Shown here in pieces: positions 1-64,000 of a stretch of DNA of 64,000 nucleotides; positions within the stretch are counted from its first letter, which is position 1, and each line of letters starts with the position of its first letter. Origin of the DNA: Myxococcota bacterium (GTDB lineage: Bacteria; Myxococcota_A; UBA796; UBA2385); assembly GCA_044344255.1 (NCBI GenBank), contig JBIJDH010000019.1, positions 1-64,000 on the forward strand, given 5' to 3'. The notes beneath the pieces were generated by a model. The model worked only from the letters and a program-made list of their open reading frames with translations. It had not been told where the DNA came from and ran no database searches. Made by a program: the position numbers and the translations under genes.

Positions 1-1106
1 GTTTTATGCTGCGGGTCTACGAGGTTCCTCCCTTCTCGAGCACCAGGGGTGTCGGGTCGTCCTTTCGTTCGACCTTCCTGGCCTTCGCTCCTCCTTCAGA
101 GACATCGGTTCGTTCGGCTCACTCCTCGCGGAGCTCACCCAAGAACCACTCTCGAATCCTACGGTCCGTCCCTGCCCTGTCGTGTGTCTTCCTCCCCCGT
201 CGGTGAGGGTGACGCTCAACAGCGCTCTTTCGGACTGCCTCTCTTGGGGTTTTCCAAAGATCCCCTCCATCGACTCCCTGATCTGCGTCCCTCCGGGCTC
301 GTGACTCCTCGCGAAGTCCGACCGCCTGGGTGAATGGGATACCAGCCCATCCACGCGATCCGCTCTTGCCGTTTCTCACGGCTTCAGCGGCTTCATCCGC
401 ATCTCAGTCGCAGGTTTGTTGCGCCCTGCTGCCGATCCTGGGGTTCAGCTCGTTCGGGGGGTTTACGCTTCCGCGCTCGCCTCCACCCGAGCTGTCTACC
501 CTTCGAAGCTTTCCTCCTCGCTCTCCAGCCGTACCGCGTCACCGCGGCCCTCTTGCCCTCTCGCCGTTCGTGTCCATCCCGCCTCTCAGCATCGATGTCC
601 ACGCGACCTCAGGGCCTTGCTCCGGAGAGGAGTCGAGACCACCCGGTGGATGTTGCCATCCCCCGCGAGTCCCTTGCTCCCTTGGGTTTCTCTCTTCGCG
701 CTGGCTCTCTCCCCCGCGCTCCTCTCAGATCGCCGCTCGCGCGGCGCCCTCCGCGGTCCTGGGCATCGCTGCCCGCTCCCGCCCCGACCGGATCGACCTT
801 CACCCTGTGGGGGTGGGGCCGATGAGGGGGTCCTGATCGTCCTGCTGGGTTCTTCAGTCGGCTCGATTCACTCCGACGACTCGGGGTGGTTCGCTCCGCC
901 TGCCGGCTCCGTGTCCTCCCCCGCTTCGAAGCTCAACTGGTTGCGCCAGAGCTGTGCTTCGGGTTGGAGAGAGGGCCGTCACCGGTCCTGCTCGAAGATT
1001 CGGTTCACGTCAAAGTTCTTGTCTGTCGGCCTCGCGGCTCTCAGACCCGCAGAGCATTTCCTCTCTGCGGTGCCTCTCGGTGTGCCACCGGTCATCCCGG
1101 CGCCGC
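1..1106 (-). ncRNA. Putative large structured ncRNA, copy 1 (3' end beyond the window start)
   Basis: Downstream of the sigma-54 promoter at 1117-1133. Many GNRA-capped stems on the minus strand. No credible ORF is conserved between copies. Start site is inferred from -12 spacing. Confidence 0.7.
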
Positions 1107-1116
1107 AGACACTCTA

Positions 1117-1133
1117 TGCAGGAAGCGTGCCAA
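1117..1133 (-). promoter_or_regulatory. Sigma-54 (RpoN) -24/-12 promoter
   Basis: Minus strand TTGGCACGCTTCCTGCA matches TGGCACG-N4-TTGC with correct GG/GC spacing. Identical in copy 2. Confidence 0.8.
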
Positions 1134-1173
1134 GCCCATGCCCACGCGCCGACGCCGAGGATGGCCAAGGGGA

Positions 1174-1211
1174 CCGGGGATCGGGGTTACCCCTTCCCAC
1201 AATGTGGGAAG
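1174..1211. promoter_or_regulatory. Palindromic upstream site, candidate enhancer-binding-protein UAS
   Basis: CTTCCCACA-A-TGTGGGAAG (1193-1211) plus adjacent GGGGTTACCCC. Conserved in copy 2 while the intervening spacer has diverged. Confidence 0.65.
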
Positions 1212-1215
1212 CGGA

Positions 1216-2193
1216 CTACTCAATCCGGCCGCCTGCTCGGTGCACCAGCACCGCGTCCTCGAGGGCGAGGCCGATCCGGAGCGCGCGCTGGCGGGCCTCC
1301 GCGCGCTCGCGCTCGTCCGGAGAGACGCGGGCCACCATCAACAGGCCCATGGCGCGGAGCCGGACGTGGCCCCCATCGCCGGCGGTCCGCACCGCCTCTT
1401 GAGCGAAGTGGAGCGCCTCCGAGGCCAGGCCTCGCCGGTGAAGCGAGTAAGCGAGGCCGTTGGCCCGGCGAGAGGCGGCGAAAGGGTGGGTGTCGGCGCG
1501 GGCGGGGAGGCCCCGGAAGAGGCGCTCCGCTCCGTCCAGATCTCCGGCGCGGAAGGCGGTCCAAGCGAGCTGACCGACATAGCGGGCGCGGAGGCAGTCG
1601 GCGTCGTCTCCCTCCAGCTGGGCGAGACAGTCCGGCACCCGGGCGAGGGAGGGAGGGGCCACGCCCGGCGCCGCCTGGCTCTCGAGGAGGGCGAGGCCGA
1701 GCGCCCCCTCGACGCGGGCGCGCAGGTCAGGGCTGTCGGCGCTGCGGGCGCGCTCCAGCGAGCGACGGGCGGACTCCGGGTCGCGGCGGCGCAGGGCGAG
1801 GTGGGCGCCGGCCAGGGCCAGCCAGACCCGCCCCGCCCGGCTCTCTCGCTGCGGGGGCCGGTCCCAGAGGGCGACGAGGTCGGCGGCGAGCGGGACCGGC
1901 AGGTCTTCGAAGCGGGAGTGGTAGCTGCCCATGAAGCGCAGCCGCTCGGTGATCTCCGCGGGGAGCCCAAAGGTCCGCAGCAGGCGCTCTCCCCAGACGC
2001 CGCCGGGGCTCGGGCCGCGGCCGCGGAGGCGGCGGAGGCCCCGCTCGGCGCTGGTGACGTCCTGGTCGACCCCACCCTCCACGAGGCGCTGGGCCAGGGT
2101 CGCGAGGCTGCCGTGCTCGGCCACCAGGGCGTCGAGCAGGGTGCCCCAGTCCGGCTGTCCGGAATTCTGTCCGTGCGGGTCCGCGGGGCTCAT
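1216..2193 (-). CDS. Hypothetical helical-repeat (TPR-like) protein with possible N-terminal HTH-like segment
   Basis: Open frame with GC-rich codon usage, ATG at 2193, Ala/Leu/Arg-rich TPR-like helices. No family recognised. Confidence 0.6.
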   Translation of the reverse strand: MSPADPHGQNSGQPDWGTLLDALVAEHGSLATLAQRLVEGGVDQDVTSAERGLRRLRGRGPSPGGVWGERLLRTFGLPAEITERLRFMGSYHSRFEDLPVPLAADLVALWDRPPQRESRAGRVWLALAGAHLALRRRDPESARRSLERARSADSPDLRARVEGALGLALLESQAAPGVAPPSLARVPDCLAQLEGDDADCLRARYVGQLAWTAFRAGDLDGAERLFRGLPARADTHPFAASRRANGLAYSLHRRGLASEALHFAQEAVRTAGDGGHVRLRAMGLLMVARVSPDERERAEARQRALRIGLALEDAVLVHRAGGRIE

Positions 2194-2276
2194 CGATAGG
2201 TCCACCGTGCGCAGGGAGCCTCCACCGTAGCTTGGGGGCCCCAACCGCGTCAGCACCCCACCCGACGGAGCCCCCC

Positions 2277-3302
2277 ATGACCGCCCACGCCCCCCGCACC
2301 ATCCTCATCGGTGACATCCACGGCTGCTACGCCGAGCTCGAGGCCCTCCTCACCGCCGTCGAGCTCCAGCCCGAGGACCACCTCGTGAGCGTCGGCGACC
2401 TTGTCGACCGCGGCCCCGAGCCCACCGCCGTGGTCCGCCTGTTCCAGACCCGCCCGAACAGCACCGCGCTCATGGGAAACCACGAGCGCAAGCATGTCCG
2501 CGGGGTCCTGTCCTACAGCCAGCAGATCACCCGCCTGCAGATGGGGGAGGCCTACGCCGACGCCGTCGCCTGGATGGCCACGCTGCCCTACCACTACGAA
2601 GATGAGCAGGTGCGCGTGGTCCACTGGGGCCTCTACCCGGGGGTCCCGCTCGCGGAGGTGCCCGAGGAGGTGCGCTCCGGGACGACCTCGGGCGAGGGCC
2701 GCCTGCGCGAGCGTTACGGCGACCGCCCCTGGCACGAGGCCTACACCGACGACAAGCCCGTCGTCTTCGGCCACGCCGTCATGGGCGCGCAGCCACTGGT
2801 GCGGGACGGGAAGGTCTACGGCCTCGACACCGGCGCCTGCCATGGCCTCCGCCTCACCGCGCTGGTGCTGCCCGAGGGGCGGATCGTCTCGGTCCCCGCG
2901 CGGGAGGACCACTGGGCGCGCGCGCGGCGGGCCTGGGAGGAGCCCGTGCTCCGCCAGCAGCGCTGGGGTGCGATGACCTGGGAGCAGCTCCAGAAGCGGA
3001 TCGCCAAGGCCCGGGACCCGGAGCACAGCGGCGACTACCTCGACCGCGTCGCGCGTTGGGCGACGGCGCTGCGCGGACAGATCCCAGAGCTCGCCGCCCA
3101 GCTCGACGCCGAGAACGCCCGGCTGATCGAGGCCGTGGGCGAGGAGGGTTACGGGCGGGCCGCCGCAGAGCACGCGGCGGGGAGCCACCTCATCCGCCTG
3201 CGGGCTGGACGGATCGGTCGAGAGAACCTCGGCTGTGCCGGACCGGCCGAGCTCGTGGCCCTGGCCGCGAAGCTCGGGAGCGCCCTGCCGACCGAGCCCT
3301 GA
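2277..3302 (+). CDS. Calcineurin-like metallophosphoesterase (ApaH/PrpE-like) with C-terminal extension
   Basis: Motifs GDIHG, GDLVDRG, GNHE, VFGH and LDTGACHG. Confidence 0.9.
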   Translation: MTAHAPRTILIGDIHGCYAELEALLTAVELQPEDHLVSVGDLVDRGPEPTAVVRLFQTRPNSTALMGNHERKHVRGVLSYSQQITRLQMGEAYADAVAWMATLPYHYEDEQVRVVHWGLYPGVPLAEVPEEVRSGTTSGEGRLRERYGDRPWHEAYTDDKPVVFGHAVMGAQPLVRDGKVYGLDTGACHGLRLTALVLPEGRIVSVPAREDHWARARRAWEEPVLRQQRWGAMTWEQLQKRIAKARDPEHSGDYLDRVARWATALRGQIPELAAQLDAENARLIEAVGEEGYGRAAAEHAAGSHLIRLRAGRIGRENLGCAGPAELVALAAKLGSALPTEP

Positions 3303-3321
3303 GCTGCCGACCGAGCCCTGA
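3285..3321. repeat. 18-bp direct duplication spanning the phosphoesterase stop codon
   Basis: CTGCCGACCGAGCCCTGA at 3285-3302 and 3304-3321. Confidence 0.85.
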
Positions 3322-3329
3322 CCCAACAG

Positions 3330-3358
3330 AAAAAACCCTCCAACTTACGTTGGAGGGT
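3330..3358 (-). terminator. Intrinsic terminator ending ncRNA copy 2
   Basis: Minus strand ACCCTCCAAC-GTAA-GTTGGAGGGT, a perfect 10-bp stem, followed by TTTTT. Confidence 0.9.
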
Positions 3359-4703
3359 CTCTTGGCGTCGGGTGGCGGTGGGTTCCCCTGCAGAGGTGTG
3401 CGCGGGGACTCGGGGAGACGGCGGGCGCGGCTCAGGTTGCCCTGCGCGTTGTCGCTTGTCTTGCCTCTCGTGGGGTCAGCGGGGTCTTCAAGGTCCTGGG
3501 TTCACTCAGCCTGCGTTGCGGCGCAGCCTGGGTCTTCCCACTCGTTCCGGGTCGCTGGTCGTTGGTCTTTCCAGCCGTCCTCCTTGACCTTGCAGGGTTT
3601 TACGCTGCGGGTCTACGAGGTTCCTCCCTTCTCGAGCACCAGGGGTGTCGGGTCGTCCTTTCGTTCGACCTTCCTGGCCTTCGCTCCTCCTTCAGAGACA
3701 TCGGTTCGTTCGGCTTACTCCTCGCGGAGCTCACCCAAGAACCACTCTCGAATCCTACGGTCCGTCCCTGCCCTGTCGTGTGTCTACCTCCCCCGTCGGT
3801 GAGGGTGACGCTCAACAGCGCTCTTTCGGACTGCCTCTCTTGGGGTTTTCCAAAGATCCCCTCCATCGACTCCCTGATCTGCGTCCCTCCGGGCTCGTGA
3901 CTCCTTCCGAAGTCCGACCGCCTGGGTGAATGGGATACCAGCCCATCCACGCGATCCGCTCTTGCCGTTTCTCACGGCTTCAGCGGCTTCATCCGCATCT
4001 CAGTCGCAGGTTTGTTGCGCCCTGCTGCCGATCCTGGGGTTCAGCTCGTTCGGGGGGTTTACGCTTCCGCGCTCGCCTCCACCCGAGCTGTCTACCCTTC
4101 GAAGCGTTCCTCCTCGCTCTCCAGCCGTACCGCGTCACCGCGGCCCTCTTGCCCTCTCGCCGTTCGTGTCCATCCCGCCTCTCAGCATCGATGACCACGC
4201 GACCTCAGGGCCTTGCTCCAGAGAGGAGTCGCGACCACCCGGTGGATGTTGCCATCCCCCGCGAGTCCCTTGCTCCCTTGGGTTTCGACCTTCTTGCTGG
4301 CTCTCTCCCCTGCGCTCCTCTCAGATCGCCGCTCGCGCGGCGCCCTCCGCGGTCCTGGGCATCGCTGCCCGCTCCCGCCCCGACCGGATCGACCTTCACC
4401 CTGGGGGGGTGGGGCCGATGAGGGGGTCCTGATCGTCCTGCTGGGGTTCTTCAGGTGGTTCGTGTCACTCCGACGACTCGGGGTGGTTCGCTCCGCCTGC
4501 CGGCTCCGTGTCCTCCCCCGCTTCGAAGCTCAACTGGTTGCGCCAGAGCTGTGCTTCGGGTTGGAGAGAGGGCCGTCGCTGGTCCTGCTCGAAGATTCGG
4601 TTCACGTCAAAGTACATGTCTGTCGGCCTCGCGGCTCTCAGACCCGCAGAGCATTTCCTCTCCGCGGTGCCTCTCGGTGTGCCACCGGTCATCCCGGCGC
4701 CGC
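3330..4703 (-). ncRNA. Putative large structured ncRNA (~1.37 kb), copy 2, complete
   Basis: Bounded by the sigma-54 promoter (4714-4730) and the terminator (3330-3358). GNRA hairpins at 3433-3444, 3718-3729, 3899-3914, 4130-4143, 4244-4257, 4327-4342, 4357-4370 and 4626-4635. Structure-preserving changes relative to copy 1. Confidence 0.75.
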
Positions 4704-4713
4704 AGACACTCTA

Positions 4714-4730
4714 TGCAGGAAGCGTGCCAA
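4714..4730 (-). promoter_or_regulatory. Sigma-54 (RpoN) -24/-12 promoter
   Basis: Minus strand TTGGCACGCTTCCTGCA. Confidence 0.8.
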
Positions 4731-4770
4731 GCACCCGCCCACGAACGAAGGCCGAGGTTGGGCGAGCCGG

Positions 4771-4808
4771 CCGGGGATCGGGGTTGCCCCTTCCCACAAT
4801 GTGGGAAG
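4771..4808. promoter_or_regulatory. Palindromic upstream site, candidate bEBP UAS
   Basis: CTTCCCACAATGTGGGAAG at 4790-4808, same distance from the -24 box as in copy 1. Confidence 0.65.
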
Positions 4809-4855
4809 TCGTTTGCCCAGACCGCCCGCCCGAGGTCCTCACCGGTCTTCAGACA

Positions 4856-5578
4856 TCACAGGTCCGCAGACAGGGGCCAGCTCAGCAGCTCGCCCTGGGT
4901 GGCCGAGGCGGTGCCGTCCTCCCCCTCGCCCGAGGTGTCCGTAGCGAAGACATACACGTTGCCGTGGGTGGTGGCGTCCGCCCGCACGGTCGCCTCGATC
5001 CGCAGCGCGATGGTGTCCCAGTCGGCGGGGTCGAATTCGGGGTCCGACCAGGTGCCCCCGACCTCGGCGAGCGGGATCTCCGCGTTCACCGAGCCCTCCC
5101 CGGGGGCGTAGAGGATGAGCTCCCCGTCAAAGGCCTCGTTCAGCACCCCGTCCGCCGTGGCCAGCGTGAAGGCGCCGCTCAGCCGCAGGTAGTCGGGGCA
5201 CTCGTCCACCGAGCCGGAGGTGTCCTCGGCGATCGCCGGCTCCATGCCGCCGTCGCCGCCGTCGCCGGTGTTGACCTCCTGGTCCACGTAGACGACGCTC
5301 TCGCCGAGCGTGACCCCGATTTGGACGGTGGCGGCAGCGCCGTCGGCGACCCAGGCGCCCTCCGCGGTGTAGGCGGCGGACAGGCCCGCGGACAGGTCAG
5401 CCGCGCTCGCGGCGAGCGAGGGGACGACCTCGTCAAAGGCGACCGCAGACTCGACCTGGGTGCAGAGGGCCCAAGCGTTCTCGTCACCCGTGCCCTTGGA
5501 GCCGGTGTCGTCCTCCGAGCCGCTACAGGCCGCGAGCGGGACGAGGGAGAGGACGGCGAGAAGGGAGAGAGAGCGCAT
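4856..5578 (-). CDS. Hypothetical acidic lipoprotein
   Basis: RBS CAGGAGG, ATG at 5578, signal peptide with lipobox LAAC. Confidence 0.75.
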   Translation of the reverse strand: MRSLSLLAVLSLVPLAACSGSEDDTGSKGTGDENAWALCTQVESAVAFDEVVPSLAASAADLSAGLSAAYTAEGAWVADGAAATVQIGVTLGESVVYVDQEVNTGDGGDGGMEPAIAEDTSGSVDECPDYLRLSGAFTLATADGVLNEAFDGELILYAPGEGSVNAEIPLAEVGGTWSDPEFDPADWDTIALRIEATVRADATTHGNVYVFATDTSGEGEDGTASATQGELLSWPLSADL

Positions 5579-5604
5579 GGTGTTGACCTCCTGCTCTTCC
5601 CTTA

Positions 5605-5621
5605 AGCACCTATCGTGCCAG
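5605..5621 (-). promoter_or_regulatory. Sigma-54 promoter of the lipoprotein gene
   Basis: Minus strand CTGGCACGATAGGTGCT with GG/GC at -24/-12 spacing, just upstream of the RBS. Confidence 0.65.
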
Positions 5622-5793
5622 GTCTCCCAGAACCCGGCGGGAGCACGTTCGAGGTCATCTTTTGTCGCACCAGGCCGCCCAGGGGCGCGCGGGGCGGCGC
5701 GAGACCGCGACTCTCCCGCCAGGGTCGCCGCTCCCTGGACGCCCACGCGCGCGTGGCTATCTTGCCGCGCCTGCCCACCCCGCCGGAGAGTCC

Positions 5794-6396
5794 ATGAAGC
5801 TCTATTACGCGCCCAGCGCCTGCTCCCTGTCCCCGCACATCGTGCTGCACGAGAGCGGACTCCCCTTTGAGATCGAGCGCTCCAACCTTCGCAAGAAGGT
5901 CACGGCCTCTGGCGGAAACTTCCTCGACATCAACCCGAAGGGCATGGTGCCGGCCCTCGTGCTCGACAACGGCGAGATCCTCACCGAGGGGCCCGCCATC
6001 GTGCAGTACATCGCGGATCTCGTCCCCGAGCGCGGCCTCGCGCCCCCCAACGGCACCCTCGCCCGCGCCCGCCTCCACGAGTGGCTGAACTACATCTCCA
6101 CCGAGCTGCACAAGGGCTACAGCCCGCTGTTCGGACCCGTCAATGACGAGCACCTCGCCGCCGCCCGCAAGGCCCTCGAGGTCCGCTTCGCCTACGTCAA
6201 CCAGCGCCTCGAGGGGCAGCAGTGGCTCATGGGCGACACCTTCAGCGTGGCCGACGCCTATATGTTCACCGTCCTCTCCTGGGCCAAGTGGACGAAGATC
6301 GACTACAGCCCCTATCCGAACATCCAGCCCTATCTGGAGCGCGTCGCGGCGCGGCCCGCGGTGCAGGCCGCCCTCCAGGCCGAGGGCCTCTCCTGA
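5794..6396 (+). CDS. gstA: Glutathione S-transferase, beta class
   Basis: MKLYYAPSACSLSPHIVL, NPKGMVPAL, LTEGPAIVQYIAD, TELHKGYSPLF. Confidence 0.93.
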   Translation: MKLYYAPSACSLSPHIVLHESGLPFEIERSNLRKKVTASGGNFLDINPKGMVPALVLDNGEILTEGPAIVQYIADLVPERGLAPPNGTLARARLHEWLNYISTELHKGYSPLFGPVNDEHLAAARKALEVRFAYVNQRLEGQQWLMGDTFSVADAYMFTVLSWAKWTKIDYSPYPNIQPYLERVAARPAVQAALQAEGLS

Positions 6397-6399
6397 GCC

Positions 6400-6434
6400 G
6401 TCGCGGGGTCAGGTCGCGGGGTCAGGTCGCGGGG
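6400..6434. repeat. 13-bp tandem repeat (x2.7) between convergent genes
   Basis: GTCGCGGGGTCAG twice plus GTCGCGGGG. Confidence 0.8.
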
Positions 6435-6436
6435 GC

Positions 6437-8008
6437 TCAGGGCGTGAGCGACCAGGCCGAGGCGTCCTCTCCCCGGCGGTCGGGGGGCCCGAGCGCGGCC
6501 TCCACGCGGGCCACATAGGGCTCGCGCACGACCATGACCGCGACCCCGGGCGGCGCCTCGAAGGGGGAGGGCGGCGGCGCCGGCACCTCCGCCGCGAGGC
6601 CCGCCAGCCAGCGGCCGGAAGGGCTCCGCATCATCGCGGGCGGGAGCCCCGGCTGGTTGGGGGACAGGACCAGCGGCCGACCGTGGACCGGCTGATCGAA
6701 GAGCGGGCGCTGAAAGTTGATGCCCGGGCCGGCCGCGGGCAGGACGAGCAAGGGGCCCGCCGGGAGCGACCCCAGCGCGGAGAGCACGTCCAGCGGCGCC
6801 GCCTCGGCGACCGGCAGCGGGACCGGCAGCGGCCGCCCGAGCAGCAGGTCCAGGCCGATCAGCCCGATGAACAGGGCCTTCCCACGGCTGGGGAGGCGAG
6901 CGAAGCCTCGCGCGGCGAGCACCGAGAGGGCGACCCCGGCGAGAAGCAGCGCCCGCCCGTGGTGGTTGAGCAGGCCGGCGCCCGGGAGGGCGGAGAGCAG
7001 CACCACCGCGGGGTTGTCGAGGCCGAGCGGCGCCCCGCCGAAGGAGAGGCGGCGCCCCGGAGCGAGGAGCAGGGCGAGCAGGAGGGGCAGCCACCAGCGG
7101 CTCCGCCCGCCGACGAAGGCGAGGGCCAGCGCCGCCAGCCCGAGGTAGCCCGGGTGGGTGTGGAGCAGGGCGGGCCCGGGGTCGAGCGGCCCGGGGACGA
7201 AATAGCTGAGCAGATCGGCCCCCCGCCAGGGGTTCAATCGCCACAGGGGCTCCACCTGCTCGACGACGGAGCCCAGCCGGTGCCCCTCACCGCCGAGCCG
7301 GACCCCCTGGAGGGCGGCCACTGGGAGGGCTGAGGCGAGGGCCGCCGCCGCGGCGATCGCCAGGGGCCAGAGCCGGCGGCGCTCCTCGAAGACGCTGTGG
7401 AGGCCCATCAGGAGGCCGACCAGCGCCGTCCAGTACGCGAGCACGAGCCCGGTGGCCGCCAGCAAACCGAGGCCGAGGCCGCCCAGCACCACAGCGCCGG
7501 GCCGCCGGTCGCGCAGCAGCCCGAGCGCCACGGCGGCGAGGCCGACGGCGCCGTCCTCGGTCAACCCCGATGAGAGCGAGCCTGAAAAGGCAGGGAAGGA
7601 GCCCAACAGCAGGCCGCCCACCAGCGGCGAGCCCCCCTCGCGCCGGGCGAGCCAGGCGCCCCCCAGGAAGGCCCCGAAGACCGAAACCAGGATCCAGGCG
7701 TTGTACCCGACGATCCCTCCGAAGATCCGACCGAGGACCGCCGCGAACAGGGTGGGCAGGGGGTCAATGACCGCCCAGGGCCCCGCCTCGGTGAGCAGCC
7801 CCTCCGTCGTCGTGGGCCAGGCGGGGAGCGCGGCGGCGTGCCAGCCCTGCACCCAGGCGTGGCCATAGACCTCGGCGCCGGGGCTCCCGAGGAGGCCCGG
7901 CGACACCAGGAGGCCGCTGGCGGTGACGAGCACGAGCAGCGCCCCGCCGGCCACCGCGCGCCACGCCGACCCTCGGGAGGTGGGCTCAGTCCGGTCGGCC
8001 TCGGTCAC
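6437..8008 (-). CDS. Polytopic membrane protein, possible GT-C-like glycosyl/modification transferase
   Basis: Many hydrophobic segments. GGAGG RBS before GTG at 8008. Shares motifs (FDQPVHGRPL, GYLG) with 32184-33884. Confidence 0.65.
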   Translation of the reverse strand: MTEADRTEPTSRGSAWRAVAGGALLVLVTASGLLVSPGLLGSPGAEVYGHAWVQGWHAAALPAWPTTTEGLLTEAGPWAVIDPLPTLFAAVLGRIFGGIVGYNAWILVSVFGAFLGGAWLARREGGSPLVGGLLLGSFPAFSGSLSSGLTEDGAVGLAAVALGLLRDRRPGAVVLGGLGLGLLAATGLVLAYWTALVGLLMGLHSVFEERRRLWPLAIAAAAALASALPVAALQGVRLGGEGHRLGSVVEQVEPLWRLNPWRGADLLSYFVPGPLDPGPALLHTHPGYLGLAALALAFVGGRSRWWLPLLLALLLAPGRRLSFGGAPLGLDNPAVVLLSALPGAGLLNHHGRALLLAGVALSVLAARGFARLPSRGKALFIGLIGLDLLLGRPLPVPLPVAEAAPLDVLSALGSLPAGPLLVLPAAGPGINFQRPLFDQPVHGRPLVLSPNQPGLPPAMMRSPSGRWLAGLAAEVPAPPPSPFEAPPGVAVMVVREPYVARVEAALGPPDRRGEDASAWSLTP

Positions 8009-8119
8009 GGGGGCGCTCCTCCCTCCCGTCCCGACGAACATCGCCGAGAGGCCGAGCGATAACCCGGCTGCCCATCGCCGCCGCCCTCTGATACGATGCC
8101 CGACCTGTCCGGAGATCCG

Positions 8120-10399
8120 ATGCGCGCGCTCATCCTGCTCCCCCTCTCCCTCATGGCCCTCGCCTGCAAGACCGACTCGGGGGACAAGTCCAACCCGAGC
8201 TCGACCTCCACCGACGGGAGCGGAGAGTCCGACGCCGACACCGACACCGACGCCGACACCGACGCCGACACCGACGCCGACACCGACGCCGACACCGACG
8301 CCGACCCCTGCGTGGAGGAGGTCGGCGGCGCGCTGCCCGACGGCGTGGAGTGGGTGAGCTACGACGGCGTCTCTCACGAGACCTTCAGCTTCGCCGACGG
8401 CGTCTTCCCCACGAATTGGGAGGGGTACTACGGGACCTACAACCTCAACACCGAGGAGGTCTATGCCGGCAACAACGTCAAGCTGACCCGCCCGGGCTCC
8501 GTGGTCGCCGTCCAGGTGCGCTGGGCGAACCTCAAGAGTGACCCCTCCGCCGCCACGATCTCGCTCTACCCGGACTTCAGCAGCAACGCCTACTCCTTCG
8601 ACTGGCAGAACCCCATCGTGTCGGCCACCCGCTGCCTGACCAGCGCCGACGAGGGCGCCTGGACCGAGGTGGTCTTCCCGAGCCCGGTCCACCTCGACCA
8701 GCCGGGCTACGTCTATGCGGCCTATCACCGCGAAGAGGGGGCCGACGCGCCCGAGGTCCTCATGGAGAACCTCTACAGCGAGGCGGAGCCCTACTGGTCG
8801 GGCGTCCGCTGGCCGAACATCGACACGCGGGTGTACTACGGCGGCCTCCAGAGCCCCTTTTACACCTGGCAGATCCGCCTCGGCGTCGTCTACGACGAGT
8901 CTGAGGCCATCCCGGCCGAGGACAAGCCCTTTCAGCTCGACGCCTCCCTGTCCGTGTCGAGCCGAGTGGCCTGGGGGGACTACGACAATGACGGCGACGA
9001 CGACGTCATGACCTCTGGCCCCAGCCTCTATCGGAACAACGGCGACGGCACCTTCACCGACGTCACCGCCTCCTCCTTCAGCGCCGGGGTCGGCACAGGC
9101 GGCGGCGTCTGGGGAGACTACGACAACGACGGCTGCCTCGACTACTTCGGCCAGGGCGGCGGAGCCACGGCGGGGGAGCTCCTGCTCCACAACGACTGTG
9201 ACGGCACCTTCACCGACCTCACCCTCGAGAGCGGCATCAACGACTTCCAGTCCGAGATCGACTGCGACGAGGACGGCCTGGGCGAATATTCCCCCACTGA
9301 GGGCGCCGCCTGGTTCGACCTCGACAACGACGGGCTGCTCGACCTCTACCTCGCCAACTACGAGTGCTCGTCGGGGTCCGGAGCCTACACCCTGTTCTAC
9401 GACGACAAGGTCTGGAAGAACAACGGGGACGGCACCTTCACCGACTGGACGCTGGCCTCGGGTATCCCCCAGTCCAACAAGGCCGGCCGCGGCGTCAACA
9501 CCGCCGACTTCGACCAGGACGGAGACACCGACGTCTTCGTGAGCAACTACCGCCTGACCGAGAACTTCCTGCTCGAGAACAACGGCGACGGCACGATGAC
9601 CGACATCGGGCGGTCCAGCGGCACCCGCGGGATCAACGACAGCGGGGCCTACGGCCACACCATCGGCTCGACCTGGGGTGACATCGACAACGACGGCGAC
9701 TTTGACCTCGTGTCGGCGAACCTCGCCCACCCCTTCTACTACTCCTTCAGCGACCGCACGATGGTGCTGATCAACGACGGGGACGGGGTCTTCACCGACG
9801 AGGCGGAGAGCCGCGGCATCGTCTATCGAGAGACCGACTCGAACCCCACCCTCTTCGACGGCGACAACGACGGCGACCTCGACCTCTTCATCACCGCCGT
9901 CTATCCCTCTCGCGACAGCTCCTATTACGAGAACGACGGGACGGGCGTCTTCACGCTCCGGAATTACGAGAGCGGCCTCGTCGTCCAGAACGGCTGGGGG
10001 GCCGCCGCGGCCGACCCCGATCAGGACGGCGACCAGGACATGCTCGCCTATGGCCTGTACCGGAACCACCAGGCCAACGGGAATCATTGGCTGGAGGTGC
10101 GCGCGGTGGGCGGCGCCGGCTCGGGCGGCCTGTCGAACCGCAGCGCCATTGGGGCGATCGTCGAGGTCACCGCCGCCGGGGCCGCCCAGCTTCGACAGGT
10201 TCAGGGCGGGACGGGGACGAGCAACCAGGACAGCTTCGCGCAGCACTTCGGCCTCGGCGCCGAGGCGTTGGTGGACAGCCTGACCGTCTCCTTCCCCGGC
10301 GGGGCCACGGTCGAGCTCACCGACGTGGCGGCCGACCAGCTCATCTGGGTCTTCGAGGACGGCAGCTCAGCCACCGGCTGGGCGCCACCGGCCCTGTGA
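8120..10399 (+). CDS. CRTAC1/ASPIC-UnbV family FG-GAP repeat lipoprotein
   Basis: Lipobox LAC, repeated WGDYDNDG and NNGDGTFTD motifs, C-terminal NRSAIGAIVEV...QHFGLG. Confidence 0.88.
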   Translation: MRALILLPLSLMALACKTDSGDKSNPSSTSTDGSGESDADTDTDADTDADTDADTDADTDADPCVEEVGGALPDGVEWVSYDGVSHETFSFADGVFPTNWEGYYGTYNLNTEEVYAGNNVKLTRPGSVVAVQVRWANLKSDPSAATISLYPDFSSNAYSFDWQNPIVSATRCLTSADEGAWTEVVFPSPVHLDQPGYVYAAYHREEGADAPEVLMENLYSEAEPYWSGVRWPNIDTRVYYGGLQSPFYTWQIRLGVVYDESEAIPAEDKPFQLDASLSVSSRVAWGDYDNDGDDDVMTSGPSLYRNNGDGTFTDVTASSFSAGVGTGGGVWGDYDNDGCLDYFGQGGGATAGELLLHNDCDGTFTDLTLESGINDFQSEIDCDEDGLGEYSPTEGAAWFDLDNDGLLDLYLANYECSSGSGAYTLFYDDKVWKNNGDGTFTDWTLASGIPQSNKAGRGVNTADFDQDGDTDVFVSNYRLTENFLLENNGDGTMTDIGRSSGTRGINDSGAYGHTIGSTWGDIDNDGDFDLVSANLAHPFYYSFSDRTMVLINDGDGVFTDEAESRGIVYRETDSNPTLFDGDNDGDLDLFITAVYPSRDSSYYENDGTGVFTLRNYESGLVVQNGWGAAAADPDQDGDQDMLAYGLYRNHQANGNHWLEVRAVGGAGSGGLSNRSAIGAIVEVTAAGAAQLRQVQGGTGTSNQDSFAQHFGLGAEALVDSLTVSFPGGATVELTDVAADQLIWVFEDGSSATGWAPPAL
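8231..8305 (+). repeat. In-frame (GACGCCGACACC)n repeat encoding an Asp-Ala/Asp-Thr linker
   Basis: Encodes DADTDTDADTDADTDADTDADTDAD. Confidence 0.9.
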
Positions 10400-12048
10400 C
10401 CGCGAGGGACCCTGCCCAGCTTGGCTTCGACCGCCTGCTGCAGGCCGAGCTCGACAAGGCGGAGGGTAAGAAAGCCGCGGCGATGGCCTTGCTCATCGTC
10501 CTCGGCATCGTCCCGGTCGTCGCGGCGTTGTTCGTTCAAAGTCAGTTCCTCGACCACACCGCCCATCGCCCGGGCATTATCAGCGCCTTTGTCAGCGTCT
10601 GCCTGGTCTTGCTGGCGATCGAGATCCTGGCCTGGCTGCTCATCCGGCGGCGGACCCGCGCTGGCATCCCGCTGCGACGCTGGCCGGGGGTGATGATGAT
10701 CGGGCTGGAGGCGCTGCTGCCGACCATCGGTCTCGCCCTGATCGGGAGCTTCCTCCCACCGACCTACGCGTTGACCGCCCCGCAGCTCCTGCTCTATGGG
10801 GTGACCGTCACCTCGAGCACCCTCCGGCTCGAGCCCCGCCTGTGCCTGCTCTCGGGGGGGATCAGCGCCCTGTCCTATGCGGCGCTCGCCGCCTGGCTGG
10901 TCTCCGGCGGAGGGGTGACGCTTGAGCTCGAGCGAGCGCCGGCCACCCATGTCATGCGCACCACCTACATCCTGCTGCTCGGCGGGGTGGCGGCGGCGAT
11001 CGCCTGGCAGGTGCGCGCCCGCGTGGACGCCGCCTTGCAGAACGCCCTTGATCGCAACCGGGTGGTGAGCGTCTTCGGTCGGTACCTCACGAGTGACGTC
11101 GTCGACCACCTCCTCCACGCCCCCGACGGCCTGCGCCTCGGTGGCCAGCGTCGTGAGATCACGGTCCTGATGACCGACCTCCGGGGCTTCTCGACCCTCG
11201 CCGAACGAATGCCCCCCGAGCAGGTGATGACGCTGCTCAACCACTACCTCGGGCGGATGATCCCCGTGGTGATGGCCCACGGCGGCACCCTCGACGAGAT
11301 CATCGGCGACGCCCTGCTCGTGCTCTTCAACGCCCCGCTGCACCAGGCCGATCACGCCCGGCGGGCGGTCGCCTGTGCGCTGTCGATGCAGCGGGAGATG
11401 GCGGTGGTGAACGACTGGAATGACGCACAAGGGCTGCCGCGCTTGGAGATGGGCGTCGGGCTCCACAGCGGGGAGGCGGTGGTCGGCAACATCGGCTCCG
11501 ATCAGCGACAGAAGTACGGCGTGGTGGGGAGCACGATCAACACCGCGGCCCGCGTCGAGTCGGCCACCGTCGGCGGTCAGGTGCTGGCCACCGCGCGGGT
11601 CGTCGAGCTCGCGGGCGAGGGGCTCTGGACGGGTGAGCGTCGGGCGCTCCGCCCCAAGGGCTCGGTGAGCGCCCTCGAGGTGACCGCGCTGCTCGGCCTG
11701 GGCGAGCTCCGCCTCGAGGCGACGGACGACGCCCTCTCCCCCTGCGCCACGATGCCGGTCCTGCTCCAGCTCCTCCATGGCAAGGAGCTCGATCCTCAGC
11801 CGATCGCGGCGACCCTGGTCGCCCGCTCCACCCGCGCGCTGCGCGTGCGCGCCGAGCGCTCCCTCGAGGGGGCGGAGGACCTCCGGGTGACGATCGGCGG
11901 AGCCTCCGCCTATGCCCGCGTGACCGTGGAGGCCGGCGGGGCGCTGCTCCGGATCACCTCCGCCGAGGGAGCCGCGGCCCTGTGGAGCGCGGTGGCGGCG
12001 CTACCGGCGACCCCTCAGGGCTCGGGCTCGAGGCCTACCGAGGGATAG
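10396..12048 (+). CDS. Membrane-anchored class III nucleotidyl cyclase, Cya2-like guanylyl signature
   Basis: GTG overlaps the upstream TGA. About 6 TM helices. TDLRGFS, DEIIGDA, GNIGS..KYGVVGSTINTAARVES. Confidence 0.9.
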   Translation: MTARDPAQLGFDRLLQAELDKAEGKKAAAMALLIVLGIVPVVAALFVQSQFLDHTAHRPGIISAFVSVCLVLLAIEILAWLLIRRRTRAGIPLRRWPGVMMIGLEALLPTIGLALIGSFLPPTYALTAPQLLLYGVTVTSSTLRLEPRLCLLSGGISALSYAALAAWLVSGGGVTLELERAPATHVMRTTYILLLGGVAAAIAWQVRARVDAALQNALDRNRVVSVFGRYLTSDVVDHLLHAPDGLRLGGQRREITVLMTDLRGFSTLAERMPPEQVMTLLNHYLGRMIPVVMAHGGTLDEIIGDALLVLFNAPLHQADHARRAVACALSMQREMAVVNDWNDAQGLPRLEMGVGLHSGEAVVGNIGSDQRQKYGVVGSTINTAARVESATVGGQVLATARVVELAGEGLWTGERRALRPKGSVSALEVTALLGLGELRLEATDDALSPCATMPVLLQLLHGKELDPQPIAATLVARSTRALRVRAERSLEGAEDLRVTIGGASAYARVTVEAGGALLRITSAEGAAALWSAVAALPATPQGSGSRPTEG

Positions 12049-12644
12049 GGCTCTCCGCCCGCCCACAGCGCCGCCCGCAGCCCCGCGGCCCGCGCGCCCT
12101 CGACGTCGGCGACCGGCTCATCACCGAGGTGGGTGATGGCCTCGGGGGGCAGGTCGAGCGCGTCTGCGAGCGAGAGAAAGAAGGCTCGGTCGGGCTTCTC
12201 GGCCTCCACCTCCGCGGAGATGTGGACGTGGTCGAAACGAGAGAGGAGATCGAGGGAGCCGAGCAGCGGGCGCAAGCGGCTGTCCCAATTCGAGGCGAGG
12301 GCGGTCCGCCAGCCTTGACGCCGCGCCGCGTCGAGCAGGCGCAGCGCGGGCACGGAGACCATCCAGGCCTCGGGCAACGTATAGTGCGCGTACAAGGCCT
12401 CGAAGACAACAGGGTCTCCCGTACCGATCGCCTCGGCGACCACCGCGCGCCAGAAAGAGCGGCCGTCCCCTACGTACCGGCGCCCCTCCCAGGGCTGCCC
12501 AGCGACGCGCAGGAGGCCGGCCCGGACCGCCTCGACCGAGCGCGGGTGTCCATGGGCTGCCGCGACGCGGGCATAGGTGAGGGCGACGGGCTCCCGGACG
12601 TGCAGCAGCGTGCCGCCGGCGTCGAGGCTGAGGGCGCGGATCAC
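12015..12644 (-). CDS. HAD-IA family hydrolase
   Basis: LDAGGTLL, SNWDSRL, EKPD and HLGD motifs. Confidence 0.88.
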   Translation of the reverse strand: MIRALSLDAGGTLLHVREPVALTYARVAAAHGHPRSVEAVRAGLLRVAGQPWEGRRYVGDGRSFWRAVVAEAIGTGDPVVFEALYAHYTLPEAWMVSVPALRLLDAARRQGWRTALASNWDSRLRPLLGSLDLLSRFDHVHISAEVEAEKPDRAFFLSLADALDLPPEAITHLGDEPVADVEGARAAGLRAALWAGGEPYPSVGLEPEP

Positions 12645-12724
12645 GGAGGTCTCCTCCAGCAGTTCGGCGGTGTAAGTACCCCTCCGCGCCGCCGTTGTCG
12701 GCTGCCGCCGAATCCGGAGCCCCG

Positions 12725-16072
<3,348 letters not shown>

Positions 16073-16124
16073 GCGGCGACGGGGCGCTGGGAGCCGGCGC
16101 CCCAATTCTCGAAGCGATAAGCAC

Positions 16125-16159
16125 AAAAAGCGCCCCACCTTACGGTGAGGGCGCCTTTT
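16125..16159. terminator. Bidirectional intrinsic terminator downstream of rplQ
   Basis: AAAAAGCGCCCCACC-TTAC-GGTGAGGGCGCCTTTT between convergent genes. Confidence 0.75.
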
Positions 16160-16202
16160 GAGCGGCGAACCACCGACCCGCGGACGAAGCCGCGGGCCAG
16201 GC

Positions 16203-16601
16203 TCAGTCCACCAGCTCGATCTTGGCCATCGGAGCGTTGTCCCCGATGCGGTTGCCGAGCTTGACGACGCGGGTGTAACCACCGGGACGCGTCTCGAAGC
16301 GGGCAGCGTACTCGCTGAACACCTTCCGAAGCACGTCGAGGTTGGTCACCCACAGCCGGGCCTGCCGGACGTGGTGGACCCGCTTGACCTTGCCGGCCCC
16401 TTCGGGATCGGCGTTGAAGGCCGCGGCGCCCTTCTTGCCCAAGGTGAGGACCCGCTCGGTCAGACCGCGCAGCTCCTTGGCCTTGGCCACGGTGGTGACG
16501 ATCTGTCCATGCTCGAGCAGGGAGGTGACCAGGTTGCGCAACATCGCATTTCGGTGCGACGTCGGCATGTTGAACTTACGACCGGACTTGAGGTGCCGCA
16601 T
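16203..16601 (-). CDS. rplQ: 50S ribosomal protein L17
   Basis: MRHLKSGRKF...RPGGYTRVVKLG. Confidence 0.97.
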   Translation of the reverse strand: MRHLKSGRKFNMPTSHRNAMLRNLVTSLLEHGQIVTTVAKAKELRGLTERVLTLGKKGAAAFNADPEGAGKVKRVHHVRQARLWVTNLDVLRKVFSEYAARFETRPGGYTRVVKLGNRIGDNAPMAKIELVD

Positions 16602-16657
16602 GGGCTTTCTTTCCTTGGATGCAGGACGGCCAAGCCGCCCTCACCCACCGCTACCGC

Positions 16658-17662
16658 TCAGGAGCGCTTGGGGAAGTTATGGAGCTTCATACCCAGAGAG
16701 AGCTGAAGCTCACCCAGGATCTCCTTGATTTCGTTCAGGGACTTCCGGCCGAAGTTCTTGGTCTTCAGCATCTCAGCCTCGGACTTCTCGACCAGCTGCC
16801 AGATGTGCTCGATGCCAGCGTTCTGGAGGCAGTTCGCCGACCGAACGGAGAGCTCGAGCTCATCCACACGCTTGAAGAGAGCGTCATTCCACTCAGAGTC
16901 CCCGCCCATCACGGCGTCGGACTCGGAGGCCTCATTGTCTTCGGAGAAGTTCACGAAGACGTTGATCTGCTCCTTGATGATCTTCGCCGAGAAGGCGACC
17001 GCGTCCTCCGGACGCACGCTCCCATCGGTCCAGACCTCAAGCGTGAGCTTGTCGTAGTCCGTGCGCTGACCCACACGGGCGTTGGTGACCGTGTACTTGA
17101 CCTTGCGCACCGGGCTGTGCAGGGCGTCGATGGGGATGGTGCCGATCGGGAGATCGTTCATCTTCTTCATCGAGCCGGGCACGTAGCCCTTGCCCATCTC
17201 CACCGCGACTTCGGCGATAAATCGGCCGCTCTCGGTGAGGGTGGCGATCGGGTGGCCTGGGTTCAGCACATCGGCTGCGCCGTCGAAGCGAATGTCGCCC
17301 GCGGTCACAGTGACGGTCTGACCAAGGACGCCCGACTTGTCGATCGAACCCTTGAGGGGCTCGTTCGAGGTGGTGCGGATTCGCACGCCCTTGAAGTTGA
17401 GGATGATGTCCGTCACGTCTTCGACCACCCCGGGGATGGACGAGAACTCGTGGAGGACGCTCTCAATCTTCACGGTGGTGATGGCCGCGCCCTGAAGGCT
17501 GGACAACAACACGCGCCGAAGGGCGTTTCCGAGGGTGATTCCGAAGCCACGCTCGAGCGGGCGGACGACGAACTTGCCGTAGGTCTGACTGGACCGACCG
17601 TCACGCTCTACCGAGCGAGGACGGATGAGGGTCCGCCAGTTGGCTGCAACGACTTCTTCCAT
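16658..17662 (-). CDS. rpoA: RNA polymerase subunit alpha
   Basis: [42 protein letters not shown]. Confidence 0.98.
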
Positions 17663-17739
17663 GGGACGTCTCCCGAGGATGGGGATCGGGTCGCCCCGCG
17701 GCCGTCAGGCCCAAAGGGGCGGCAGCGTACGAGGCGGTG

Positions 17740-17777
17740 AAAAAAAGCTGGCGGACCCGCGTTCAAGCGAGCCCGCC
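17740..17777 (-). terminator. Terminator/attenuator-like hairpin between rpsK and rpoA
   Basis: Minus strand GGCGGGCTCGC-TTGAAC-GCGGGTCCGCC, then AGC and T7. Confidence 0.65.
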
Positions 17778-17784
17778 CATCCGA

Positions 17785-18183
17785 TCAGACGCGGCGGCGC
17801 TTGGGGGGGCGGCAGCCGTTGTGCGGGATCGGCGTCACGTCACGGATGTGCGTGATCTTGAGCCCGGAGTTGGCGATGGCGCGGAGCGCCGACTCACGAC
17901 CGGACCCAGGGCCCTTGACGAAGACACCCACGGCCTTCATGCCGTGCTCCATCGCCTTGCGAGCGGCGTCTTCGGCGACGAGCTGCGCGGCAAAGGGGGT
18001 CGACTTGCGGGATCCCTTGAAGCCCTTCACGCCAGCGCTCGACCACGAGACGGTGTTGCCGTTCGGGTCCGAGATCGTGACGATCGTGTTGTTGAAGGTG
18101 GCCTGGATGTGCACGACGCCCGTGGGGACGTTCTTGCGCGTCCGGCGGGCAGCGGCGGCCTTACGAGGATTGGCAGCAGACAT
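17785..18183 (-). CDS. rpsK: 30S ribosomal protein S11
   Basis: [29 protein letters not shown]. Confidence 0.98.
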
Positions 18184-18195
18184 CTCGGGAACCTC

Positions 18196-18561
18196 CTAGC
18201 GCTTCTTCGCGACGGCGCGACGGGGACCCTTTCGGGTGCGGGCGTTCGTGTGGGTGCGCTGGCCGCGGACGGGGAGGCCCTTCTTGTGACGGATACCCCG
18301 GTAACAGTTCACGTCGATGAGCCGCTTGATGTTCATGGCCACCTCCTTGCGGAGGTCACCTTCCACCTTGTGGTGCTTCTGGATGACTTCGCGGATCGCC
18401 GCCACCTCAACCTCAGAGAGGTCCTGGGTGCGGACGTTCGGCGACACCCGAGCCTCTTCGAGGACCCGAGCGGCCAGCGCCCGACCCATGCCGTAGAGGT
18501 AGGTGAGGGCGATGTCGATGCGCTTGTTGCGCGGGAGGTCTACACCTTCGATGCGTGCCAT
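18196..18561 (-). CDS. rpsM: 30S ribosomal protein S13
   Basis: [10 protein letters not shown]...[18 protein letters not shown]. Confidence 0.98.
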
Positions 18562-18564
18562 GGA

Positions 18565-18678
18565 CTACCCCTGCCGCTGCTTGTGCTTGGTAATCTCACA
18601 AACGACGCGGATGATGCCCTTGCGCCGCACGATGCGACATTTGTCGCAGATCTTCTTCACGGAAGCCTGAACTTTCAT
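18565..18678 (-). CDS. rpmJ: 50S ribosomal protein L36 (not in ORF track)
   Basis: Translated by hand: [37 protein letters not shown]. Confidence 0.97.
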
Positions 18679-19538
18679 CTCCGCTCCTCGCCGGACAACG
18701 CCGGTTCATCGGATGGAATTGGGGAATCGTGCACGACGGTCAGCGGGTCATCGGAAAGGAGGGGGTGGCCCGGAAGCTCGGTGAGGATCTGGGCGCCCTC
18801 TGAGGTGATCGTGATCGTGTGCTCGAAGTGGGCTGCGAGACTCCGATCCCGGGTCACGACGGTCCAGCCGTCGCGGAGGATCTTCGTATCGTAGGAGCCG
18901 AGGGTTATCATCGGCTCAACCGCCAAGCACATCCCCGGCCGGAGGAGATCTCCGGTGTTCACCTTGCCGTAGTTTGGGACGGAGGGACGCTCGTGCAGGC
19001 TCCTGCCGATGCCGTGCCCTACATACTGCCGAACTACTCCAAAGCGATGGGGGGATGCGACGGATTCGATGGCGTGACCCACGTCACCCGTGCGGCTGCC
19101 CCCCTTAGCACGGGCAATGCCAGCGTACAAGGCCCGCCGGGTCACCTCGATCAGGGTGGCGATCTTCGGGTCGGCCTCCCCGATCGCGACCGTGAAGGCC
19201 ATGTCCACGTGGTAACCCCCGTAGACCAGGCCCATGTCCACGGAGAGGAGATCACCCTCCTCCAGCGGCCGGCGGTTCGGGATGCCGTGAACGACCTGCT
19301 CGTTCAACGACGCGCAGATCGTCGCCGGGTAGGGCGGCGCCTTGGGGATCGTGTAGCCCTTGAAAGACGGGCGCGCGCCGAGCGCCAGGATCTTCTCCTC
19401 GGCGACACGATCCAGATCGGACGAAGACACCCCGGGGGCGATCATCTCGTGGAGCACGGCCGCGATCTCCGCGAGCTTTCGCCCGTTGGAGCGCATCACC
19501 GCTACCTCCCACGGCGCCTTGATGTCCTCCATGGCCAT
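18675..19538 (-). CDS. map: Methionine aminopeptidase type I
   Basis: [31 protein letters not shown]. Confidence 0.95.
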
Positions 19539-19540
19539 CC

Positions 19541-20188
19541 TCAGCGCGTCTCGAAGGCGGCACGAATGTCGAACCAGACGGTCGCGATGGTCCGGTCGGC
19601 GTCAAGCGTGGTGATGGGCGCACGGCCGTTCAGCCAGGCGAGCACCGGCGCGGTCTCCCGGTGGTAGGTCACCACACGGTCCTGCACAGTCTGCTCGGCG
19701 TCATCCTTTCGCTGAACGACCTCACCGTTGCAGCGGTCGCAGACCCCAGGCTGTACCGGCGGCTGATTCTCGATGTGGTAGGTGGCACCGCATGAGAGAC
19801 AGGTTCGACGGCCGGAGAGGCGCTTGATCACCACCGCGTCGTCGATGGCCAGGTTGATCACCCGGTCTACCCGCCGACCTCGCTCCGCGAGCCATCCGAG
19901 CAGGAGCTCCGCCTGAGCGACGGTGCGCGGGAAGCCGTCGTACAGCGCCCCCCCAATCGCGTCCACGTCCGTCAGTCGGCTGGCCACGATGTCGAAGACG
20001 ACTGCGTCGGGCACCAGCCCGCCGCTGTTCATGTACCCGCGCGCCAGGAGACCAAGCTCCGTGCCCTCCTTGAGGTGCCGGCGGAAGATGTCACCCGTCG
20101 AGATGTGGGGGACACCCAGCCAGCTCGCCAGCGAGGTCGCCTGGGTACCCTTGCCGGCCCCTGGAGGACCGAACAGCATGACGTCCAC
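19541..20188 (-). CDS. adk: Adenylate kinase (zinc-lid type)
   Basis: GPPGAGKGTQA, HISTGD, DGFPRT, CxxC...CxxC lid. GTG start after GGAGG. Confidence 0.96.
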   Translation of the reverse strand: MDVMLFGPPGAGKGTQATSLASWLGVPHISTGDIFRRHLKEGTELGLLARGYMNSGGLVPDAVVFDIVASRLTDVDAIGGALYDGFPRTVAQAELLLGWLAERGRRVDRVINLAIDDAVVIKRLSGRRTCLSCGATYHIENQPPVQPGVCDRCNGEVVQRKDDAEQTVQDRVVTYHRETAPVLAWLNGRAPITTLDADRTIATVWFDIRAAFETR

Positions 20189-20206
20189 GAGAGCCTCCAC
20201 CCGGCC

Positions 20207-21541
20207 TCAGGTCGAAGAGAGCGTCTTCCGGCGACCCTTCGACCGACGATTCGAGGCGCCCATCATCCCGTCGTACTGGCGGGTCAGCAGGTGTCCCTCG
20301 ATCTGTGCCACCGTGTCCAGCGACACGCCAACCACGATGAGCACGCTCGTGCCACCGAAGTAGAAGGGGAGTCCGTAAGACGAGATGAGGATGCTCGGCA
20401 GCAAGCACAGGATGGCGAGGTAGACCGAGCCTCCCGCGGTGAGCCGAGTGAGGATGCGGTCGATGTACTCCGCGGTCTGCTTGCCAGGGCGCACACCAGG
20501 GATGTACGCGCCGTGCTTGCGGAGGTTGTCCGCGACGTCCACCGGGTTGAAGGTCACCGCCGTGTAGAAGTAGGCGAAGACGATCACCATGACGACGAAG
20601 GCGACGTTGTACAACCAGCTGCCGGCCTGAAACGCCGCAGCGAGGTTTTCGATGAGCGGGTTCTGCAGACCCATCTGACCGATGGTGGCGGGGAACATCA
20701 TCACCGACGACGCGAAGATCGGAGGGATGACACCCGCCACATTCACCTTCAAGGGGAGATGTGTGGACTGCCCACCATAGATACGGCGTCCGACCACTCG
20801 CTTGGCATACTGAATCGGGATCTTTCGCTGGCCACGCTCGATGAAGATGATCACCATGATGACCACGAACATGAACGCCAGCAGCATCATGATGCCGAGC
20901 AGGCTCATCTCGCCGAGAGAGAGCTTCTGATAAAGACGGTTCACCGCTGGGATCAGACCGGCGACGATGCCACTCGAGATGATCAGCGACGACCCGTTGC
21001 CGATGCCACGGTCGGTGATCTGCTCTCCGAGCCACATCACAAAGCAGCTCCCCGCGGTCAGCGTGAGCATGGTCATCATGCGGAAGTCCCAACCGGGATC
21101 AACCACGATGTCTACGCCGGAGGAGGTGCGATTCCCCTCAAGCTGCGTCGCCCCGAGGAAGGCCTGCACCAGCGCGATGGCGATGGTGAGGTACCGGGTG
21201 TATTGGTTGAGCTTCTTCCGCCCGGCCTGCCCCTCGTTCTTGAGGCGCTCGACTTGCGGAAACACAACCTGACCGAGCTGGACGATGATGCTCGCGCTGA
21301 TGTAAGGCATGATGCCCAGCGTGAACACGCTGAACTGGCTCATGGCCCCACCGGTGAACATGTCGTAGAGCCCCAACAGGCTCCCCTGGCTAGCCGAGAA
21401 GAACTCGGTGAGCGCCTCCCGGTTTACGCCAGGCGCGGGGACGAAAATTCCAAGGCGAAAAACGCCGACCATCGCCAATGTGAACAGAATGCGGCTCCGA
21501 AGATCCGCAACCCTGAACACATTGGCGATGGTCTCAAACAC
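20207..21541 (-). CDS. secY: Preprotein translocase SecY
   Basis: [33 protein letters not shown]. Confidence 0.98.
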
Positions 21542-21986
21542 CGAGCTGCTCCGCCGTGCCGCCCGCCGCCTCGATCGCGCTCTTCGCGGAGGCGGTGAAC
21601 TTCTCGGCCTTGATGGTCAGCTTGCGCTCGATGTCGCAGCCGCCGAGCACCTTGAGGGGCCCCTTGGTGCTGCCGCGGAGCAAGCCCGAAGCCTTGAGGG
21701 CCTCGAGATCGACCACCGAACCATCTTCGAAGGACTCGGCGATCGCAGAGAGCTGAATCTCAACGAACTCGGTCCGGAAGATGTTGGTGAAGCCCCGGAT
21801 CGGCAGGCGACGGTAGAGCGGCATCTGACCGCCCTCGAAGCCGCGCCGGACGCCGTGGCGAGCGTTCTGACCCTTGGTGCCGCGGCCGGACGTCTTGCCG
21901 AGCCCGGAGCCCTCACCGCGACCCACACGGGTCCGCTTCTTGGTCGAGCCCGCGGGGGGGGAAAGACGCGACAGTTCTCCAGCCAT
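21534..21986 (-). CDS. rplO: 50S ribosomal protein L15
   Basis: [31 protein letters not shown]. Confidence 0.97.
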
Positions 21987-22004
21987 GACCTACTCCGAAT
22001 CTGA

Positions 22005-22196
22005 TCAATCGTTGATGTCGACTTCGTCGACCTGCACCAGGTGGAGGACCTTCGCCACCATGCCGCGAACGGCGGGCGTGTTCTCTAGCACCCGAGTCTG
22101 GTACGGCTTGGTGAGGCCGAGCCCGCGAATGGTCGCGCGCTGGCGCTCGGTGCATCCGATGATGCTCCGCCGCAGATGAACCTGAAGCTTCTTCAT
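22005..22196 (-). CDS. rpmD: 50S ribosomal protein L30
   Basis: RSIIG...RGLGL...[12 protein letters not shown]. Position in spc operon. Confidence 0.95.
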
Positions 22197-22216
22197 GGTC
22201 TGCTCCTCGCCCTGTA

Positions 22217-22804
22217 TCAGGGGTGGTGCGCGTGAGCGCCCCAGACGTGGGCGCCGACGTTGTAGTGCTTCATCACGTCGTCGAGCGACCGATTCACACG
22301 CACCGCGTACTGCCCAGGGGACTCGAGGCGCTGGAGAGCGTCCACGACAGCCCTCACCACATTGTGCGGGTTGTTGCTCCCGATCACCTTGGTGAGAACA
22401 TTGTGGTAGCCAGCGGCGTCGAGGACGGCGCGGACGGTCGGGCCCGCGATGACGCCCGTACCCGGGTTCGCCGGGCGGAGCACCACAGAGGCCGCGCCGA
22501 AGTGCCCTTCGACGTAGTGCGGCACAGTGCCGTCTACGATCGGGAGCTCGAACATGCGACGACGAGCACGGTCAGTCGCCTTGCGGATGGCCTCGGGGAC
22601 CTCATTGGCCTTGCCGTGACCGATGCCGACGCGACCGCGCCCATCGCCCACCACCACGATCGCGGTGAAGTTGAAGCGGCGTCCGCCCTTCACCACCTTC
22701 GCGACGCGGTTGATGGCGATCGTCTTCTCGACGAGGCCCGACTCCTCTTCGGAGCGGCCACGCTCGTTTCGACGACCGCGATTATTGTCCTTCTTGTTTT
22801 CCAT
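22217..22804 (-). CDS. rpsE: 30S ribosomal protein S5
   Basis: [30 protein letters not shown]. Confidence 0.97.
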
Positions 22805-22832
22805 AGTGGTCCGTCCGCGTCAGTGATGCCGT

Positions 22833-23198
22833 TCAGAACTGGAGACCGGCTTCGCGTGCCGCTTCCGCGAGCGCCTTGACACGCCCATGGTAGAGGAAGC
22901 CGTTCCGGTCGAAGCAGACAAGCTCGATGCCCGCGCTCTTCGCCTTCTCGGCGACCAACTTGCCCACAGCGGCCGCAGCCGTAGCGTTACCACGGTGCCC
23001 CTCAAGCTCCTTGAGCTCGGGGGACTGCGTGCTGGCCGAGGCCAGAGTGCGACCAGCGACGTCGTCGATGATCTGGGCGTAAATATGATTGGCGGAGCGG
23101 AAAACACACAGCCGCGGCCTTTCGGCGCTGCCCCGGAGGGTCTTGCGGATGTGCGCCTTGCGACGCTGCCGTCCAGAATCCCGGATGCTCGTGGTCAT
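22833..23198 (-). CDS. rplR: 50S ribosomal protein L18
   Basis: [25 protein letters not shown]. Confidence 0.97.
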
Positions 23199-23234
23199 GG
23201 GTCCTGAATCCGATGAAGTGAGGGGTAGGTGGGG

Positions 23235-23786
23235 CTACTTCTGCCCGGACTTGCCGGCCTTGATGCGCACGTGCTCGCCGAGGTACCGCACACCCTTGCC
23301 CTTGTAGCTGTCCGGAGACCGGAAACGACGGAGCTCGGAGGCGACCTGGCCGACCCGCTCCTTGTCGATACCCTTGACCGACACACGAGCGGTGTTGTTG
23401 GGGCCCGGCTCCACCGACATCGTGATGCCAGCGGGGAAAGGGTAGTTGATCGTGTGGCTGTAGCCCAGCGCGAACACGATCGCCTGACCCTTGATCTCAG
23501 CCTTAAAACCGACGCCCACGATCTCGAGCTTCCGCTCGAAACCCTTTGTGACGCCCTCGACCATCCCTGCGAGCAAAGCTCGCATGAGGCCGTGGGCGGC
23601 GCGCGCCGAGGGGGTGTCTACCCCGCGTTGGACTTGAATGACGTTACCTTCGGTGGCGAAGCTGATGCCCGCAGCGACCGGTCGGGAGATCTCTCCCTTG
23701 GGTCCCTTGACGTGCAGTCGTTCGCCATCGACGGAGTAGCTGACGCCCTGCGGGAGGGGGACAGGCTTCTTTCCAATTCTCGACAT
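23235..23786 (-). CDS. rplF: 50S ribosomal protein L6
   Basis: MSRIGKKPV...YKGKGVRY. Confidence 0.97.
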   Translation of the reverse strand: MSRIGKKPVPLPQGVSYSVDGERLHVKGPKGEISRPVAAGISFATEGNVIQVQRGVDTPSARAAHGLMRALLAGMVEGVTKGFERKLEIVGVGFKAEIKGQAIVFALGYSHTINYPFPAGITMSVEPGPNNTARVSVKGIDKERVGQVASELRRFRSPDSYKGKGVRYLGEHVRIKAGKSGQK

Positions 23787-23806
23787 GAGCTCTCCTGCCT
23801 CTCCGT

Positions 23807-24199
23807 CTACCAGACGTAGCAGATGACTTCCCCACCGACGCCCGCCTCACGGCACTGACGATCGGTGAGGACGCCCTTGGGCGTGGTGAGAATGGCGACA
23901 CCGAGGCCGTTACGCACCCGGGGAAGGTCATCCTTGCCCACGTACTGGCGACGGCTCGGCTTGCTGACACGGACAAGTCCGCGCAGCACAGCCTTGTTCG
24001 CCCCGTCATAGCGGGGGAACACCTTGATATGGCCCTGGGCACCTTCCCGGACCTCGGCAAAACCCTCGATGAATCCTTCCTGCTGAAGGATCCGAACAAG
24101 GTCCAGTTTGATGCTAGACCTCGGCACCACAAAACTTTGGTGCCGGGCCTGAACAGCATTCCGGAGACGCGTCAGCAGATCGGCGATGGGATCGGACAT
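23807..24199 (-). CDS. rpsH: 30S ribosomal protein S8
   Basis: DPIADLLTRLRNA, GVGGEVICYVW. Confidence 0.97.
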   Translation of the reverse strand: MSDPIADLLTRLRNAVQARHQSFVVPRSSIKLDLVRILQQEGFIEGFAEVREGAQGHIKVFPRYDGANKAVLRGLVRVSKPSRRQYVGKDDLPRVRNGLGVAILTTPKGVLTDRQCREAGVGGEVICYVW

Positions 24200-24253
24200 C
24201 CTGAATTCTCCTTGCGCTCGGTGTGCTCCGACAGGAGCTCCGCAGTCAGCGAA

Positions 24254-24439
24254 TCACCACGACGCCTTCGTGACGCCAGGAATTTGACCCTGGAGGGAAA
24301 GCGAACGGAAGCACAGACGGCACATGTCAAATGCGCGAATATAGGCCCTGGAACGACCGCAGAGCGGGCAACGGTTCTTCTTACGAACCGCGAACTTGGG
24401 CTTGCTCTTCGCCTTGGCGATCATGGATTTCTTCGCCAC
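24254..24439 (-). CDS. rpsZ: 30S ribosomal protein S14, zinc-binding type Z
   Basis: 61 aa with CPLCGR and [13 protein letters not shown]. Confidence 0.95.
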
Positions 24440-24496
24440 ACTGAACTCCTGTTGAACCCGCAGAGCGGTTGCACCGAGATGTGAATCGCCCCGGAA

Positions 24497-25039
24497 TCAC
24501 TTCCGAAGCGGAAGACCGAGCTTGACGAGCAGCGCCTTGGCTTCCGCGTCGGTACGAGCGGAGGTGACAAAGCTGATGTTCATGCCCGTGACCTTCTGGA
24601 TCTTGTCGTACTCGATCTCGGGAAAGATGATCTGCTCCGTGAGGCCCATGGAGTAGTTCCCACGACCGTCAAAGCCGGCGGGGTTCAGTCCGCGGAAGTC
24701 GCGCACGCGCGGCATCGCAACGGAGATGAGGCGGTCAAGGAACTCCCACATCCGCTCGCGGCGGAGGGTTACCTTCGCGCCGATCGCCAGCCCAGCACGG
24801 AGCTTGAAGTTGGCGATGGACTTCCGAGCGCGCCGCATGATCGCCTTCTGACCGGTGATCAGCGAGAGCTCCTTGGCCGCGTTGTCCAGAATCTTGACGT
24901 TCTGGATCGCTTCCTTGATGCTCGTGTTGAGCACGATCTTCTGGAGGCGGGGGACTTCCATAGGGTTCTTGTAGCCGAACTCTTGCGTGAGAGCAGAGAC
25001 GACCTCAGACTTGTAGTAGGTGCGCAGGCGCGGTTCCAT
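24497..25039 (-). CDS. rplE: 50S ribosomal protein L5
   Basis: [20 protein letters not shown]. Confidence 0.97.
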
Positions 25040-25091
25040 CGCGAATGACCTCAGTGCTACCGGATGCGGGGAGGAGGGGCCGTGCCCATGC

Positions 25092-25409
25092 TCAGTCGAG
25101 GGTCTGACCCGTCTTCTTGTCGAAGCGGACCTTCTTACCCGCGTCGTCAGAGCGGAAGCCCACCTTCACGGCGCGGCTCTCGGCCGCATTCCAGAGGGCG
25201 ACGTTGGAGATGTGGATCGGAGCTTCCTTGGTGACCTGACCACCGGGGCGGCCCTGCTGCGGCTTGACATTCCGCTTCACCAGGTTCACCTTTTCGACAA
25301 CGAGCCGGTCGCTCTTGGGCAGGACACGCAGGACTCGCCCGGTGTTGCCCTTGTACTTGCCGGCGAGGACGACGACGACGTCGTCGCGCTTGACCTTGGA
25401 GGACGCCAT
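25092..25409 (-). CDS. rplX: 50S ribosomal protein L24
   Basis: [20 protein letters not shown]. Confidence 0.97.
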
Positions 25410-25416
25410 GGAAACC

Positions 25417-25785
25417 TCAGAGCACTTCCGGTGCGAGGGAGACGATCTTCATGAAGTTGCGGGCGCGGAGCTCGCGGGCCACGGGGCCGAAGATGCGGGT
25501 CCCGATCGGCTCGCCGTCCTTGTCGATCAGGACGGCCGAGTTGGTGTCAAACTTGATGTAGCTACCGTCCTTGCGCCGCAGCTCCTTGGAGGTGCGGACG
25601 ATCACGGCGCGGGCCACGCTGCCCTTCTTGACCTTCCCGTTGGGGATGGCCTCTTTGATGCTGACGATGATGATATCGCCGACGGAGGCGTACTTTCGCT
25701 TGCTTCCGCCCAGCACCTTGATGCACTGCAGCTTCTTGGCGCCCGAGTTGTCGGCGACGTCCATGGTGGACTGCATCTGGATCAT
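25417..25785 (-). CDS. rplN: 50S ribosomal protein L14
   Basis: [27 protein letters not shown]. Confidence 0.98.
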
Positions 25786-25852
25786 GGCTATGGTCTCCCT
25801 GCTTTCGGCGCGTCAGTAGATGTGAAGGAAAGGGTCGTCGGAGCGAGGCTGT

Positions 25853-26107
25853 TTAGGCCTTCCCGATGACCTCCCAGCGCTTGGTGCGAGAGAGCGGCCG
25901 AGACTCCTGGATCAAGACGACCTCGTCCAGCTTGTACTGGTTCTGCTCGTCGTGAGCCTTGTACTTTGCGCGCCGATTGATGTACTTGCCGTACTGAGCG
26001 TGCTTCACCGTGCGGATGACCTCGACTACGACAGTCTTGTCCATCTTGTCGGAGACGACGCGGCCAGTCAGCGTCCGGCGACCGGACTGGGGGGTTCCGT
26101 TGTCCAT
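25853..26107 (-). CDS. rpsQ: 30S ribosomal protein S17
   Basis: [25 protein letters not shown]. Confidence 0.97.
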
Positions 26108-26253
26108 TGTATTGACCTCTGGCCTCGACTCGGGCGGGGCTGCCGCCTGTTTCGGCTTTGTAACCCTGCGGTCTCCCGTTACCGGGACTCAACAAGGTTT
26201 GGAGCTTCTTGCTTGCCCTCCGGAGCGTGGAGCCCCGAAGCGCTGGTGGGCCT

Positions 26254-26282
26254 CGTTTATAAGGCCACCCCGTCCCCGTCAA
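26254..26282 (-). promoter_or_regulatory. Candidate housekeeping promoter for rpsQ-spc
   Basis: TTGACG-N17-TAAACG on the minus strand, overlapping the secG stop. Same architecture as the site upstream of the tRNA. Confidence 0.5.
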
Positions 26283-26788
26283 GGGGTCTTGGTGGCAGAA
26301 CCCGATCCGGAGGCCGGGGCGGGGGTAGGATCGCCCTCAGCGGGGGTGATCGCGGGCGCGATCGCCGGGGCGGCCGCACCGCCGTCGGGGGCGCTGGAGC
26401 TGGGGACGGCGTCCGTCGGGGCGGCGTCCGTCGGGGCCGGGGGCGCCTCCGTGGGGACCACGTCGAGAGCCGCGTCTTGCGGGGTGACGTCCTTGAGGCC
26501 GGCGCCGCGCTCCTCCTCTTGCAGCTTGCGAATGCTCTCCTCCAGCTCGCTGCCGGAAGATGTGCCCTGGGTGCTGTACCAGGCGAGGCTGATGCTCGTG
26601 ACCATGAAGAGGCCGGCCACCGCGGTGGTCGCCTGGCCGAGCAGGTTCGACTGCCCGCGAGGCGCATACATCTGGTTGCCGCCACCGCCCCCCAAGGCCT
26701 GCGCCCCATCCTTGCCCGGCTGGAGGAGGATCACGCCGATGAGCGCGAGGCTGAGCATGATGTGGAGGATGATCAGGAAGAGATGCAT
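26279..26788 (-). CDS. secG: Preprotein translocase SecG with long Pro/Ala-rich C-terminal tail
   Basis: ILLQPGKDGAQALGGGG, two TM helices, downstream of tpiA. Confidence 0.9.
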   Translation of the reverse strand: MHLFLIILHIMLSLALIGVILLQPGKDGAQALGGGGGNQMYAPRGQSNLLGQATTAVAGLFMVTSISLAWYSTQGTSSGSELEESIRKLQEEERGAGLKDVTPQDAALDVVPTEAPPAPTDAAPTDAVPSSSAPDGGAAAPAIAPAITPAEGDPTPAPASGSGSATKTP

Positions 26789-26822
26789 GGCGAGGTCTCG
26801 AGTGAGGCGTTGCAGGCGACGG

Positions 26823-27587
26823 CTAACGTGCCCCGGCGGCCTGGATAATGCGCACGAATTCGTCAGCGTCGAGGCTGGCCCCACCCACGAGGGCACCGTC
26901 GATGTCCGGCTGGGAGAGCAGGCTGGTGGCGTTGCCCGCCTTGACGCTGCCCCCATAGAGCACGCGGCTCTGGGCGGCCAGCCAAGCGGGGTAGCGCGCC
27001 GCGAGCCAGCCACGGATGGTGGCGTGAACGGCCTGCGCCTGGTCGGCGGAGGCCGTGCGCCCGGTGCCGATCGCCCAGACGGGCTCGTAGGCGATCACCA
27101 CCTGGGCAGCCTGCTCGGCGCCAAGCGCACCGTAGGCCGCGTGGAGCTGACGGGTGACCACCGCGTCTACCTGACCTGCGTCCCGCTCGGAGAGCGTCTC
27201 GCCCACACAGAGGAGCGGTGTGAGCTGAGCCCGCAGCGCCGCTGCGAGCTTCTTCTGAACCACCGCGTCGGTCTCTCCGAAGAGGGTGCGGCGCTCGGAG
27301 TGGCCCACCAGCACGAAGCTGCAGCCCGACTGCTTGAGCATCTCGCCAGAGATCTCTCCGGTGAAGGCACCCTGAACCTCAGCGTGGAGGTTCTGGCCGC
27401 CCACCTGCACGCCGCTGTGCTTCAGCCGAGAGACCACGGCGGGGATCGAGAGGAACGGTGGCGCGACCGCCACGTCCACCGAACCCACGTCCACGAGGGC
27501 TCGCTTGAGCTGGGCGGCGAGGGCGTCGGCTTCGACCGGGCCTCGGAACATCTTCCAGTTACCGGCGATCAAGGGGCGTCGTGACAT
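26823..27587 (-). CDS. tpiA: Triosephosphate isomerase
   Basis: [29 protein letters not shown]. Confidence 0.98.
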
Positions 27588-27588
27588 C

Positions 27589-28797
27589 TCAGCGGCTCCG
27601 AACCCAGGCTTCCCGGATCGCCTTGAGGCCCGGGAGCTCCTTGCTGTCGATGTTGAAGCCCTCGATGAACTCGAGGGAGGCTCCGCCGCCGGTGGACACG
27701 TGGCTGACCGAGTCGCTGAGGCCGAACTTGTGCACCGCCGCCGCGCTGTCGCCACCGCCGACCACCGTGTAGCCGCTCGAGCGGGCCACCGCGGCGCAGA
27801 CACCCTGGGTGCCCGCCGCGAAGGAGGCCATCTCGAAGACCCCCATCGGGCCGTTCCAGAACACGGTGCCGGCCGCGCCGATCTCGGCGCCGTACAGGGC
27901 GACCGTCTCAGGACCGATGTCGAGGCCCATCCAGCCGTCGGGGATGGTCGTCACCACGCGGGTCTCGGCGCCGTCCACCATCTCCCGCGCCACGACGTGG
28001 TCGATCGGCAGGAGGAGGCGAACGTTCTTCTCTTCGCAGCGCTCGAGGATGCGGCGGGCGAGGTTGACCTTGTCCTCCTCGACCCGGGAGGCGCCGACCG
28101 GCTGATCCTTGGCCTTCAGGAAGGTGTAGGCCATCGCGCCGCCGATGAGGAGGGCGTCGGCACGACGGGCGAGGATCTCGATCACACCGATCTTGTCGGA
28201 GACCTTGGCTCCGCCGAGGATGGCGACGCTCGGCCGCGACGGGCTGTCGCAGACCTTCGTGAGGGCCTCGACCTCCTTCTGGACCAGGAGGCCGACCACC
28301 GCCTTCTCCATCAGCCCCGGTACCAGAGCCACCGAGGTGTCCCCGCGGTGCATCGCCCCGAAGGCCTCGCCCACGTAGAACCGCCCGAGGCGGGCGAGCG
28401 CGGTCGCGAAGGCGACGTCACTGCTCGTCTCCCCGGGGTTGAAGCGGAGGTTCTCCACCACCAACACCCCGCCACCGGGCAAGTCGCGCACGAGCTGGAG
28501 GACCTCCTCTCCCACGATGTCGGGGGTGAAGACGATCTCCTGGTCGAGCAGCTCGGCCAGCCGCGCGGCGGCCGGCTCGAGGCTCAGCTTGTTGTCGCGC
28601 TTGCCCTTGGGCCGCCCCAAGTGTGAGGCGATGATGATGCGGCAGCGGCGCTCCTGGAGGTAGCGGATCGTGGGGAGGACCGCGGCGATGCGCGTGTCGT
28701 CGGTGATCCGCGTGCCTTCCATCGGGACGTTGAAGTCGACCCGGAGGAGGACGTCGTCGCCGTTGAGGTCTAGGTCGGCGAGGGTGGGGTAGGACAT
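27589..28797 (-). CDS. pgk: Phosphoglycerate kinase
   Basis: RVDFNVP, SHLGRP, GGAKVSDKI, WNGPMGVFE, STGGGASLE. Confidence 0.98.
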   Translation of the reverse strand: MSYPTLADLDLNGDDVLLRVDFNVPMEGTRITDDTRIAAVLPTIRYLQERRCRIIIASHLGRPKGKRDNKLSLEPAAARLAELLDQEIVFTPDIVGEEVLQLVRDLPGGGVLVVENLRFNPGETSSDVAFATALARLGRFYVGEAFGAMHRGDTSVALVPGLMEKAVVGLLVQKEVEALTKVCDSPSRPSVAILGGAKVSDKIGVIEILARRADALLIGGAMAYTFLKAKDQPVGASRVEEDKVNLARRILERCEEKNVRLLLPIDHVVAREMVDGAETRVVTTIPDGWMGLDIGPETVALYGAEIGAAGTVFWNGPMGVFEMASFAAGTQGVCAAVARSSGYTVVGGGDSAAAVHKFGLSDSVSHVSTGGGASLEFIEGFNIDSKELPGLKAIREAWVRSR

Positions 28798-29801
28798 CAC
28801 TTCTCCAGGTGACCGATGCGCGAGACGAGATCGACCATCCGGTTCGAGAAGCCCCACTCGTTGTCGTACCAGGCGAGCACCTTGCCCATGTGCTCCCCCA
28901 TCACCTGGGTGAGGGGCAGATCGACGATGCAGGAGGCCGGGTTCCCGTTGAGGTCGGTGCTGACCACCGGCCCGTCGGCGATGGTGAGGATCCCCTTGAG
29001 CGAGCCCTCCGAGGCGGCCGTCAGGGCGGACTTGATGGCGTCCTTCGAGACCGGGCGGGCCGAGTTGAACACGAGGTCGACGATCGAGACGTTCGGCGTC
29101 GGCACGCGGATGGCGAGCCCGTTCAGCTTGCCCACGAGCTCGGGGAGGACCTCGCCCACGGCCTTCGCGGCGCCCGTCGAGGTGGGCACCATGTTGAGCG
29201 CGGCGGCGCGGGCCCGACGGAAGTCGTCATGAGGGGAGTCGAGCAGGCACTGGTCCATCGTGTAGCTGTGAACCGTGGTGATGAGGCCGCCCGTGATGCC
29301 GAAGCTCTCGTGCAGGACCTTGGCCATCGGGGCGAGGCAGTTGGTGGTGCACGACGCGTTCGAGATGATGCGGTGCCGCTCGGAGAGGCCATCGTCGTTG
29401 ACGCCCATCACGACGGTGTAGTCGGAGTCCTTCCCCGGGGCGCTGATGAGCACGCGGGAGGCGCCGGCCTGGAGGTGAAGGGCCGCCTTCTCGCGCGTCT
29501 TGAAGATGCCGGTGCACTCGAGCACCACGTCAATGCCGGAGTCACCCCAGGGCAGCTTCGTCGGGTCGCGCTCGGCGCTGGTGGAGACGAAACGATCGCC
29601 GATCTGGATGCCCCCCTCAACCGCCTCGATCGAGGGTTCGAAGACGCCGTGCACGGAGTCGTACTTGAGGAGGTGCGCCAGCATGGCGTCGTTCGTGAGG
29701 TCGTTGATGTGAACGAACTCGATGTCGGGGTTGTTCCACGCAGCCCGGAGGACACAACGACCGATGCGGCCGAAACCATTGATCGCGACTCGAATGGCCA
29801 T
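28797..29801 (-). CDS. gap: Glyceraldehyde-3-phosphate dehydrogenase type I
   Basis: INGFGRIGR, SNASCTTNCLAP, WYDNEWG. Confidence 0.98.
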   Translation of the reverse strand: MAIRVAINGFGRIGRCVLRAAWNNPDIEFVHINDLTNDAMLAHLLKYDSVHGVFEPSIEAVEGGIQIGDRFVSTSAERDPTKLPWGDSGIDVVLECTGIFKTREKAALHLQAGASRVLISAPGKDSDYTVVMGVNDDGLSERHRIISNASCTTNCLAPMAKVLHESFGITGGLITTVHSYTMDQCLLDSPHDDFRRARAAALNMVPTSTGAAKAVGEVLPELVGKLNGLAIRVPTPNVSIVDLVFNSARPVSKDAIKSALTAASEGSLKGILTIADGPVVSTDLNGNPASCIVDLPLTQVMGEHMGKVLAWYDNEWGFSNRMVDLVSRIGHLEK

Positions 29802-29900
29802 AATTCACCTCGACGAGAGTAACGGGGCCGCTGCATAACATGGAAGGCCGGCCCGGGCAGGGGTCCCGGAACGGCCCAGGACCGGCTAATGCCGGGCATC

Positions 29901-31502
29901 ATGCCGCTCCTCGTGACCAACATCCCCTGGCCCGGCGAGACCGCCGACCCTCGCCCCGCCATCGCCTCCCGCCTCGGGCTGCCGGTGCAGGCCATCTCCG
30001 CGGTCGAGCTGCTCAAGCGCTCCGTGGACGGCCGTCGGCGCCCGCCCACCTGGCTCGCCAACTACCGCGTGGTGGTGGAGACGGATGAGGCCCCCCTCTT
30101 GGCGCAGGGCCTCCACGGCGTGCGGGCCTACTCGGACCGCGATCAGGCCCGCTACTCGGACGGTCAGCTCCAGGTCGCCCGCCCGCGCTGGCCCGCGGGC
30201 GTCCGCCCCATCGTCATCGGCGCCGGTCCCGCCGGTCTCTTCGCCGCCCTCCGCCTCGGCGAGGCCGGCGCGCCCGCGATCCTGCTCGAGCGGGGTGGTC
30301 CGGTGGAGGAGCGCCACCACGCGGTGCGCGCCTACTGGGCCCGCGGTGAGCTCGACCCCGAGACCAACGTGGTCTTCGGCGAGGGGGGCGCCGGGGCCTT
30401 CTCCGACGGCAAGGTCTACACCCGACGGCGGGACGGCGAGCTCGGCTGGATCTTCCAGCGGCTGGTCGACTTCGGCGCCGATCCCACGATCCTCGATGAG
30501 GGCTGGGCCCATCTCGGCACCGACCGCATCCGTGAGCTCCTGCCCCGCATGCGTGCCCGCCTGATCGAGCTCGGCGTCGAGGTCCGCTTCCACGCCACGA
30601 TGACGAGCCTGCTCGTCGAAGGGGGCCGCTGCGTGGGGGTCCGCCTCGCCTCCGGGGAGGAGCTGCGGGGCGGGCCGGTGATCGTGGCCGCCGGCCACTC
30701 CGCTCGCGACGTCTGGGCCGCGCTCCTCGAGGCGGGCGCCGCGGCTCAGCAGCGGCCCATCCACATTGGCGCCCGCATCGAACACCCCCAGAAGCTGATC
30801 GACGCCGGGCGGTACGGCGGGCCGCGCGGCGAGCTGCCCCCGGCGAGCTACCGCCTGAGCTCCCAGCCCCGCGACGGGAGTCGGCCGGGGCACACCTTTT
30901 GTATGTGTCCCGGTGGCACCATCGTCGCCGCCTCCAACCACCCCGGGCGGGTCGTGGTCAACGGCATGAGCTACTCCGGCCGAAGGGCCTGGTGGGCCAA
31001 CAGCGCGATCATCGTCGAGGTGCGCCCCGAAGACTGGGGCAGCGCCGATCCGCTCGCCGGGATGCGCTACCAGGACGAGATCGAGCGCCGCGCCTACACC
31101 CTCGGCGGCGGCGACTTCATGGCTCCGGCTCAGCGGGTGGAGGACTTCCTGCTCGATCGCCCGAGCGCGGAGCTGCCCCGCAGCTCCTACACCAACGGCG
31201 TCACCGCGATCGACCTCCGGGAGGTGCTGCCCGCGCCCATCATCGCCGGAATGAAGGCCGCCATTCGACACTTCGACCGTCAGATCCCCGGCTTTGCCGG
31301 TCCGGAGGGCATCCTCGTCGCCCCCGAGACCCGCACCACCGCCCCCCTCCGCTTCGAGCGCGGCCCCGACTTCCACTCCCCCACCTTGCCCGGGCTGATG
31401 CCCGTGGGAGAGGGGGCCGGCTACGCGGGGGGCATCGTGAGCGCGGCCCTCGACGGGCTCCAGGCGGCGAGCGCGCTCATCGGGGCGCTCGGGCCCGCCT
31501 GA
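29901..31502 (+). CDS. Uncharacterised FAD-dependent oxidoreductase (COG2509-like)
   Basis: GAGPAGLFAA, FGEGGAGAFSDGK, FCMCPGG, GEGAGYAGGIVSAA. Confidence 0.88.
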   Translation: MPLLVTNIPWPGETADPRPAIASRLGLPVQAISAVELLKRSVDGRRRPPTWLANYRVVVETDEAPLLAQGLHGVRAYSDRDQARYSDGQLQVARPRWPAGVRPIVIGAGPAGLFAALRLGEAGAPAILLERGGPVEERHHAVRAYWARGELDPETNVVFGEGGAGAFSDGKVYTRRRDGELGWIFQRLVDFGADPTILDEGWAHLGTDRIRELLPRMRARLIELGVEVRFHATMTSLLVEGGRCVGVRLASGEELRGGPVIVAAGHSARDVWAALLEAGAAAQQRPIHIGARIEHPQKLIDAGRYGGPRGELPPASYRLSSQPRDGSRPGHTFCMCPGGTIVAASNHPGRVVVNGMSYSGRRAWWANSAIIVEVRPEDWGSADPLAGMRYQDEIERRAYTLGGGDFMAPAQRVEDFLLDRPSAELPRSSYTNGVTAIDLREVLPAPIIAGMKAAIRHFDRQIPGFAGPEGILVAPETRTTAPLRFERGPDFHSPTLPGLMPVGEGAGYAGGIVSAALDGLQAASALIGALGPA

Positions 31503-31528
31503 GGGCTCGGACGATTATCGGAAGACGA

Positions 31529-31996
31529 CTATCGGAAGGTGGTCTCGGTGAGCTTGTCCCCGTCAAAGGTGAGCTTCGCGCGCGTGGTGGCGCCGCTCTC
31601 CCGGCCCGGGCAGTTTGTCTTGTCGAGGCTCCAGGCGACCGTGCCCACGCTGTCGGACTCGGCGGGCTCCATCGTCCAGGCGCCCGACTCGGTGCAGTCC
31701 ATCCGCTCGCCGCCCATCTCGACGAAGGCCTCGGCGACCCAGGTGTTGTCGGGGTTGAAGCGGAGGGAGGCGTAGAGGAAGGTGGCGCCTCCAGCGTCGC
31801 TCGGCTTGAAGTTGGCGATCTGCGCGGCCACGAGGTGCTTGGCGAACTTCTTGCTCGCGCCGTCCGTGGGCGTGTTGGGCTCCACCACCACCTCCACCGG
31901 GGCCGCCGGCTCCTCCTTCTTCTTCTTGGCCAGCGCGGCGCCGGGCACGAGCATCGCGGCGAGGAGGACGAGGGCGAGCCGGGGGAAGCGCTTCAT
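31529..31996 (-). CDS. Hypothetical secreted protein
   Basis: Signal peptide MKRFPRLALVLLAAMLVPGAALA, GGAG RBS. Confidence 0.7.
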   Translation of the reverse strand: MKRFPRLALVLLAAMLVPGAALAKKKKEEPAAPVEVVVEPNTPTDGASKKFAKHLVAAQIANFKPSDAGGATFLYASLRFNPDNTWVAEAFVEMGGERMDCTESGAWTMEPAESDSVGTVAWSLDKTNCPGRESGATTRAKLTFDGDKLTETTFR

Positions 31997-32183
31997 CGGG
32001 ACAACTCCGTGGGGAGACGGGGAGGCGGAAGGACGGGAGTCGCGGGAGGGGGCGACAGTGTATCCCCGCGCGGGCCCCGGAGAACACGACAGTCGAGCGA
32101 CGAGGCGGGTGGCCCCAGAACCCGATTCGGCCCAGCCGCCTTCCCCCCTGCCGGATACCCACCCCCGCGGAGGCTCCCCGCCC

Positions 32184-33884
32184 TTGCCCACCCTCGTCCG
32201 ATCGGCGCCCGTCGCGCTCCGCCGCGCCCTCTCCGGGGTCGTCGCTTATGGGCTGCTGGCGGGCATCCTCACCTGGCCGGCGATCGGTGGCATTGGGGAG
32301 GTGGTGCCGGGCAGCGACCGGGCGGACCTCTGGGACAGCCTGTGGTCGATGTGGTTCGTCCAGCAGGCCGTCTCCGATGGGGTCTGGCCGCTGCACACCA
32401 CCCTGCTCAACCACCCGAGCGGCGGCGCGCTGCTCGTGACCGATCTCCCCGCCGCCTTGTTCGGCCTCCTCTCCATCCCGCTCCTCGGGCTCCCCGCCGC
32501 CTACACCGCGCTCGTCCTCCTCCGCCTGACCGCCGCGGGCCTCGCCGCCCATGGTTTCGCCCGCGCGCTGCTCGCGGAGCGGGGCCTCCCCTCCGGGGCC
32601 GCCTTCATCGCAGGCGTGGGCTACGAGGCCGCGCCCGTGCTGCTCTCCGGCGTTCACAACGGCACGTCGGAGGCCTTCAACGGGGCCCCGGCGGCGCTGG
32701 CGGCGTGGGCCTGCTGGTCGGTCGCCCGACGAGGCGGCGGGGGTCGGATCGCCTTGGCCGGGCTCGCCCTCCTCTTCGCTTCGCTGGCGAGCTGGTACTC
32801 CGCGGTGGTCGCCTTCGTGTTCGCGGGGTCGATCGCCCTCTTCGGCCCGCCGGGGCAGGGCCTCCTCCGGCGGGCCGGCCCCCTGGCCCTGGGGCTCCTG
32901 CTGGTCGCGCCCTTCGCCTTCCTCGTCGAGCGCTCGGCGACGGCCCCTGGGAACCTCGTGGGCATCAAGGGCGCGCGGGAGCTCAGCCTCGTGCGGCGCA
33001 GCACCGGGCCGGCCGACCCCCTCGTCTATGTGCGTGGCGGAGACTTCCGCTCCCCCGACTTCCGAAAGATCTCGCGCTACGGCGAAGACTTCCTCCACTG
33101 CGCCTACCTCGGCGGGGTGCTCATCCTCGGCGCCGCCCTCGTCTCCCGCTCGGCCCGCGCGCGGCAGGGCACGGCGCCGCTCTGGCTCGGCGGGGCGCTC
33201 GGCCTCGCGCTGTCGCTCGGCCCGGTCGTGGTGCAGGGCGGAGCGCCGCTCATCTTCCTCGGAGACCGCGCCTTCCCGCTCCCCTACCTCCTCGTCGAGC
33301 GACTCCCAGGCTTCTCCAGCCTCTCCCTCCTCTACCGGCTGGGCCAGGCGCCCGCCCTCGCGGCGGCCCTCCTCGCCTCCCTGGGCTGGTCGAGCCAGCT
33401 CCCGCGCTCCGCCCCCGTTGTGGTGATCGGGATCTTGGTGGAGCTCCGACTGCTGTCCCCCCTCCAGGGGCTGCCCGACGTCTCCGACGCGCAGGTGGGC
33501 CCCGCGATCGCCGCCCTGGCCCAAGCCCCCGCCGGCGCGGTGATCAACTTCCCCGTCGTGGGCGGTCGCGGCTACCTCTTCGAGCAGACGGTCCACGGCA
33601 AGCCCCTCGCCGCGACGCTCAACTTCCCGAACAGCCTCGTCGGCAAGCGGGTGTGGCAGGCCATGCTCGACCGGGTCGACCTCCCGGCCGCCCGCTTCCA
33701 GGCCGAGGTGGCGCGGGCCGCCCGCAAAGAGGGGATCCGCTACGTCGTCGTCCACCAGGACCCCTCCGCCCGCCCCGACATGCACGACGGCGCCGTCGCC
33801 GCCCTCCGCGCCGCCCGCTCACCCCTGGCCCGCAGCGGCAGCATCGGTGAGGAGGGGTCGATCGAGGTGTACGCGCTGTGGTGA
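32184..33884 (+). CDS. Polytopic membrane protein, possible GT-C-like (start uncertain)
   Basis: Multiple TM segments, LFEQTVHGKPL. Paralogue-like to 6437-8008. Stop overlaps the next GTG. Confidence 0.65.
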   Translation: MPTLVRSAPVALRRALSGVVAYGLLAGILTWPAIGGIGEVVPGSDRADLWDSLWSMWFVQQAVSDGVWPLHTTLLNHPSGGALLVTDLPAALFGLLSIPLLGLPAAYTALVLLRLTAAGLAAHGFARALLAERGLPSGAAFIAGVGYEAAPVLLSGVHNGTSEAFNGAPAALAAWACWSVARRGGGGRIALAGLALLFASLASWYSAVVAFVFAGSIALFGPPGQGLLRRAGPLALGLLLVAPFAFLVERSATAPGNLVGIKGARELSLVRRSTGPADPLVYVRGGDFRSPDFRKISRYGEDFLHCAYLGGVLILGAALVSRSARARQGTAPLWLGGALGLALSLGPVVVQGGAPLIFLGDRAFPLPYLLVERLPGFSSLSLLYRLGQAPALAAALLASLGWSSQLPRSAPVVVIGILVELRLLSPLQGLPDVSDAQVGPAIAALAQAPAGAVINFPVVGGRGYLFEQTVHGKPLAATLNFPNSLVGKRVWQAMLDRVDLPAARFQAEVARAARKEGIRYVVVHQDPSARPDMHDGAVAALRAARSPLARSGSIGEEGSIEVYALW

Positions 33885-35095
33885 AGCCCTCCTCCAGCCC
33901 AACGGTCAGCCCTGCCGTCCAGGGCGGCCTCTTCCCCGCTCCGCGCGGGCCCGAGGGGCTGTCGGGCCCTGCGGGCGAGCTGCCCTGGCTCGGTCAACCC
34001 TTGGCGCGAGGTCAGGAGGCCGCCTTCGACCGGGCCCGGGTGCCCCTCCGCGCCCAGCCGGACGAGGGCGCCACCCGCCTGCTCCTCCGCGAAGACGCCG
34101 CCGTCACCGCCGAGGCCCTGATCGCCCTCCAAGCCCACCCCGAGGCCGGCGATCTCGCCTGGGCGGCGGGCGGACGCAGCGGGGCCCTCGCCTTGGAGCT
34201 CGCCTTCTCCGATCCCGGGCCGCTGCTCGTCCGCCTCGCGCCCGGGGGCCCGATCACGCCCACGCGCATCGCGGCGGCGCGGCGGGTGGAGATCGACCCG
34301 AAGGAGCGCCTGCTCCGCTTCGACGTGCCCCGATCCCAGTTTGGCGTAGATGCGATCGAGCTCCCCTTGAGCGACCGCCTCGTGCTCCCCTGCGGCCACT
34401 GGCTGCAGCTGCTGTGGGCGAACCTGCTGGCGCTCGGGCCCTTCCTCTGGCGCGAGCTCATCGGCCAAAACCCGCTCCTCGCGATCCCCCGCCTGCTGTG
34501 GGCCTGGCTCCGCGCCCGCTCCTTCGACCCCAAGCGCATCGGCGCCCAGCTCGGCCGCCGCGGGGCGCGCTGCCGCGTCCACCCCACCGCGGTGGTGGAG
34601 GGCTCCTGGCTCGGAGATGACGTCACCATCGGCGCCCTCGCGGTGGTGCGAGGCTGCGTGCTGGCCGACGGCGCCATCGTCGAGGAGCTGGCCCACGTCG
34701 AAGGCAGCTTCCTCGCCCCCGGCGCGGCGGCCCAGCGGATGGCCCTCGTCAAGTACACGGTCCTCCGCGAGGGCGCCGCCGGGGCCGGGGCGATGCAGAT
34801 GTCGGTCCTCGACCGGGGGGCCGCTGTCAAGTACAACGCCCTGCTGATGGATCAGGTCCTCCGCGGCAGCGTGCGTGTCCAATCCGGAGGGGGGCTCCAC
34901 AAGGCCCCCTTCGGGCTCGCCGGCGTCTGCGTGGGCGAAGGCACGCTCATCGCCGCCGCCGTGCTGATCGCCCCTGGCCGGGCCCTTCCGCCCGGCCTCC
35001 TCATCGTGCCCGATCCCGACAGCGTGGTCGGTCAGATCCCGGCGGGGCTGTCGGGCCGGGTCACCGCGCGCCACGGCCGCCTGGAGCCGCTGTGA
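33881..35095 (+). CDS. Hypothetical protein with left-handed beta-helix (hexapeptide) region
   Basis: VHPTAVVEGSWLGDDVTIGALAVVRGCVLADGAIV-type hexapeptide repeats. Confidence 0.7.
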   Translation: MKPSSSPTVSPAVQGGLFPAPRGPEGLSGPAGELPWLGQPLARGQEAAFDRARVPLRAQPDEGATRLLLREDAAVTAEALIALQAHPEAGDLAWAAGGRSGALALELAFSDPGPLLVRLAPGGPITPTRIAAARRVEIDPKERLLRFDVPRSQFGVDAIELPLSDRLVLPCGHWLQLLWANLLALGPFLWRELIGQNPLLAIPRLLWAWLRARSFDPKRIGAQLGRRGARCRVHPTAVVEGSWLGDDVTIGALAVVRGCVLADGAIVEELAHVEGSFLAPGAAAQRMALVKYTVLREGAAGAGAMQMSVLDRGAAVKYNALLMDQVLRGSVRVQSGGGLHKAPFGLAGVCVGEGTLIAAAVLIAPGRALPPGLLIVPDPDSVVGQIPAGLSGRVTARHGRLEPL

Positions 35096-36285
35096 ACCTC
35101 TGGGGAGACCCCACCCTCAACATCGTGCTGGCCGTCGGCTATCTCGGCCTCATCAGCCTCATGTGGCTCCTGCTCTGCCTCGGCGTGCCCCTCTGGGGGC
35201 GCCGCTGGTCGATGGCGGCGAGCCACGAGGCCCCCGCGGAGCCCGCGCCACGGGTGACCATCTGCGTACCGGCCCGCAACGAGGCCCTCAACATCGGCGC
35301 CTGCGTGGCCGCGGCGCTGAAGAGCGAGTGGCCGGCCCTCGAGCTGGTCGTCATCGACGATCGCTCCGAGGATCGCACTGGCGACCTCGCCCGCGAGGCC
35401 GCCGCCGGCGATCCACGCTGTCGCGTGATCTCCGGCGTCGAGCCCCCGACCGGGTGGGCGGGCAAGGTCTGGGCCTGCGCGCGGGCGGCGGGCGAGGCGC
35501 AGGGCGAGCTGCTCCTCTTCATCGACGCCGACGTCGTGCTGCACCCTCGGGCCGTGCCGACGCTGGTGGCCACCCTGCGCGCGGAGCGCCTCTCCCTCCT
35601 CTCCTGCTATGGCCGCTGGACGCTCGTGACGTTCTGGGAGCGGGCCGTGATCCCCACCGTGGGCTGGCTCATCCGCGGCGCGGTCGACCTCGATCGGGTC
35701 AACGATCCCGGGCGCCCCGAGGCCTTCGCGAACGGGCAGCTCATCTTGGTCCAACGCGCCGACTACGAGGGCCTGGGTGGGCACGGCGCCGTTCGGGATC
35801 AGATCCTCGATGATGTGCGCCTCGGCGAGGCCTTCAAGCGGCGAGGCCTCCGCATCGGGCTCCGGGCGGCCGCCTGGGCCTTCGATGTACGCCTCTACCG
35901 TTCCCTCTCCGAGATCGTGCACGGCTACACGAAGAACCTCTACGAGGGCATGGGCCGCCAGCCGCTCGTGGGCCTCGGGGCCGTGTTGTTCATCTTCGTG
36001 GGCACGCTCTTCCCCTTCGCGGCGCTGGCGGGCTGCCTCGTCGGCAGGCTGCTCTTCGGCTGGGGGGAGCCCGGCTGGGGCTGGATCGCCTGGATCGCCG
36101 CGACCTGCGGGCTCCAGCTCGCCTTCCGGGCGCGGGTCGAGCTGCGGGACGGCCGATCCCCCCTGATCGCCTGGACGCACCCCCTCGCAAACCTACTGCT
36201 GGTGTGGATCCTCATCCGATCGGTGCTCGGCATGGAGGCGCGCTGGAAGGGGCGGCGCTTCGTAGACGGCCGCGCGGCGCCCTGA
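35092..36285 (+). CDS. Glycosyltransferase family 2, membrane-bound (CrtQ/HpnB-like)
   Basis: VPARNE, DDRSED, GWAGKVWAC, FIDAD, ANGQ, ILDDV, WKGR. Confidence 0.9.
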   Translation: MNLWGDPTLNIVLAVGYLGLISLMWLLLCLGVPLWGRRWSMAASHEAPAEPAPRVTICVPARNEALNIGACVAAALKSEWPALELVVIDDRSEDRTGDLAREAAAGDPRCRVISGVEPPTGWAGKVWACARAAGEAQGELLLFIDADVVLHPRAVPTLVATLRAERLSLLSCYGRWTLVTFWERAVIPTVGWLIRGAVDLDRVNDPGRPEAFANGQLILVQRADYEGLGGHGAVRDQILDDVRLGEAFKRRGLRIGLRAAAWAFDVRLYRSLSEIVHGYTKNLYEGMGRQPLVGLGAVLFIFVGTLFPFAALAGCLVGRLLFGWGEPGWGWIAWIAATCGLQLAFRARVELRDGRSPLIAWTHPLANLLLVWILIRSVLGMEARWKGRRFVDGRAAP

Positions 36286-36331
36286 CCGGCCACCCCGCGC
36301 GGGGTCCGCGAAGGGGTGCCGAATCGAGGAC

Positions 36332-36401
36332 CCGAAACGACAAACGCCGCTCCCGGAGGAGCGGCGCCGAAACGACAAACGCCGCTCCCGGAGGAGCGGC
36401 G
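36332..36401 (-). terminator. Tandemly duplicated 35-bp terminator hairpin downstream of tRNA-Gly
   Basis: CCGAAACGACAAACGCCGCTCCCGGAGGAGCGGCG twice. The minus strand gives a GC stem followed by TTTGTCGTTT. Confidence 0.75.
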
Positions 36402-36436
36402 TCTGTGGGGGAACGCACAGAGGCGCACCCAAAGAG

Positions 36437-36512
36437 TGGAGCGGGAGACGGGACTCGAACCCGCGACATCCAGCATGGCAAGCTGGTGCTCTACCAACTG
36501 AGCTACTCCCGC
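36437..36512 (-). tRNA. tRNA-Gly (GCC)
   Basis: GCGGGAGTAGCTCAGTTGGTAGAGCACCAGCTTGCCATGCTGGATGTCGCGGGTTCGAGTCCCGTCTCCCGCTCCA: cloverleaf, anticodon GCC, encoded CCA. Confidence 0.97.
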
Positions 36513-36533
36513 GAGCAGCCCTGAGGCCCTGAC

Positions 36534-36562
36534 CGATTATCCAGCCCCCACCGCACCGTCAA
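36534..36562 (-). promoter_or_regulatory. Candidate housekeeping promoter of tRNA-Gly
   Basis: TTGACG-N17-TAATCG about 20 nt upstream of the tRNA. Confidence 0.55.
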
Positions 36563-36979
36563 GTCACTTTCTTAAGAAGCTCTCTGGACCGATCTCACAG
36601 CAGGAGACTGAGCCAGGGCACCCAAGGGGTGAACGTCACGGACATGGAGGGCTATCAACACACGGCCGCCAGAAGGCATCACCTTCGGACGCCCGCCTTC
36701 TAATCGATCCCATCGCTGCGTCAAGGCCACCCCTCCGAGCCGCACCGCAAAAATGTGAGCCCGCCGCTCCGCGGTGATGGGGCGGCGACGTGTCAGGACT
36801 TGTGCACACGAACGGATTTCGGCTAAGCTCAGCGCTCCTGTGATGTTCGCCCCGTCTCGAATCTGCTCGCGACGCTCGGCCGCACCTCGCAGCCCTCCTG
36901 CCTCAGCTGGTCCCCAGGCAGGCCCTCTTGGAATCGTCCGACGGACCGTCAGAGCTGGCGGTGAGAAGTGGAGCACGAA

Positions 36980-38770
36980 ATGCGATTGGTCTTCGTAGCC
37001 CCGATCCTGGCGCTGACCCTGGCCCTCGGTGCATGCTCCGACAAGGCGACGCCCAGCAACGCAGACTCGCCCAACGGTGCGGGCGACGGCGGCAATGACA
37101 CCTACGTCGCGGCGGCGGACGGCGACGGCGACGGTTGGACCGACGCCACCGGCGACTGTAACGACGCCGACGCCACCGTGTACCCAGGCGCCGACGAGGC
37201 CTGCAACGGCGTCGACGACAACTGCAACGGCCAGACCGACGAGGGCTTCGGTGACGTCGACGGAGACGGCACGAAGGACTGCTCGGACTCCGAAGAGTGC
37301 GACGGCCGCGACAACGACGGCGACGGCGAGGTGGACGAGGGCTTTGACACCGACGGCGACGGTCAGGCCGACTGCACCGCGGTCGAGATCTGCGACGGCG
37401 TCGACAACAACGCCGATGGCACCATCGACGAGGGCTTCGACCTCGACGGCGACGGCTACACCTCCTGCGGCACCACCACCGTCCTCGCCGACTGCAACGA
37501 CGAAGACGCCGCCATCCACCCCGGCCAGTCCGAGGTCGACGGCGACCTCGTCGACAACGACTGCGACGGCGTGATCGACGTCCTCGTCTGGGAGGCAGGC
37601 GACGTCATCCTCACCGAGATCATGGTCAACCCGGGCAACGTCATCGACTCCGACGGCGAGTGGTTCGAGGTCACCAACGTCACCGACCACACCGTGCTGC
37701 TCAACGGCATCACGATCTCGTCTTCCGTGGACGTCGACCTCCATCAGATCACCTCCGACACCCCGCTGACCGTCGAGCCCGGCGAGTCCTTCGTGCTGGG
37801 CGCCAACGACGTCCTCACCGCGAACGGGGGTGTGGCGATCGACTACATGTACGCCGACATCGACCTCGCCAACGAGGCCGACTCCATCGTGCTCGAGATC
37901 GACGGCCTGCTCATCGACGAGGTCACCTGGGACGACGGGCTCACCTTCCCCGACGTCCAGGGCGCCAGCATGACGCTTGACCCCACCTGGCTCAGCGCTG
38001 ACCTCAACGACAGCGGCGACAGCTGGTGCCAGGCCACCACCTTCTGGGGCTCGGCCACGGACTTCGGCACCCCGGGCGCCACCAACGAGTGGTGCTTCCC
38101 GGTCGTCGTCGTGGACTACGACCACAGCGCCGGGCTCACCACCTGCTCCTCGACGCAGCTCATCGGCTCGGGCTCCTACGATCCCGAAGGCCTGCCGGTC
38201 ACCTATGAGTGGTCGATCGTGAGCGCGCCCTCGGGCTCGGTGCTCACGTCCTCGGACATCGAGGATCCCACCAGCGCCGACCCCTTCATCACCCCCGACG
38301 TGCCCGGCACCTACATCTTCTCGCTGACCGTCTACAACGGCTCCGAGTACTCGCCGCCCGCCACGATCACCCTCGACTTCACCGAGCGGGCCTTCAACAC
38401 CGCGCCGATCGCCGACGCCGGGGATGACAGCTCGTACTCCGAGACCGCCACCTGCACCCCGATCAGCTACGGCGCGTCGTACAGCTGCGCCGCCTGCGCC
38501 GACTACGACTTCGAGCTCGACGGTACGCAGTCCAGCGATCCCGACGGCGACTGGCTCGGTGACCCCGCCTGGGCCTTTGTGACCACCTCGTCCTACGCCA
38601 CCATGGTTGACGAGGACACCTGGACGCCGACCGTCACGATCTCCGGCGTGCCCTCGTCCCACGGCGTGGCCACCACCACCTCCGTGACCGTTCAGCTCTC
38701 GGTGTCCGACTGCATGGGCGCGGTCTCCACCGACGACGTCGTGCTCACCCACGTCTGCACCGGCTCCTAA
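36980..38770 (+). CDS. Lipoprotein with MopE-type putative metal-binding repeats, lamin-tail domain and PKD/REJ-like domains
   Basis: Lipobox LGAC, DCNDADATVYPGADEACNGVDDNC repeats, ILTEIMVNP..EWFEV..GTPGATN, SYDPEG..YEWSIVSAP. Confidence 0.82.
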   Translation: MRLVFVAPILALTLALGACSDKATPSNADSPNGAGDGGNDTYVAAADGDGDGWTDATGDCNDADATVYPGADEACNGVDDNCNGQTDEGFGDVDGDGTKDCSDSEECDGRDNDGDGEVDEGFDTDGDGQADCTAVEICDGVDNNADGTIDEGFDLDGDGYTSCGTTTVLADCNDEDAAIHPGQSEVDGDLVDNDCDGVIDVLVWEAGDVILTEIMVNPGNVIDSDGEWFEVTNVTDHTVLLNGITISSSVDVDLHQITSDTPLTVEPGESFVLGANDVLTANGGVAIDYMYADIDLANEADSIVLEIDGLLIDEVTWDDGLTFPDVQGASMTLDPTWLSADLNDSGDSWCQATTFWGSATDFGTPGATNEWCFPVVVVDYDHSAGLTTCSSTQLIGSGSYDPEGLPVTYEWSIVSAPSGSVLTSSDIEDPTSADPFITPDVPGTYIFSLTVYNGSEYSPPATITLDFTERAFNTAPIADAGDDSSYSETATCTPISYGASYSCAACADYDFELDGTQSSDPDGDWLGDPAWAFVTTSSYATMVDEDTWTPTVTISGVPSSHGVATTTSVTVQLSVSDCMGAVSTDDVVLTHVCTGS

Positions 38771-38782
38771 GCGGCCGGGCGC

Positions 38783-40150
38783 TCAGGGTCGGGCGCGGGT
38801 CGCGATCCGCGTGATGAAGGGGGCCGCCTCGGGCAGCGCGGCCTCCTGGGTCGCCTTGGCCGCCTGCCGCGCGAGCTCCGCCTTCAAGGACCGCAGCGCG
38901 TCCTCGTAGGCGGTGGTGTCGGGGCCCCCCGACATGCGAGAGAGGGCCAGCCAGGCTGATCCATCGGCGGCGTGCGCGCGGAGCAGCGCGCTGTCGACCG
39001 TACCCCCGCGGGTGCCGAGCAGAGCGTCGGAGAGGGGGACGAGGCCGCGGTAGAAGGTGGGCTTGTCGTGGGTGACCTCGACGCCGTCGATCGCGGCCTT
39101 GAGCGCCACGAGCGCCCAGAGGGTGGAGAGCGGCCCCACGCTGGCCTCCCACCGCCGGGCCACCTCCAGCGTGGCCACCCGATCGAGGCCGCCGCAGGCC
39201 CCCTCGGGACAGCGGTCGCGGAGGCGCGCAGCGGTGAGCGCGACGAGGGCGAGGCCGGTAGACCGCTCCGCCGCCGCGTCCCGGCTGAGCTCGACCCGCG
39301 CGCTCGTGAGCAGGGCGTCGATGGGATCGAGCCCCGCGGCCAGCCCGAGCTCGGCCGCCACCGCGGTCCGGCGCGCCTGCCAGGCCTCCCGCTCGGCCGA
39401 GGTGTCGGCGGAGACCTGCTCGAGGGCGAGCACGGTGGCCCGGGAGAGGGCCGCGGCGCCGCGGGAGGCGGCGGCGGGATCGGCGGCCCCGGCGGCTCGG
39501 GCCAGGAGGAGGGCGCCCGTCGGGCTGTCGATGAGCCGATCGTAGACCCCGGGCTCGAGGGCCGCGGCCACGGGCCCGAGGGGGAGGCTCGGATCGTCGA
39601 ACCAGCCGAGCAGGACGCGGCGCTCGGCCATCCAGAGGGCGTCCCGGCGCGCCAGGGCGGGGTCGTCGCGGATCCAGGCGAGGGGAGCCCGGGCCATCAG
39701 CGCTGGCGGCCGCTCGTCGAGGCGCACCGGCCCGAGCCAGGCGCCGATCTGATCGTCGGTCGCCTCCGAGCCCGTGGCCACCAGCACCTCCATCGCCGCG
39801 AGGCGCGCGCCGCGGGCCAAGGGCACCGCGACCGTGCCGGCGTGGCGCACCTCGAGCTCCCCCCAGTCGCGGGGCGGCGGGTCCTGCCGACGGGCCACCC
39901 GCGCCCAGGCCTCGAGGGCCGCGCCCTGCGGCGCCCCCACCCAGAAGCCCGATCCCCGCGGCGTCACCCGCCGGACGAGCGGGTCTCTCCCCACCGCGAG
40001 GCGGAGCGCCGCCTCCATCGTCGTCGGCGCCACCTCCGGGGCCGCCGCCTCGACCGGGCGGACCTGGAGGTGGGGCGGCACGGTCCGCGGGGCGCAGCCG
40101 AGCAGCCCGCAGAGGAGGTGCGAGACGAGGAGCCGGCGCCCTGCGGTCAT
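38783..40150 (-). CDS. Hypothetical lipoprotein
   Basis: LLGC lipobox, translationally coupled to pyrD (ATGA overlap). Confidence 0.6.
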   Translation of the reverse strand: MTAGRRLLVSHLLCGLLGCAPRTVPPHLQVRPVEAAAPEVAPTTMEAALRLAVGRDPLVRRVTPRGSGFWVGAPQGAALEAWARVARRQDPPPRDWGELEVRHAGTVAVPLARGARLAAMEVLVATGSEATDDQIGAWLGPVRLDERPPALMARAPLAWIRDDPALARRDALWMAERRVLLGWFDDPSLPLGPVAAALEPGVYDRLIDSPTGALLLARAAGAADPAAASRGAAALSRATVLALEQVSADTSAEREAWQARRTAVAAELGLAAGLDPIDALLTSARVELSRDAAAERSTGLALVALTAARLRDRCPEGACGGLDRVATLEVARRWEASVGPLSTLWALVALKAAIDGVEVTHDKPTFYRGLVPLSDALLGTRGGTVDSALLRAHAADGSAWLALSRMSGGPDTTAYEDALRSLKAELARQAAKATQEAALPEAAPFITRIATRARP

Positions 40151-41175
40151 CGTGCGTCCAGGAGCGCGCGGTGGATGCGCGAGGCGAGGCCCGGCCCCTC
40201 ATAGATCAGGCCGCTGTAGATCTGCACCGCCCGGCAGCCCATCGCCAAGAGCTCCGCGGCGGCCTCGGGACCCGCGACCCCACCGACGCCGATCACCGGC
40301 AGCCGCCCCGCGGACGCGGCCAGCACCTCCCCGATGCGCGCCCGCGCCAGCGGCCAGAGCGGGGCCCCCGACAGCCCCCCGGCCTCGCCGAGCCGCCCGG
40401 TGGTGCCCGGCCGGCTGGTGGTGGTGTTGGTGGCGATGATCCCGGCGCAGCCCGTCTCCACGGCGACCTCGACGATCGGGCCGAGCTCTTCGGGGTTGAG
40501 GTCTGGCGCCAGCTTGAGGAAGACCGGCCGCGGCCGCGCCCCCTCCACCACCCGCCCGAGCAGGGCCCGGAGCCGGGTGGGCTCCTGGAGGGCGCGGAGG
40601 TCAGGGGTGTTGGGTGAGCTCACGTTGACGGTGAAGTAGTCGACCAGCTCGGTGAGCTCGGTCACGCAGCCGAGGTAGTCGCGCTCGGCCTCGTCGTTCG
40701 GCGTGTCCTTGTTCCGCCCGATGTTGGCGCCCACGGGCACAGCGGGCCAGGCCCCCGACTCCCGCAGCGCCCGCAGCCGGTCGCGCAGGGCCACCACGCC
40801 GCCGTTGTTGAAGCCCATCCGGTTGATGATCGCGCGCTCCGGCGGGAGCCGGAACATCCGTGGAGCCGGGTTGCCAGGCTGGGGCCGCGGGGTCACCGTC
40901 CCCACCTCGACGAAGCCGAAGCCCAGCGCCGCCCAGACCGGGATGGCGAGCCCGTCCTTGTCGAGACCGGCCGCGAGGCCGACCGGGCCGGCGAGCCGCA
41001 GCCCCGCGAGCTCCACCGCGAGGCGAGGGTCGGTCGACGCCACCATCGCCCCGAGCAGGCCAGCGGCGAGGCGGGGCGCCGCGGAGAGGCTGTCCAGCAC
41101 GGCGCTGTGGGCCCGCTCGGCGTCGAGCTGAAAGAGCAGCGGTCGGGCGAGGCGCCAGCTGAGGTCGAGCAGCAT
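40147..41175 (-). CDS. pyrD: Quinone-dependent dihydroorotate dehydrogenase (class 2)
   Basis: GLAAGLDK, INRMGFNN, NVSSPNT, KLAPD, TNTT, GGLSG. Confidence 0.96.
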   Translation of the reverse strand: MLLDLSWRLARPLLFQLDAERAHSAVLDSLSAAPRLAAGLLGAMVASTDPRLAVELAGLRLAGPVGLAAGLDKDGLAIPVWAALGFGFVEVGTVTPRPQPGNPAPRMFRLPPERAIINRMGFNNGGVVALRDRLRALRESGAWPAVPVGANIGRNKDTPNDEAERDYLGCVTELTELVDYFTVNVSSPNTPDLRALQEPTRLRALLGRVVEGARPRPVFLKLAPDLNPEELGPIVEVAVETGCAGIIATNTTTSRPGTTGRLGEAGGLSGAPLWPLARARIGEVLAASAGRLPVIGVGGVAGPEAAAELLAMGCRAVQIYSGLIYEGPGLASRIHRALLDAR

Positions 41176-41272
41176 CGGAGCTCCAGCCGGTCGGCTATCC
41201 CGCCACCCGGCCTGCGGCGTCGGGTAGCCGGAGCCCGGAAGGGCCGCGTCGCGTCGTGCTACGTTTCAGCCC

Positions 41273-43564
41273 ATGCGTCCGCTGTTCATCGGCCTCCTCA
41301 TCCCCCTCGGCGCCCTGCTCCCCACCGCAGAGGCCGGCGACTCCTGGTCCACCCCGCACACCGGGATGCGGCTCCTCCACCGCACCGCCAGCGGCCCGGT
41401 GGAGCTCTGGGCGCTCGAGGTCGACCTCTGCGCCCGCGGCATCTCGCTGCGCGCCACCGCTGAAGATGAACGGAAACAGAAGACCTCGAGCTTCGCCGGC
41501 GAGGTCGACGCGCAGGCCGCGGTCAACGGGGGCTTCTTCTCCTATGAAGACTATTACCCGGGCGGCCTCGCCATCGGCGACGGCGTGGCCTGGAACGAGG
41601 ACACCACCACCCACTCCTCCCTGATCTTCGGCCGCGACAACGCCCAGCTCCGCGCCGAGAGTGAAGACCTCACCAGCTACGAGAACTGGATGCACGAGGC
41701 CGTGTCCGGCTACCCGCGCATCGTCGTGGACGGTGATGTCCCGAGCTCCTTCTCCCGCGGCGACTGTGACGATCGCCACCCCCGCACCGCCGCCGGCCTC
41801 TCCCGCGACCGACAGACGCTCTACCTCGTCACCCTCGACGGCCGCTCCGGCGACTCCATCGGCGCCACCTGTGAGGAGCTCGGCGAGGTCCTGGCCGGCC
41901 TCGGCGCGGAGTGGGCGGTCAACCTCGACGGCGGCGGCTCCACCACGCTCTGGATCGACAGCAAGGGGGTGGTGAACAACCCGTCGGACGGCTCCGAGCG
42001 CACCGTCGGCAACCACCTCGGGATCTGGGCGACCGGCACGGGGGCCCCCGAGTCGTGCGACTTTTATATGGGCGAGCTCGAGACCGGGGCCAACATCCTC
42101 GAGGCCGAAGGCGCCACCGACGTCAACGGCGACGGGCTCCCCGACGCCTGCGCGCGGGGGCCGGCGGGCCTCGAGTGCCACCTCGGCCAGGCGACCGGCG
42201 GCTGGGGTGACACCTGGACCCTCGAGTCGCTCTCTGACGACCACGGCTGGGACAAGGCGAAGTTCTACAGCACCCTCCGGATGGGCGACCTCAACGGCGA
42301 CGGCCGCACCGACGTCTGCGCGCGCGGCTCGGCCAACGTCTACTGCTGGCTGGCCGAGGAGGCCGGCTTCAGCGACACCCTCTCCCTCGCCGCCGCCACC
42401 GACGCCGCTGGCTACGACCAGATCGACTATTACAGCACGCTCCGCCTCTTCGACTGGACCGGCGACGGCAAGGCCGACCTCTGTTATCGCAGCCCCGAGG
42501 GCATGCGCTGCCACGCCTCGAACGGGGCCGGCTTCGACGCCGCCATCGAGGGCCCCGCGTGGTCCGACACGAGCGGCTGGTCCCAGCCGTACTACTACGG
42601 CACCATCCGCACCGGGGACGTGAACGGTGACGGGCGCGGCGACCTCTGCGCCCGCTCCTCGGTGGGCGTCACCTGCACCCTCTCCGACGGCGCCTCCTTC
42701 CCCACCGTCGTCACCGGGCCCGCCTGGTCGAACGACCTCGGCTGGAAGGACGTCCGCTCCTGGTCCACCCTCCGCCTGACCGACATCGACGGTGACTTCA
42801 AGGCCGACCTCCTCGGGCGCGACGCGAGCGGCCTCTGGTTCGCCCGCTCCACCGGGGAGGCCTTCGAGGAGCCCGTGCTGGTCCGCGGGCTCTCCGACGA
42901 GACGGGCTGGTGGGACCATTCCAACTACGAGACGCTGCGCACCGGCGACCTCGACGCCGACGGAGACCGCGACCTCTGCCTCCGCGCCGACGCCGGCTAC
43001 GTCTGCTACCTCTGGAACGGCGCCGTCTTCGACGAGAAGTGGCTGGGCCCCGTGCACGCCGACAGCTCGGGCTGGGACGACCACCGCTACTACTCCACCT
43101 TCCGGATGGCCGACCTCAACGGCGACGGCATCTCCGAGCTCTGCGACCGCAGCGCGTCCAATTTTAACTGTTACACCTGGGACGGCTCCACGAGCATCTC
43201 CTACGGCACGCCGATCGCTTGGTCCAACGCCGAGGGTTGGGACGGAGACGGCTACTACTCCACCATCCGGCTGGCCTCGGCGCCGCCGCCGCGGCCCGCC
43301 CTGGAGCCCACCGACACCGGCGACCCCACCGACCCGGCCGACACCGGCGCCTCGCCCGACACCCCGGCGGGGGACTCCGGCCAGTCCGAGGGTGGGGGGG
43401 CCCCCGCCGAAGGGCGAGGCCAGGTCTACTCCGGCGAGTCCAAGGGCTGCGGCTGTGGTGGGAAGGCGATGCTCTGGCCGCTGCTGCTCGGCCCGGCGGC
43501 CCTCCGCCGACGCCGCCACCGGCAGACGCCCCCGGACGGCCCCACACCGCCGCCGCTGGGATAG
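41273..43564 (+). CDS. Phosphodiester glycosidase (NAGPA-like) domain + FG-GAP repeats + MYXO-CTERM-like tail
   Basis: AAVNGGFF, RHPRTAAG, NLDGGGST, repeated DxNGDGRxDxCAR, C-terminal GCGCGG..hydrophobic..RRRR. Confidence 0.82.
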   Translation: MRPLFIGLLIPLGALLPTAEAGDSWSTPHTGMRLLHRTASGPVELWALEVDLCARGISLRATAEDERKQKTSSFAGEVDAQAAVNGGFFSYEDYYPGGLAIGDGVAWNEDTTTHSSLIFGRDNAQLRAESEDLTSYENWMHEAVSGYPRIVVDGDVPSSFSRGDCDDRHPRTAAGLSRDRQTLYLVTLDGRSGDSIGATCEELGEVLAGLGAEWAVNLDGGGSTTLWIDSKGVVNNPSDGSERTVGNHLGIWATGTGAPESCDFYMGELETGANILEAEGATDVNGDGLPDACARGPAGLECHLGQATGGWGDTWTLESLSDDHGWDKAKFYSTLRMGDLNGDGRTDVCARGSANVYCWLAEEAGFSDTLSLAAATDAAGYDQIDYYSTLRLFDWTGDGKADLCYRSPEGMRCHASNGAGFDAAIEGPAWSDTSGWSQPYYYGTIRTGDVNGDGRGDLCARSSVGVTCTLSDGASFPTVVTGPAWSNDLGWKDVRSWSTLRLTDIDGDFKADLLGRDASGLWFARSTGEAFEEPVLVRGLSDETGWWDHSNYETLRTGDLDADGDRDLCLRADAGYVCYLWNGAVFDEKWLGPVHADSSGWDDHRYYSTFRMADLNGDGISELCDRSASNFNCYTWDGSTSISYGTPIAWSNAEGWDGDGYYSTIRLASAPPPRPALEPTDTGDPTDPADTGASPDTPAGDSGQSEGGGAPAEGRGQVYSGESKGCGCGGKAMLWPLLLGPAALRRRRHRQTPPDGPTPPPLG

Positions 43565-43590
43565 GGCGCCGCCCCGCCCACAGGTCGCCC

Positions 43591-44691
43591 ATGCCCGACG
43601 TCTCCCCCACCCCCTCCGAAAGGACCGAGCCCGAAGAGGCCGCCCGGATCGATCTCTTCGCGCTCGACCTCCCCGGCCTCCGGGCGCTCCTCACGGGGCT
43701 CGGGGAGCCCGCCTTTCGGGCGGCGCAGCTCCACAAGTGGATCCACGAGCGCCACGCCCCCTCCTTCTCGGCGATGACCGACCTCCCGGCCTCCCTCCGC
43801 ACGAAGCTGGAGGCGGGCTTTCGACTCGGCACCCTCGCGATCGCCCACGAGCAGCGGAGCCAGGACGGCACCCAGAAGCGCCTCTATCGCCTCCCCGACG
43901 GGCAGCTCATCGAGTCGGTGCTGATGCCCTATCAGGACGGTCGCCGCACCGCCTGCATCTCGTCCCAGGCCGGCTGCGCGATGGGCTGCACCTTCTGCGC
44001 CACGGGCCAGATGGGCTTCGCCCGCCACCTCACCGCCGCCGAGATCGTCGAGCAGGCCTGGCGCTTCGACCAGGAGCTCAAGGCCAAGGGGGAGCGCCTC
44101 TCCAACGTCGTGCTGATGGGCATGGGCGAGCCCTTTCACAATTTCGAGCCCGTGGTGGAGGCCATTCACCGGCTGAACAAGGAGATCGGGATCGGCGCCC
44201 GCCACATCACGGTGAGCACGGTGGGCCTCGTGCCACAGATCGACCGCTTCGCCGCGCTCGGCCTGCAGGTGAAGCTGGCGATCAGCCTGCACAGCACGCA
44301 GGACGACGAGCGCAGCGAGATGATGCCGGTCAACCGCCGCTGGCCGATCGCCGAGCTCATCGCCGCCTGTCACCGGTACGTCGAGCAGACTGGGCGGCGG
44401 ATCTCCTTCGAGTGGGCCCTCATCGCCGGCAAGAATGACGGCGTGGACGAGGCCGAGCGCCTGGGCCGCCTCCTCCGCGGCCTGTTCTGCCACGTCAACC
44501 TCATCCCCTTGAACCCCACCGGCGGCTACGCGGGCGCCCCCTCGGACCCCGCCACCGCCGCCGCCTTCGTGGCCACCCTCGAGCGCCACGGCGTGCCGGC
44601 CACCGTCCGCGTGCGGCGCGGCATCGACATCGACGCCGGCTGCGGACAGTTGAAGAGTGAGCTCCTCCGCCGGCTACGCGCCTCGGGCTGA
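43591..44691 (+). CDS. rlmN: 23S rRNA (adenine 2503-C2) methyltransferase
   Basis: CISSQAGCAMGCTFC, MGMGEP, VNLIPLN, DIDAGCGQL. Confidence 0.95.
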   Translation: MPDVSPTPSERTEPEEAARIDLFALDLPGLRALLTGLGEPAFRAAQLHKWIHERHAPSFSAMTDLPASLRTKLEAGFRLGTLAIAHEQRSQDGTQKRLYRLPDGQLIESVLMPYQDGRRTACISSQAGCAMGCTFCATGQMGFARHLTAAEIVEQAWRFDQELKAKGERLSNVVLMGMGEPFHNFEPVVEAIHRLNKEIGIGARHITVSTVGLVPQIDRFAALGLQVKLAISLHSTQDDERSEMMPVNRRWPIAELIAACHRYVEQTGRRISFEWALIAGKNDGVDEAERLGRLLRGLFCHVNLIPLNPTGGYAGAPSDPATAAAFVATLERHGVPATVRVRRGIDIDAGCGQLKSELLRRLRASG

Positions 44692-47301
44692 GCGCCGCCG
44701 CCGGGCCAGGAGCGCGCCGAGGCCGACGAGCAGCCAGGGAGCGGCGCCGGTCGTGGGGGCCCCGCTGCAGGCGCAGCCCTTCCCGGCGCCACCGCCGCCA
44801 CCGCCGCCGCCGCCATCGCCCAGGCCGTCGTCGCCGCCCTCGTCCCCGCCGCCGTCCCCCTCGGGGCAGGCAGCGTCGACGCCGTCGCAGTCCTGATCGA
44901 TCTCGTCGCCGCAGACCTCCGCCTCGGGGGCTCCGCGGGCGGGGTCGTGGTCATCGCAGTCCACGTCGCACAGGACGGCGTCCCCGTCGAAGTCCTGGAC
45001 GGGGTAGCAGCCCTCGTGGTCGGGATCGAGCTGATAGTCCCAGATGCCGCGGCCGTAGGTCCCGAAGCGGATCGAGTTCTCGGCGGTGAGCGCCTCGACG
45101 CTCCAATACGTGGTGACCGGGGCGCCAGCGCCGATGTCGGTCCACTCGCTGGCGCCCGGCTCCCGCATCCAGGCCCCCGTCTCGGTGGCGGCGAAGAGGC
45201 GCCCCGATCCGTCGGGCGCGAGCGCGAGGCCATAGACGAAGGTGCGCGGCAGGCCGTCATCCCAGGCCTCCCAGGTGAGCCCATCGTCGGTAGACCGCCA
45301 GACCGAGGGGTTACCGTAGCCGGAGCCCGCCAGATAGACGAGCTGCTCCTCCTGGCGCGAGGGGAGGATCGTGCTGCCGTAGAGGTAGTGGTCGGTCGTG
45401 CTCTCGTCGGCCACCATCGTCCAGGTGACGGCGTGGTCGGTCGAGCGGAAGACCCGCCCGTAGCTGGTCGCCGCCCAGGCGATGTCCGGGTTGAAGGTCG
45501 AGAAGGCGAGGGCCGAGGCGTATTCGTAACCTTCCGATGAGAAGTCCTGCTCGCTGTAGAGCTCCCCCTTCCACTCCGAGCCGCGCGCCTCGGTGTACCG
45601 ATAGATCTGCGACGCCAGGAAGAAGAAGGCCGCCGGATCGACCGGATCGGCCACCACCGGCGGGATCCAGGCCATCTGCGACTCGCCGCTCGGAAAGTCG
45701 CCCCAGCCGAGCTGGGGGTCGTCTTCGTCGAACTGGACGAGGATGTAGCCGGGATAGGTCGAGTACACATAGGCGTGGGAGCCGTCGGCCGAGCTCAGGT
45801 GCCCATAATCCCCGCTGGTGGCCTGATAGAAGCGGAGGAGGTCGCCCTCGGGGACCATGCCGGTGCTGAGCTGGTAGCCCTGGTCCTGGGCCCCGGCGGC
45901 GACGTGGGTGGGGTCGACCGAGGAGGTGAGGGTCGAATAATACTGGCTCACCCGAAGGCCGCTGAGCGACAGGTTCTCCACCGTGTCGAGGCGGTCCCGT
46001 GACCGATAGAGCCCGCCGTCGGTGCCGATCCACCACAGCTCCGAGCCGTCTTCGGCCTCGTCCACCGTGAGGCCCATCATGTCGGCGTGGAGCTGATCTC
46101 CGGGGCTGTCGTAGTAGCTCCACCAGTCATTCTGCTTGTGGAAGGAGGCGCCGCCGTCCATCGTGACGTGCAGCTCCATCCCGCCGTAAGCGAAGAGGTC
46201 GGGGTCCTGGCGAGAGGCAGCGAGGGGGGCCCAGAAGTCCTCGTAGGGGCCGAGCTCCACCCAGGTCTCGCCGGCGTCGTCGCTGCGGCGGACGAGGCTG
46301 CCGCCGTCGCCGTCGCCGAGCACCCAGAGGCGGGGCGCCCCGGCCTCGGAGCCACAGAGCGAGCCCGAGCTCATCCCGGCATCGACGAGGCCCACCCGGC
46401 TGAAGGTGTCGCCGTCATCATCACTCTGGAGGAGCTCCCCGTCGTCGAGGAGGTAGAGGCGGCGGTCGCCGTCGCGGGGGATCCAGAGGTCGCCCTGGAA
46501 TTCATCGAGGGCGCGGAGGAGGGAGAAGGTCTGCCCGCCGTCCAGCGACCGATAGAGGTCGTAGGTCCAGTAGTTGGTCACCATGGCGAAGACGAGCGCG
46601 TCCTGGCCGGCCGGGGCGGTGAGGCGCTTGATCTGCCAGAGGTCAGAGGGCAGGCCGGCGGCGCGGCTCCAGGTGCCGCCTTCGTCGGCGCTGCGGTAGA
46701 TCGCCGAGCCGCTCGCCATGACGAGGATGTCGGGATCGGTCGCCGCAGGGGCCGGGAGGGCGAGGAGCTGCTGGGCGCCCCCGTAGACGTCGTCGGCGAG
46801 GGGGGTCCAGCCGTCGCCGTCTGGGCTGGCGGTCCAGAGGCCGCCGTGCGCCGAGCCCGCGTAGATCGCCTGCTTGTCGCTCGAGAGCCGCGCTTCGTGC
46901 ATGCGCCCGGCGAGGTTCTCGCTGCCGCGCTCCACCCAGCGCGGGCCGGCGGCGGGGGGCGGCGCCGCCCGTCGCCGCGCCAGGGCCGCCTCGGCGTTGC
47001 CGCGCTCGACCCCCTTCCAGCTCACCCCCGCAGGGGCGCGGTGCAGCTCCTCGAACCAGCGCCGCCGGGCCGCACCGGCGCTGCGCTCCCGGTCTTCTCG
47101 CTCCTCGGTCGACAGGCCGGGCTCGTCCTTATCGGCGCCGGCCGGGATCGGCGGCCGCCAGGGCCCCTTGGCCGGCAGCCCGGGCCAGAGGGCCGCCGCG
47201 AGCGCCGCCGCGACGAGCAGCCCCAAGAGGCCGCCCGCGGCGCCCCCTCCGCCGACCTGGCCCGCCCCGCCGGACTCGCTCCCCTTCACGCCGCGCGACA
47301 T
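44674..47301 (-). CDS. BNR/Asp-box (sialidase/sortilin-like) beta-propeller protein with MopE motif and MYXO-CTERM-like tail
   Basis: Repeated RSxDxGxTW Asp-boxes, GTYGRGIW, DCDDHD..EVCGDEIDQDC, KGCACS..LLARRRR. Confidence 0.8.
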   Translation of the reverse strand: MSRGVKGSESGGAGQVGGGGAAGGLLGLLVAAALAAALWPGLPAKGPWRPPIPAGADKDEPGLSTEEREDRERSAGAARRRWFEELHRAPAGVSWKGVERGNAEAALARRRAAPPPAAGPRWVERGSENLAGRMHEARLSSDKQAIYAGSAHGGLWTASPDGDGWTPLADDVYGGAQQLLALPAPAATDPDILVMASGSAIYRSADEGGTWSRAAGLPSDLWQIKRLTAPAGQDALVFAMVTNYWTYDLYRSLDGGQTFSLLRALDEFQGDLWIPRDGDRRLYLLDDGELLQSDDDGDTFSRVGLVDAGMSSGSLCGSEAGAPRLWVLGDGDGGSLVRRSDDAGETWVELGPYEDFWAPLAASRQDPDLFAYGGMELHVTMDGGASFHKQNDWWSYYDSPGDQLHADMMGLTVDEAEDGSELWWIGTDGGLYRSRDRLDTVENLSLSGLRVSQYYSTLTSSVDPTHVAAGAQDQGYQLSTGMVPEGDLLRFYQATSGDYGHLSSADGSHAYVYSTYPGYILVQFDEDDPQLGWGDFPSGESQMAWIPPVVADPVDPAAFFFLASQIYRYTEARGSEWKGELYSEQDFSSEGYEYASALAFSTFNPDIAWAATSYGRVFRSTDHAVTWTMVADESTTDHYLYGSTILPSRQEEQLVYLAGSGYGNPSVWRSTDDGLTWEAWDDGLPRTFVYGLALAPDGSGRLFAATETGAWMREPGASEWTDIGAGAPVTTYWSVEALTAENSIRFGTYGRGIWDYQLDPDHEGCYPVQDFDGDAVLCDVDCDDHDPARGAPEAEVCGDEIDQDCDGVDAACPEGDGGGDEGGDDGLGDGGGGGGGGGAGKGCACSGAPTTGAAPWLLVGLGALLARRRRSARGA

Positions 47302-47450
47302 CCAACCTCCCCGGGGCGCCAAGCCCATCCCCCCAGTGTATCGAGGCCGCGACCGAGGGGCGGTGAGGCGCTGGTGAACCGCCGCCGCCCCAGGGGCGTA
47401 CCCTCCGGACCCCTCCGTTTCGGGACCAGACGCGCGGGCGCCTCCCGACT

Positions 47451-47492
47451 AAGGACCTCTGGCTAAGGAACTCTGACGAAGGAACTCTGATG
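47451..47492 (+). repeat. 14-bp direct repeat (x3) overlapping the RBS and start codon of the HupE/UreJ gene
   Basis: AAGGACCTCTGGCT, AAGGAACTCTGACG, AAGGAACTCTGATG. Confidence 0.75.
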
Positions 47493-48476
47493 CTCGGCCC
47501 TCTCCTCGCCCTCGCCCTGTCCACCTCGGCCGCGCGCGCCCACCAGCCGGGCCTCTCGTACGCCCACCTCGAGCGCGGGCGGCTGTCGCTGGTCTTCGCC
47601 GGGGCCGAGCTCGAGGCGATGGGCTTCCCCACCGAGCTCGCTGCCCTCGGCCCGACCCTGACCGAGCGCACCTTCGCGCGGGTCGATCTCCGCACCGAGG
47701 AGGGCCCCTGCACGCTGGGCGCCCCCACCGTCACCTCCCTCGAGCGAGACGGCGTCGAGCTCTCCGCGGCCGTGTTGTGCCCAGACGGCCAGCGCTGGTC
47801 CTATTCGGCGCCCTTCCTGGTCGAGATGGAGCCCGGCCACCGGCACACCGTCGAGGCCTTCGGAGAGATGGTGGCCGTGCTCGACAGCGGCCACATCGAG
47901 GCCCGCTTCGAGGGCTTCGGCAGCGCGGGCGCGGTGGCGCGGGCCTTCCTCACCCTCGGCGTCGAGCACATCTGGACCGGCTACGACCACCTCGCCTTCC
48001 TCTTCGCCCTCGTGCTGGTGGCCCGCTCCACCCGCCAGATGCTGGCCATCGTCACCGGCTTCACGCTGGCCCACTCGATCACGCTCTCCGTGGCGGCCCT
48101 CGGCTGGCTCACGCCCCCCGCCGCCGTGATCGAGCCCGCCATCGCCGCCACCATCGCCTACGCGGGCCTCGAGAACCTCTGGAAGCCGGGGGCGAAGCGG
48201 CGCTTCATCGTCACCTTCGCCCTCGGGCTCATCCACGGCTTCGGCTTCGCCGGCATGCTCCGCGAGCTCGGGATGCCGGACGGCCACCTCGCCGTCGCCC
48301 TGCTCTGCTTCAACGGCGGGGTGGAGCTCGGGCAGGCGGCCGTCGTGGCGATCGTGCTGCCCCTCCTGCTCTGGCTCCGCCGCTACCCGGCCTGGGAGGC
48401 CCGCGGCGTCCCCGCCCTCTCCGTGCTGGTCGCCCTCGCCGGCGTGGGCTGGTTCGTCGAGCGGGTGGTGGCCTGA
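47490..48476 (+). CDS. HupE/UreJ family protein
   Basis: GVEHIWTGYDHLAFL, FTLAHSITL, GLIHGFGFA, FNGGVELGQ. Confidence 0.9.
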   Translation: MLGPLLALALSTSAARAHQPGLSYAHLERGRLSLVFAGAELEAMGFPTELAALGPTLTERTFARVDLRTEEGPCTLGAPTVTSLERDGVELSAAVLCPDGQRWSYSAPFLVEMEPGHRHTVEAFGEMVAVLDSGHIEARFEGFGSAGAVARAFLTLGVEHIWTGYDHLAFLFALVLVARSTRQMLAIVTGFTLAHSITLSVAALGWLTPPAAVIEPAIAATIAYAGLENLWKPGAKRRFIVTFALGLIHGFGFAGMLRELGMPDGHLAVALLCFNGGVELGQAAVVAIVLPLLLWLRRYPAWEARGVPALSVLVALAGVGWFVERVVA

Positions 48477-49003
48477 TGTCCGCCCCGCGGGCCCGCCGCA
48501 GCCTCCTCTCCCCCCTCGGCCGGCTGAGCCTCGTGGCCGAGGGAGGCCTCCTCCGCGCCCTCCACATGGACGACCCCGCCGCGCCCGAGGCCGCGCCCTC
48601 TGCGGGGGAGCCCCCCGCCGATCGCGGCGACGAGGCCCTCCTCGACGAGGCGGTCGCTCAGCTCGAGGCCTGGCTGGTCGGCCAGCGGCGGGCCTTCGAC
48701 CTCCCCCTCGGCCCCCAGGGCACCCCCTTCCAGCTGCGGGTCTGGGCGGCCCTCCAGGCCATCCCCTTCGGCGAGACCCTGTCTTACGGGGCCCTGGCGC
48801 GGCGGCTCGGCGACCCGCTGCTCTCCCGCGCGGTCGGCGCGGCGAACGGCCAGAACCCCATCGGGATCCTCATCCCTTGCCACCGGGTCATCGGCGCCGA
48901 CGGCAGCCTCACGGGCTATGCGGGGGGCCTGGAGCGGAAGCGGTGGCTGCTCGACTTCGAGGCCACTGCCACCCGCCGCCAGGTCGGCCTCTTCTCTCGC
49001 TGA
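48476..49003 (+). CDS. ogt: Methylated-DNA--protein-cysteine methyltransferase
   Basis: GTPFQLRVW, IPFGET, IPCHRV, GYAGG. Confidence 0.93.
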   Translation: MSAPRARRSLLSPLGRLSLVAEGGLLRALHMDDPAAPEAAPSAGEPPADRGDEALLDEAVAQLEAWLVGQRRAFDLPLGPQGTPFQLRVWAALQAIPFGETLSYGALARRLGDPLLSRAVGAANGQNPIGILIPCHRVIGADGSLTGYAGGLERKRWLLDFEATATRRQVGLFSR

Positions 49004-49039
49004 CCGCCCCTCGCCCGGCGGTCCCGCCTGGAGCCAGCC

Positions 49040-50500
49040 ATGACCCGCCCCGCGTCGATTGAGCCGCCGCCCCTCCCGCCGAGCCTCCTCTGGATCGACA
49101 ACGAGGCGGTCCCCGCGCAGAGCGGCGCCACCTTCACCACCGAGGACCCTGCGACCGGCCTGCCTCTCGCCACCCTGGCCCGCGGCGGCCGCGCCGACGT
49201 CGAGCGGGCGGTGGCCTCGGCGAAGGCAGCGCAGCGGCGCTGGGCGGCGGTCGATCCCAACGAGAAGCAGCGCACCCTCTGGAAGATCGGCGAGGCCGTG
49301 ATGGCCCACCTCGACCGCCTCGCTTGGCTCGAGGCCGTGGACTGCGGCAAGCCCCTCGCCAACGCGCGGGCCATCGACGTGCCCCGCACCGCCGACACCT
49401 TCTTCTACTTCGCCGGCTGGGCCACCAAGCTCACCGGCGACACCGTCCCCGTGCGCGGCCCCTTCCTCAACTACACGGTGCGGGAGCCGCTCGGCGTGGT
49501 GGGGGCGATCATCCCCTGGAATTTCCCGCTCCTGCTCGCCGCCCGCAAGATCGCGCCCGCGCTCGCCAGCGGCAACGCCGTCGTGCTCAAGCCGCCCGAG
49601 GAGGCGAGCCTCTCCTGCCTCGAGCTCGCCCGCATCGCCGCCGAGGCGGGCCTGCCGCCCGGCCTGCTCAACGTGGTGACCGGCGTGGGCGAGGAGGCCG
49701 GCGCCGCCCTGGTGGAGCACCCCGACGTCGCCAAGATCTCGTTCACCGGCGGCACCGTCACGGGCAAGCACATCATGCGGGCCGCCGCCGGCACCCTGAA
49801 GAAGCTCTCGCTCGAGCTCGGCGGCAAGAGCGCCAACATCATCTTCGCCGACGCTGACCTCCCCGCCGCCGCCGCCGCCGCCGTGAGCGCCATCTTCTAC
49901 AACCAGGGCGAGCTCTGCACCGCCGGCTCCCGGCTGCTGGTCGAGCGGAGCGCGCTGCCCACCGTGCTGCCGCTCGTCGTCGAGGGGGCTCGCCGCCTCC
50001 GCCCGGAGGCCCCCCTGAGCCCCGGCTGCGCCCTCGGCCCCCTGGTGAGCGCCGAGCACCACGCGCGCGTGCTCGCTTACATCGAGAAGGGGCTCGCCGA
50101 AGGGGCCCGCCTCGAGACCGGCGGCGGCCTGCCGGGGCCCGGCTACTACGTCGAGCCCACCGTCTTCTCCGGGGTGGACGCGAGCATGACCATCGCCCGC
50201 GAGGAGATCTTCGGCCCCGTGCTCTCGGTGATCACCTTTGACAGCCTGGAGGAGGCCGCCGCCCTCGCCGACGCCACCGAATTCGGCCTCGCCGCGGGTG
50301 TCTGGACGCGCGACATCGGCAAGGCCCACGCCCTCGCGGCGCGCCTCAAGGCGGGGACGGTGTGGATCAACACCTACAACCGCTTCGACGCCGCCATGCC
50401 CTATGGAGGGGTCAAGCAGTCCGGCTTCGGGCGGGAGAACGGGCGCGCGGTGCTCGACGAGTACACCCAGCTCAAGAGCGTGTGGGTCGCCCTCGGCTGA
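49040..50500 (+). CDS. Aldehyde dehydrogenase family protein
   Basis: PWNFP, LELGGKS, NQGELC, EEIFGPV, GGVKQSGFGRE. Confidence 0.95.
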   Translation: MTRPASIEPPPLPPSLLWIDNEAVPAQSGATFTTEDPATGLPLATLARGGRADVERAVASAKAAQRRWAAVDPNEKQRTLWKIGEAVMAHLDRLAWLEAVDCGKPLANARAIDVPRTADTFFYFAGWATKLTGDTVPVRGPFLNYTVREPLGVVGAIIPWNFPLLLAARKIAPALASGNAVVLKPPEEASLSCLELARIAAEAGLPPGLLNVVTGVGEEAGAALVEHPDVAKISFTGGTVTGKHIMRAAAGTLKKLSLELGGKSANIIFADADLPAAAAAAVSAIFYNQGELCTAGSRLLVERSALPTVLPLVVEGARRLRPEAPLSPGCALGPLVSAEHHARVLAYIEKGLAEGARLETGGGLPGPGYYVEPTVFSGVDASMTIAREEIFGPVLSVITFDSLEEAAALADATEFGLAAGVWTRDIGKAHALAARLKAGTVWINTYNRFDAAMPYGGVKQSGFGRENGRAVLDEYTQLKSVWVALG

Positions 50501-50572
50501 TCTGCGACAGCTCCCAAGGCGAGGCGCGCCCACGTTACGTGCGCCGCCCGCCGCGCCCGCAGGGAGCCCCCG

Positions 50573-51907
50573 ATGACCGCGCCCGAGCCCACCCCCACCC
50601 CAGCGGCCCGGGCTGCGTCCTCGGGGCCCCCGGCCTCCGCCAACCTCGCCTGGGTGAGCCTGATCGGGTTCGTCGGCTTCGCGATCGCGGCCACCAGCCT
50701 CGCGGGGAGAGACCTCCCCCGCCACGTGTACACGAGCCTCTGCATGATCGCGACCGGCGCGCCGATGATGCTGGTCGATGTGCTGATCAACCGCGTCCAC
50801 CGCCGGGAGACGGCCGGCCTCTCCTGGGGGGCCGAGGCCCGGCCGGGCGCCTCGATGGAGCGCACGCTCGTCAAGTACGCCGGCCTCGCCGCCACCCTCG
50901 GGGCCCTGGCCTTCGTCTACTGGTTGGCCCCCGAGTGGTCCGGCACCAAGCACAACGACTTCTTCAACGCCATCGACTGGGCCTGGCCGGTGCTCCTCCC
51001 GGTGGCCCTCCTCTACATCCCCTTCGTCGACGCCCACATGCGGCAGCCCGAAGACGCCACCTTCCTCACCGGGGCCCTCCTCCTCGGAAAGCGGCGCTGG
51101 GCCGAGCTCGACGCCGCCCAGCGTCGGGAGCTCCGCGAGCATGCGCTCGGCTGGGTCATCAAAGGTTACTACCTCCCCCAGATGTTCGACCTCTACGTCG
51201 ACGCCGCCACTGGCCTCTCGAGCGCGCCCTGGGGCTCGATGTTCACGAGCAGCGTCTCCCTGGTCAAGGTCGGCCTCCGGGCCTCGGTCGCGGTCGACAT
51301 GGCCTTCGGCGCCCTCGGCTACTGCGCGACGCTGCGCCTCTTCGACGCGCAGATCCGCAGCACCAACCCGCTGGCCTGGGGCTGGATGGTCACCATCATG
51401 ATGTACCAGCCCTTCTGGTCGGTCTTCTCGAAGAACTTCTTCGCCTACGGAGATCGCGAGGACTGGCACAAGGTCCTGCCCGACATCCCGCCCCTGCTGT
51501 GGACCTGGGCCATCCTCATCGTGGCCACGCGGGTCGGCTGGGCCTGGGCAAACAGCATGTACGGTGGCCGCTTCAGCAACCTGACCCACCGCGGCATCAT
51601 CACCGCCGGCCCCTATCGCTGGACCCGCCACCCCTCCTATCTGTTCAAGAACCTCTCCTGGTGGCTGGCGGGCCTCCCCTTCCTCGGCGCGGCCAGCACG
51701 GAGGACGCGATCAAGGCGAGCCTCGCGATGTTGTGTGTGAACGGGATCTACCTCCTCCGCGCCAAGGCCGAGGAGCACCACCTCTCGGAAGACCCCACCT
51801 ACGTGGCCTACGCCAACTGGGTCGAAGAGAACAGTCCTCTGCGGTTCTTGCGCAAGATCTTCCCCTTCATCCGATATCGTCACGCCGCGGGGCGCATCGC
51901 CGACTGA
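50573..51907 (+). CDS. Membrane protein with ICMT/PEMT-type methyltransferase domain
   Basis: TM helices, FSNLTHRGIITAGPYRWTRHPSY, AEEHHL. Confidence 0.8.
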   Translation: MTAPEPTPTPAARAASSGPPASANLAWVSLIGFVGFAIAATSLAGRDLPRHVYTSLCMIATGAPMMLVDVLINRVHRRETAGLSWGAEARPGASMERTLVKYAGLAATLGALAFVYWLAPEWSGTKHNDFFNAIDWAWPVLLPVALLYIPFVDAHMRQPEDATFLTGALLLGKRRWAELDAAQRRELREHALGWVIKGYYLPQMFDLYVDAATGLSSAPWGSMFTSSVSLVKVGLRASVAVDMAFGALGYCATLRLFDAQIRSTNPLAWGWMVTIMMYQPFWSVFSKNFFAYGDREDWHKVLPDIPPLLWTWAILIVATRVGWAWANSMYGGRFSNLTHRGIITAGPYRWTRHPSYLFKNLSWWLAGLPFLGAASTEDAIKASLAMLCVNGIYLLRAKAEEHHLSEDPTYVAYANWVEENSPLRFLRKIFPFIRYRHAAGRIAD

Positions 51908-51929
51908 CCGGCGAGCGACCCCGCGTGGG

Positions 51930-51968
51930 GTGGCGGAGTGACAGGCGTGGCGGAGTGACAGGCGTGGC
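51930..51968. repeat. 17-bp intergenic tandem repeat (x2.3)
   Basis: GTGGCGGAGTGACAGGC twice plus GTGGC. Confidence 0.8.
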
Positions 51969-52005
51969 TCTCACGCTATGGAGCCTCCCCGACCCGGAGC
52001 CCGCC

Positions 52006-52437
52006 ATGTCCAAGAAGAGCCCGACCCACCCGGCCGCCCCCCCCCACGCCGCCGAAGCGGCGCTCGACGAGAACCCGCTCTTCGGCGCGCCTCAGCCCCC
52101 CCTCGCCGACGAGCCCTGCCTGCCGCCCCGCAGCCGAGTGCCCCCCCTGGAGCGGGCCGAGGCGGAGCGCTGGCTCCAGCGCCTCGAGCCCGGCTGGGCC
52201 GTGAACAAGGCCGGGCACCTCGAGCGCGACTTCCGCTTCCCCGACTGGAAAGGTGCGATGGACTTCGCCGTGGCGGTGGGCGATCTCGCCGAGGCGGTCG
52301 ATCACCACCCGCTGCTGCACATCACCTGGGGCCGCTGCGGCATGGAGCTCTGGACCCACAGCATCGGCGGCCTGCACCCGGCCGACTTCGTCCTCGCCGC
52401 CCGCGCAGACCGCGCCTACGCGGCCCGTCGGGCCTGA
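52006..52437 (+). CDS. Pterin-4-alpha-carbinolamine dehydratase
   Basis: DHHP, WTHSIGGL..DFVLAA. Confidence 0.88.
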   Translation: MSKKSPTHPAAPPHAAEAALDENPLFGAPQPPLADEPCLPPRSRVPPLERAEAERWLQRLEPGWAVNKAGHLERDFRFPDWKGAMDFAVAVGDLAEAVDHHPLLHITWGRCGMELWTHSIGGLHPADFVLAARADRAYAARRA

Positions 52438-52456
52438 CGCAGGTTAAGCTCTGCCC

Positions 52457-53341
52457 ATGTCGAGCTCCGCGCTGCCCTCCACCCCTCCCGAGCTGTCCCC
52501 GCCCGCGCACCCGCGGGTGGACGATCACTTCATTCAGGAGGGCGCGCGTGTCGAGGTTCTACGAGGGATCTTGCTGATGGCGCCGCCTGCCCAGGAGCCC
52601 CACGCCACCGCCCACCTCTCGCTGGCCTACCTGCTCGGCGCCTATGTGGCCTCGGGCTGGAAGGCCGCCGTAGACATGCTCACCCGGACGAGCGAGGCCT
52701 CGAACTTCGCGCCCGACGCGAGCGTCTACCCCGAGGCCCGGGACCCGGTCACGAAGGGGCGCCAGCTCGAGGAGCTCGCCTTCGAGATCGCAGACTCCCA
52801 GCCCCTCGACTCCGCGGGCGAGAAGGCCCGTGAGCTCACCCGCCGCGGCGTTCGGCGGGTCTTCTGCGTCGTGGTCAAGCACAGCCGGGTGCTCGAGTGG
52901 TCGGTCGACACCGACGGCTGGAGCCCCCTGCCCGCGAACGCGCGCATCGAAGACCGCTGCTTCGTCCGACCGCTCCCCGCCCGCGCCTTGGTGCACGCCT
53001 CCGACTGCGACGAGGCCGTGGTGGCCGCGCTCCGCGCCCGCCGCACCCCCGCGCTGGTCGCGCTCCAGGCCGAGGCGCACGCCGAGGGCCGAGTGGAGGG
53101 CCGAGTGGAGGGCCGAGTGGAGGGCCGAGTGGAGGGCCGAGTGGAGGGCCGAGCCGACGGCCTCGCCAAGGCGCTCCACACGGTGCTCCAGGCCCGCGGC
53201 CTCCGGCCCAGCCCCGCCGAGGCCACCCGCATCGACACGGCCGACGCGGCCACCTTGGAGGGTTGGCTCGTGGCCGCCCTCTCCGCCTCGGCGGTGGCCT
53301 CCCTGTGGGGGGCTGGGCCCGAGCGCGGCGGCGACGCCTGA
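52457..53341 (+). CDS. Uma2-family PD-(D/E)XK putative endonuclease with C-terminal EGRV repeats
   Basis: EVLRG..MAPP..PH, APDASV, ELAFEIA, K. Tail (EGRV)5 followed by a short helical domain. Confidence 0.8.
   Translation: MSSSALPSTPPELSPPAHPRVDDHFIQEGARVEVLRGILLMAPPAQEPHATAHLSLAYLLGAYVASGWKAAVDMLTRTSEASNFAPDASVYPEARDPVTKGRQLEELAFEIADSQPLDSAGEKARELTRRGVRRVFCVVVKHSRVLEWSVDTDGWSPLPANARIEDRCFVRPLPARALVHASDCDEAVVAALRARRTPALVALQAEAHAEGRVEGRVEGRVEGRVEGRVEGRADGLAKALHTVLQARGLRPSPAEATRIDTADAATLEGWLVAALSASAVASLWGAGPERGGDA
53084..53155 (+). repeat. 12-bp in-frame tandem repeat GAGGGCCGAGTG (5 perfect + 1 variant)
   Basis: Read directly from the sequence. Confidence 0.92.
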
Positions 53342-53350
53342 CTCGCCGGT

Positions 53351-54010
53351 CTACCCGACGGCGGCGGGCCGCTCGATGAGCCAGGTCTGGGTCTTCATCC
53401 AGGTATGCCCACGGGACCGGAAGCGAGGCTCGATCTCGTCCGAGTCGGCCACGAGGCTACACGACCAGTCCCCGTAGCGCCGCTCCACCTCCTCGGCGCT
53501 CACGCTCCAGGGCGGGCCGGGGTGTACACTCTGATCATAAGCGAAGGTGCTCAGCAGGAGCTGCCCGCCCGGACGAAGCAGGCCCCGAAGCGCCGCGACG
53601 TAGGCCGGACGCATGTCTTCGGGCAGGGCGACCATGGCGCCCCGATCCCAAGCGCGGTCGAAGGTGCCCACCTGAGCGGGGAGGAGGGAGAGGAAGTCAC
53701 CGCAGATCACGGTCACACCCTCCGCCTCCACGCGGCGCAGGCCGTCCCGCTCCTCCAGCGACCCGTCCACCCCCTCCTGCTTCATCCACTCGCGCACCGC
53801 GGTCTCCACGAGCTCGACGCCGACCACCCCGTGCCCCTGGCTGGCCATCCAGGCGAGGTCTCGCGACTTTCCGGAGAGGGGCACCAGCACCCGATGGGGG
53901 CCGCCGGACAGGAAGCGCGCCGACAGCGCCGCGAGGTCTGGGCTGATCTCGTCTCGATGAAAGCCGATCTCTCCCAACGCCCATCGACTCGACCAGAAGT
54001 CCTTGTCCAT
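53351..54010 (-). CDS. tpm: Thiopurine S-methyltransferase family
   Basis: FWSSRW..IGFH, RVLVPLSGKSRDL, DRGAMVAL, GPPWSV. Confidence 0.9.
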   Translation of the reverse strand: MDKDFWSSRWALGEIGFHRDEISPDLAALSARFLSGGPHRVLVPLSGKSRDLAWMASQGHGVVGVELVETAVREWMKQEGVDGSLEERDGLRRVEAEGVTVICGDFLSLLPAQVGTFDRAWDRGAMVALPEDMRPAYVAALRGLLRPGGQLLLSTFAYDQSVHPGPPWSVSAEEVERRYGDWSCSLVADSDEIEPRFRSRGHTWMKTQTWLIERPAAVG

Positions 54011-54127
54011 GCACCCTCCCCGGCCCACCCCTATACCCGCGGCGCCGCCACGACGCGCGGCCCCAGATTTCACACCGGCGGCCGCGCTCCGGCATAGACT
54101 CCGCGAACCCGAAGAAGGGAATCGCCC

Positions 54128-56143
54128 ATGGTCCGCCCCTCGTCCTTGTCCTCGTCCTCGTCCTCGTCCTCGTCCTTGTCCTCGACCTCGCTGTCCGCTC
54201 GCCGCTCGCCCCGATCGGCCACTCCGCACGCCCGGCTCCTCGCGGCGCTCCTGAGCTTCGGAGCCCTCGGAGCCGGCGGTTGTAACGACTACAACCTCGC
54301 CGGAGAGAAAGAGGCCCCCGGCCGCGGCGAAGGAGACACCGGCACCCCCGGCGAGGACTGGACCGAGCAGGACGTGCCCCCCGACTGCAAGGCCACCCAG
54401 TTCCCCGCAGAGGAGGTGGGCGTCGGCGACTCCTGCCCCACGCCCCCCGAGGGCACCTTCAACCCGATCGTCGAGTGGGACTACGGCGACGGCTGGGGCT
54501 GCCTCTCGCAGCCGATCGTCGCCGACATGGACGCCGACGGCAAGCCCGAGGTCGTGGTCAACATCCTCAAGAGCTTCTTCAACCCCCCGGGCGTGCTCAC
54601 GGTGCTCCACGGCGACGGCTCCGGCCTCATCTGGGAGGACACCGGCGCCATCATGGCCTACGGCTCGCCCCCCGCCGTGGCAGACCTCGACGACGACGGC
54701 TACCCCGAGATCGTCATCGTGCGCGAGTACGCGAGCGCCCTCTTCGGCGCCGGCGACTACACCGCCGCCGCCTACGACAACGAGGGCAACGAGCTCTGGG
54801 AGTCCGAGCACTTCATCGACCGCGAATTCGACTGGGCCAGCGCGCCGGTCATCCGCGACATGAACCACGACGGTGACCCCGAGATCGTGATCGGCCGCGT
54901 GATCTTCAACCACGACGGCACAGTGCGCGGCGTCGGCCAGTACGGCCGCGGCTCCTATGGGCTCTATGAGCTCGGAGACTTCGTCGTCGGTGAGTCGGCC
55001 GTCCCCGCCGTGACCGACCTCAACCTCGACGGCGAGGACGAGGTGGTGGTCGGCAACGCCATCTACGACATCGACGGCAACGCCACCTGGTTCGATGACG
55101 CCGAAGATGACGGCATGATCAGCATCGCCAACCTCGACGCCGACCCCGAGGGCGAGTTCGTCGCCATCACCGGCAACACGATCCGCGCGGTTGACACCGA
55201 CGGCACCATCCTCTGGGGCCCCACCGTGGTGGACGGCGCCAACATCCTCGCCACTGCGGGCATCGCCGACCTCGACCTCGACGGCCTGCCCGAGCTCGTC
55301 ACCGCCGGCGGGAATCGGCTCGTCGTGTTCAACCACGACGGCACGGTGCTGTGGTCCACCCACGTCACCGACACCTCCGGGGCCACCGGGGCCTCCTTCT
55401 TCGACTTCGAGGGGGACGGCGTGCCGGAGGTGGTCTACATCGACGAGGTCGAGATGGCCGTCTATGACGGCCCCACCGGCGCGCTCAAGTTCTTCAACGA
55501 CGAGCACGCCTCGAACACCATGTTCGACTACCCCACCGTGGCCGACGTCGACGCCGACGACCACGCCGAGATCATCGTCTGCCACAACAGCTTCTCGAGC
55601 GCGCTCAGCGTCTACGGCGACGTCAACGACTCCTGGATGCCGGCCCGAAAGGTCTGGAACCAGCACGCCTACGACATCACCAACATCAACGACGACCTCA
55701 GCGTCCCGCTTGACCCCACCCCCGGCTTCGCCGACACCAACACCTGGCACTCCGCCATCGCCACCACCGGTGAGTCGCTGGTCAACGACGTCAGCGCCGA
55801 GATCCTGGAGATCTGCGAGGACGACTGCGACCAGGGCTACGTCTGGGTGACCGCGCGGGCGCTCAACTACGCCGCCGAGGACCTCGAGGCTGGCCTACAC
55901 GTCGCCCTCTACGGGCGCTCCGGCGGGGTCGACAGCTACCTCGCCGACACCGTGCTCGAGGCGCCGATCCGGTCCGGCTGGAGCTCGGAGGGCCTCGTGT
56001 TCCACGTGGAAGCAGACCTCCTCGACGGCGCAGACTCCCTCTGGTTCGCCGCCGATGACGACGGGACGGGCACCGGCGCCCTCCTCGAGTGTGCGGAGAC
56101 CAACAACGGCTTCCAGTGGAACGGCCCCTTCTGCGCAGGATGA
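54128..56143 (+). CDS. FG-GAP/VCBS repeat lipoprotein
   Basis: DxDxDGxPEI repeats, FDFEGDG..EVVY.DE, WNQHAY.ITNINDD. Paralogue-like to 60388-62337. Confidence 0.85.
   Translation: MVRPSSLSSSSSSSSSLSSTSLSARRSPRSATPHARLLAALLSFGALGAGGCNDYNLAGEKEAPGRGEGDTGTPGEDWTEQDVPPDCKATQFPAEEVGVGDSCPTPPEGTFNPIVEWDYGDGWGCLSQPIVADMDADGKPEVVVNILKSFFNPPGVLTVLHGDGSGLIWEDTGAIMAYGSPPAVADLDDDGYPEIVIVREYASALFGAGDYTAAAYDNEGNELWESEHFIDREFDWASAPVIRDMNHDGDPEIVIGRVIFNHDGTVRGVGQYGRGSYGLYELGDFVVGESAVPAVTDLNLDGEDEVVVGNAIYDIDGNATWFDDAEDDGMISIANLDADPEGEFVAITGNTIRAVDTDGTILWGPTVVDGANILATAGIADLDLDGLPELVTAGGNRLVVFNHDGTVLWSTHVTDTSGATGASFFDFEGDGVPEVVYIDEVEMAVYDGPTGALKFFNDEHASNTMFDYPTVADVDADDHAEIIVCHNSFSSALSVYGDVNDSWMPARKVWNQHAYDITNINDDLSVPLDPTPGFADTNTWHSAIATTGESLVNDVSAEILEICEDDCDQGYVWVTARALNYAAEDLEAGLHVALYGRSGGVDSYLADTVLEAPIRSGWSSEGLVFHVEADLLDGADSLWFAADDDGTGTGALLECAETNNGFQWNGPFCAG
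54137..54190 (+). repeat. Hexamer microsatellite (TCCTCG)n, ~9 units, encoding poly-Ser at the N-terminus
   Basis: Read directly from the sequence. Confidence 0.85.
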
Positions 56144-56245
56144 GCGTGGCGTCGCCTCCGCAGCGAGCGGACACGCGACGAGGGGAGCGCCGAGCAGCGC
56201 CATGGGGTAGCCTCCAGAGACCTCCACCCGAGCGCACCGCCCCGC

Positions 56246-58885
56246 ATGGCCCAGCCTGAACCGCCCGCCCTGGACGCGCTCGTCGATCAGGCCGACCAGC
56301 GGGCGCCCTTCGCGGCGGAGGAGCCTCCCTCGGAGGCCATGGCCGAGGCGCCGCGCACCGACGGCCCCCTCGAGGTGGAGGAGCCTCCCAAGCCGGTCGT
56401 GGCGGAGGCGCCGCGCACCGATGGCCCCCTCGAGGCGGCCGGCCACCCGAGCCTGCGGGCGGCCGATCGCATCGAGCCCGGCGCCCTGCGCTGGTTCCGC
56501 GGACGCCGCGCCCGCACCATGGAGGCCATCGGCGAGCCCTGGGGCGACGCCAGCAACCGCATCCATTGGGACGACGCCGACGTCACCGTCTTCTCGATCG
56601 TCTTCTCGACGATGGAGGAGCTCGGAGAGCCGCACACGAGCGCCGACGCAGGGGGCCCCGAGCCGAGCCCGGGCGACGAGGAGCGGCCGCTCTGGGCCAC
56701 CCAGACGATGGAGGACGCGGCCCGCACCAGCGACTGGTCCCGCGCCCGCGTGCCCCTGCCCCCCGACGCCAACCCGAACGACTGGCCGGAGCGCCGCCTC
56801 GAAGGCGCGGGGGATCCCACGGAGCTCGCCGCCGCGCGCCTCCGCGCGGGCCCCGGGGAAGACGCCGCTGGCGGGAGCAGCGCCGAGGGGGCCGGTGAGC
56901 CGGGGTCCGCGGCGGCCGCCCGCGTCCGGCGCCCCGTCGAGGCGGCCGAGCTCGAGGGGGCCAGCGCGCTCGAGGGGGCTGGGGAGCCCGCGACCGCCGC
57001 CGCCGCGCGCCTCCGGGGGCCCGAGGGCTCCGCCGCCGAAGACGCCACCGCGAGCGCGCTCGAGGGCCTCGTGGAGGCCGCCGGAGGCCGCCGCTACGCC
57101 CCCGCCGAGGCCACCGCCAACGACGCCCGCGCCGCGTCCAGCCCCACCGCCGAGGGCGCGGGGCACCCGGTCCTCGCGGGGCGCCTCCGCTACCAGCCCG
57201 TCCAGCCGCGCACGCAGCCGGAGGGCGCCAGCGGCCTCGAAGAGCTCGGTGAGCCCGTCCCCCTCGCGGCCGCCCGCGTCACGCCGGCGGTGGACGACGA
57301 AGAGGCACCGTCCGTCGGCACCCTCGAGGGGGCGCTCTTCACCGCCCAGATGTGGCAGGGGGCCGTCCCCGCCCCGCCCGCCCGTCACCCGAACGACTGG
57401 ACCGCCCGACACCTCGAGGGGGCCGGCGAGCCCCAGGTCGAGGCCGAGGCTCGCCTCCCGCTCGGCGCCGGGCCCTCCGCCTCCGGCGGCGCCACCCTCG
57501 AGGCCGCTGCCTCCCCCTCCGCCCACGCCGATGAGCGCTTCGTCTTCACGGGCGGCGGCCCCACGACCTCCGCCCCGACCCTCGAGGGCGCCGCCCGCAC
57601 CTCCACCGACGCCACCGGCCGAATGGGGGGCCCGCCGCCCCGACCGCCCGTGCCGACCGGCCTCGAGGGCGCCCTAACGGTGCCGGTGCTCGGGCGTGCC
57701 GAGCGCGGTCCGCGTCCCCCGCCGCCTCCCCCCGAGGCCCCGGTCGGCGAGGGCTACACCGTCGCCCCCCTCGACACCCTGGTCATCTCCTCCGCGCCCG
57801 GCGAGGGGCAGGTCTGCGGCCAGTGCGGCGGGCCCCTGCGGGTCCAGCGGATCGAGCGGGAGCGCCGCTTCGACTTCGCCTGGCAGAGCTTCCAGCGCGA
57901 GGAGCTTCACCGCCAATGGCTGGACTGCCCGGCCTGCCCCGTCGAGCCGCCCCAGCGCGCCCTCTCACCGGCCGTGGCCAGCCGCCGCCTGCCGCTCTCC
58001 AACGGCCTGCTCGCCCAGGTCCTGGTCGCCCGCTTCGGCGAGCACAGCCCGCTCGTCCAGGTCCAGCGGACCCTCTCCGAGCTCGGCCTCGAGCTCTCGC
58101 TCCGCCAGCTCGCCGAGGAGTGCGCGCGGGTGGGCCGCCTCGCCGCGCCGCTGGTCAGCCACATGGCCGCAGCGGGGCCCGCGGTCCAGGTGGACGCCGA
58201 GGGCGTGCGGGCCGTCGAGATCATCGGCCGCAGCCAGCGCCGGGGCGCCCTCTACGGGCGGCGGACCCCGGAGGGCGTCCTCTTCACCTGGGTTCCGGAC
58301 GGCGAGGCCCCCCCCGCCGCCCAGGGGTCCCGCGGCGCCGCCTCTCTCGCCGGCACCCTCTACGCCGCGGTGCTCGGCCGCAGCGCCGCCGGCTTCGCGA
58401 GCCGGGCCCGCCAGCGCTTCTTCGAGGCCCTCCCGCGCTCCCCCGGCGGCGCAGGCACGGCCCTCCACCACCTGCACGCCGTAGAGGGGGTGGCCCGCGT
58501 CGACGAGGCGGCCCGCGCGCGCGCCGAGGCGCGGCTCCTGAGCTGGCTCGAGGCGGAGCGGCAGCGCTTCGGCTCGACCCCCGACACCCGCCTCCAGCGC
58601 GCCGTGGCCACCACCCTCGATCAGTGGCCCCGCATGGCCCCGCTCGTCGAGCCCCGAGACAGCGCCGCCCTCGGCCCTCTCCTCAAGGGGGGGCCCCGCG
58701 AGTGGCTCTTCGACGCCGCCGAGGGGGGGGTGGTCAACGCCGCCCTCTGGCACAGCCTCATCGAGAGCTGTCGCCTGCTCGGGATCCGGCCCTGGGCCTA
58801 CCTCACCGACCTCCTCTCCGCCCTGGCCGCCAGCCCCGACCTCCCCGTCGCTCCGTGGACCCCCGCCGCCTGGTCCGCTCGATAA
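56246..58885 (+). CDS. Repeat-rich protein with C-terminal degenerate IS66 TnpC-like domain
   Basis: CxxC..CxxC finger, GLLAQVLVARFGEHSPL, C-terminal REWLF..AALWHSLIESCRLLGIRPWAYLTDLL..WTP. The N-terminal ~500 aa consist of LEGAGEP-like repeats. Confidence 0.75.
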   Translation: MAQPEPPALDALVDQADQRAPFAAEEPPSEAMAEAPRTDGPLEVEEPPKPVVAEAPRTDGPLEAAGHPSLRAADRIEPGALRWFRGRRARTMEAIGEPWGDASNRIHWDDADVTVFSIVFSTMEELGEPHTSADAGGPEPSPGDEERPLWATQTMEDAARTSDWSRARVPLPPDANPNDWPERRLEGAGDPTELAAARLRAGPGEDAAGGSSAEGAGEPGSAAAARVRRPVEAAELEGASALEGAGEPATAAAARLRGPEGSAAEDATASALEGLVEAAGGRRYAPAEATANDARAASSPTAEGAGHPVLAGRLRYQPVQPRTQPEGASGLEELGEPVPLAAARVTPAVDDEEAPSVGTLEGALFTAQMWQGAVPAPPARHPNDWTARHLEGAGEPQVEAEARLPLGAGPSASGGATLEAAASPSAHADERFVFTGGGPTTSAPTLEGAARTSTDATGRMGGPPPRPPVPTGLEGALTVPVLGRAERGPRPPPPPPEAPVGEGYTVAPLDTLVISSAPGEGQVCGQCGGPLRVQRIERERRFDFAWQSFQREELHRQWLDCPACPVEPPQRALSPAVASRRLPLSNGLLAQVLVARFGEHSPLVQVQRTLSELGLELSLRQLAEECARVGRLAAPLVSHMAAAGPAVQVDAEGVRAVEIIGRSQRRGALYGRRTPEGVLFTWVPDGEAPPAAQGSRGAASLAGTLYAAVLGRSAAGFASRARQRFFEALPRSPGGAGTALHHLHAVEGVARVDEAARARAEARLLSWLEAERQRFGSTPDTRLQRAVATTLDQWPRMAPLVEPRDSAALGPLLKGGPREWLFDAAEGGVVNAALWHSLIESCRLLGIRPWAYLTDLLSALAASPDLPVAPWTPAAWSAR

Positions 58886-58912
58886 GCTCCCCTCCACCCC
58901 GACGGACCGACC

Positions 58913-60295
58913 ATGTTGTTCATGCTGATCTCCGCGGCCCTGGCCGCCCCCGCGGTGGACGAGCTCAGCGCCCTCACCCAGGCGGCCGGGCCCGTGGTCG
59001 GCGCCGTGAGCTGCGCCCCGCTCGACGCCGTGCTCGACGGTCTGCGGGGCAGCGCCATCTTGAAGGGGGTCCTCGCCCGCCCCGAGCTCCAAGAGGCCGG
59101 CAGCGCGCTCTTCCGCGACCTGCTCGACCCCACCCGCACCCAGGGCTTGGGCCTCGATCTGCAAGGCTCCTTCAGCGTCGTCGAGGCCGGGGGCGTCGAG
59201 ACCACCCGCGTCTCCTTCTCGGGCACGCCCGCCCAAGCCGAGGCCTTGTTGCCCGACGCCAAGGGCAGCCCCTGGACCGCCGCAGGCCCCGCCGCCTGGA
59301 CCCACACGGCCGACGAGAGCCGCTGGACAGAGGCCCACCTCGAGGCCAGCAAGCTGGTGATGGCGCGGCGCTCCAAGCGAGGCGGCGAGGCGGCCCTGCC
59401 CTTCTCTCCCGCGGTGCTCGCCAACCTCCCCCACGAGGCCGGCTGCGCCGCGTACCTCGGACAGTTCCCCAAGACACAGAAGGGCCCCGACCTCCAGGCC
59501 CTCGGGCTCTGGATCCCGATGAACAGTGCCACACCGGCGATCATCCAGCTCCGCACCGCCTCCGCGCCGCCCGCCGCGCTCCGGAGCCCGCCCCGGCCCC
59601 CCGTCGGGGGCACGAGCCGCGCGCACCCGCTGATGGTGGCCACCTTCGGCACCTCCATCACCGACCTCCTCCAGGACCCCGCCGTGATCCGCGGCCTCCA
59701 CCTCGAAGGCAAGCTCCCCGAGGCCAAGGACGACCGGCTCCGCCTCGAGGGCGGCACCACGCTGGCCCTCTTCGCCGGCGGCGGCCGGCCCCGCTTCGTG
59801 TTCGTCCAGCCGCTGAACGACGCACGGGGCCGCCCCATCCCCAGCCGAAAGCTCAAGCGGCTGGCCCGCCGGGTCCTCAGCGATTTCGACGGCGAGCTCA
59901 CGAGTGACACCACCTTCCGCTTCAAGTGGCGGAGTTCGCTCATCTTCGGCGCCTTCAGCGACGGGCGCGTCGTCGCTGGCACCGACGAGGCCGCCGTCGA
60001 GGAGGCCGCCCAGGGCATCGGCGAGCCCTGGCTCAGCGACGATCAGAGCCTCTGGGCCCAAGGCCACCCCCTCTCGGCCCAGGCGAGGCTCGAGGCCCCC
60101 TTCCTCTCCGAGGCGATCAACGTGCGCCTGGGGCTGTCGGCCCAGGACACCGTCTGGCGCACCGAGCTCCAGGTCTCGGGCCTGCCCGACCTCGACCAGC
60201 TGCCCCCCGGCCTCCTCGACGCGCTCCGGATGGGCCTCGAGAGCAGCCTCCAGAAGCAGCTCGCCCCCGCGGCGGGGCCGACCTCCCCGCAATAG
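58913..60295 (+). CDS. Hypothetical secreted protein
   Basis: Signal peptide MLFMLISAALAAP, ATG after a GGA RBS. No family recognised. Confidence 0.65.
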   Translation: MLFMLISAALAAPAVDELSALTQAAGPVVGAVSCAPLDAVLDGLRGSAILKGVLARPELQEAGSALFRDLLDPTRTQGLGLDLQGSFSVVEAGGVETTRVSFSGTPAQAEALLPDAKGSPWTAAGPAAWTHTADESRWTEAHLEASKLVMARRSKRGGEAALPFSPAVLANLPHEAGCAAYLGQFPKTQKGPDLQALGLWIPMNSATPAIIQLRTASAPPAALRSPPRPPVGGTSRAHPLMVATFGTSITDLLQDPAVIRGLHLEGKLPEAKDDRLRLEGGTTLALFAGGGRPRFVFVQPLNDARGRPIPSRKLKRLARRVLSDFDGELTSDTTFRFKWRSSLIFGAFSDGRVVAGTDEAAVEEAAQGIGEPWLSDDQSLWAQGHPLSAQARLEAPFLSEAINVRLGLSAQDTVWRTELQVSGLPDLDQLPPGLLDALRMGLESSLQKQLAPAAGPTSPQ

Positions 60296-60387
60296 CGGCC
60301 GCGGCCACATTTTTCCCGTCCGGCCCGCTTTCGGCGGCGAAGCTCGGCGGGGCTGTGGCAAGATGGGATCGTCGCCCCCGGAGTCCT

Positions 60388-62337
60388 ATGCGTCGCCTCT
60401 CGCACCTGCTCTTGCTCTGCCCGCTCAGCGTCGCCTGCTCCGAGTACGACATCCTGGGGGAGAAGGAAGACAATCCGCCCCAACGGAATGACACGGGTGT
60501 GCCCGAAGAGGAAGACTCCGAGGTCGTGATCGTCGAGACGGCCGAGCCCTTGCCCGAGTGCCAGGGCCGCATCTTTGACGAGCACAGCGTGCCGATGATC
60601 GAGGCCTGCGCCGAGTCCTCCGAGCCCGTCGGCACCTTCACGCCGACGGTGGAGTGGGAGAAGGCCACCTGGACCGTCCAGCCCGGGAGCTCTCAGGTGA
60701 TGATGATGCCCGCGGTGGGCTCCTTCAACGACGACGACGGCGACGGTGACGCCGATGAAGACGACATCCCCGACGTCGTGGTGGTCACCTACGGGAGCTC
60801 TGACGTCATCCGGGTGGTGAGCGGAGACGGGTCGGGCACCGAGATCCTCAACATCGCCGGGACCGGCGTCCAAGGCCAGGGCGGCGTCGCCCTCGGCGAC
60901 ATCGACGGCGACGGCTGGCAAGACATCGTCATCCCCACCACCAGCCGCACGATCGCGGTCTACGACCACCTCGGCAACCGGATGTGGGTGAGCGCCAGCC
61001 TCGGCGGCGCCCTCTACGGTACGTCCGACAACCCGGCGATCGCCGACATGGACGGGGACGGAAGCCCGGAGATCATCTGCGGCGCTGCCATCCTCTCGAG
61101 CACGGGCGCCGTGCTCGGCAAGGGCACGGCGGGGATCGGCGGCGTGAACGGAGCCAACGTGGGCACCGCGTCCTTCGCCTACGACATCGACGACGACGGC
61201 GTACAAGAGGTGGTGGTCGGCAACGCCCTCTACGACATCACGGGCGCCACCATCTGGAACAACGGCCTCGTAGACGGCTACCCCGCGGTGGGCAACTTCG
61301 ACTCCGACACCATGGGCGAGATCGTGGTCACGAGCGGCGGGAAGATCCGCCTGCAAGACGACAACGGCACCAAGCTCTGTGAGACCGCGATCCCCGGCGC
61401 CGGCTCCGCCTACTACGGAGGCCCCCCCACCGTCGCCGACTTCGACGGTGACGGCGAGGCCGAGTTCGCCGCCGCCGCGGGCAGCCGCTACTCGGTCTTC
61501 GAGAAGGACTGCTCCGTCAAGTGGCAGGCCACGACGCAAGACGCGAGCAGCGGCAACACGGGCTCCTCTGTCTTCGACTTTGAGGGAGACGGCGTCGCCG
61601 AGGCCGTCTACGCCGACGAGACGAAGCTGTGGGTCTTCGCCGGGCCGGACGGCGCGGTCAAGCTCTCCGACCCCCACCACAGCAACGCCACCTGGCTCGA
61701 GTACCCGGCCATCGCCGACGTAGACGGCGACAACCAGGCCGAGATCATCGTCGCCAACACCGCCTACATGATGTCCTACTCGGGCTTCACCGTCTTCGGA
61801 GACGCCAGCAGCTCCTGGCGGCCCGGGCGAAAGATCTGGAACCAGCACGCCTACTCGATCACCAACGTCAACGATGACGGCAGCATCCCCGCCGTCGCCG
61901 ACCGCAACCTCGAGTACTACAACAACTTCCGCTCCGGCGCCCTCAACGTTGGCTCAGACCTCCCCGCACGGCCCGATCTCTACGTCACCATCGAGGACGT
62001 CTGCATTGACGAATGCGTCCTCGACCGCCTGCTCGTCTGGGTGTCGGTCACCAACCAGGGCTACACGGACATCACCGAGGACGTCCCGCTCACGCTGACG
62101 GGCACGCAGCAAGATGGCACCGCGGTCGAGCTCTACAGCACGATCATCACCGATGTCATCCCCGCCGGTCAGGCCCTGCAGGCCTACGAGATCCTGGTCG
62201 AGAGCGGCGCCTCGGCGATCGTCAGCCTGTCGGCCTCGATCGACGGCGGAAACAGCGGCGTCGGCGCGATCCTCGAGGAGTGCGACGAGCTCAACAACGA
62301 CAGCGTCTGGGCGGGAGAGGCCTGCCTCGCGCCCTGA
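60388..62337 (+). CDS. FG-GAP/VCBS repeat lipoprotein
   Basis: Lipobox VAC, GGPPTVADFDGDG, SSVFDFEGDG..EAVYADE, WNQHAY.ITNVNDDG. Confidence 0.88.
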   Translation: MRRLSHLLLLCPLSVACSEYDILGEKEDNPPQRNDTGVPEEEDSEVVIVETAEPLPECQGRIFDEHSVPMIEACAESSEPVGTFTPTVEWEKATWTVQPGSSQVMMMPAVGSFNDDDGDGDADEDDIPDVVVVTYGSSDVIRVVSGDGSGTEILNIAGTGVQGQGGVALGDIDGDGWQDIVIPTTSRTIAVYDHLGNRMWVSASLGGALYGTSDNPAIADMDGDGSPEIICGAAILSSTGAVLGKGTAGIGGVNGANVGTASFAYDIDDDGVQEVVVGNALYDITGATIWNNGLVDGYPAVGNFDSDTMGEIVVTSGGKIRLQDDNGTKLCETAIPGAGSAYYGGPPTVADFDGDGEAEFAAAAGSRYSVFEKDCSVKWQATTQDASSGNTGSSVFDFEGDGVAEAVYADETKLWVFAGPDGAVKLSDPHHSNATWLEYPAIADVDGDNQAEIIVANTAYMMSYSGFTVFGDASSSWRPGRKIWNQHAYSITNVNDDGSIPAVADRNLEYYNNFRSGALNVGSDLPARPDLYVTIEDVCIDECVLDRLLVWVSVTNQGYTDITEDVPLTLTGTQQDGTAVELYSTIITDVIPAGQALQAYEILVESGASAIVSLSASIDGGNSGVGAILEECDELNNDSVWAGEACLAP

Positions 62338-62377
62338 TCCTGCGCAGATCTCTCGCGGGGGGCCGAGATGCGGTAGG

Positions 62378-63088
62378 ATGGCGGAACCTTCTTCGGAGTC
62401 CGCCTTGAAGCTCGCCTGTCTCCTCTCTTTCCTGGTCCTCGGTAGCTCGGCAGCCTTCGCCGCAGACCCCGCCGCGCCGCCCGCCGCGCCCCCGCCCGCG
62501 CCGCCCGCCGCGGGCCCGGTGGTGTACAAGCTCGACCCTGGGCAGAGCCAGATCTATGTGCAGGTCTTCAAAGACCCCTCCACCCTCGCCGCCGGGCTGT
62601 CGCACGACCACGTCATCGCCGCCAAGGGCTGGTCCGGCACCTTCACCTTCGACGCCGCCAACCCCGCGGCTTGTAAGGGTGAGCTCAGCGTCCCCGTCGC
62701 CCAGCTCGAGAACGACAAGGCCGACCTCCGCAAGAAGGTCGGCTACGACACCGAGCTCGACGACAGCGCCCGCGCCGAGGTCAAGGAGCACATGCTCGAC
62801 GACGAGCAGCTCGACGCCAAGAAGTACCCCACGATCAACCTGAAGATCTCCTCCTGTTCAGGCACCGGCTCGAACATCACCGTGAACGCTGCGCTCACCC
62901 TGCACGGGCAGTCGAAGACCCTCGCGGTGCCGATGAGCCTGTCCGCGAGCCCCGGGGAGCTCTCCGCGAAGGGCACCTTCAAGGTGAACCACACCGACTT
63001 TGGCATGGAGCCCTTCTCCGCCATGCTCGGCCAGCTCAAGAACCTGAACGAGCTCAAGTTCACGGTCCAGGTGAAGGGCAAGCCCTGA
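62378..63088 (+). CDS. YceI-like lipid/polyisoprenoid-binding protein
   Basis: Signal peptide, YKLDPGQS, HDHVI, LDAKKYPTI, LTLHG, TDFGMEP. Confidence 0.85.
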   Translation: MAEPSSESALKLACLLSFLVLGSSAAFAADPAAPPAAPPPAPPAAGPVVYKLDPGQSQIYVQVFKDPSTLAAGLSHDHVIAAKGWSGTFTFDAANPAACKGELSVPVAQLENDKADLRKKVGYDTELDDSARAEVKEHMLDDEQLDAKKYPTINLKISSCSGTGSNITVNAALTLHGQSKTLAVPMSLSASPGELSAKGTFKVNHTDFGMEPFSAMLGQLKNLNELKFTVQVKGKP

Positions 63089-63128
63089 TCGGCCGCAGCT
63101 CCACGCAGGCCTGTCCCTGCAGCCGCCT

Positions 63129-64000
63129 TTACTGGAAGGTGTAGCGGAGCGAGAGCAGCCCCGTGGACTGTACGCTCCGCCCCTCACAGAGGCGGTTGTC
63201 GTCTCCGGTGCTGCAGTCCACCTGATCGGCGAGGGACATGTCGCGGGTCCAGACCACCTTCTCGGTCACGGTGAAGCGGCCGTTGAGCTTGATCTCCAGG
63301 TCGACCGTGTCGCGGGTGATGGAGTCTTGATCGAGGGAGTCGGCGAGCGAGACCCCGTCCGGGAACAGCACGGGGAGGAGCTCGAGCGTGTTCATCAGGC
63401 TCCACCGCTTCGCCTCGTAGCCCGCCTTCAACCGAAGAGAGCCTCGGATGAGGGCGCTCTGGCAGGCAGTGTCGATCCCCACCGTCAATCCATCACAGTC
63501 TCCGCCCGCAGGGGTGGTGATCGCGCGGTAGTTCCAGACAGGCGCAAACGAGAGGTCGAGGCGGGCGGGGTGGAGGACGTCGAGGACATCGACCTTCAGG
63601 CCCACCGGCGCTACCACCGCGTCGAGGTCGAGGTTGGCCACCGGGTTTCGTTCAGCCTCCGCGAAGAAGAAGGGCGTGAGCCGCGGCCAGAGGTAGTTGT
63701 AGTCGAGCGAGAAGCGGCCCCGGAGCTCGCTGTTCGTGTCTTCCCCCGCCGCGCGCCCGCGGGTGTAACTGGCGCTCAACTTCACCTCGACGGGGTCACG
63801 GCCGTAGAGCGCCGGGATGGGCTCCCGGACAAAGCTGAAGCCCACGGTCCCGTCGTGGAGATCGACGTCTGAATTCGTGGACAGACCGCCATCGAGCGAG
63901 ACGGTGATGGGGACCTTCGGATCCATGCGGTCGGCGACGGTGCGCTCGGTGATGATCCCGCGGCCGTCTCGCTTCTCGACGAGCACCACGCCGCCGAAGC
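63129..64000 (-). CDS. Putative outer-membrane beta-barrel protein (DUF481-like), 5'-partial
   Basis: Frame is open to the window edge. Alternating beta-strand pattern and C-terminal aromatic signature (LRYTFQ). Confidence 0.55.
   Translation of the reverse strand, partial: FGGVVLVEKRDGRGIITERTVADRMDPKVPITVSLDGGLSTNSDVDLHDGTVGFSFVREPIPALYGRDPVEVKLSASYTRGRAAGEDTNSELRGRFSLDYNYLWPRLTPFFFAEAERNPVANLDLDAVVAPVGLKVDVLDVLHPARLDLSFAPVWNYRAITTPAGGDCDGLTVGIDTACQSALIRGSLRLKAGYEAKRWSLMNTLELLPVLFPDGVSLADSLDQDSITRDTVDLEIKLNGRFTVTEKVVWTRDMSLADQVDCSTGDDNRLCEGRSVQSTGLLSLRYTFQ

What the first reader, a model, noticed from the sequence alone, without database searches (positions are those of the whole stretch)
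303..1070. Differences between the two copies preserve RNA structure and identify the strand
Seen: at 309-312 vs 3905-3908 two substitutions turn loop GCGA into GGAA on the same GACUUC/GGAGUC stem, and both loops are GNRA. Seen: at 1066 vs 4663 the stem CCGCAGAG/CUCUGCGG changes an A-U pair to a G-U wobble, which is tolerated only on the minus strand. Changes at 510 and 624 fall in predicted loops. An indel near 850 and stop-codon differences break the overlapping ORFs. Inference: selection acts on RNA fold, not on protein. Some differences (e.g. 636, 691-699) I could not place in a structure.
Basis: seen in the sequence. Interest (0 to 1): 0.75.

Follow-up and report, generated by a model that had tools for sequence, protein, structure and literature searches.

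The report
Giant folded RNA of uncultured myxobacteria
The two look-alike stretches are duplicate genes for a very long (about 1,370-letter), intricately folded RNA that makes no protein, matches no catalogued RNA family, and turns up as a discrete transcript in many environmental samples; what it does is unknown.

Summary
The quoted differences are real, and the conclusion (selection on RNA fold, minus strand, no protein) is right, but two copies alone do not prove it. A plain fold of the minus strand gives no signal (18/29 substitutions harmless, p 0.18) and the plus strand looks better (21/29, p 0.005). The family settles it. The repeat is the gene for a ~1.37-kb non-coding RNA with a sigma-54 promoter, an rRNA-type boxA-like motif, paired 5'/3' ends and a terminator; the genome has three copies. 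Among 114 homologs (about 53% identical; complete genomic members 1.2-2.5 kb), about 17 helices, a pseudoknot, two T-loop-like hairpins and six purine-rich 3x3 loops recur, and no reading frame is kept. None of the 31 copy differences hits the 212 family-paired positions (4.8 expected). It was found in 57 of 110 genomes of the order, in other classes of the phylum, in 18 RNA runs, and as 120 RNA-sized contigs. No Rfam match, no paper found. Best guess at function: an abundant self-folding, possibly self-assembling RNA particle, like ROOL or GOLLD but longer and chromosomal. That step is inferred.

The parts
3330..4704 (-). Copy 2: complete gene for the ~1,375-nt structured non-coding RNA (predicted +1 at about 4704, within 2 nt)
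   Evidence: RNA-library contigs cover 3375-4693
1..1107 (-). Copy 1: 5' 1,107 nt of the RNA gene; the rest lies at the end of contig C42 (127-nt overlap)
4714..4729 (-). Sigma-54 -24/-12 promoter motif of copy 2 (TGGCACG-N4-CTGCA)
   Evidence: motif consensus recalled; genome encodes sigma-54
1117..1132 (-). Sigma-54 -24/-12 promoter motif of copy 1
   Evidence: identical to copy 2 from -24 to +1
4791..4807 (.). Upstream palindrome TTCCCAC-N3-GTGGGAA of copy 2; candidate activator (enhancer-binding protein) site, left edge of the duplicated unit
   Evidence: a related TGGGAA-N6-TTCCCA box is seen by eye at the same distance in many homologs; function inferred
1194..1210 (.). Upstream palindrome of copy 1
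4604..4612 (-). Near-invariant CTTTGACGT motif closing the 5' hairpin; resembles rRNA boxA (copy 1: 1007-1015)
3858..4276 (-). Most conserved core, helices P2-P13, copy 2 (copy 1: about 262-680)
4006..4025 (-). Hairpin P9: G.A/A.G closing pair covaries, loop UGCAACA (T-loop-like)
   Evidence: T-loop label recalled
3956..3986 (-). Hairpin P11: 3x3 purine loop plus T-loop-like loop UGAGAAA/GGAGGAA with U.A to G.G covariation
3563..3940 (-). Long-range pseudoknot: loop of P12 (3937-3940) with loop of P18 (3563-3566)
   Evidence: 8 co-changes vs 1.9 expected at the variable pair
3330..3362 (-). Terminator-like hairpin with U6 tail ending copy 2; right edge of the duplicated unit
   Evidence: not called by the simple scanner
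303..318 (-).
1047..1070 (-). Stem with A-U (copy 1), G-U (copy 2) or G-C (copy 3) at one pair
1216..2256 (-). Neighbour gene upstream of copy 1, weak TPR-like hit; not part of the unit
2232..3302 (+). Neighbour gene, metallophosphoesterase, convergent with copy 2; not part of the unit
4856..5620 (-). Neighbour gene of no Pfam family with its own sigma-54 motif at 5605-5620; may read through into copy 2

Best explanation
The repeat is a duplicated, stand-alone gene for a large non-coding RNA that acts in trans through its fold. SHOWN: a ~1.37-kb minus-strand unit bounded by a sigma-54 promoter motif and a terminator-like hairpin; a conserved nested fold with a pseudoknot and variable expansion segments; no conserved reading frame; presence in RNA libraries; copy differences that avoid the family-paired positions. 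INFERRED: it is switched on by a sigma-54 activator, is transcribed with rRNA-type Nus antitermination, and accumulates to high level; copies are kept alike by gene conversion and filtered by selection on the fold. MECHANISM I commit to (about 0.4 on its own): the RNA folds into a compact particle locked by T-loops, GNRA loops and repeated A.A/G.G purine loops, and self-assembles or serves as a scaffold, as ROOL and GOLLD do.
For: Covariation: 37 of the top 50 and 62 of the top 100 column pairs are at least 75% canonical, against a 4.8% background. Tree-aware co-changes such as 21 vs 5.1, 19 vs 4.3 and 17 vs 1.6. Core alignment: 27 of 36 pairs with two-sided changes; 93.5% paired vs 77.5% shuffled and 33-44% slid. 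Non-canonical covariation A.A to G.G (10 vs 0.7 and 5 vs 0.2 co-changes) and G.A to A.G (12 vs 1.3). 104 columns at least 97% conserved. Promoter plus box in 28 of 37 non-redundant genomic loci. 20 of 24 listed runs hold the stretch, 18 on record as RNA, 12 studies. In 3 of 4 laid runs the long pieces lie only on the element. All 120 metagenome-collection hits are 1.0-2.7-kb contigs; 79 of the 80 read lack the promoter motif; ends sit a median 42 nt before the box (62 of 80) and 27 nt after the last conserved motif (65 of 80). Tandem copies in two genomes. No conserved neighbour gene, transposase, reverse transcriptase or tRNA.
Against: No direct evidence for multimers: no covarying self-complementary neighbours in loops were found, and the pseudoknot may be intramolecular. 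Single-sequence 200-nt folding z-scores are weak on both strands. 7 of 31 differences break a pair in the copy-2 model. Copy 3 breaks 71 of the 132 changed pairs of that model, so the model is unreliable in variable regions. Several tested pairs (5' pair, P17 purine pair, P11a, P15) score no better than a clade-driven control pair. Contigs carry no strand or level; one run's contig extends to 5540. The scanner found no terminator. 53 of 110 order genomes had no match.
Confidence: 0.62

Rival explanations
1. Same RNA gene, but it works as a scaffold in a ribonucleoprotein with specific protein partners (OLE-like), or docks a tRNA or ribosome through its two T-loop-like hairpins.
For: Many invariant unpaired purines in junctions; two adjacent T-loop-like loops; paired T-loops recognise the tRNA elbow in RNase P and T-box RNAs (recalled).
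Against: No conserved neighbouring protein among 77 flanking ORFs. Ro60/TROVE is absent from this genome and shows no association: 10 of 57 RNA-positive vs 11 of 53 RNA-negative genomes. A partner encoded elsewhere was not otherwise tested.
Confidence: 0.2
2. A new large ribozyme with a catalytic core in P8-P13.
For: 104 columns at least 97% conserved, against 10 reported for ROOL (PMC5737381, passage); pseudoknot and conserved multiway junction.
Against: No match to group I/II intron, RNase P or other ribozyme models; it is not inserted in genes; a normal RNase P RNA exists elsewhere in the genome; contigs span the full length with no recurring internal end.
Confidence: 0.08
3. A selfish or non-autonomous mobile element whose fold serves its own spread.
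For: 1-6 copies per genome, patchy presence, changing neighbours, tandem copies.
Against: No terminal inverted repeats or target-site duplication at the two window copies; no transposase, integrase or reverse transcriptase among 77 flanking ORFs; the promoter lies outside the transcript, so an RNA-copied insertion would lose it; same flanking genes within some clades; no match in phage or plasmid collections and one contig in four viral scans.
Confidence: 0.07
4. A recent neutral duplication, or a protein-coding or single-stranded-DNA element; the pattern of differences is chance.
For: Two-copy tests on unconstrained folds are not decisive; long ORFs exist on the plus strand.
Against: Family covariation; G-U, GNRA and UUCG strand bias; anchor spacings in all three frame classes and no period-3 signal; the promoter spacer is 66% identical while the RNA is 97-98%.
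Confidence: 0.03

Closest known systems
GOLLD and ROOL RNAs (PMC12286853, PMC5737381, PMC12990946; passages seen)
   Same: Large, multi-junction, covarying non-coding RNA of unknown function with pseudoknot, variable 5' domain and expansion segments; abundant transcript.
   Different: No Rfam match; 1.2-2.5 kb against about 580-830 nt; no tRNA in 34 loci scanned and no phage genes among the flanking ORFs; sigma-54 promoter; multimer formation not shown.
OLE RNA
   Same: Chromosomal, highly conserved, ornate RNA; purine-purine pairs.
   Different: No Rfam match; more than twice as long; stand-alone gene without a conserved gene cluster; different phylum.
rRNA operons (transcription architecture; PMC10250234, passages seen)
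   Same: Hairpin followed by a boxA-like motif near the 5' end, a second similar motif internally in part of the family, paired 5'/3' ends, several near-identical copies.
   Different: No match to SSU/LSU models; sigma-54 promoter, which 4 of 4 rRNA leaders examined lack; absent from many genomes.
Group II introns and RNase P RNA
   Same: Size class, multiway junctions, T-loop and GNRA modules; short look-alike words.
   Different: No model match; own promoter and terminator; no intron context or maturase; RNase P RNA present elsewhere.

Membership tests
GOLLD / ROOL | Match to the family covariance model | tested here: not met
   Window 1-5200 at E up to 5, 20 homologs at E up to 2 and 14 loci at E up to 1: no such hit
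GOLLD / ROOL | Often in prophages or beside tRNA genes | tested here: not met
   0 tRNAs in 34 loci; no phage families among 77 flanking ORFs except one RdRP on a viral contig; no phage-collection match
GOLLD / ROOL | Forms RNA-only multimeric cages | not testable with these tools
   Needs mass photometry or cryo-EM; no covarying symmetric kissing loop found
OLE RNA | Match to the covariance model and conserved gene neighbourhood | tested here: not met
Group II intron | Domain V/VI model match | tested here: not met
   hairpin P6 resembles domain V in words only, its flanks are not complementary
Group II intron | Interrupts a gene or carries a reverse transcriptase | tested here: not met
   Intergenic with own promoter and terminator; no RT among flanks
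RNase P RNA | Model match; sole copy of the activity | tested here: not met
   No hit; a genuine RNase P RNA is on contig C74
Bacterial Y RNA | Co-occurs with Ro60 (TROVE) | tested here: not met
   Absent from this genome; 10 of 57 vs 11 of 53
rRNA or rRNA remnant | SSU/LSU model match | tested here: not met
IS / MITE | Terminal inverted repeats, target-site duplication, transposase | tested here: not met
Sigma-54-dependent gene | -24/-12 motif at fixed spacing before the 5' end | tested here: met
   3 of 3 copies; 28 of 37 genomic loci; promoter activity itself not tested
boxA-antiterminated transcript | boxA sequence bound by NusB/S10 | tested here: inconclusive
   CGNTCTTTGACG vs CGGTCTTTGAAA in 3 of 4 rRNA leaders of the order and TGCTCTTTAACA in E. 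coli; NusB present; but the motif can pair inside a hairpin and this genome's copies read ACTTTGACG

The most novel reading that the evidence does not exclude
An undescribed class of bacterial non-coding RNA, the size of 16S rRNA and longer than GOLLD, made like an rRNA (antiterminated, multi-copy, ends paired) but under sigma-54 control, which builds a large RNA-only particle or a new ribozyme from a repeated purine-loop module across uncultured Myxococcota and their relatives.
Probability: 0.45. Interest if true: 0.95.

Novelty: categorically new. Interest (0 to 1): 0.86.

Why it matters
Large ornate bacterial RNAs are rare and have repeatedly proved to be ribozymes, ribonucleoprotein machines or RNA-only cages. 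[quoted passage not shown] This family is two to four times that length, keeps about a hundred near-invariant positions, and appears as a discrete contig in many RNA-type assemblies, yet has no Rfam model and was not met in 10 literature searches. It is new as a family; as a broad type (large RNA of unknown function) it has precedents. It gives a ready cryo-EM and probing target with a deep alignment, a recurring A.A/G.G loop module to define, and a sigma-54-controlled handle on the physiology of an uncultured lineage.

Tried and rejected
Two-copy test on unconstrained folds: does not fix the strand. Local folding z-scores: weak on both strands. Rfam: nothing relevant (only ASdes E 3.1 and sR36 E 0.6). 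Phage and plasmid BLAST: none. Viral scans: one contig, probably a chimera, then none. Y RNA/Ro60 idea: rejected. RNase P replacement: rejected. Group II domain V resemblance: rejected. Symmetric kissing loops: none found; YYGARG count not strand-biased, 5.9 vs 6.9 per kb. The mosaic of copy-1 and copy-2 alleles in run X1 is not used as proof of gene conversion, because assembly can mix alleles. Lack of cover on flanking genes in contig-only runs is no proof that they are silent. One search returned the same genomes, so it is not independent. A model search in other phyla could not be run, so presence outside this phylum is open. The first promoter pattern had the wrong spacing and was corrected. 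Three near-duplicate sequences were dropped before alignment (117 to 114). Literature searches that found no description; subscription journals and preprint supplements are not covered, and no supplements were read. Earlier scan notes by place or sequence: nothing.

Full report
1. Observation. The window holds two copies of one unit, offset by 3596-3597 bases. Copy 1 runs off the window start and continues on contig C42. A third copy, 73% identical, lies on C43. Copies 1 and 2 differ at 31 places, 27 of them in the window. The GNRA swap (310/311), the A-U to G-U change (1066), the indel (849) and the ORF-breaking stop (598) are as described. 624 is paired (C-G or U-G), not looped. 510 and 636 are junction bases. 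691-699 lie in and beside the helix that closes the variable 5' domain.

2. Is the pattern more than chance? From two copies alone, no. With unconstrained folds, 18 of 29 substitutions are harmless on the minus strand (expected 15.8, p 0.18) and 21 of 29 on the plus strand (expected 14.8, p 0.0045). With helices fixed from family covariation the count is 24 of 29 (expected 15.7, p about 1e-4), and 10 of the 11 isolated substitutions (expected 5.1). I added the 5' helices after one search had shown two sites as broken; without them the count is 22 of 29 (p 0.0015). The cleanest test: 0 of 31 differences fall on the 212 constrained paired positions (expected 4.8, p 0.005). Seven differences break a predicted pair; none of these pairs is among the family-constrained ones. 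The differences fall into 18 clusters, so they are not all independent.

3. Anatomy. On the minus strand the unit has a palindrome (4791-4807), a sigma-54 -24/-12 motif (4714-4729; consensus recalled), a predicted +1 near 4704, about 1,375 nt of RNA and a hairpin with six U (3330-3362; seen, not called). Identity between copies is 40% outside the unit, 95% in the palindrome block, 66% in the spacer, 100% from -24 to +1 and 97-98% in the RNA. An old duplication kept alike by gene conversion fits this best (inference). The 5' and 3' ends pair: 16 of 24 genomic members beat shuffles at p below 0.05. A near-invariant CTTTGACGT closes the first hairpin. rRNA leaders in 3 of 4 genomes of the order carry CGGTCTTTGAAA after a hairpin, and E. 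coli has TGCTCTTTAACA there, so a boxA role is plausible. The motif can also pair, so this is open. The genome encodes sigma-54 and NusB.

4. Family. BLAST found it in 19 of 60 relatives. A strict pattern found 16 of 400 phylum genomes, all in the same order, and 20 named contigs whose titles include Myxococcota and Deltaproteobacteria UBA796 and UBA2385. A covariance model of the core found 57 of 110 order genomes, two of them weak, and 28 of 150 phylum genomes, including other orders and classes with up to six copies. Several distant members show sigma-70-like promoters and TCTTTGAAACT boxes, read by eye. Promoter plus box was found in 28 of 37 non-redundant genomic loci; four of the other nine start inside the RNA at a contig end. 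Complete genomic members are 1.2-2.5 kb. Two genomes have head-to-tail copies. Several assemblies break inside the gene, so presence is undercounted. Flanking genes vary and are ordinary; none of 77 is a transposase, integrase or reverse transcriptase, and 34 loci hold no tRNA.

5. Structure. In 114 sequences (mean identity 53%), 37 of the top 50 and 62 of the top 100 covarying pairs are canonical, against a background of 4.8%. They form about 17 nested helices. On a tree, most of 29 tested pairs change together many times, for example 21 vs 5.1, 19 vs 4.3 and 17 vs 1.6 expected; four pairs are no better than a clade-driven control. On an independent 38-sequence core alignment, 27 of 36 pairs show two-sided changes and 93.5% of cells pair, against 77.5% shuffled and 33-44% slid. 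Six helices carry a 3x3 loop closed by A.A or G.G; two of these pairs switch A.A to G.G repeatedly. One hairpin is closed by G.A or A.G, two loops are T-loop-like (label recalled), and the P12 loop pairs with the P18 loop. 104 columns are at least 97% conserved, some because of the search pattern. Strand: G-U 994 vs A-C 335 (0.83 expected from composition), GNRA hairpins 868 vs 71, UUCG 445 vs 36. Coding: spacings between most anchors fall in all three frame classes and there is no period-3 signal.

6. Expression. 20 of 24 listed runs hold the near-identical stretch, 18 on record as RNA, from 12 studies, including runs of 3-7 million letters. Of four laid, three have their long pieces only within 3375-4693; the fourth has a contig reaching 5540, which may be read-through from the upstream gene or DNA. 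In the smallest run all 21 listed differences equal the copy-1 allele. Of the 80 read, 79 lack the promoter motif; 62 start a median 42 nt before the box, where +1 lies 53 nt or more before it; 65 end a median 27 nt after the last conserved motif. DNA contigs broken at a repeat should keep the shared promoter, so these look like transcripts (inference). Contigs give no strand or level.

7. Mechanism. Shown: a conserved, folded, non-coding unit present in RNA libraries. Inferred: activator-dependent sigma-54 transcription, Nus antitermination, high abundance. Most likely function: a compact RNA particle that self-assembles or scaffolds, by analogy with ROOL and GOLLD (PMC12286853 and PMC12990946, passages seen). 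Nothing here shows multimers. Rivals are a protein- or tRNA-binding scaffold, a ribozyme and a selfish element; the Ro60 and RNase P variants were tested and failed.

8. Comparison and novelty. No relevant Rfam match for the window or for 34 homolog loci. Ten literature searches met no description. I saw passages of five papers and listings or abstract starts of the rest; no supplements were read, and the library lacks most subscription papers. An earlier scan note on a ~485-nt RNA of another uncultured Myxococcota order could be a short relative; I did not test this.

9. Verdict. A real and apparently undescribed class of very large bacterial non-coding RNA. Interest 0.86.

Noticed in passing
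L053:1-3811: A viral-collection contig joins a family RNA (6-1543) to two ORFs, one a viral RdRP (PF00998); probably a chimeric RNA assembly.
   Followed up: partly
window 4856-5620: Lipoprotein-like gene of no Pfam family with its own sigma-54 motif; one RNA-run contig spans from it into copy 2.
   Followed up: partly
L210-L220: Distant subfamilies in other orders and classes share the core fold; some are shorter and some have sigma-70-like promoters with TCTTTGAAACT boxes.
   Followed up: partly
L274:4907-8717 and L275:911-4632: Head-to-tail tandem copies of the RNA gene in two genomes.
   Followed up: partly
L276:1300-3200 (minus strand): A strongly diverged, possibly decaying member in a closed genome that still keeps promoter, box and terminator.
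   Followed up: no
L034, L039, L042, L043 flanks: In one clade the gene sits between rho-rpmE and a dehydrogenase E1 gene, divergent from rho.
   Followed up: no
upstream of promoters: A TGGGAA-N6-TTCCCA box and an IHF-like word (label recalled) recur at a fixed distance in many homologs; the activator is unidentified.
   Followed up: no
window 8096-10399, 42097-43276, 54519-55754, 60876-61936: Genes with FG-GAP-like tandem repeats dominate the other repeats of the window; a 12-nt coding tandem repeat lies at 53072-53167.
   Followed up: no
window 36437-36512: tRNA-Gly(GCC), minus strand, far from the RNA genes.
   Followed up: no

What the first reader, a model, noticed from the sequence alone, without database searches (positions are those of the whole stretch)
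3330..4808. Candidate novel ~1.37-kb sigma-54-driven structured ncRNA present in at least two copies
Seen: a complete minus-strand unit with a palindromic site (4790-4808), a -24/-12 promoter (4714-4730), ~1370 nt without a credible ORF, and a perfect terminator (3330-3358). Seen: at least 8 short GNRA-capped stems that read as GNRA on the minus strand, e.g. CGCCGC-GCGA-GCGGCG, GGGCA-GCGA-UGCCC, GGAUG-GCAA-CAUCC, CCGCG-GUGA-CGCGG, CAGG-GCAA-CCUG. A near-identical second copy lies at 1-1211. Knowledge: dense GNRA loops typify large tertiary-folded RNAs (rRNA, RNase P, introns, GOLLD/ROOL/OLE), and sigma-54-dependent, sometimes multi-copy RNAs are known (Pseudomonas CrcZ/CrcY, Myxococcus Pxr) but are much shorter. 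Inference: a large ncRNA I cannot assign to any class I recognise.
Basis: partly seen in the sequence, partly recalled or inferred. Interest (0 to 1): 0.95.

Follow-up and report, generated by a model that had tools for sequence, protein, structure and literature searches.

The report
New giant sigma-54-driven structured RNA
A 1.4-kilobase RNA gene with its own sigma-54 promoter and terminator encodes no protein, folds into an elaborate conserved shape, is abundant in environmental RNA samples, occurs across Myxococcota, and matches no RNA family in Rfam.

Summary

- **The gene.** Window 4703→3330 (minus strand) is a free-standing gene for a ~1.37 kb noncoding RNA. It has a perfect palindrome at 4791-4807, a sigma-54 −24/−12 promoter at 4714-4729, and a strong terminator hairpin at 3330-3363.
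- **Copies.** The genome has three. Copy A is the one above. Copy B (window 1-1211) is 97% identical, and its 3′ part lies at the end of another contig. Copy C is 73% identical and lies on a third contig.
- **Known families.** Rfam 15 gives no match.
- **Distribution.** A covariance model of a 129-nt core finds the family in 74 of 151 genomes of the order, in other orders of the class, and in other classes of the phylum (Myxococcota by record titles). There are 1-7 matches per genome.
- **Architecture.** Ten sequence blocks are colinear. The total length is 1.07-2.47 kb.
- **Structure.** A 182-pair consensus is strongly supported by covariation. It includes a helix joining the 5′ end to the 3′ end.
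- **Coding and neighbours.** No conserved ORF and no conserved neighbour gene was found.
- **Expression.** Metatranscriptome contigs from four studies cover the RNA. In three of the four they do not cover its flanking genes.
- **Function.** The function is unknown. I favour a folded scaffold (ribonucleoprotein or RNA-only assembly) made on an enhancer-binding-protein signal. A CsrA or Hfq sponge is disfavoured.

The parts
4791..4807 (-). Perfect 8-1-8 palindrome TTCCCACATTGTGGGAA, 62-78 bp upstream of the -24 element; presumed enhancer-binding-protein site
   Evidence: Read. The core motif is found in the genome only at copies A and B. It is partly kept in copy C (GCCCACTCTCTGGGAA). Its role as an enhancer-binding-protein site is inferred.
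4768..4790 (-). Upstream stretch GGGGCAACCCCGATCCCC, conserved between copies A and C although the surrounding flank diverges
   Evidence: Pairwise alignment. Function not tested.
4714..4729 (-). Sigma-54 -24/-12 promoter TGGCACGCTTCCTGCA
   Evidence: 3 matches in the window against 0.11 expected. The same motif lies upstream of 29 of 46 distinct homologous cores. The genome has rpoN and 45 matches to the sigma-54 activator domain.
3330..4703 (-). The ~1.37 kb noncoding RNA (copy A), from the inferred start to the end of the terminator U tract
   Evidence: The start is inferred from the -12 spacing and the first base of the closing helix. RNA-library contigs of 4 studies cover 3375 to about 4756. 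No Rfam match. No conserved ORF.
4694..4701 (-). 5' strand of the helix that closes the molecule (GGCGCCGG)
   Evidence: Helix 1: 8 pairs, 5 with changes on both sides, 91.7% of cells paired.
3364..3371 (-). 3' strand of the closing helix (CCGACGCC), just before the terminator hairpin
4604..4612 (-). CUUUGACGU, invariant in 16 of 16 aligned homologues; a U-rich island in a U-poor RNA
   Evidence: Invariant columns of alignment A3. Partner unknown.
4300..4600 (-). Lineage-variable expansion region holding several GNRA-capped stems; short or absent in 1.2-kb homologues
4085..4300 (-). Conserved 5' domain (blocks B430 and B565), with conserved GCAA (4252) and GUGA (4138) tetraloops and AAG/GAA and GAG/GAG 3x3 internal loops
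   Evidence: Helices 4-12; loop tallies; block mapping.
3925..4055 (-). Most conserved core (model R1, 129 positions, 30 pairs)
   Evidence: Found in 74 of 151 genomes of the order, 85 of 151 of the class sample and 25 of 151 of the phylum sample.
3820..3898 (-). Conserved block GAUGGAGGGGAUCUUUGGAAAACCCCAAGAGAGGCAGUCCG. It pairs at long range with 3383-3398.
   Evidence: Helices 23-25; block B835.
3459..3703 (-). Conserved 3' domain (helices 26-34), closed by GUCUCU...AGAGGC
3937..3940 (-). Loop UGGU, candidate kissing partner of loop ACCA at 3563-3566
   Evidence: 94.6% of cells paired; the variable pair reads CG 10, UA 2, AU 1, UG 1; one homologue has UUGC with GCAA. Support is modest.
3563..3566 (-). 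Loop ACCA, candidate kissing partner of 3937-3940
3330..3363 (-). Intrinsic terminator: 15-pair stem capped by GUAA, then U6
   Evidence: -32.9 kcal/mol, z = -7.7. RNA contigs end at 3375-3441, and no run covers 2300-3352 apart from two faint bins in X4.
1..1211 (-). Copy B (97% identical), with its own promoter (1117-1132) and palindrome (1194-1210). It is cut by the contig start.
   Evidence: The duplicated unit runs exactly from the palindrome to the terminator.

Best explanation
This is a free-standing gene for a large, trans-acting, highly structured noncoding RNA that belongs to no family in Rfam 15.

Shown:
- It has its own sigma-54 promoter and an intrinsic terminator.
- The region between them is present in RNA libraries at depths far above those of its flanking genes.
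- It does not code for a conserved protein.
- It folds into a closed, multi-domain body. The first bases pair with the bases just before the terminator hairpin. At least 36 helices (182 pairs) are kept through compensatory changes.
- Two GNRA loops and several 3x3 purine internal loops are conserved.
- The family is spread through Myxococcota at 1-7 matches per genome.

Inferred:
- An enhancer-binding protein bound at the upstream palindrome switches transcription on in response to a signal.
- The folded RNA body itself is the product. It most likely acts as a scaffold, either bound by one or more proteins or self-assembled through tetraloop-receptor and loop-loop contacts, as OLE, ROOL and GOLLD RNAs do. 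It is less likely to soak up a global RNA-binding protein.

I put about 0.95 on 'real, expressed, structured ncRNA family with no match in Rfam 15'. I put about 0.6 on the scaffold or assembly mode of action; the confidence figure given for this explanation is that lower one.
For: Promoter:
- The motif stands at 4714-4729.
- The same TGGCAY-N5-NTGCW motif lies on the same strand within 2.3 kb upstream of 29 of 46 distinct homologous cores. Only 37 matches exist in all 807,360 nt scanned on both strands.
- The genome has rpoN and 45 sigma-54 activator-domain matches.

Terminator.

Expression:
- 20 of the 24 runs listed, from 12 studies, hold part of the stretch; 18 of the 20 are on record as RNA.
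- In the four runs laid, contigs cover 3375 to about 4756 at depths of 10-1170.
- X4, X5 and X15 do not cover the flanks, apart from two bins at depth about 3 in X4.

Structure:
- 87.6% of cells are paired, against 74.2% in shuffles (0 of 500 as high) and 37-42% when partners are slid.
- 115 of 182 pairs change on both sides, against 71 in shuffles and 49-61 when slid.
- The covariation score is 0.402 against about 0.09.
- The closing helix covaries, for example GGCACCGGG/CCCGGUGCC and GACAUCCGG/CGGAUGUC.
- There are 10 GNRA hairpins on the RNA strand and 0 on the other strand.
- 8 of 24 internal loops are symmetric 3x3 purine loops. GAA/AAG and GAG/GAG swap 6:6 at one site.
- There is a candidate kissing loop.

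Noncoding:
- Conservation shows no 3-base periodicity, and open frames differ in frame and place among 22 homologues.
- ORFs over the RNA have atypical codon-position GC.

Free-standing:
- No Pfam family recurs next to it in 20 loci from 19 genomes. The exceptions are an E1 dehydrogenase/DAO pair in two loci of one genus and DUF7226 in two loci.
- The gene downstream in the window is convergent.

Family.

Not a known RNA:
- Rfam gives no match.
- Canonical RNase P and 6S RNAs lie elsewhere in the genome.
Against: - No partner protein, ligand, target or phenotype is known, so the mode of action is inference only.
- Contigs do not give the strand or the exact ends. One X1 contig (3841-5540) runs on into the upstream gene, so some transcripts may start at that gene's own sigma-54 promoter (5605-5620).
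- The core was not found in about half of the genomes of the order, including 12 of 21 other genomes of the same family. The RNA is therefore dispensable, or was missed in fragmented assemblies.
- The palindrome is not conserved outside this genome.
- The distant members inspected (other orders and classes) show no sigma-54 motif. One that I read through looks like a ~700-nt version, so sigma-54 control may hold only for this order.
- The consensus structure was derived from the same 16 sequences on which the pairs were counted, which favours it over the slid controls.
- The literature check covers open-access papers and bioRxiv only.
Confidence: 0.6

Rival explanations
1. It is a protein sponge or decoy. 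On a sigma-54 signal the cell makes a large RNA whose repeated purine motifs titrate a global RNA-binding regulator, as CrcZ/CrcY do for Hfq/Crc and CsrB/RsmZ do for CsrA.
For: - It has a sigma-54 promoter, several copies per genome and high abundance.
- The RNA is purine-rich: G 36%, A 24.5%, U 10.8%.
- A CsrA homologue exists in this genome.
- The precedents (CrcZ, GlmY, Qrr) are recalled, not tested.
Against: - GGA occurs 59 times against 53.8 ± 4.9 in shuffles, and AAGGA 4 times against 3.6, so there is no motif enrichment beyond composition.
- CsrA was found in 0 of 46 genomes of family f4, where the RNA core is in 29 of 46. It was found in only 1 of 21 other genomes of family f1, where the core is in 9 of 21.
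- Hfq was not found in this 95%-complete genome.
- A sponge does not need 182 covarying pairs, a 5'-3' closing helix and ten colinear conserved blocks.
Confidence: 0.12
2. It is a large ribozyme. The conserved junction and loop nucleotides form an active site that cuts, joins or modifies some substrate.
For: - Its size and complexity are in the range of RNase P, group I and II introns and rRNA domains.
- It has invariant unpaired stretches such as CUUUGACGU (16 of 16).
- It has long-range helices and a candidate loop-loop contact.
- GAGAGGAAGUCCG resembles the RNase P CR-I sequence. That resemblance is recalled from memory, not tested.
Against: - No Rfam ribozyme model matches, even at E <= 10.
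- A canonical RNase P RNA lies elsewhere in the genome.
- There are no flanking exons, target-site features or substrate clues.
- Its patchy presence argues against an essential catalytic role.
Confidence: 0.12
3. It is an mRNA or dual-function RNA for one or more small proteins.
For: Copy A has GGAGAGGAAAUG followed by a 15-codon frame ending in the conserved CUUUGA. Copy C keeps the frame through a 12-nt deletion.
Against: - Other homologues lack a start codon there, for example the G021 sequence printed.
- Conservation shows no 3-base periodicity in any of 10 conserved blocks.
- The longest open frames differ in frame and position among 22 homologues, and reach only 84-111 codons in the lower-GC ones.
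Confidence: 0.03
4. It is a mobile or selfish element (an intron-like or retroelement-derived RNA) that spreads within genomes.
For: - Genomes carry several copies.
- Neighbourhoods vary.
- Contigs often break at it.
- Paralogues within a genome are often near-identical.
Against: - There is no transposase, reverse transcriptase or integrase next to it in 20 loci.
- There are no terminal repeats.
- The duplicated unit is exactly palindrome, promoter, RNA and terminator.
- Copies are often tandem or close together (A and B 3.6 kb apart; G099 adjacent), which fits local duplication.
- No Rfam group II intron match.
- The two hits of the pattern scan of IMG/VR were chance 20-30 nt matches.
Confidence: 0.03
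5. It is a cis-acting leader or an antisense RNA of a neighbouring gene.
For: One X1 contig joins it to the upstream lipoprotein-like gene.
Against: - It ends in its own terminator, and the next gene in the window is convergent.
- Neighbours differ in every family examined.
- The opposite strand shows no coding signal.
Confidence: 0.02

Closest known systems
OLE RNA (Rfam RF01071), ~610 nt, Firmicutes extremophiles
   Same: It is a large, intricately folded and highly abundant bacterial ncRNA that acts as a folded body. It was also discovered by comparative analysis with unknown biochemistry.
   Different: There is no sequence or structure match. This RNA is two to four times longer and occurs in Myxococcota. 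It has a sigma-54 promoter. It has no conserved adjacent partner gene, whereas OLE sits with oapA (the oapA context is recalled; the absence of conserved neighbours is).
GOLLD (RF01998) and ROOL (RF03087) RNAs
   Same: They are large ornate RNAs rich in tertiary-contact motifs. Cryo-EM shows RNA-only homo-oligomers (abstract of PMC12286853, seen in the listing). The GNRA loops, recurrent purine internal loops and loop-loop candidate here would suit such assembly.
   Different: There is no Rfam match. I found no phage or tRNA association: the IMG/VR pattern scan gave only chance matches. It is a chromosomal gene with sigma-54 control. Oligomerisation is untested.
CrcZ/CrcY/CrcX of Pseudomonas (sigma-54/CbrB-dependent sponges, ~400 nt; recalled)
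   Same: They share a sigma-54 promoter with an upstream activator site, several paralogous copies, a free-standing gene ending in a terminator, and high abundance.
   Different: This RNA is 3-6 times longer. It has a deeply conserved fold instead of repeated A-rich single-stranded motifs. Hfq was not found in this genome. There is no Rfam match.
Pxr sRNA of Myxococcus (recalled)
   Same: It is an ncRNA in the same phylum, reported with NtrC-type/sigma-54 control.
   Different: Pxr is about 100 nt and restricted to one suborder. There is no match in the Rfam scan.
CsrB/RsmZ family
   Same: Both are purine-rich, abundant and multi-copy.
   Different: GGA motifs are not enriched. The RNA occurs in many genomes where no CsrA was found.
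Bacterial RNase P RNA (RF00010)
   Same: Both have a helix joining the 5' and 3' ends, a multi-domain fold and GNRA loops. GAGAGGAAGUCCG resembles the CR-I stretch of RNase P (a recalled resemblance).
   Different: The RNase P model matches only the genome's canonical RNase P RNA on contig C74 (243 bits). There is no Rfam hit here even at E <= 10.

Membership tests
Any Rfam 15 family (4227 models) | Covariance-model score at or above the gathering threshold | tested here: not met
   the whole window gives only a tRNA at 36440-36512; over 1-5000 at E <= 10 there are only ASdes (17.5 bits against 40) and ctRNA_p42d (16.8 against 50), both outside the body of the RNA or at its terminator.
OLE RNA | RF01071 match | tested here: not met
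OLE RNA | Conserved adjacent partner gene (oapA; recalled) | tested here: not met
   no family recurs next to the RNA in 20 loci from 19 genomes.
GOLLD / ROOL | RF01998 or RF03087 match | tested here: not met
GOLLD / ROOL | Frequent location in phages or prophages, near tRNAs (recalled) | tested here: not met
   the IMG/VR pattern scan gave 2 loci, both 20-30 nt chance matches; no phage genes in the flanks. This was one exact pattern, not a full search.
GOLLD / ROOL / OLE | Homo-oligomeric RNA assembly | not testable with these tools
   Needs native gels, SEC-MALS or cryo-EM.
CrcZ-type sponge | Sigma-54 promoter with an upstream activator site | tested here: met
CrcZ-type sponge | The sequestered protein (Hfq) is present | tested here: not met
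   no Hfq match in a 95.24%-complete genome.
CsrB/RsmZ-type sponge | Many GGA motifs beyond what composition gives | tested here: not met
   GGA 59 against 53.8 ± 4.9; AAGGA 4 against 3.6 ± 1.8; AGGA 21 against 14.9 ± 3.6.
CsrB/RsmZ-type sponge | Co-occurrence with CsrA | tested here: not met
   in family f4 the RNA is in 29 of 46 genomes and CsrA in 0 of 46. In family f1 (without G000) the RNA is in 9 of 21 and CsrA in 1 of 21.
RNase P RNA | RF00010 match | tested here: not met
   the only match in the genome is C74:260924-261421.
Group II intron | Rfam intron models; intron-encoded protein | tested here: not met
   Searches give no hit; one search finds no conserved ORF. The 5' GUGYG and domain V were not examined separately.
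Large ornate bacterial ncRNAs (a descriptive group, not a homologous family) | Over 500 nt, noncoding, many covarying helices, conserved unpaired nucleotides | tested here: met

The most novel reading that the evidence does not exclude
This is a new kilobase-scale RNA machine of Myxococcota. It is either a ribozyme or a self-assembling RNA-only particle, switched on by a sigma-54 enhancer-binding protein. It is among the more abundant transcripts that these bacteria contribute to freshwater metatranscriptomes. It has lineage-specific expansion segments on a ~1 kb conserved core.
Probability: 0.25. Interest if true: 0.93.

Novelty: categorically new. Interest (0 to 1): 0.88.

Why it matters
Bacterial noncoding RNAs longer than about 500 nt with rRNA-like structural complexity are very rare. 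The few known ones (OLE, GOLLD, ROOL) have each opened new biology, most recently RNA-only cages.

This family is longer than those three. It is supported by more than 100 covarying pairs. It is spread across a phylum known for multicellular development and predation. It is visibly abundant in environmental RNA.

It also comes with a regulatory handle, a sigma-54 promoter, which gives a direct route to finding the signal and the activator.

The 1.2-kb minimal versions, and the members in two genomes assembled into one or two contigs, offer material for cryo-EM and, if those strains are in culture, for genetics.

Tried and rejected
**Known families.** I scanned Rfam at the gathering threshold and at E <= 10 and found nothing.

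**Divergent housekeeping RNA.** The canonical RNase P and 6S RNAs lie elsewhere in the genome.

**Conserved neighbour gene.** I scanned 87 flanking ORFs from 20 loci with Pfam and the window's own neighbours. No partner emerged. One locus (G099) has an NtrC-type activator gene 1.2 kb upstream, which may be chance.

**Coding.** Rejected on the evidence.

**CsrA or Hfq sponge.** Disfavoured.

**Phage association.** One exact 19-nt pattern over IMG/VR gave only chance hits.

**Pattern scan of genome contigs.** The pattern was too loose. There were 116 stretches, of which 80 were fetched. Only 10 of the 80 were true family members by the model, plus one weak 27.9-bit match.

**Partner for the invariant CUUUGACGU.**
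- GUCAAGG in the 3' domain and CGUCGAAG in the core are complementary to it.
- Both already sit in covarying helices, and they vary while the motif does not. I therefore dropped both ideas; this was reasoning with no separate test.

**Repeated GAA-ACCCC motif.** It turned out to be the 3' strands of ordinary stems preceded by A-rich loops, not a repeated binding site (from reading).

**Terminator scan tool.** It missed the terminator, so I folded the region instead.

**Literature.** Five full-text searches found no description of such an RNA. I saw listings and abstract starts only and read no paper in full.

**Earlier findings of this scan.** Three look-ups returned nothing.

**Coverage gaps.** Parts of the laid stretch without cover (2300-3352 in all four runs apart from faint X4 bins; above 4757 in X4, X5 and X15) are contig data and cannot prove silence.
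Full report
**1. Is it there?**

- The palindrome TTCCCACATTGTGGGAA lies at 4791-4807.
- TGGCACGCTTCCTGCA lies at 4714-4729.
- A 15-pair GUAA-capped hairpin followed by U6 lies at 3330-3363.

The sigma-54 pattern TGGCAC-N6-TGCW has 3 matches in the 64-kb window against 0.11 expected, and 0 of 100 shuffles reach 3. Two of the three sit before copies A and B.

The terminator region folds at -32.9 kcal/mol with z = -7.7. The simple terminator scan missed it, probably because the stem runs into the U tract.

The RNA strand carries 10 GNRA-capped stems of 4 or more pairs, and the opposite strand carries none. Dinucleotide shuffles give 1.16 ± 1.10, and 0 of 500 reach 10.

The region is lower in G+C (61-69%) than its flanks (72-80%) and strongly purine-skewed. 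The RNA itself is G 36%, C 29%, A 24.5%, U 10.8%.

**2. Copies in the genome**

The window is contig C29 of an 8.18-Mb, 83-contig, 95%-complete assembly. BLAST of the unit against that genome gave four matches.

- Copy A: 3330-4810.
- Copy B: window 1-1211, 97% identical, cut by the contig start.
- The missing 3' 394 nt of a copy at the very end of contig C42, 98% identical.
- Copy C: contig C43, 73% identical.

The A/B duplication runs exactly from the palindrome to the end of the terminator. The unit that was copied is therefore the whole gene with its control region.

The alignment of A with C is a mosaic of identical blocks and diverged stems that keep pairing. Examples are GGGCA-GCGA-UGCCC against CGACA-GAGA-UGUCG, and the terminator CUCCAACGUAAGUUGGAG against CUCCAGCGCAAGCUGGAG.

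**3. Not a known RNA**

Rfam 15 at the gathering threshold finds only a tRNA elsewhere in the window. At E <= 10 over 1-5000 there are only two sub-threshold chance matches. The genome has a canonical RNase P RNA (243 bits, contig C74) and a 6S RNA elsewhere.

Five full-text literature searches (listings and abstract starts only) found no description of such an RNA. Subscription journals are not covered.

**4. A family across the phylum**

BLAST found colinear pieces in 10 of 21 other genomes of the same family. From 11 sequences of the best-conserved stretch (window 3925-4050) I built alignment A2, in which 11 of 30 predicted pairs show compensatory change. From A2 I built covariance model R1.

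| Sample searched with R1 | Genomes with a match | By family |
|---|---|---|
| Order | 74 of 151 | f1 9/21, f2 11/22, f3 0/10, f4 29/46, f5 2/2, f6 8/16, f7 14/33 |
| Class | 85 of 151 | other orders: f8 15/15 with up to 6 matches per genome, f10 1/2, f12 3/8 |
| Phylum, E <= 1e-4 | 25 of 151 | other classes: f28 5/10, f20 2/12, and single genomes of f38, f40, f43; none in f14 (0/11) or f18 (0/13) |

These searches used Infernal's stricter filters on samples of each group, and many genomes are fragmented MAGs. A genome without a match therefore counts as 'not found', not as 'absent'.

Record titles of true members in the named collection read 'Myxococcota bacterium' and 'Deltaproteobacteria bacterium UBA2385/UBA796/J125/M30B51/S143_5'. 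One is labelled 'uncultured Enterobacterales bacterium', but the tool places it in the same order.

**5. Architecture**

An E-INS-i alignment of 22 full-length homologues and nhmmer profiles of ten blocks show the same order of blocks in several families of the order:

promoter and 5' stem, then CUUUGACGU, then B430, B565, B680 (= R1), B835, B1030, B1100, B1235, and finally the 3' end with the terminator.

Length from promoter to 3' end ranges from 1067 to 2474 nt. The differences lie in lineage-specific insertions between blocks. In copy A the main one is window ~4300-4600. The minimal forms are about 1.2 kb.

The more distant members that I inspected keep the R1 core. One that I read through (L193) looks like a ~700-nt purine-rich RNA. 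None of those inspected shows the sigma-54 motif.

**6. Promoter**

A strict sigma-54 motif (TGGCAY-N5-NTGCW) lies on the same strand within 2.3 kb upstream of 29 of 46 distinct cores. Only 37 such motifs exist in all 807,360 nt scanned on both strands.

Of the 17 cores without the motif:
- five have under 800 nt of upstream sequence in the locus;
- one (G099) has the variant TGGCACGGGTCTCGCA;
- five (L177, L192-L195) are the distant or weak members noted above.

The genome encodes rpoN and has 45 matches to the sigma-54 activator domain.

Counting 12 nt from the C of the -12 GC puts the start at window 4703, which is the G that opens the closing helix. The palindrome core occurs nowhere else in the genome, and it is not conserved in other genera. 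If it is an activator site, the activators or their sites have diverged.

**7. Structure**

I aligned 16 full-length homologues of 1.5 kb or less with the tool (A3). I computed an RNAalifold consensus on the 992 columns with at least 60% occupancy and had the pairs counted. The consensus has 182 pairs in 36 helices.

| Measure | Observed | Shuffled | 3' partner slid by 1-3 columns |
|---|---|---|---|
| Cells paired | 87.6% | 74.2% (0 of 500 as high) | 37-42% |
| Pairs with changes on both sides | 115 | 71 | 49-61 |
| Covariation score | 0.402 | 0.173 | ~0.09 |

The structure was derived from these same sequences, which flatters it against the slid controls. The margin is nevertheless very large.

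Long-range helices join several parts of the molecule:
- the 5' end to the 3' end (helix 1: 8 pairs, 5 covarying);
- B430 to B565;
- the two sides of the R1 domain;
- B835 to the 3' region;
- the two ends of the 3' domain.

Two GNRA loops are conserved across the order: GCAA or GAAA in 14 of 16, and GUGA or GCGA in 11 of 16.

Eight of 24 internal loops are symmetric 3x3 purine loops (AAG/GAA, GAG/GAG and the like). At one site GAA/AAG and GAG/GAG alternate 6:6.

A candidate kissing contact joins loop UGGY (3940-3937) to loop RCCA (3566-3563).
- In A3, 94.6% of cells are paired, and the variable pair reads CG 10, UA 2, AU 1, UG 1. Only 3 of 500 shuffles reach the observed percentage of paired cells.
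- In a wider set of 50 rows, the variable pair reads CG 33, UA 3, UG 3, AU 2 and 9 others. These rows are 16 seeds plus 34 added, and the added rows include the seeds' loci again. One homologue has UUGC with GCAA.
- I rate this as modest support.

**8. Noncoding and free-standing**

Conservation shows no 3-base periodicity in any of the ten blocks. The longest open frames differ in frame and place among 22 homologues, and reach only 84-111 codons in the lower-GC ones. ORFs that overlap the RNA have atypical codon-position G+C.

Pfam scans of 87 flanking ORFs in 20 loci from 19 genomes found no family that recurs next to the RNA. The exceptions are an E1 dehydrogenase/DAO pair in two loci of one genus and DUF7226 in two loci. 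The window's own neighbours are a TPR protein, a metallophosphatase and an ORF with no Pfam hit.

The first attempt at the flanking-ORF scan, with 134 ORFs, exceeded the size limit. I therefore scanned the 87 nearest.

**9. Expression**

The index of public runs lists 24 runs. Twenty of them, from 12 studies, hold part of the stretch, and 18 of the 20 are on record as RNA. I laid four runs from four studies on window 2300-5800.

- Contigs at 97-99% identity cover 3375 to about 4756, at summed depths of about 10 to 1170.
- X4, X5 and X15 show nothing on the flanking genes, apart from two bins at depth about 3 in X4.
- X1 has one 1699-nt contig (3841-5540) that runs on into the upstream gene, and nothing downstream of the terminator.
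- Extra contigs from relatives pile up on the conserved core, with one joint at depth 2273 in X4.

Contigs cannot give the strand, the exact ends or a level of expression. What they do show is presence in RNA libraries far above the flanking genes, with limits that fit the predicted start and terminator.

**10. What it does**

This part is inference. The anatomy is that of a compact, tertiary-folded RNA whose body is the product. It has a closing helix, many covarying helices, conserved loops and junctions, and expansion segments on a fixed core. Sigma-54 control means it is made only when an activator ATPase is switched on by a signal.

I tested the sponge idea directly.
- GGA motifs are at the level composition predicts.
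- Hfq was not found in this genome.
- CsrA, although present here, was found in 0 of 46 genomes of family f4, where the RNA is in 29 of 46. It was found in 1 of 21 other genomes of f1, where the RNA is in 9 of 21.

I therefore favour a scaffold, either a ribonucleoprotein or an RNA-only assembly, at about 0.6. I put a sponge and a ribozyme at about 0.12 each. I give the remaining readings (mRNA, mobile element, cis-acting element) a few percent each.

**11. Verdict**

This is a real, expressed, structured RNA family with no match in Rfam 15 and none found in the open literature. It stands beside OLE, GOLLD and ROOL by size and ornateness, but it is related to none of them. It is unusual in having a sigma-54 promoter.

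Noticed in passing
window 5605-5620 (-), with ATG at 5577 and stop at 4856: A third sigma-54 motif, TGGCACGATAGGTGCT, sits 28 nt before GGAGG and the ATG of a lipoprotein-like ORF (MRSLSLLAVLSLVPLAAC...; no Pfam hit). This ORF lies directly upstream of the RNA gene on the same strand. One RNA contig of run X1 (3841-5540) joins the two.
   Followed up: partly
G000 contig ends (C29 start, C42 end); G007, G008 and G009 loci L008, L012, L014, L016, L020: Contigs of this and other MAGs often break inside the RNA gene, as expected for a multi-copy repeat. Copy numbers and 'no match' results in MAGs are therefore underestimates.
   Followed up: no
L176 (G099:C1) 6912-8589 and 8817-10717: Two tandem copies lie in a near-complete genome. 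A radical SAM gene and an NtrC-type sigma-54 activator gene sit just upstream (L176:10851-11951 and 11960-13390).
   Followed up: no
L193 7740-8450 (G177, another order of the class): A distant member looks like a ~700-nt purine-rich RNA. It keeps the R1 core but has no recognisable sigma-54 motif and no CUUUGACGU.
   Followed up: partly
G000:C36:160602-160736: A CsrA homologue is present in this genome, although CsrA was found in only 1 of 21 other genomes of its family. Hfq was not found.
   Followed up: partly
L133 (record CAZTOW010000012.1): A record titled 'uncultured Enterobacterales bacterium' carries a full-scoring family member (107.9 bits). The label looks wrong.
   Followed up: no
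window 6437-10246 (-): A 1269-aa ORF has no Pfam match at E <= 0.01.
   Followed up: no
window 3820-3860 (-): The conserved GAGAGGCAGUCCG (consensus GAGAGGAAGUCCG) resembles the RNase P CR-I sequence from memory. No RNase P model matches here, so this is probably coincidence.
   Followed up: partly
window 36440-36512 (-): A tRNA gene (Rfam RF00005, 72.7 bits).
   Followed up: no
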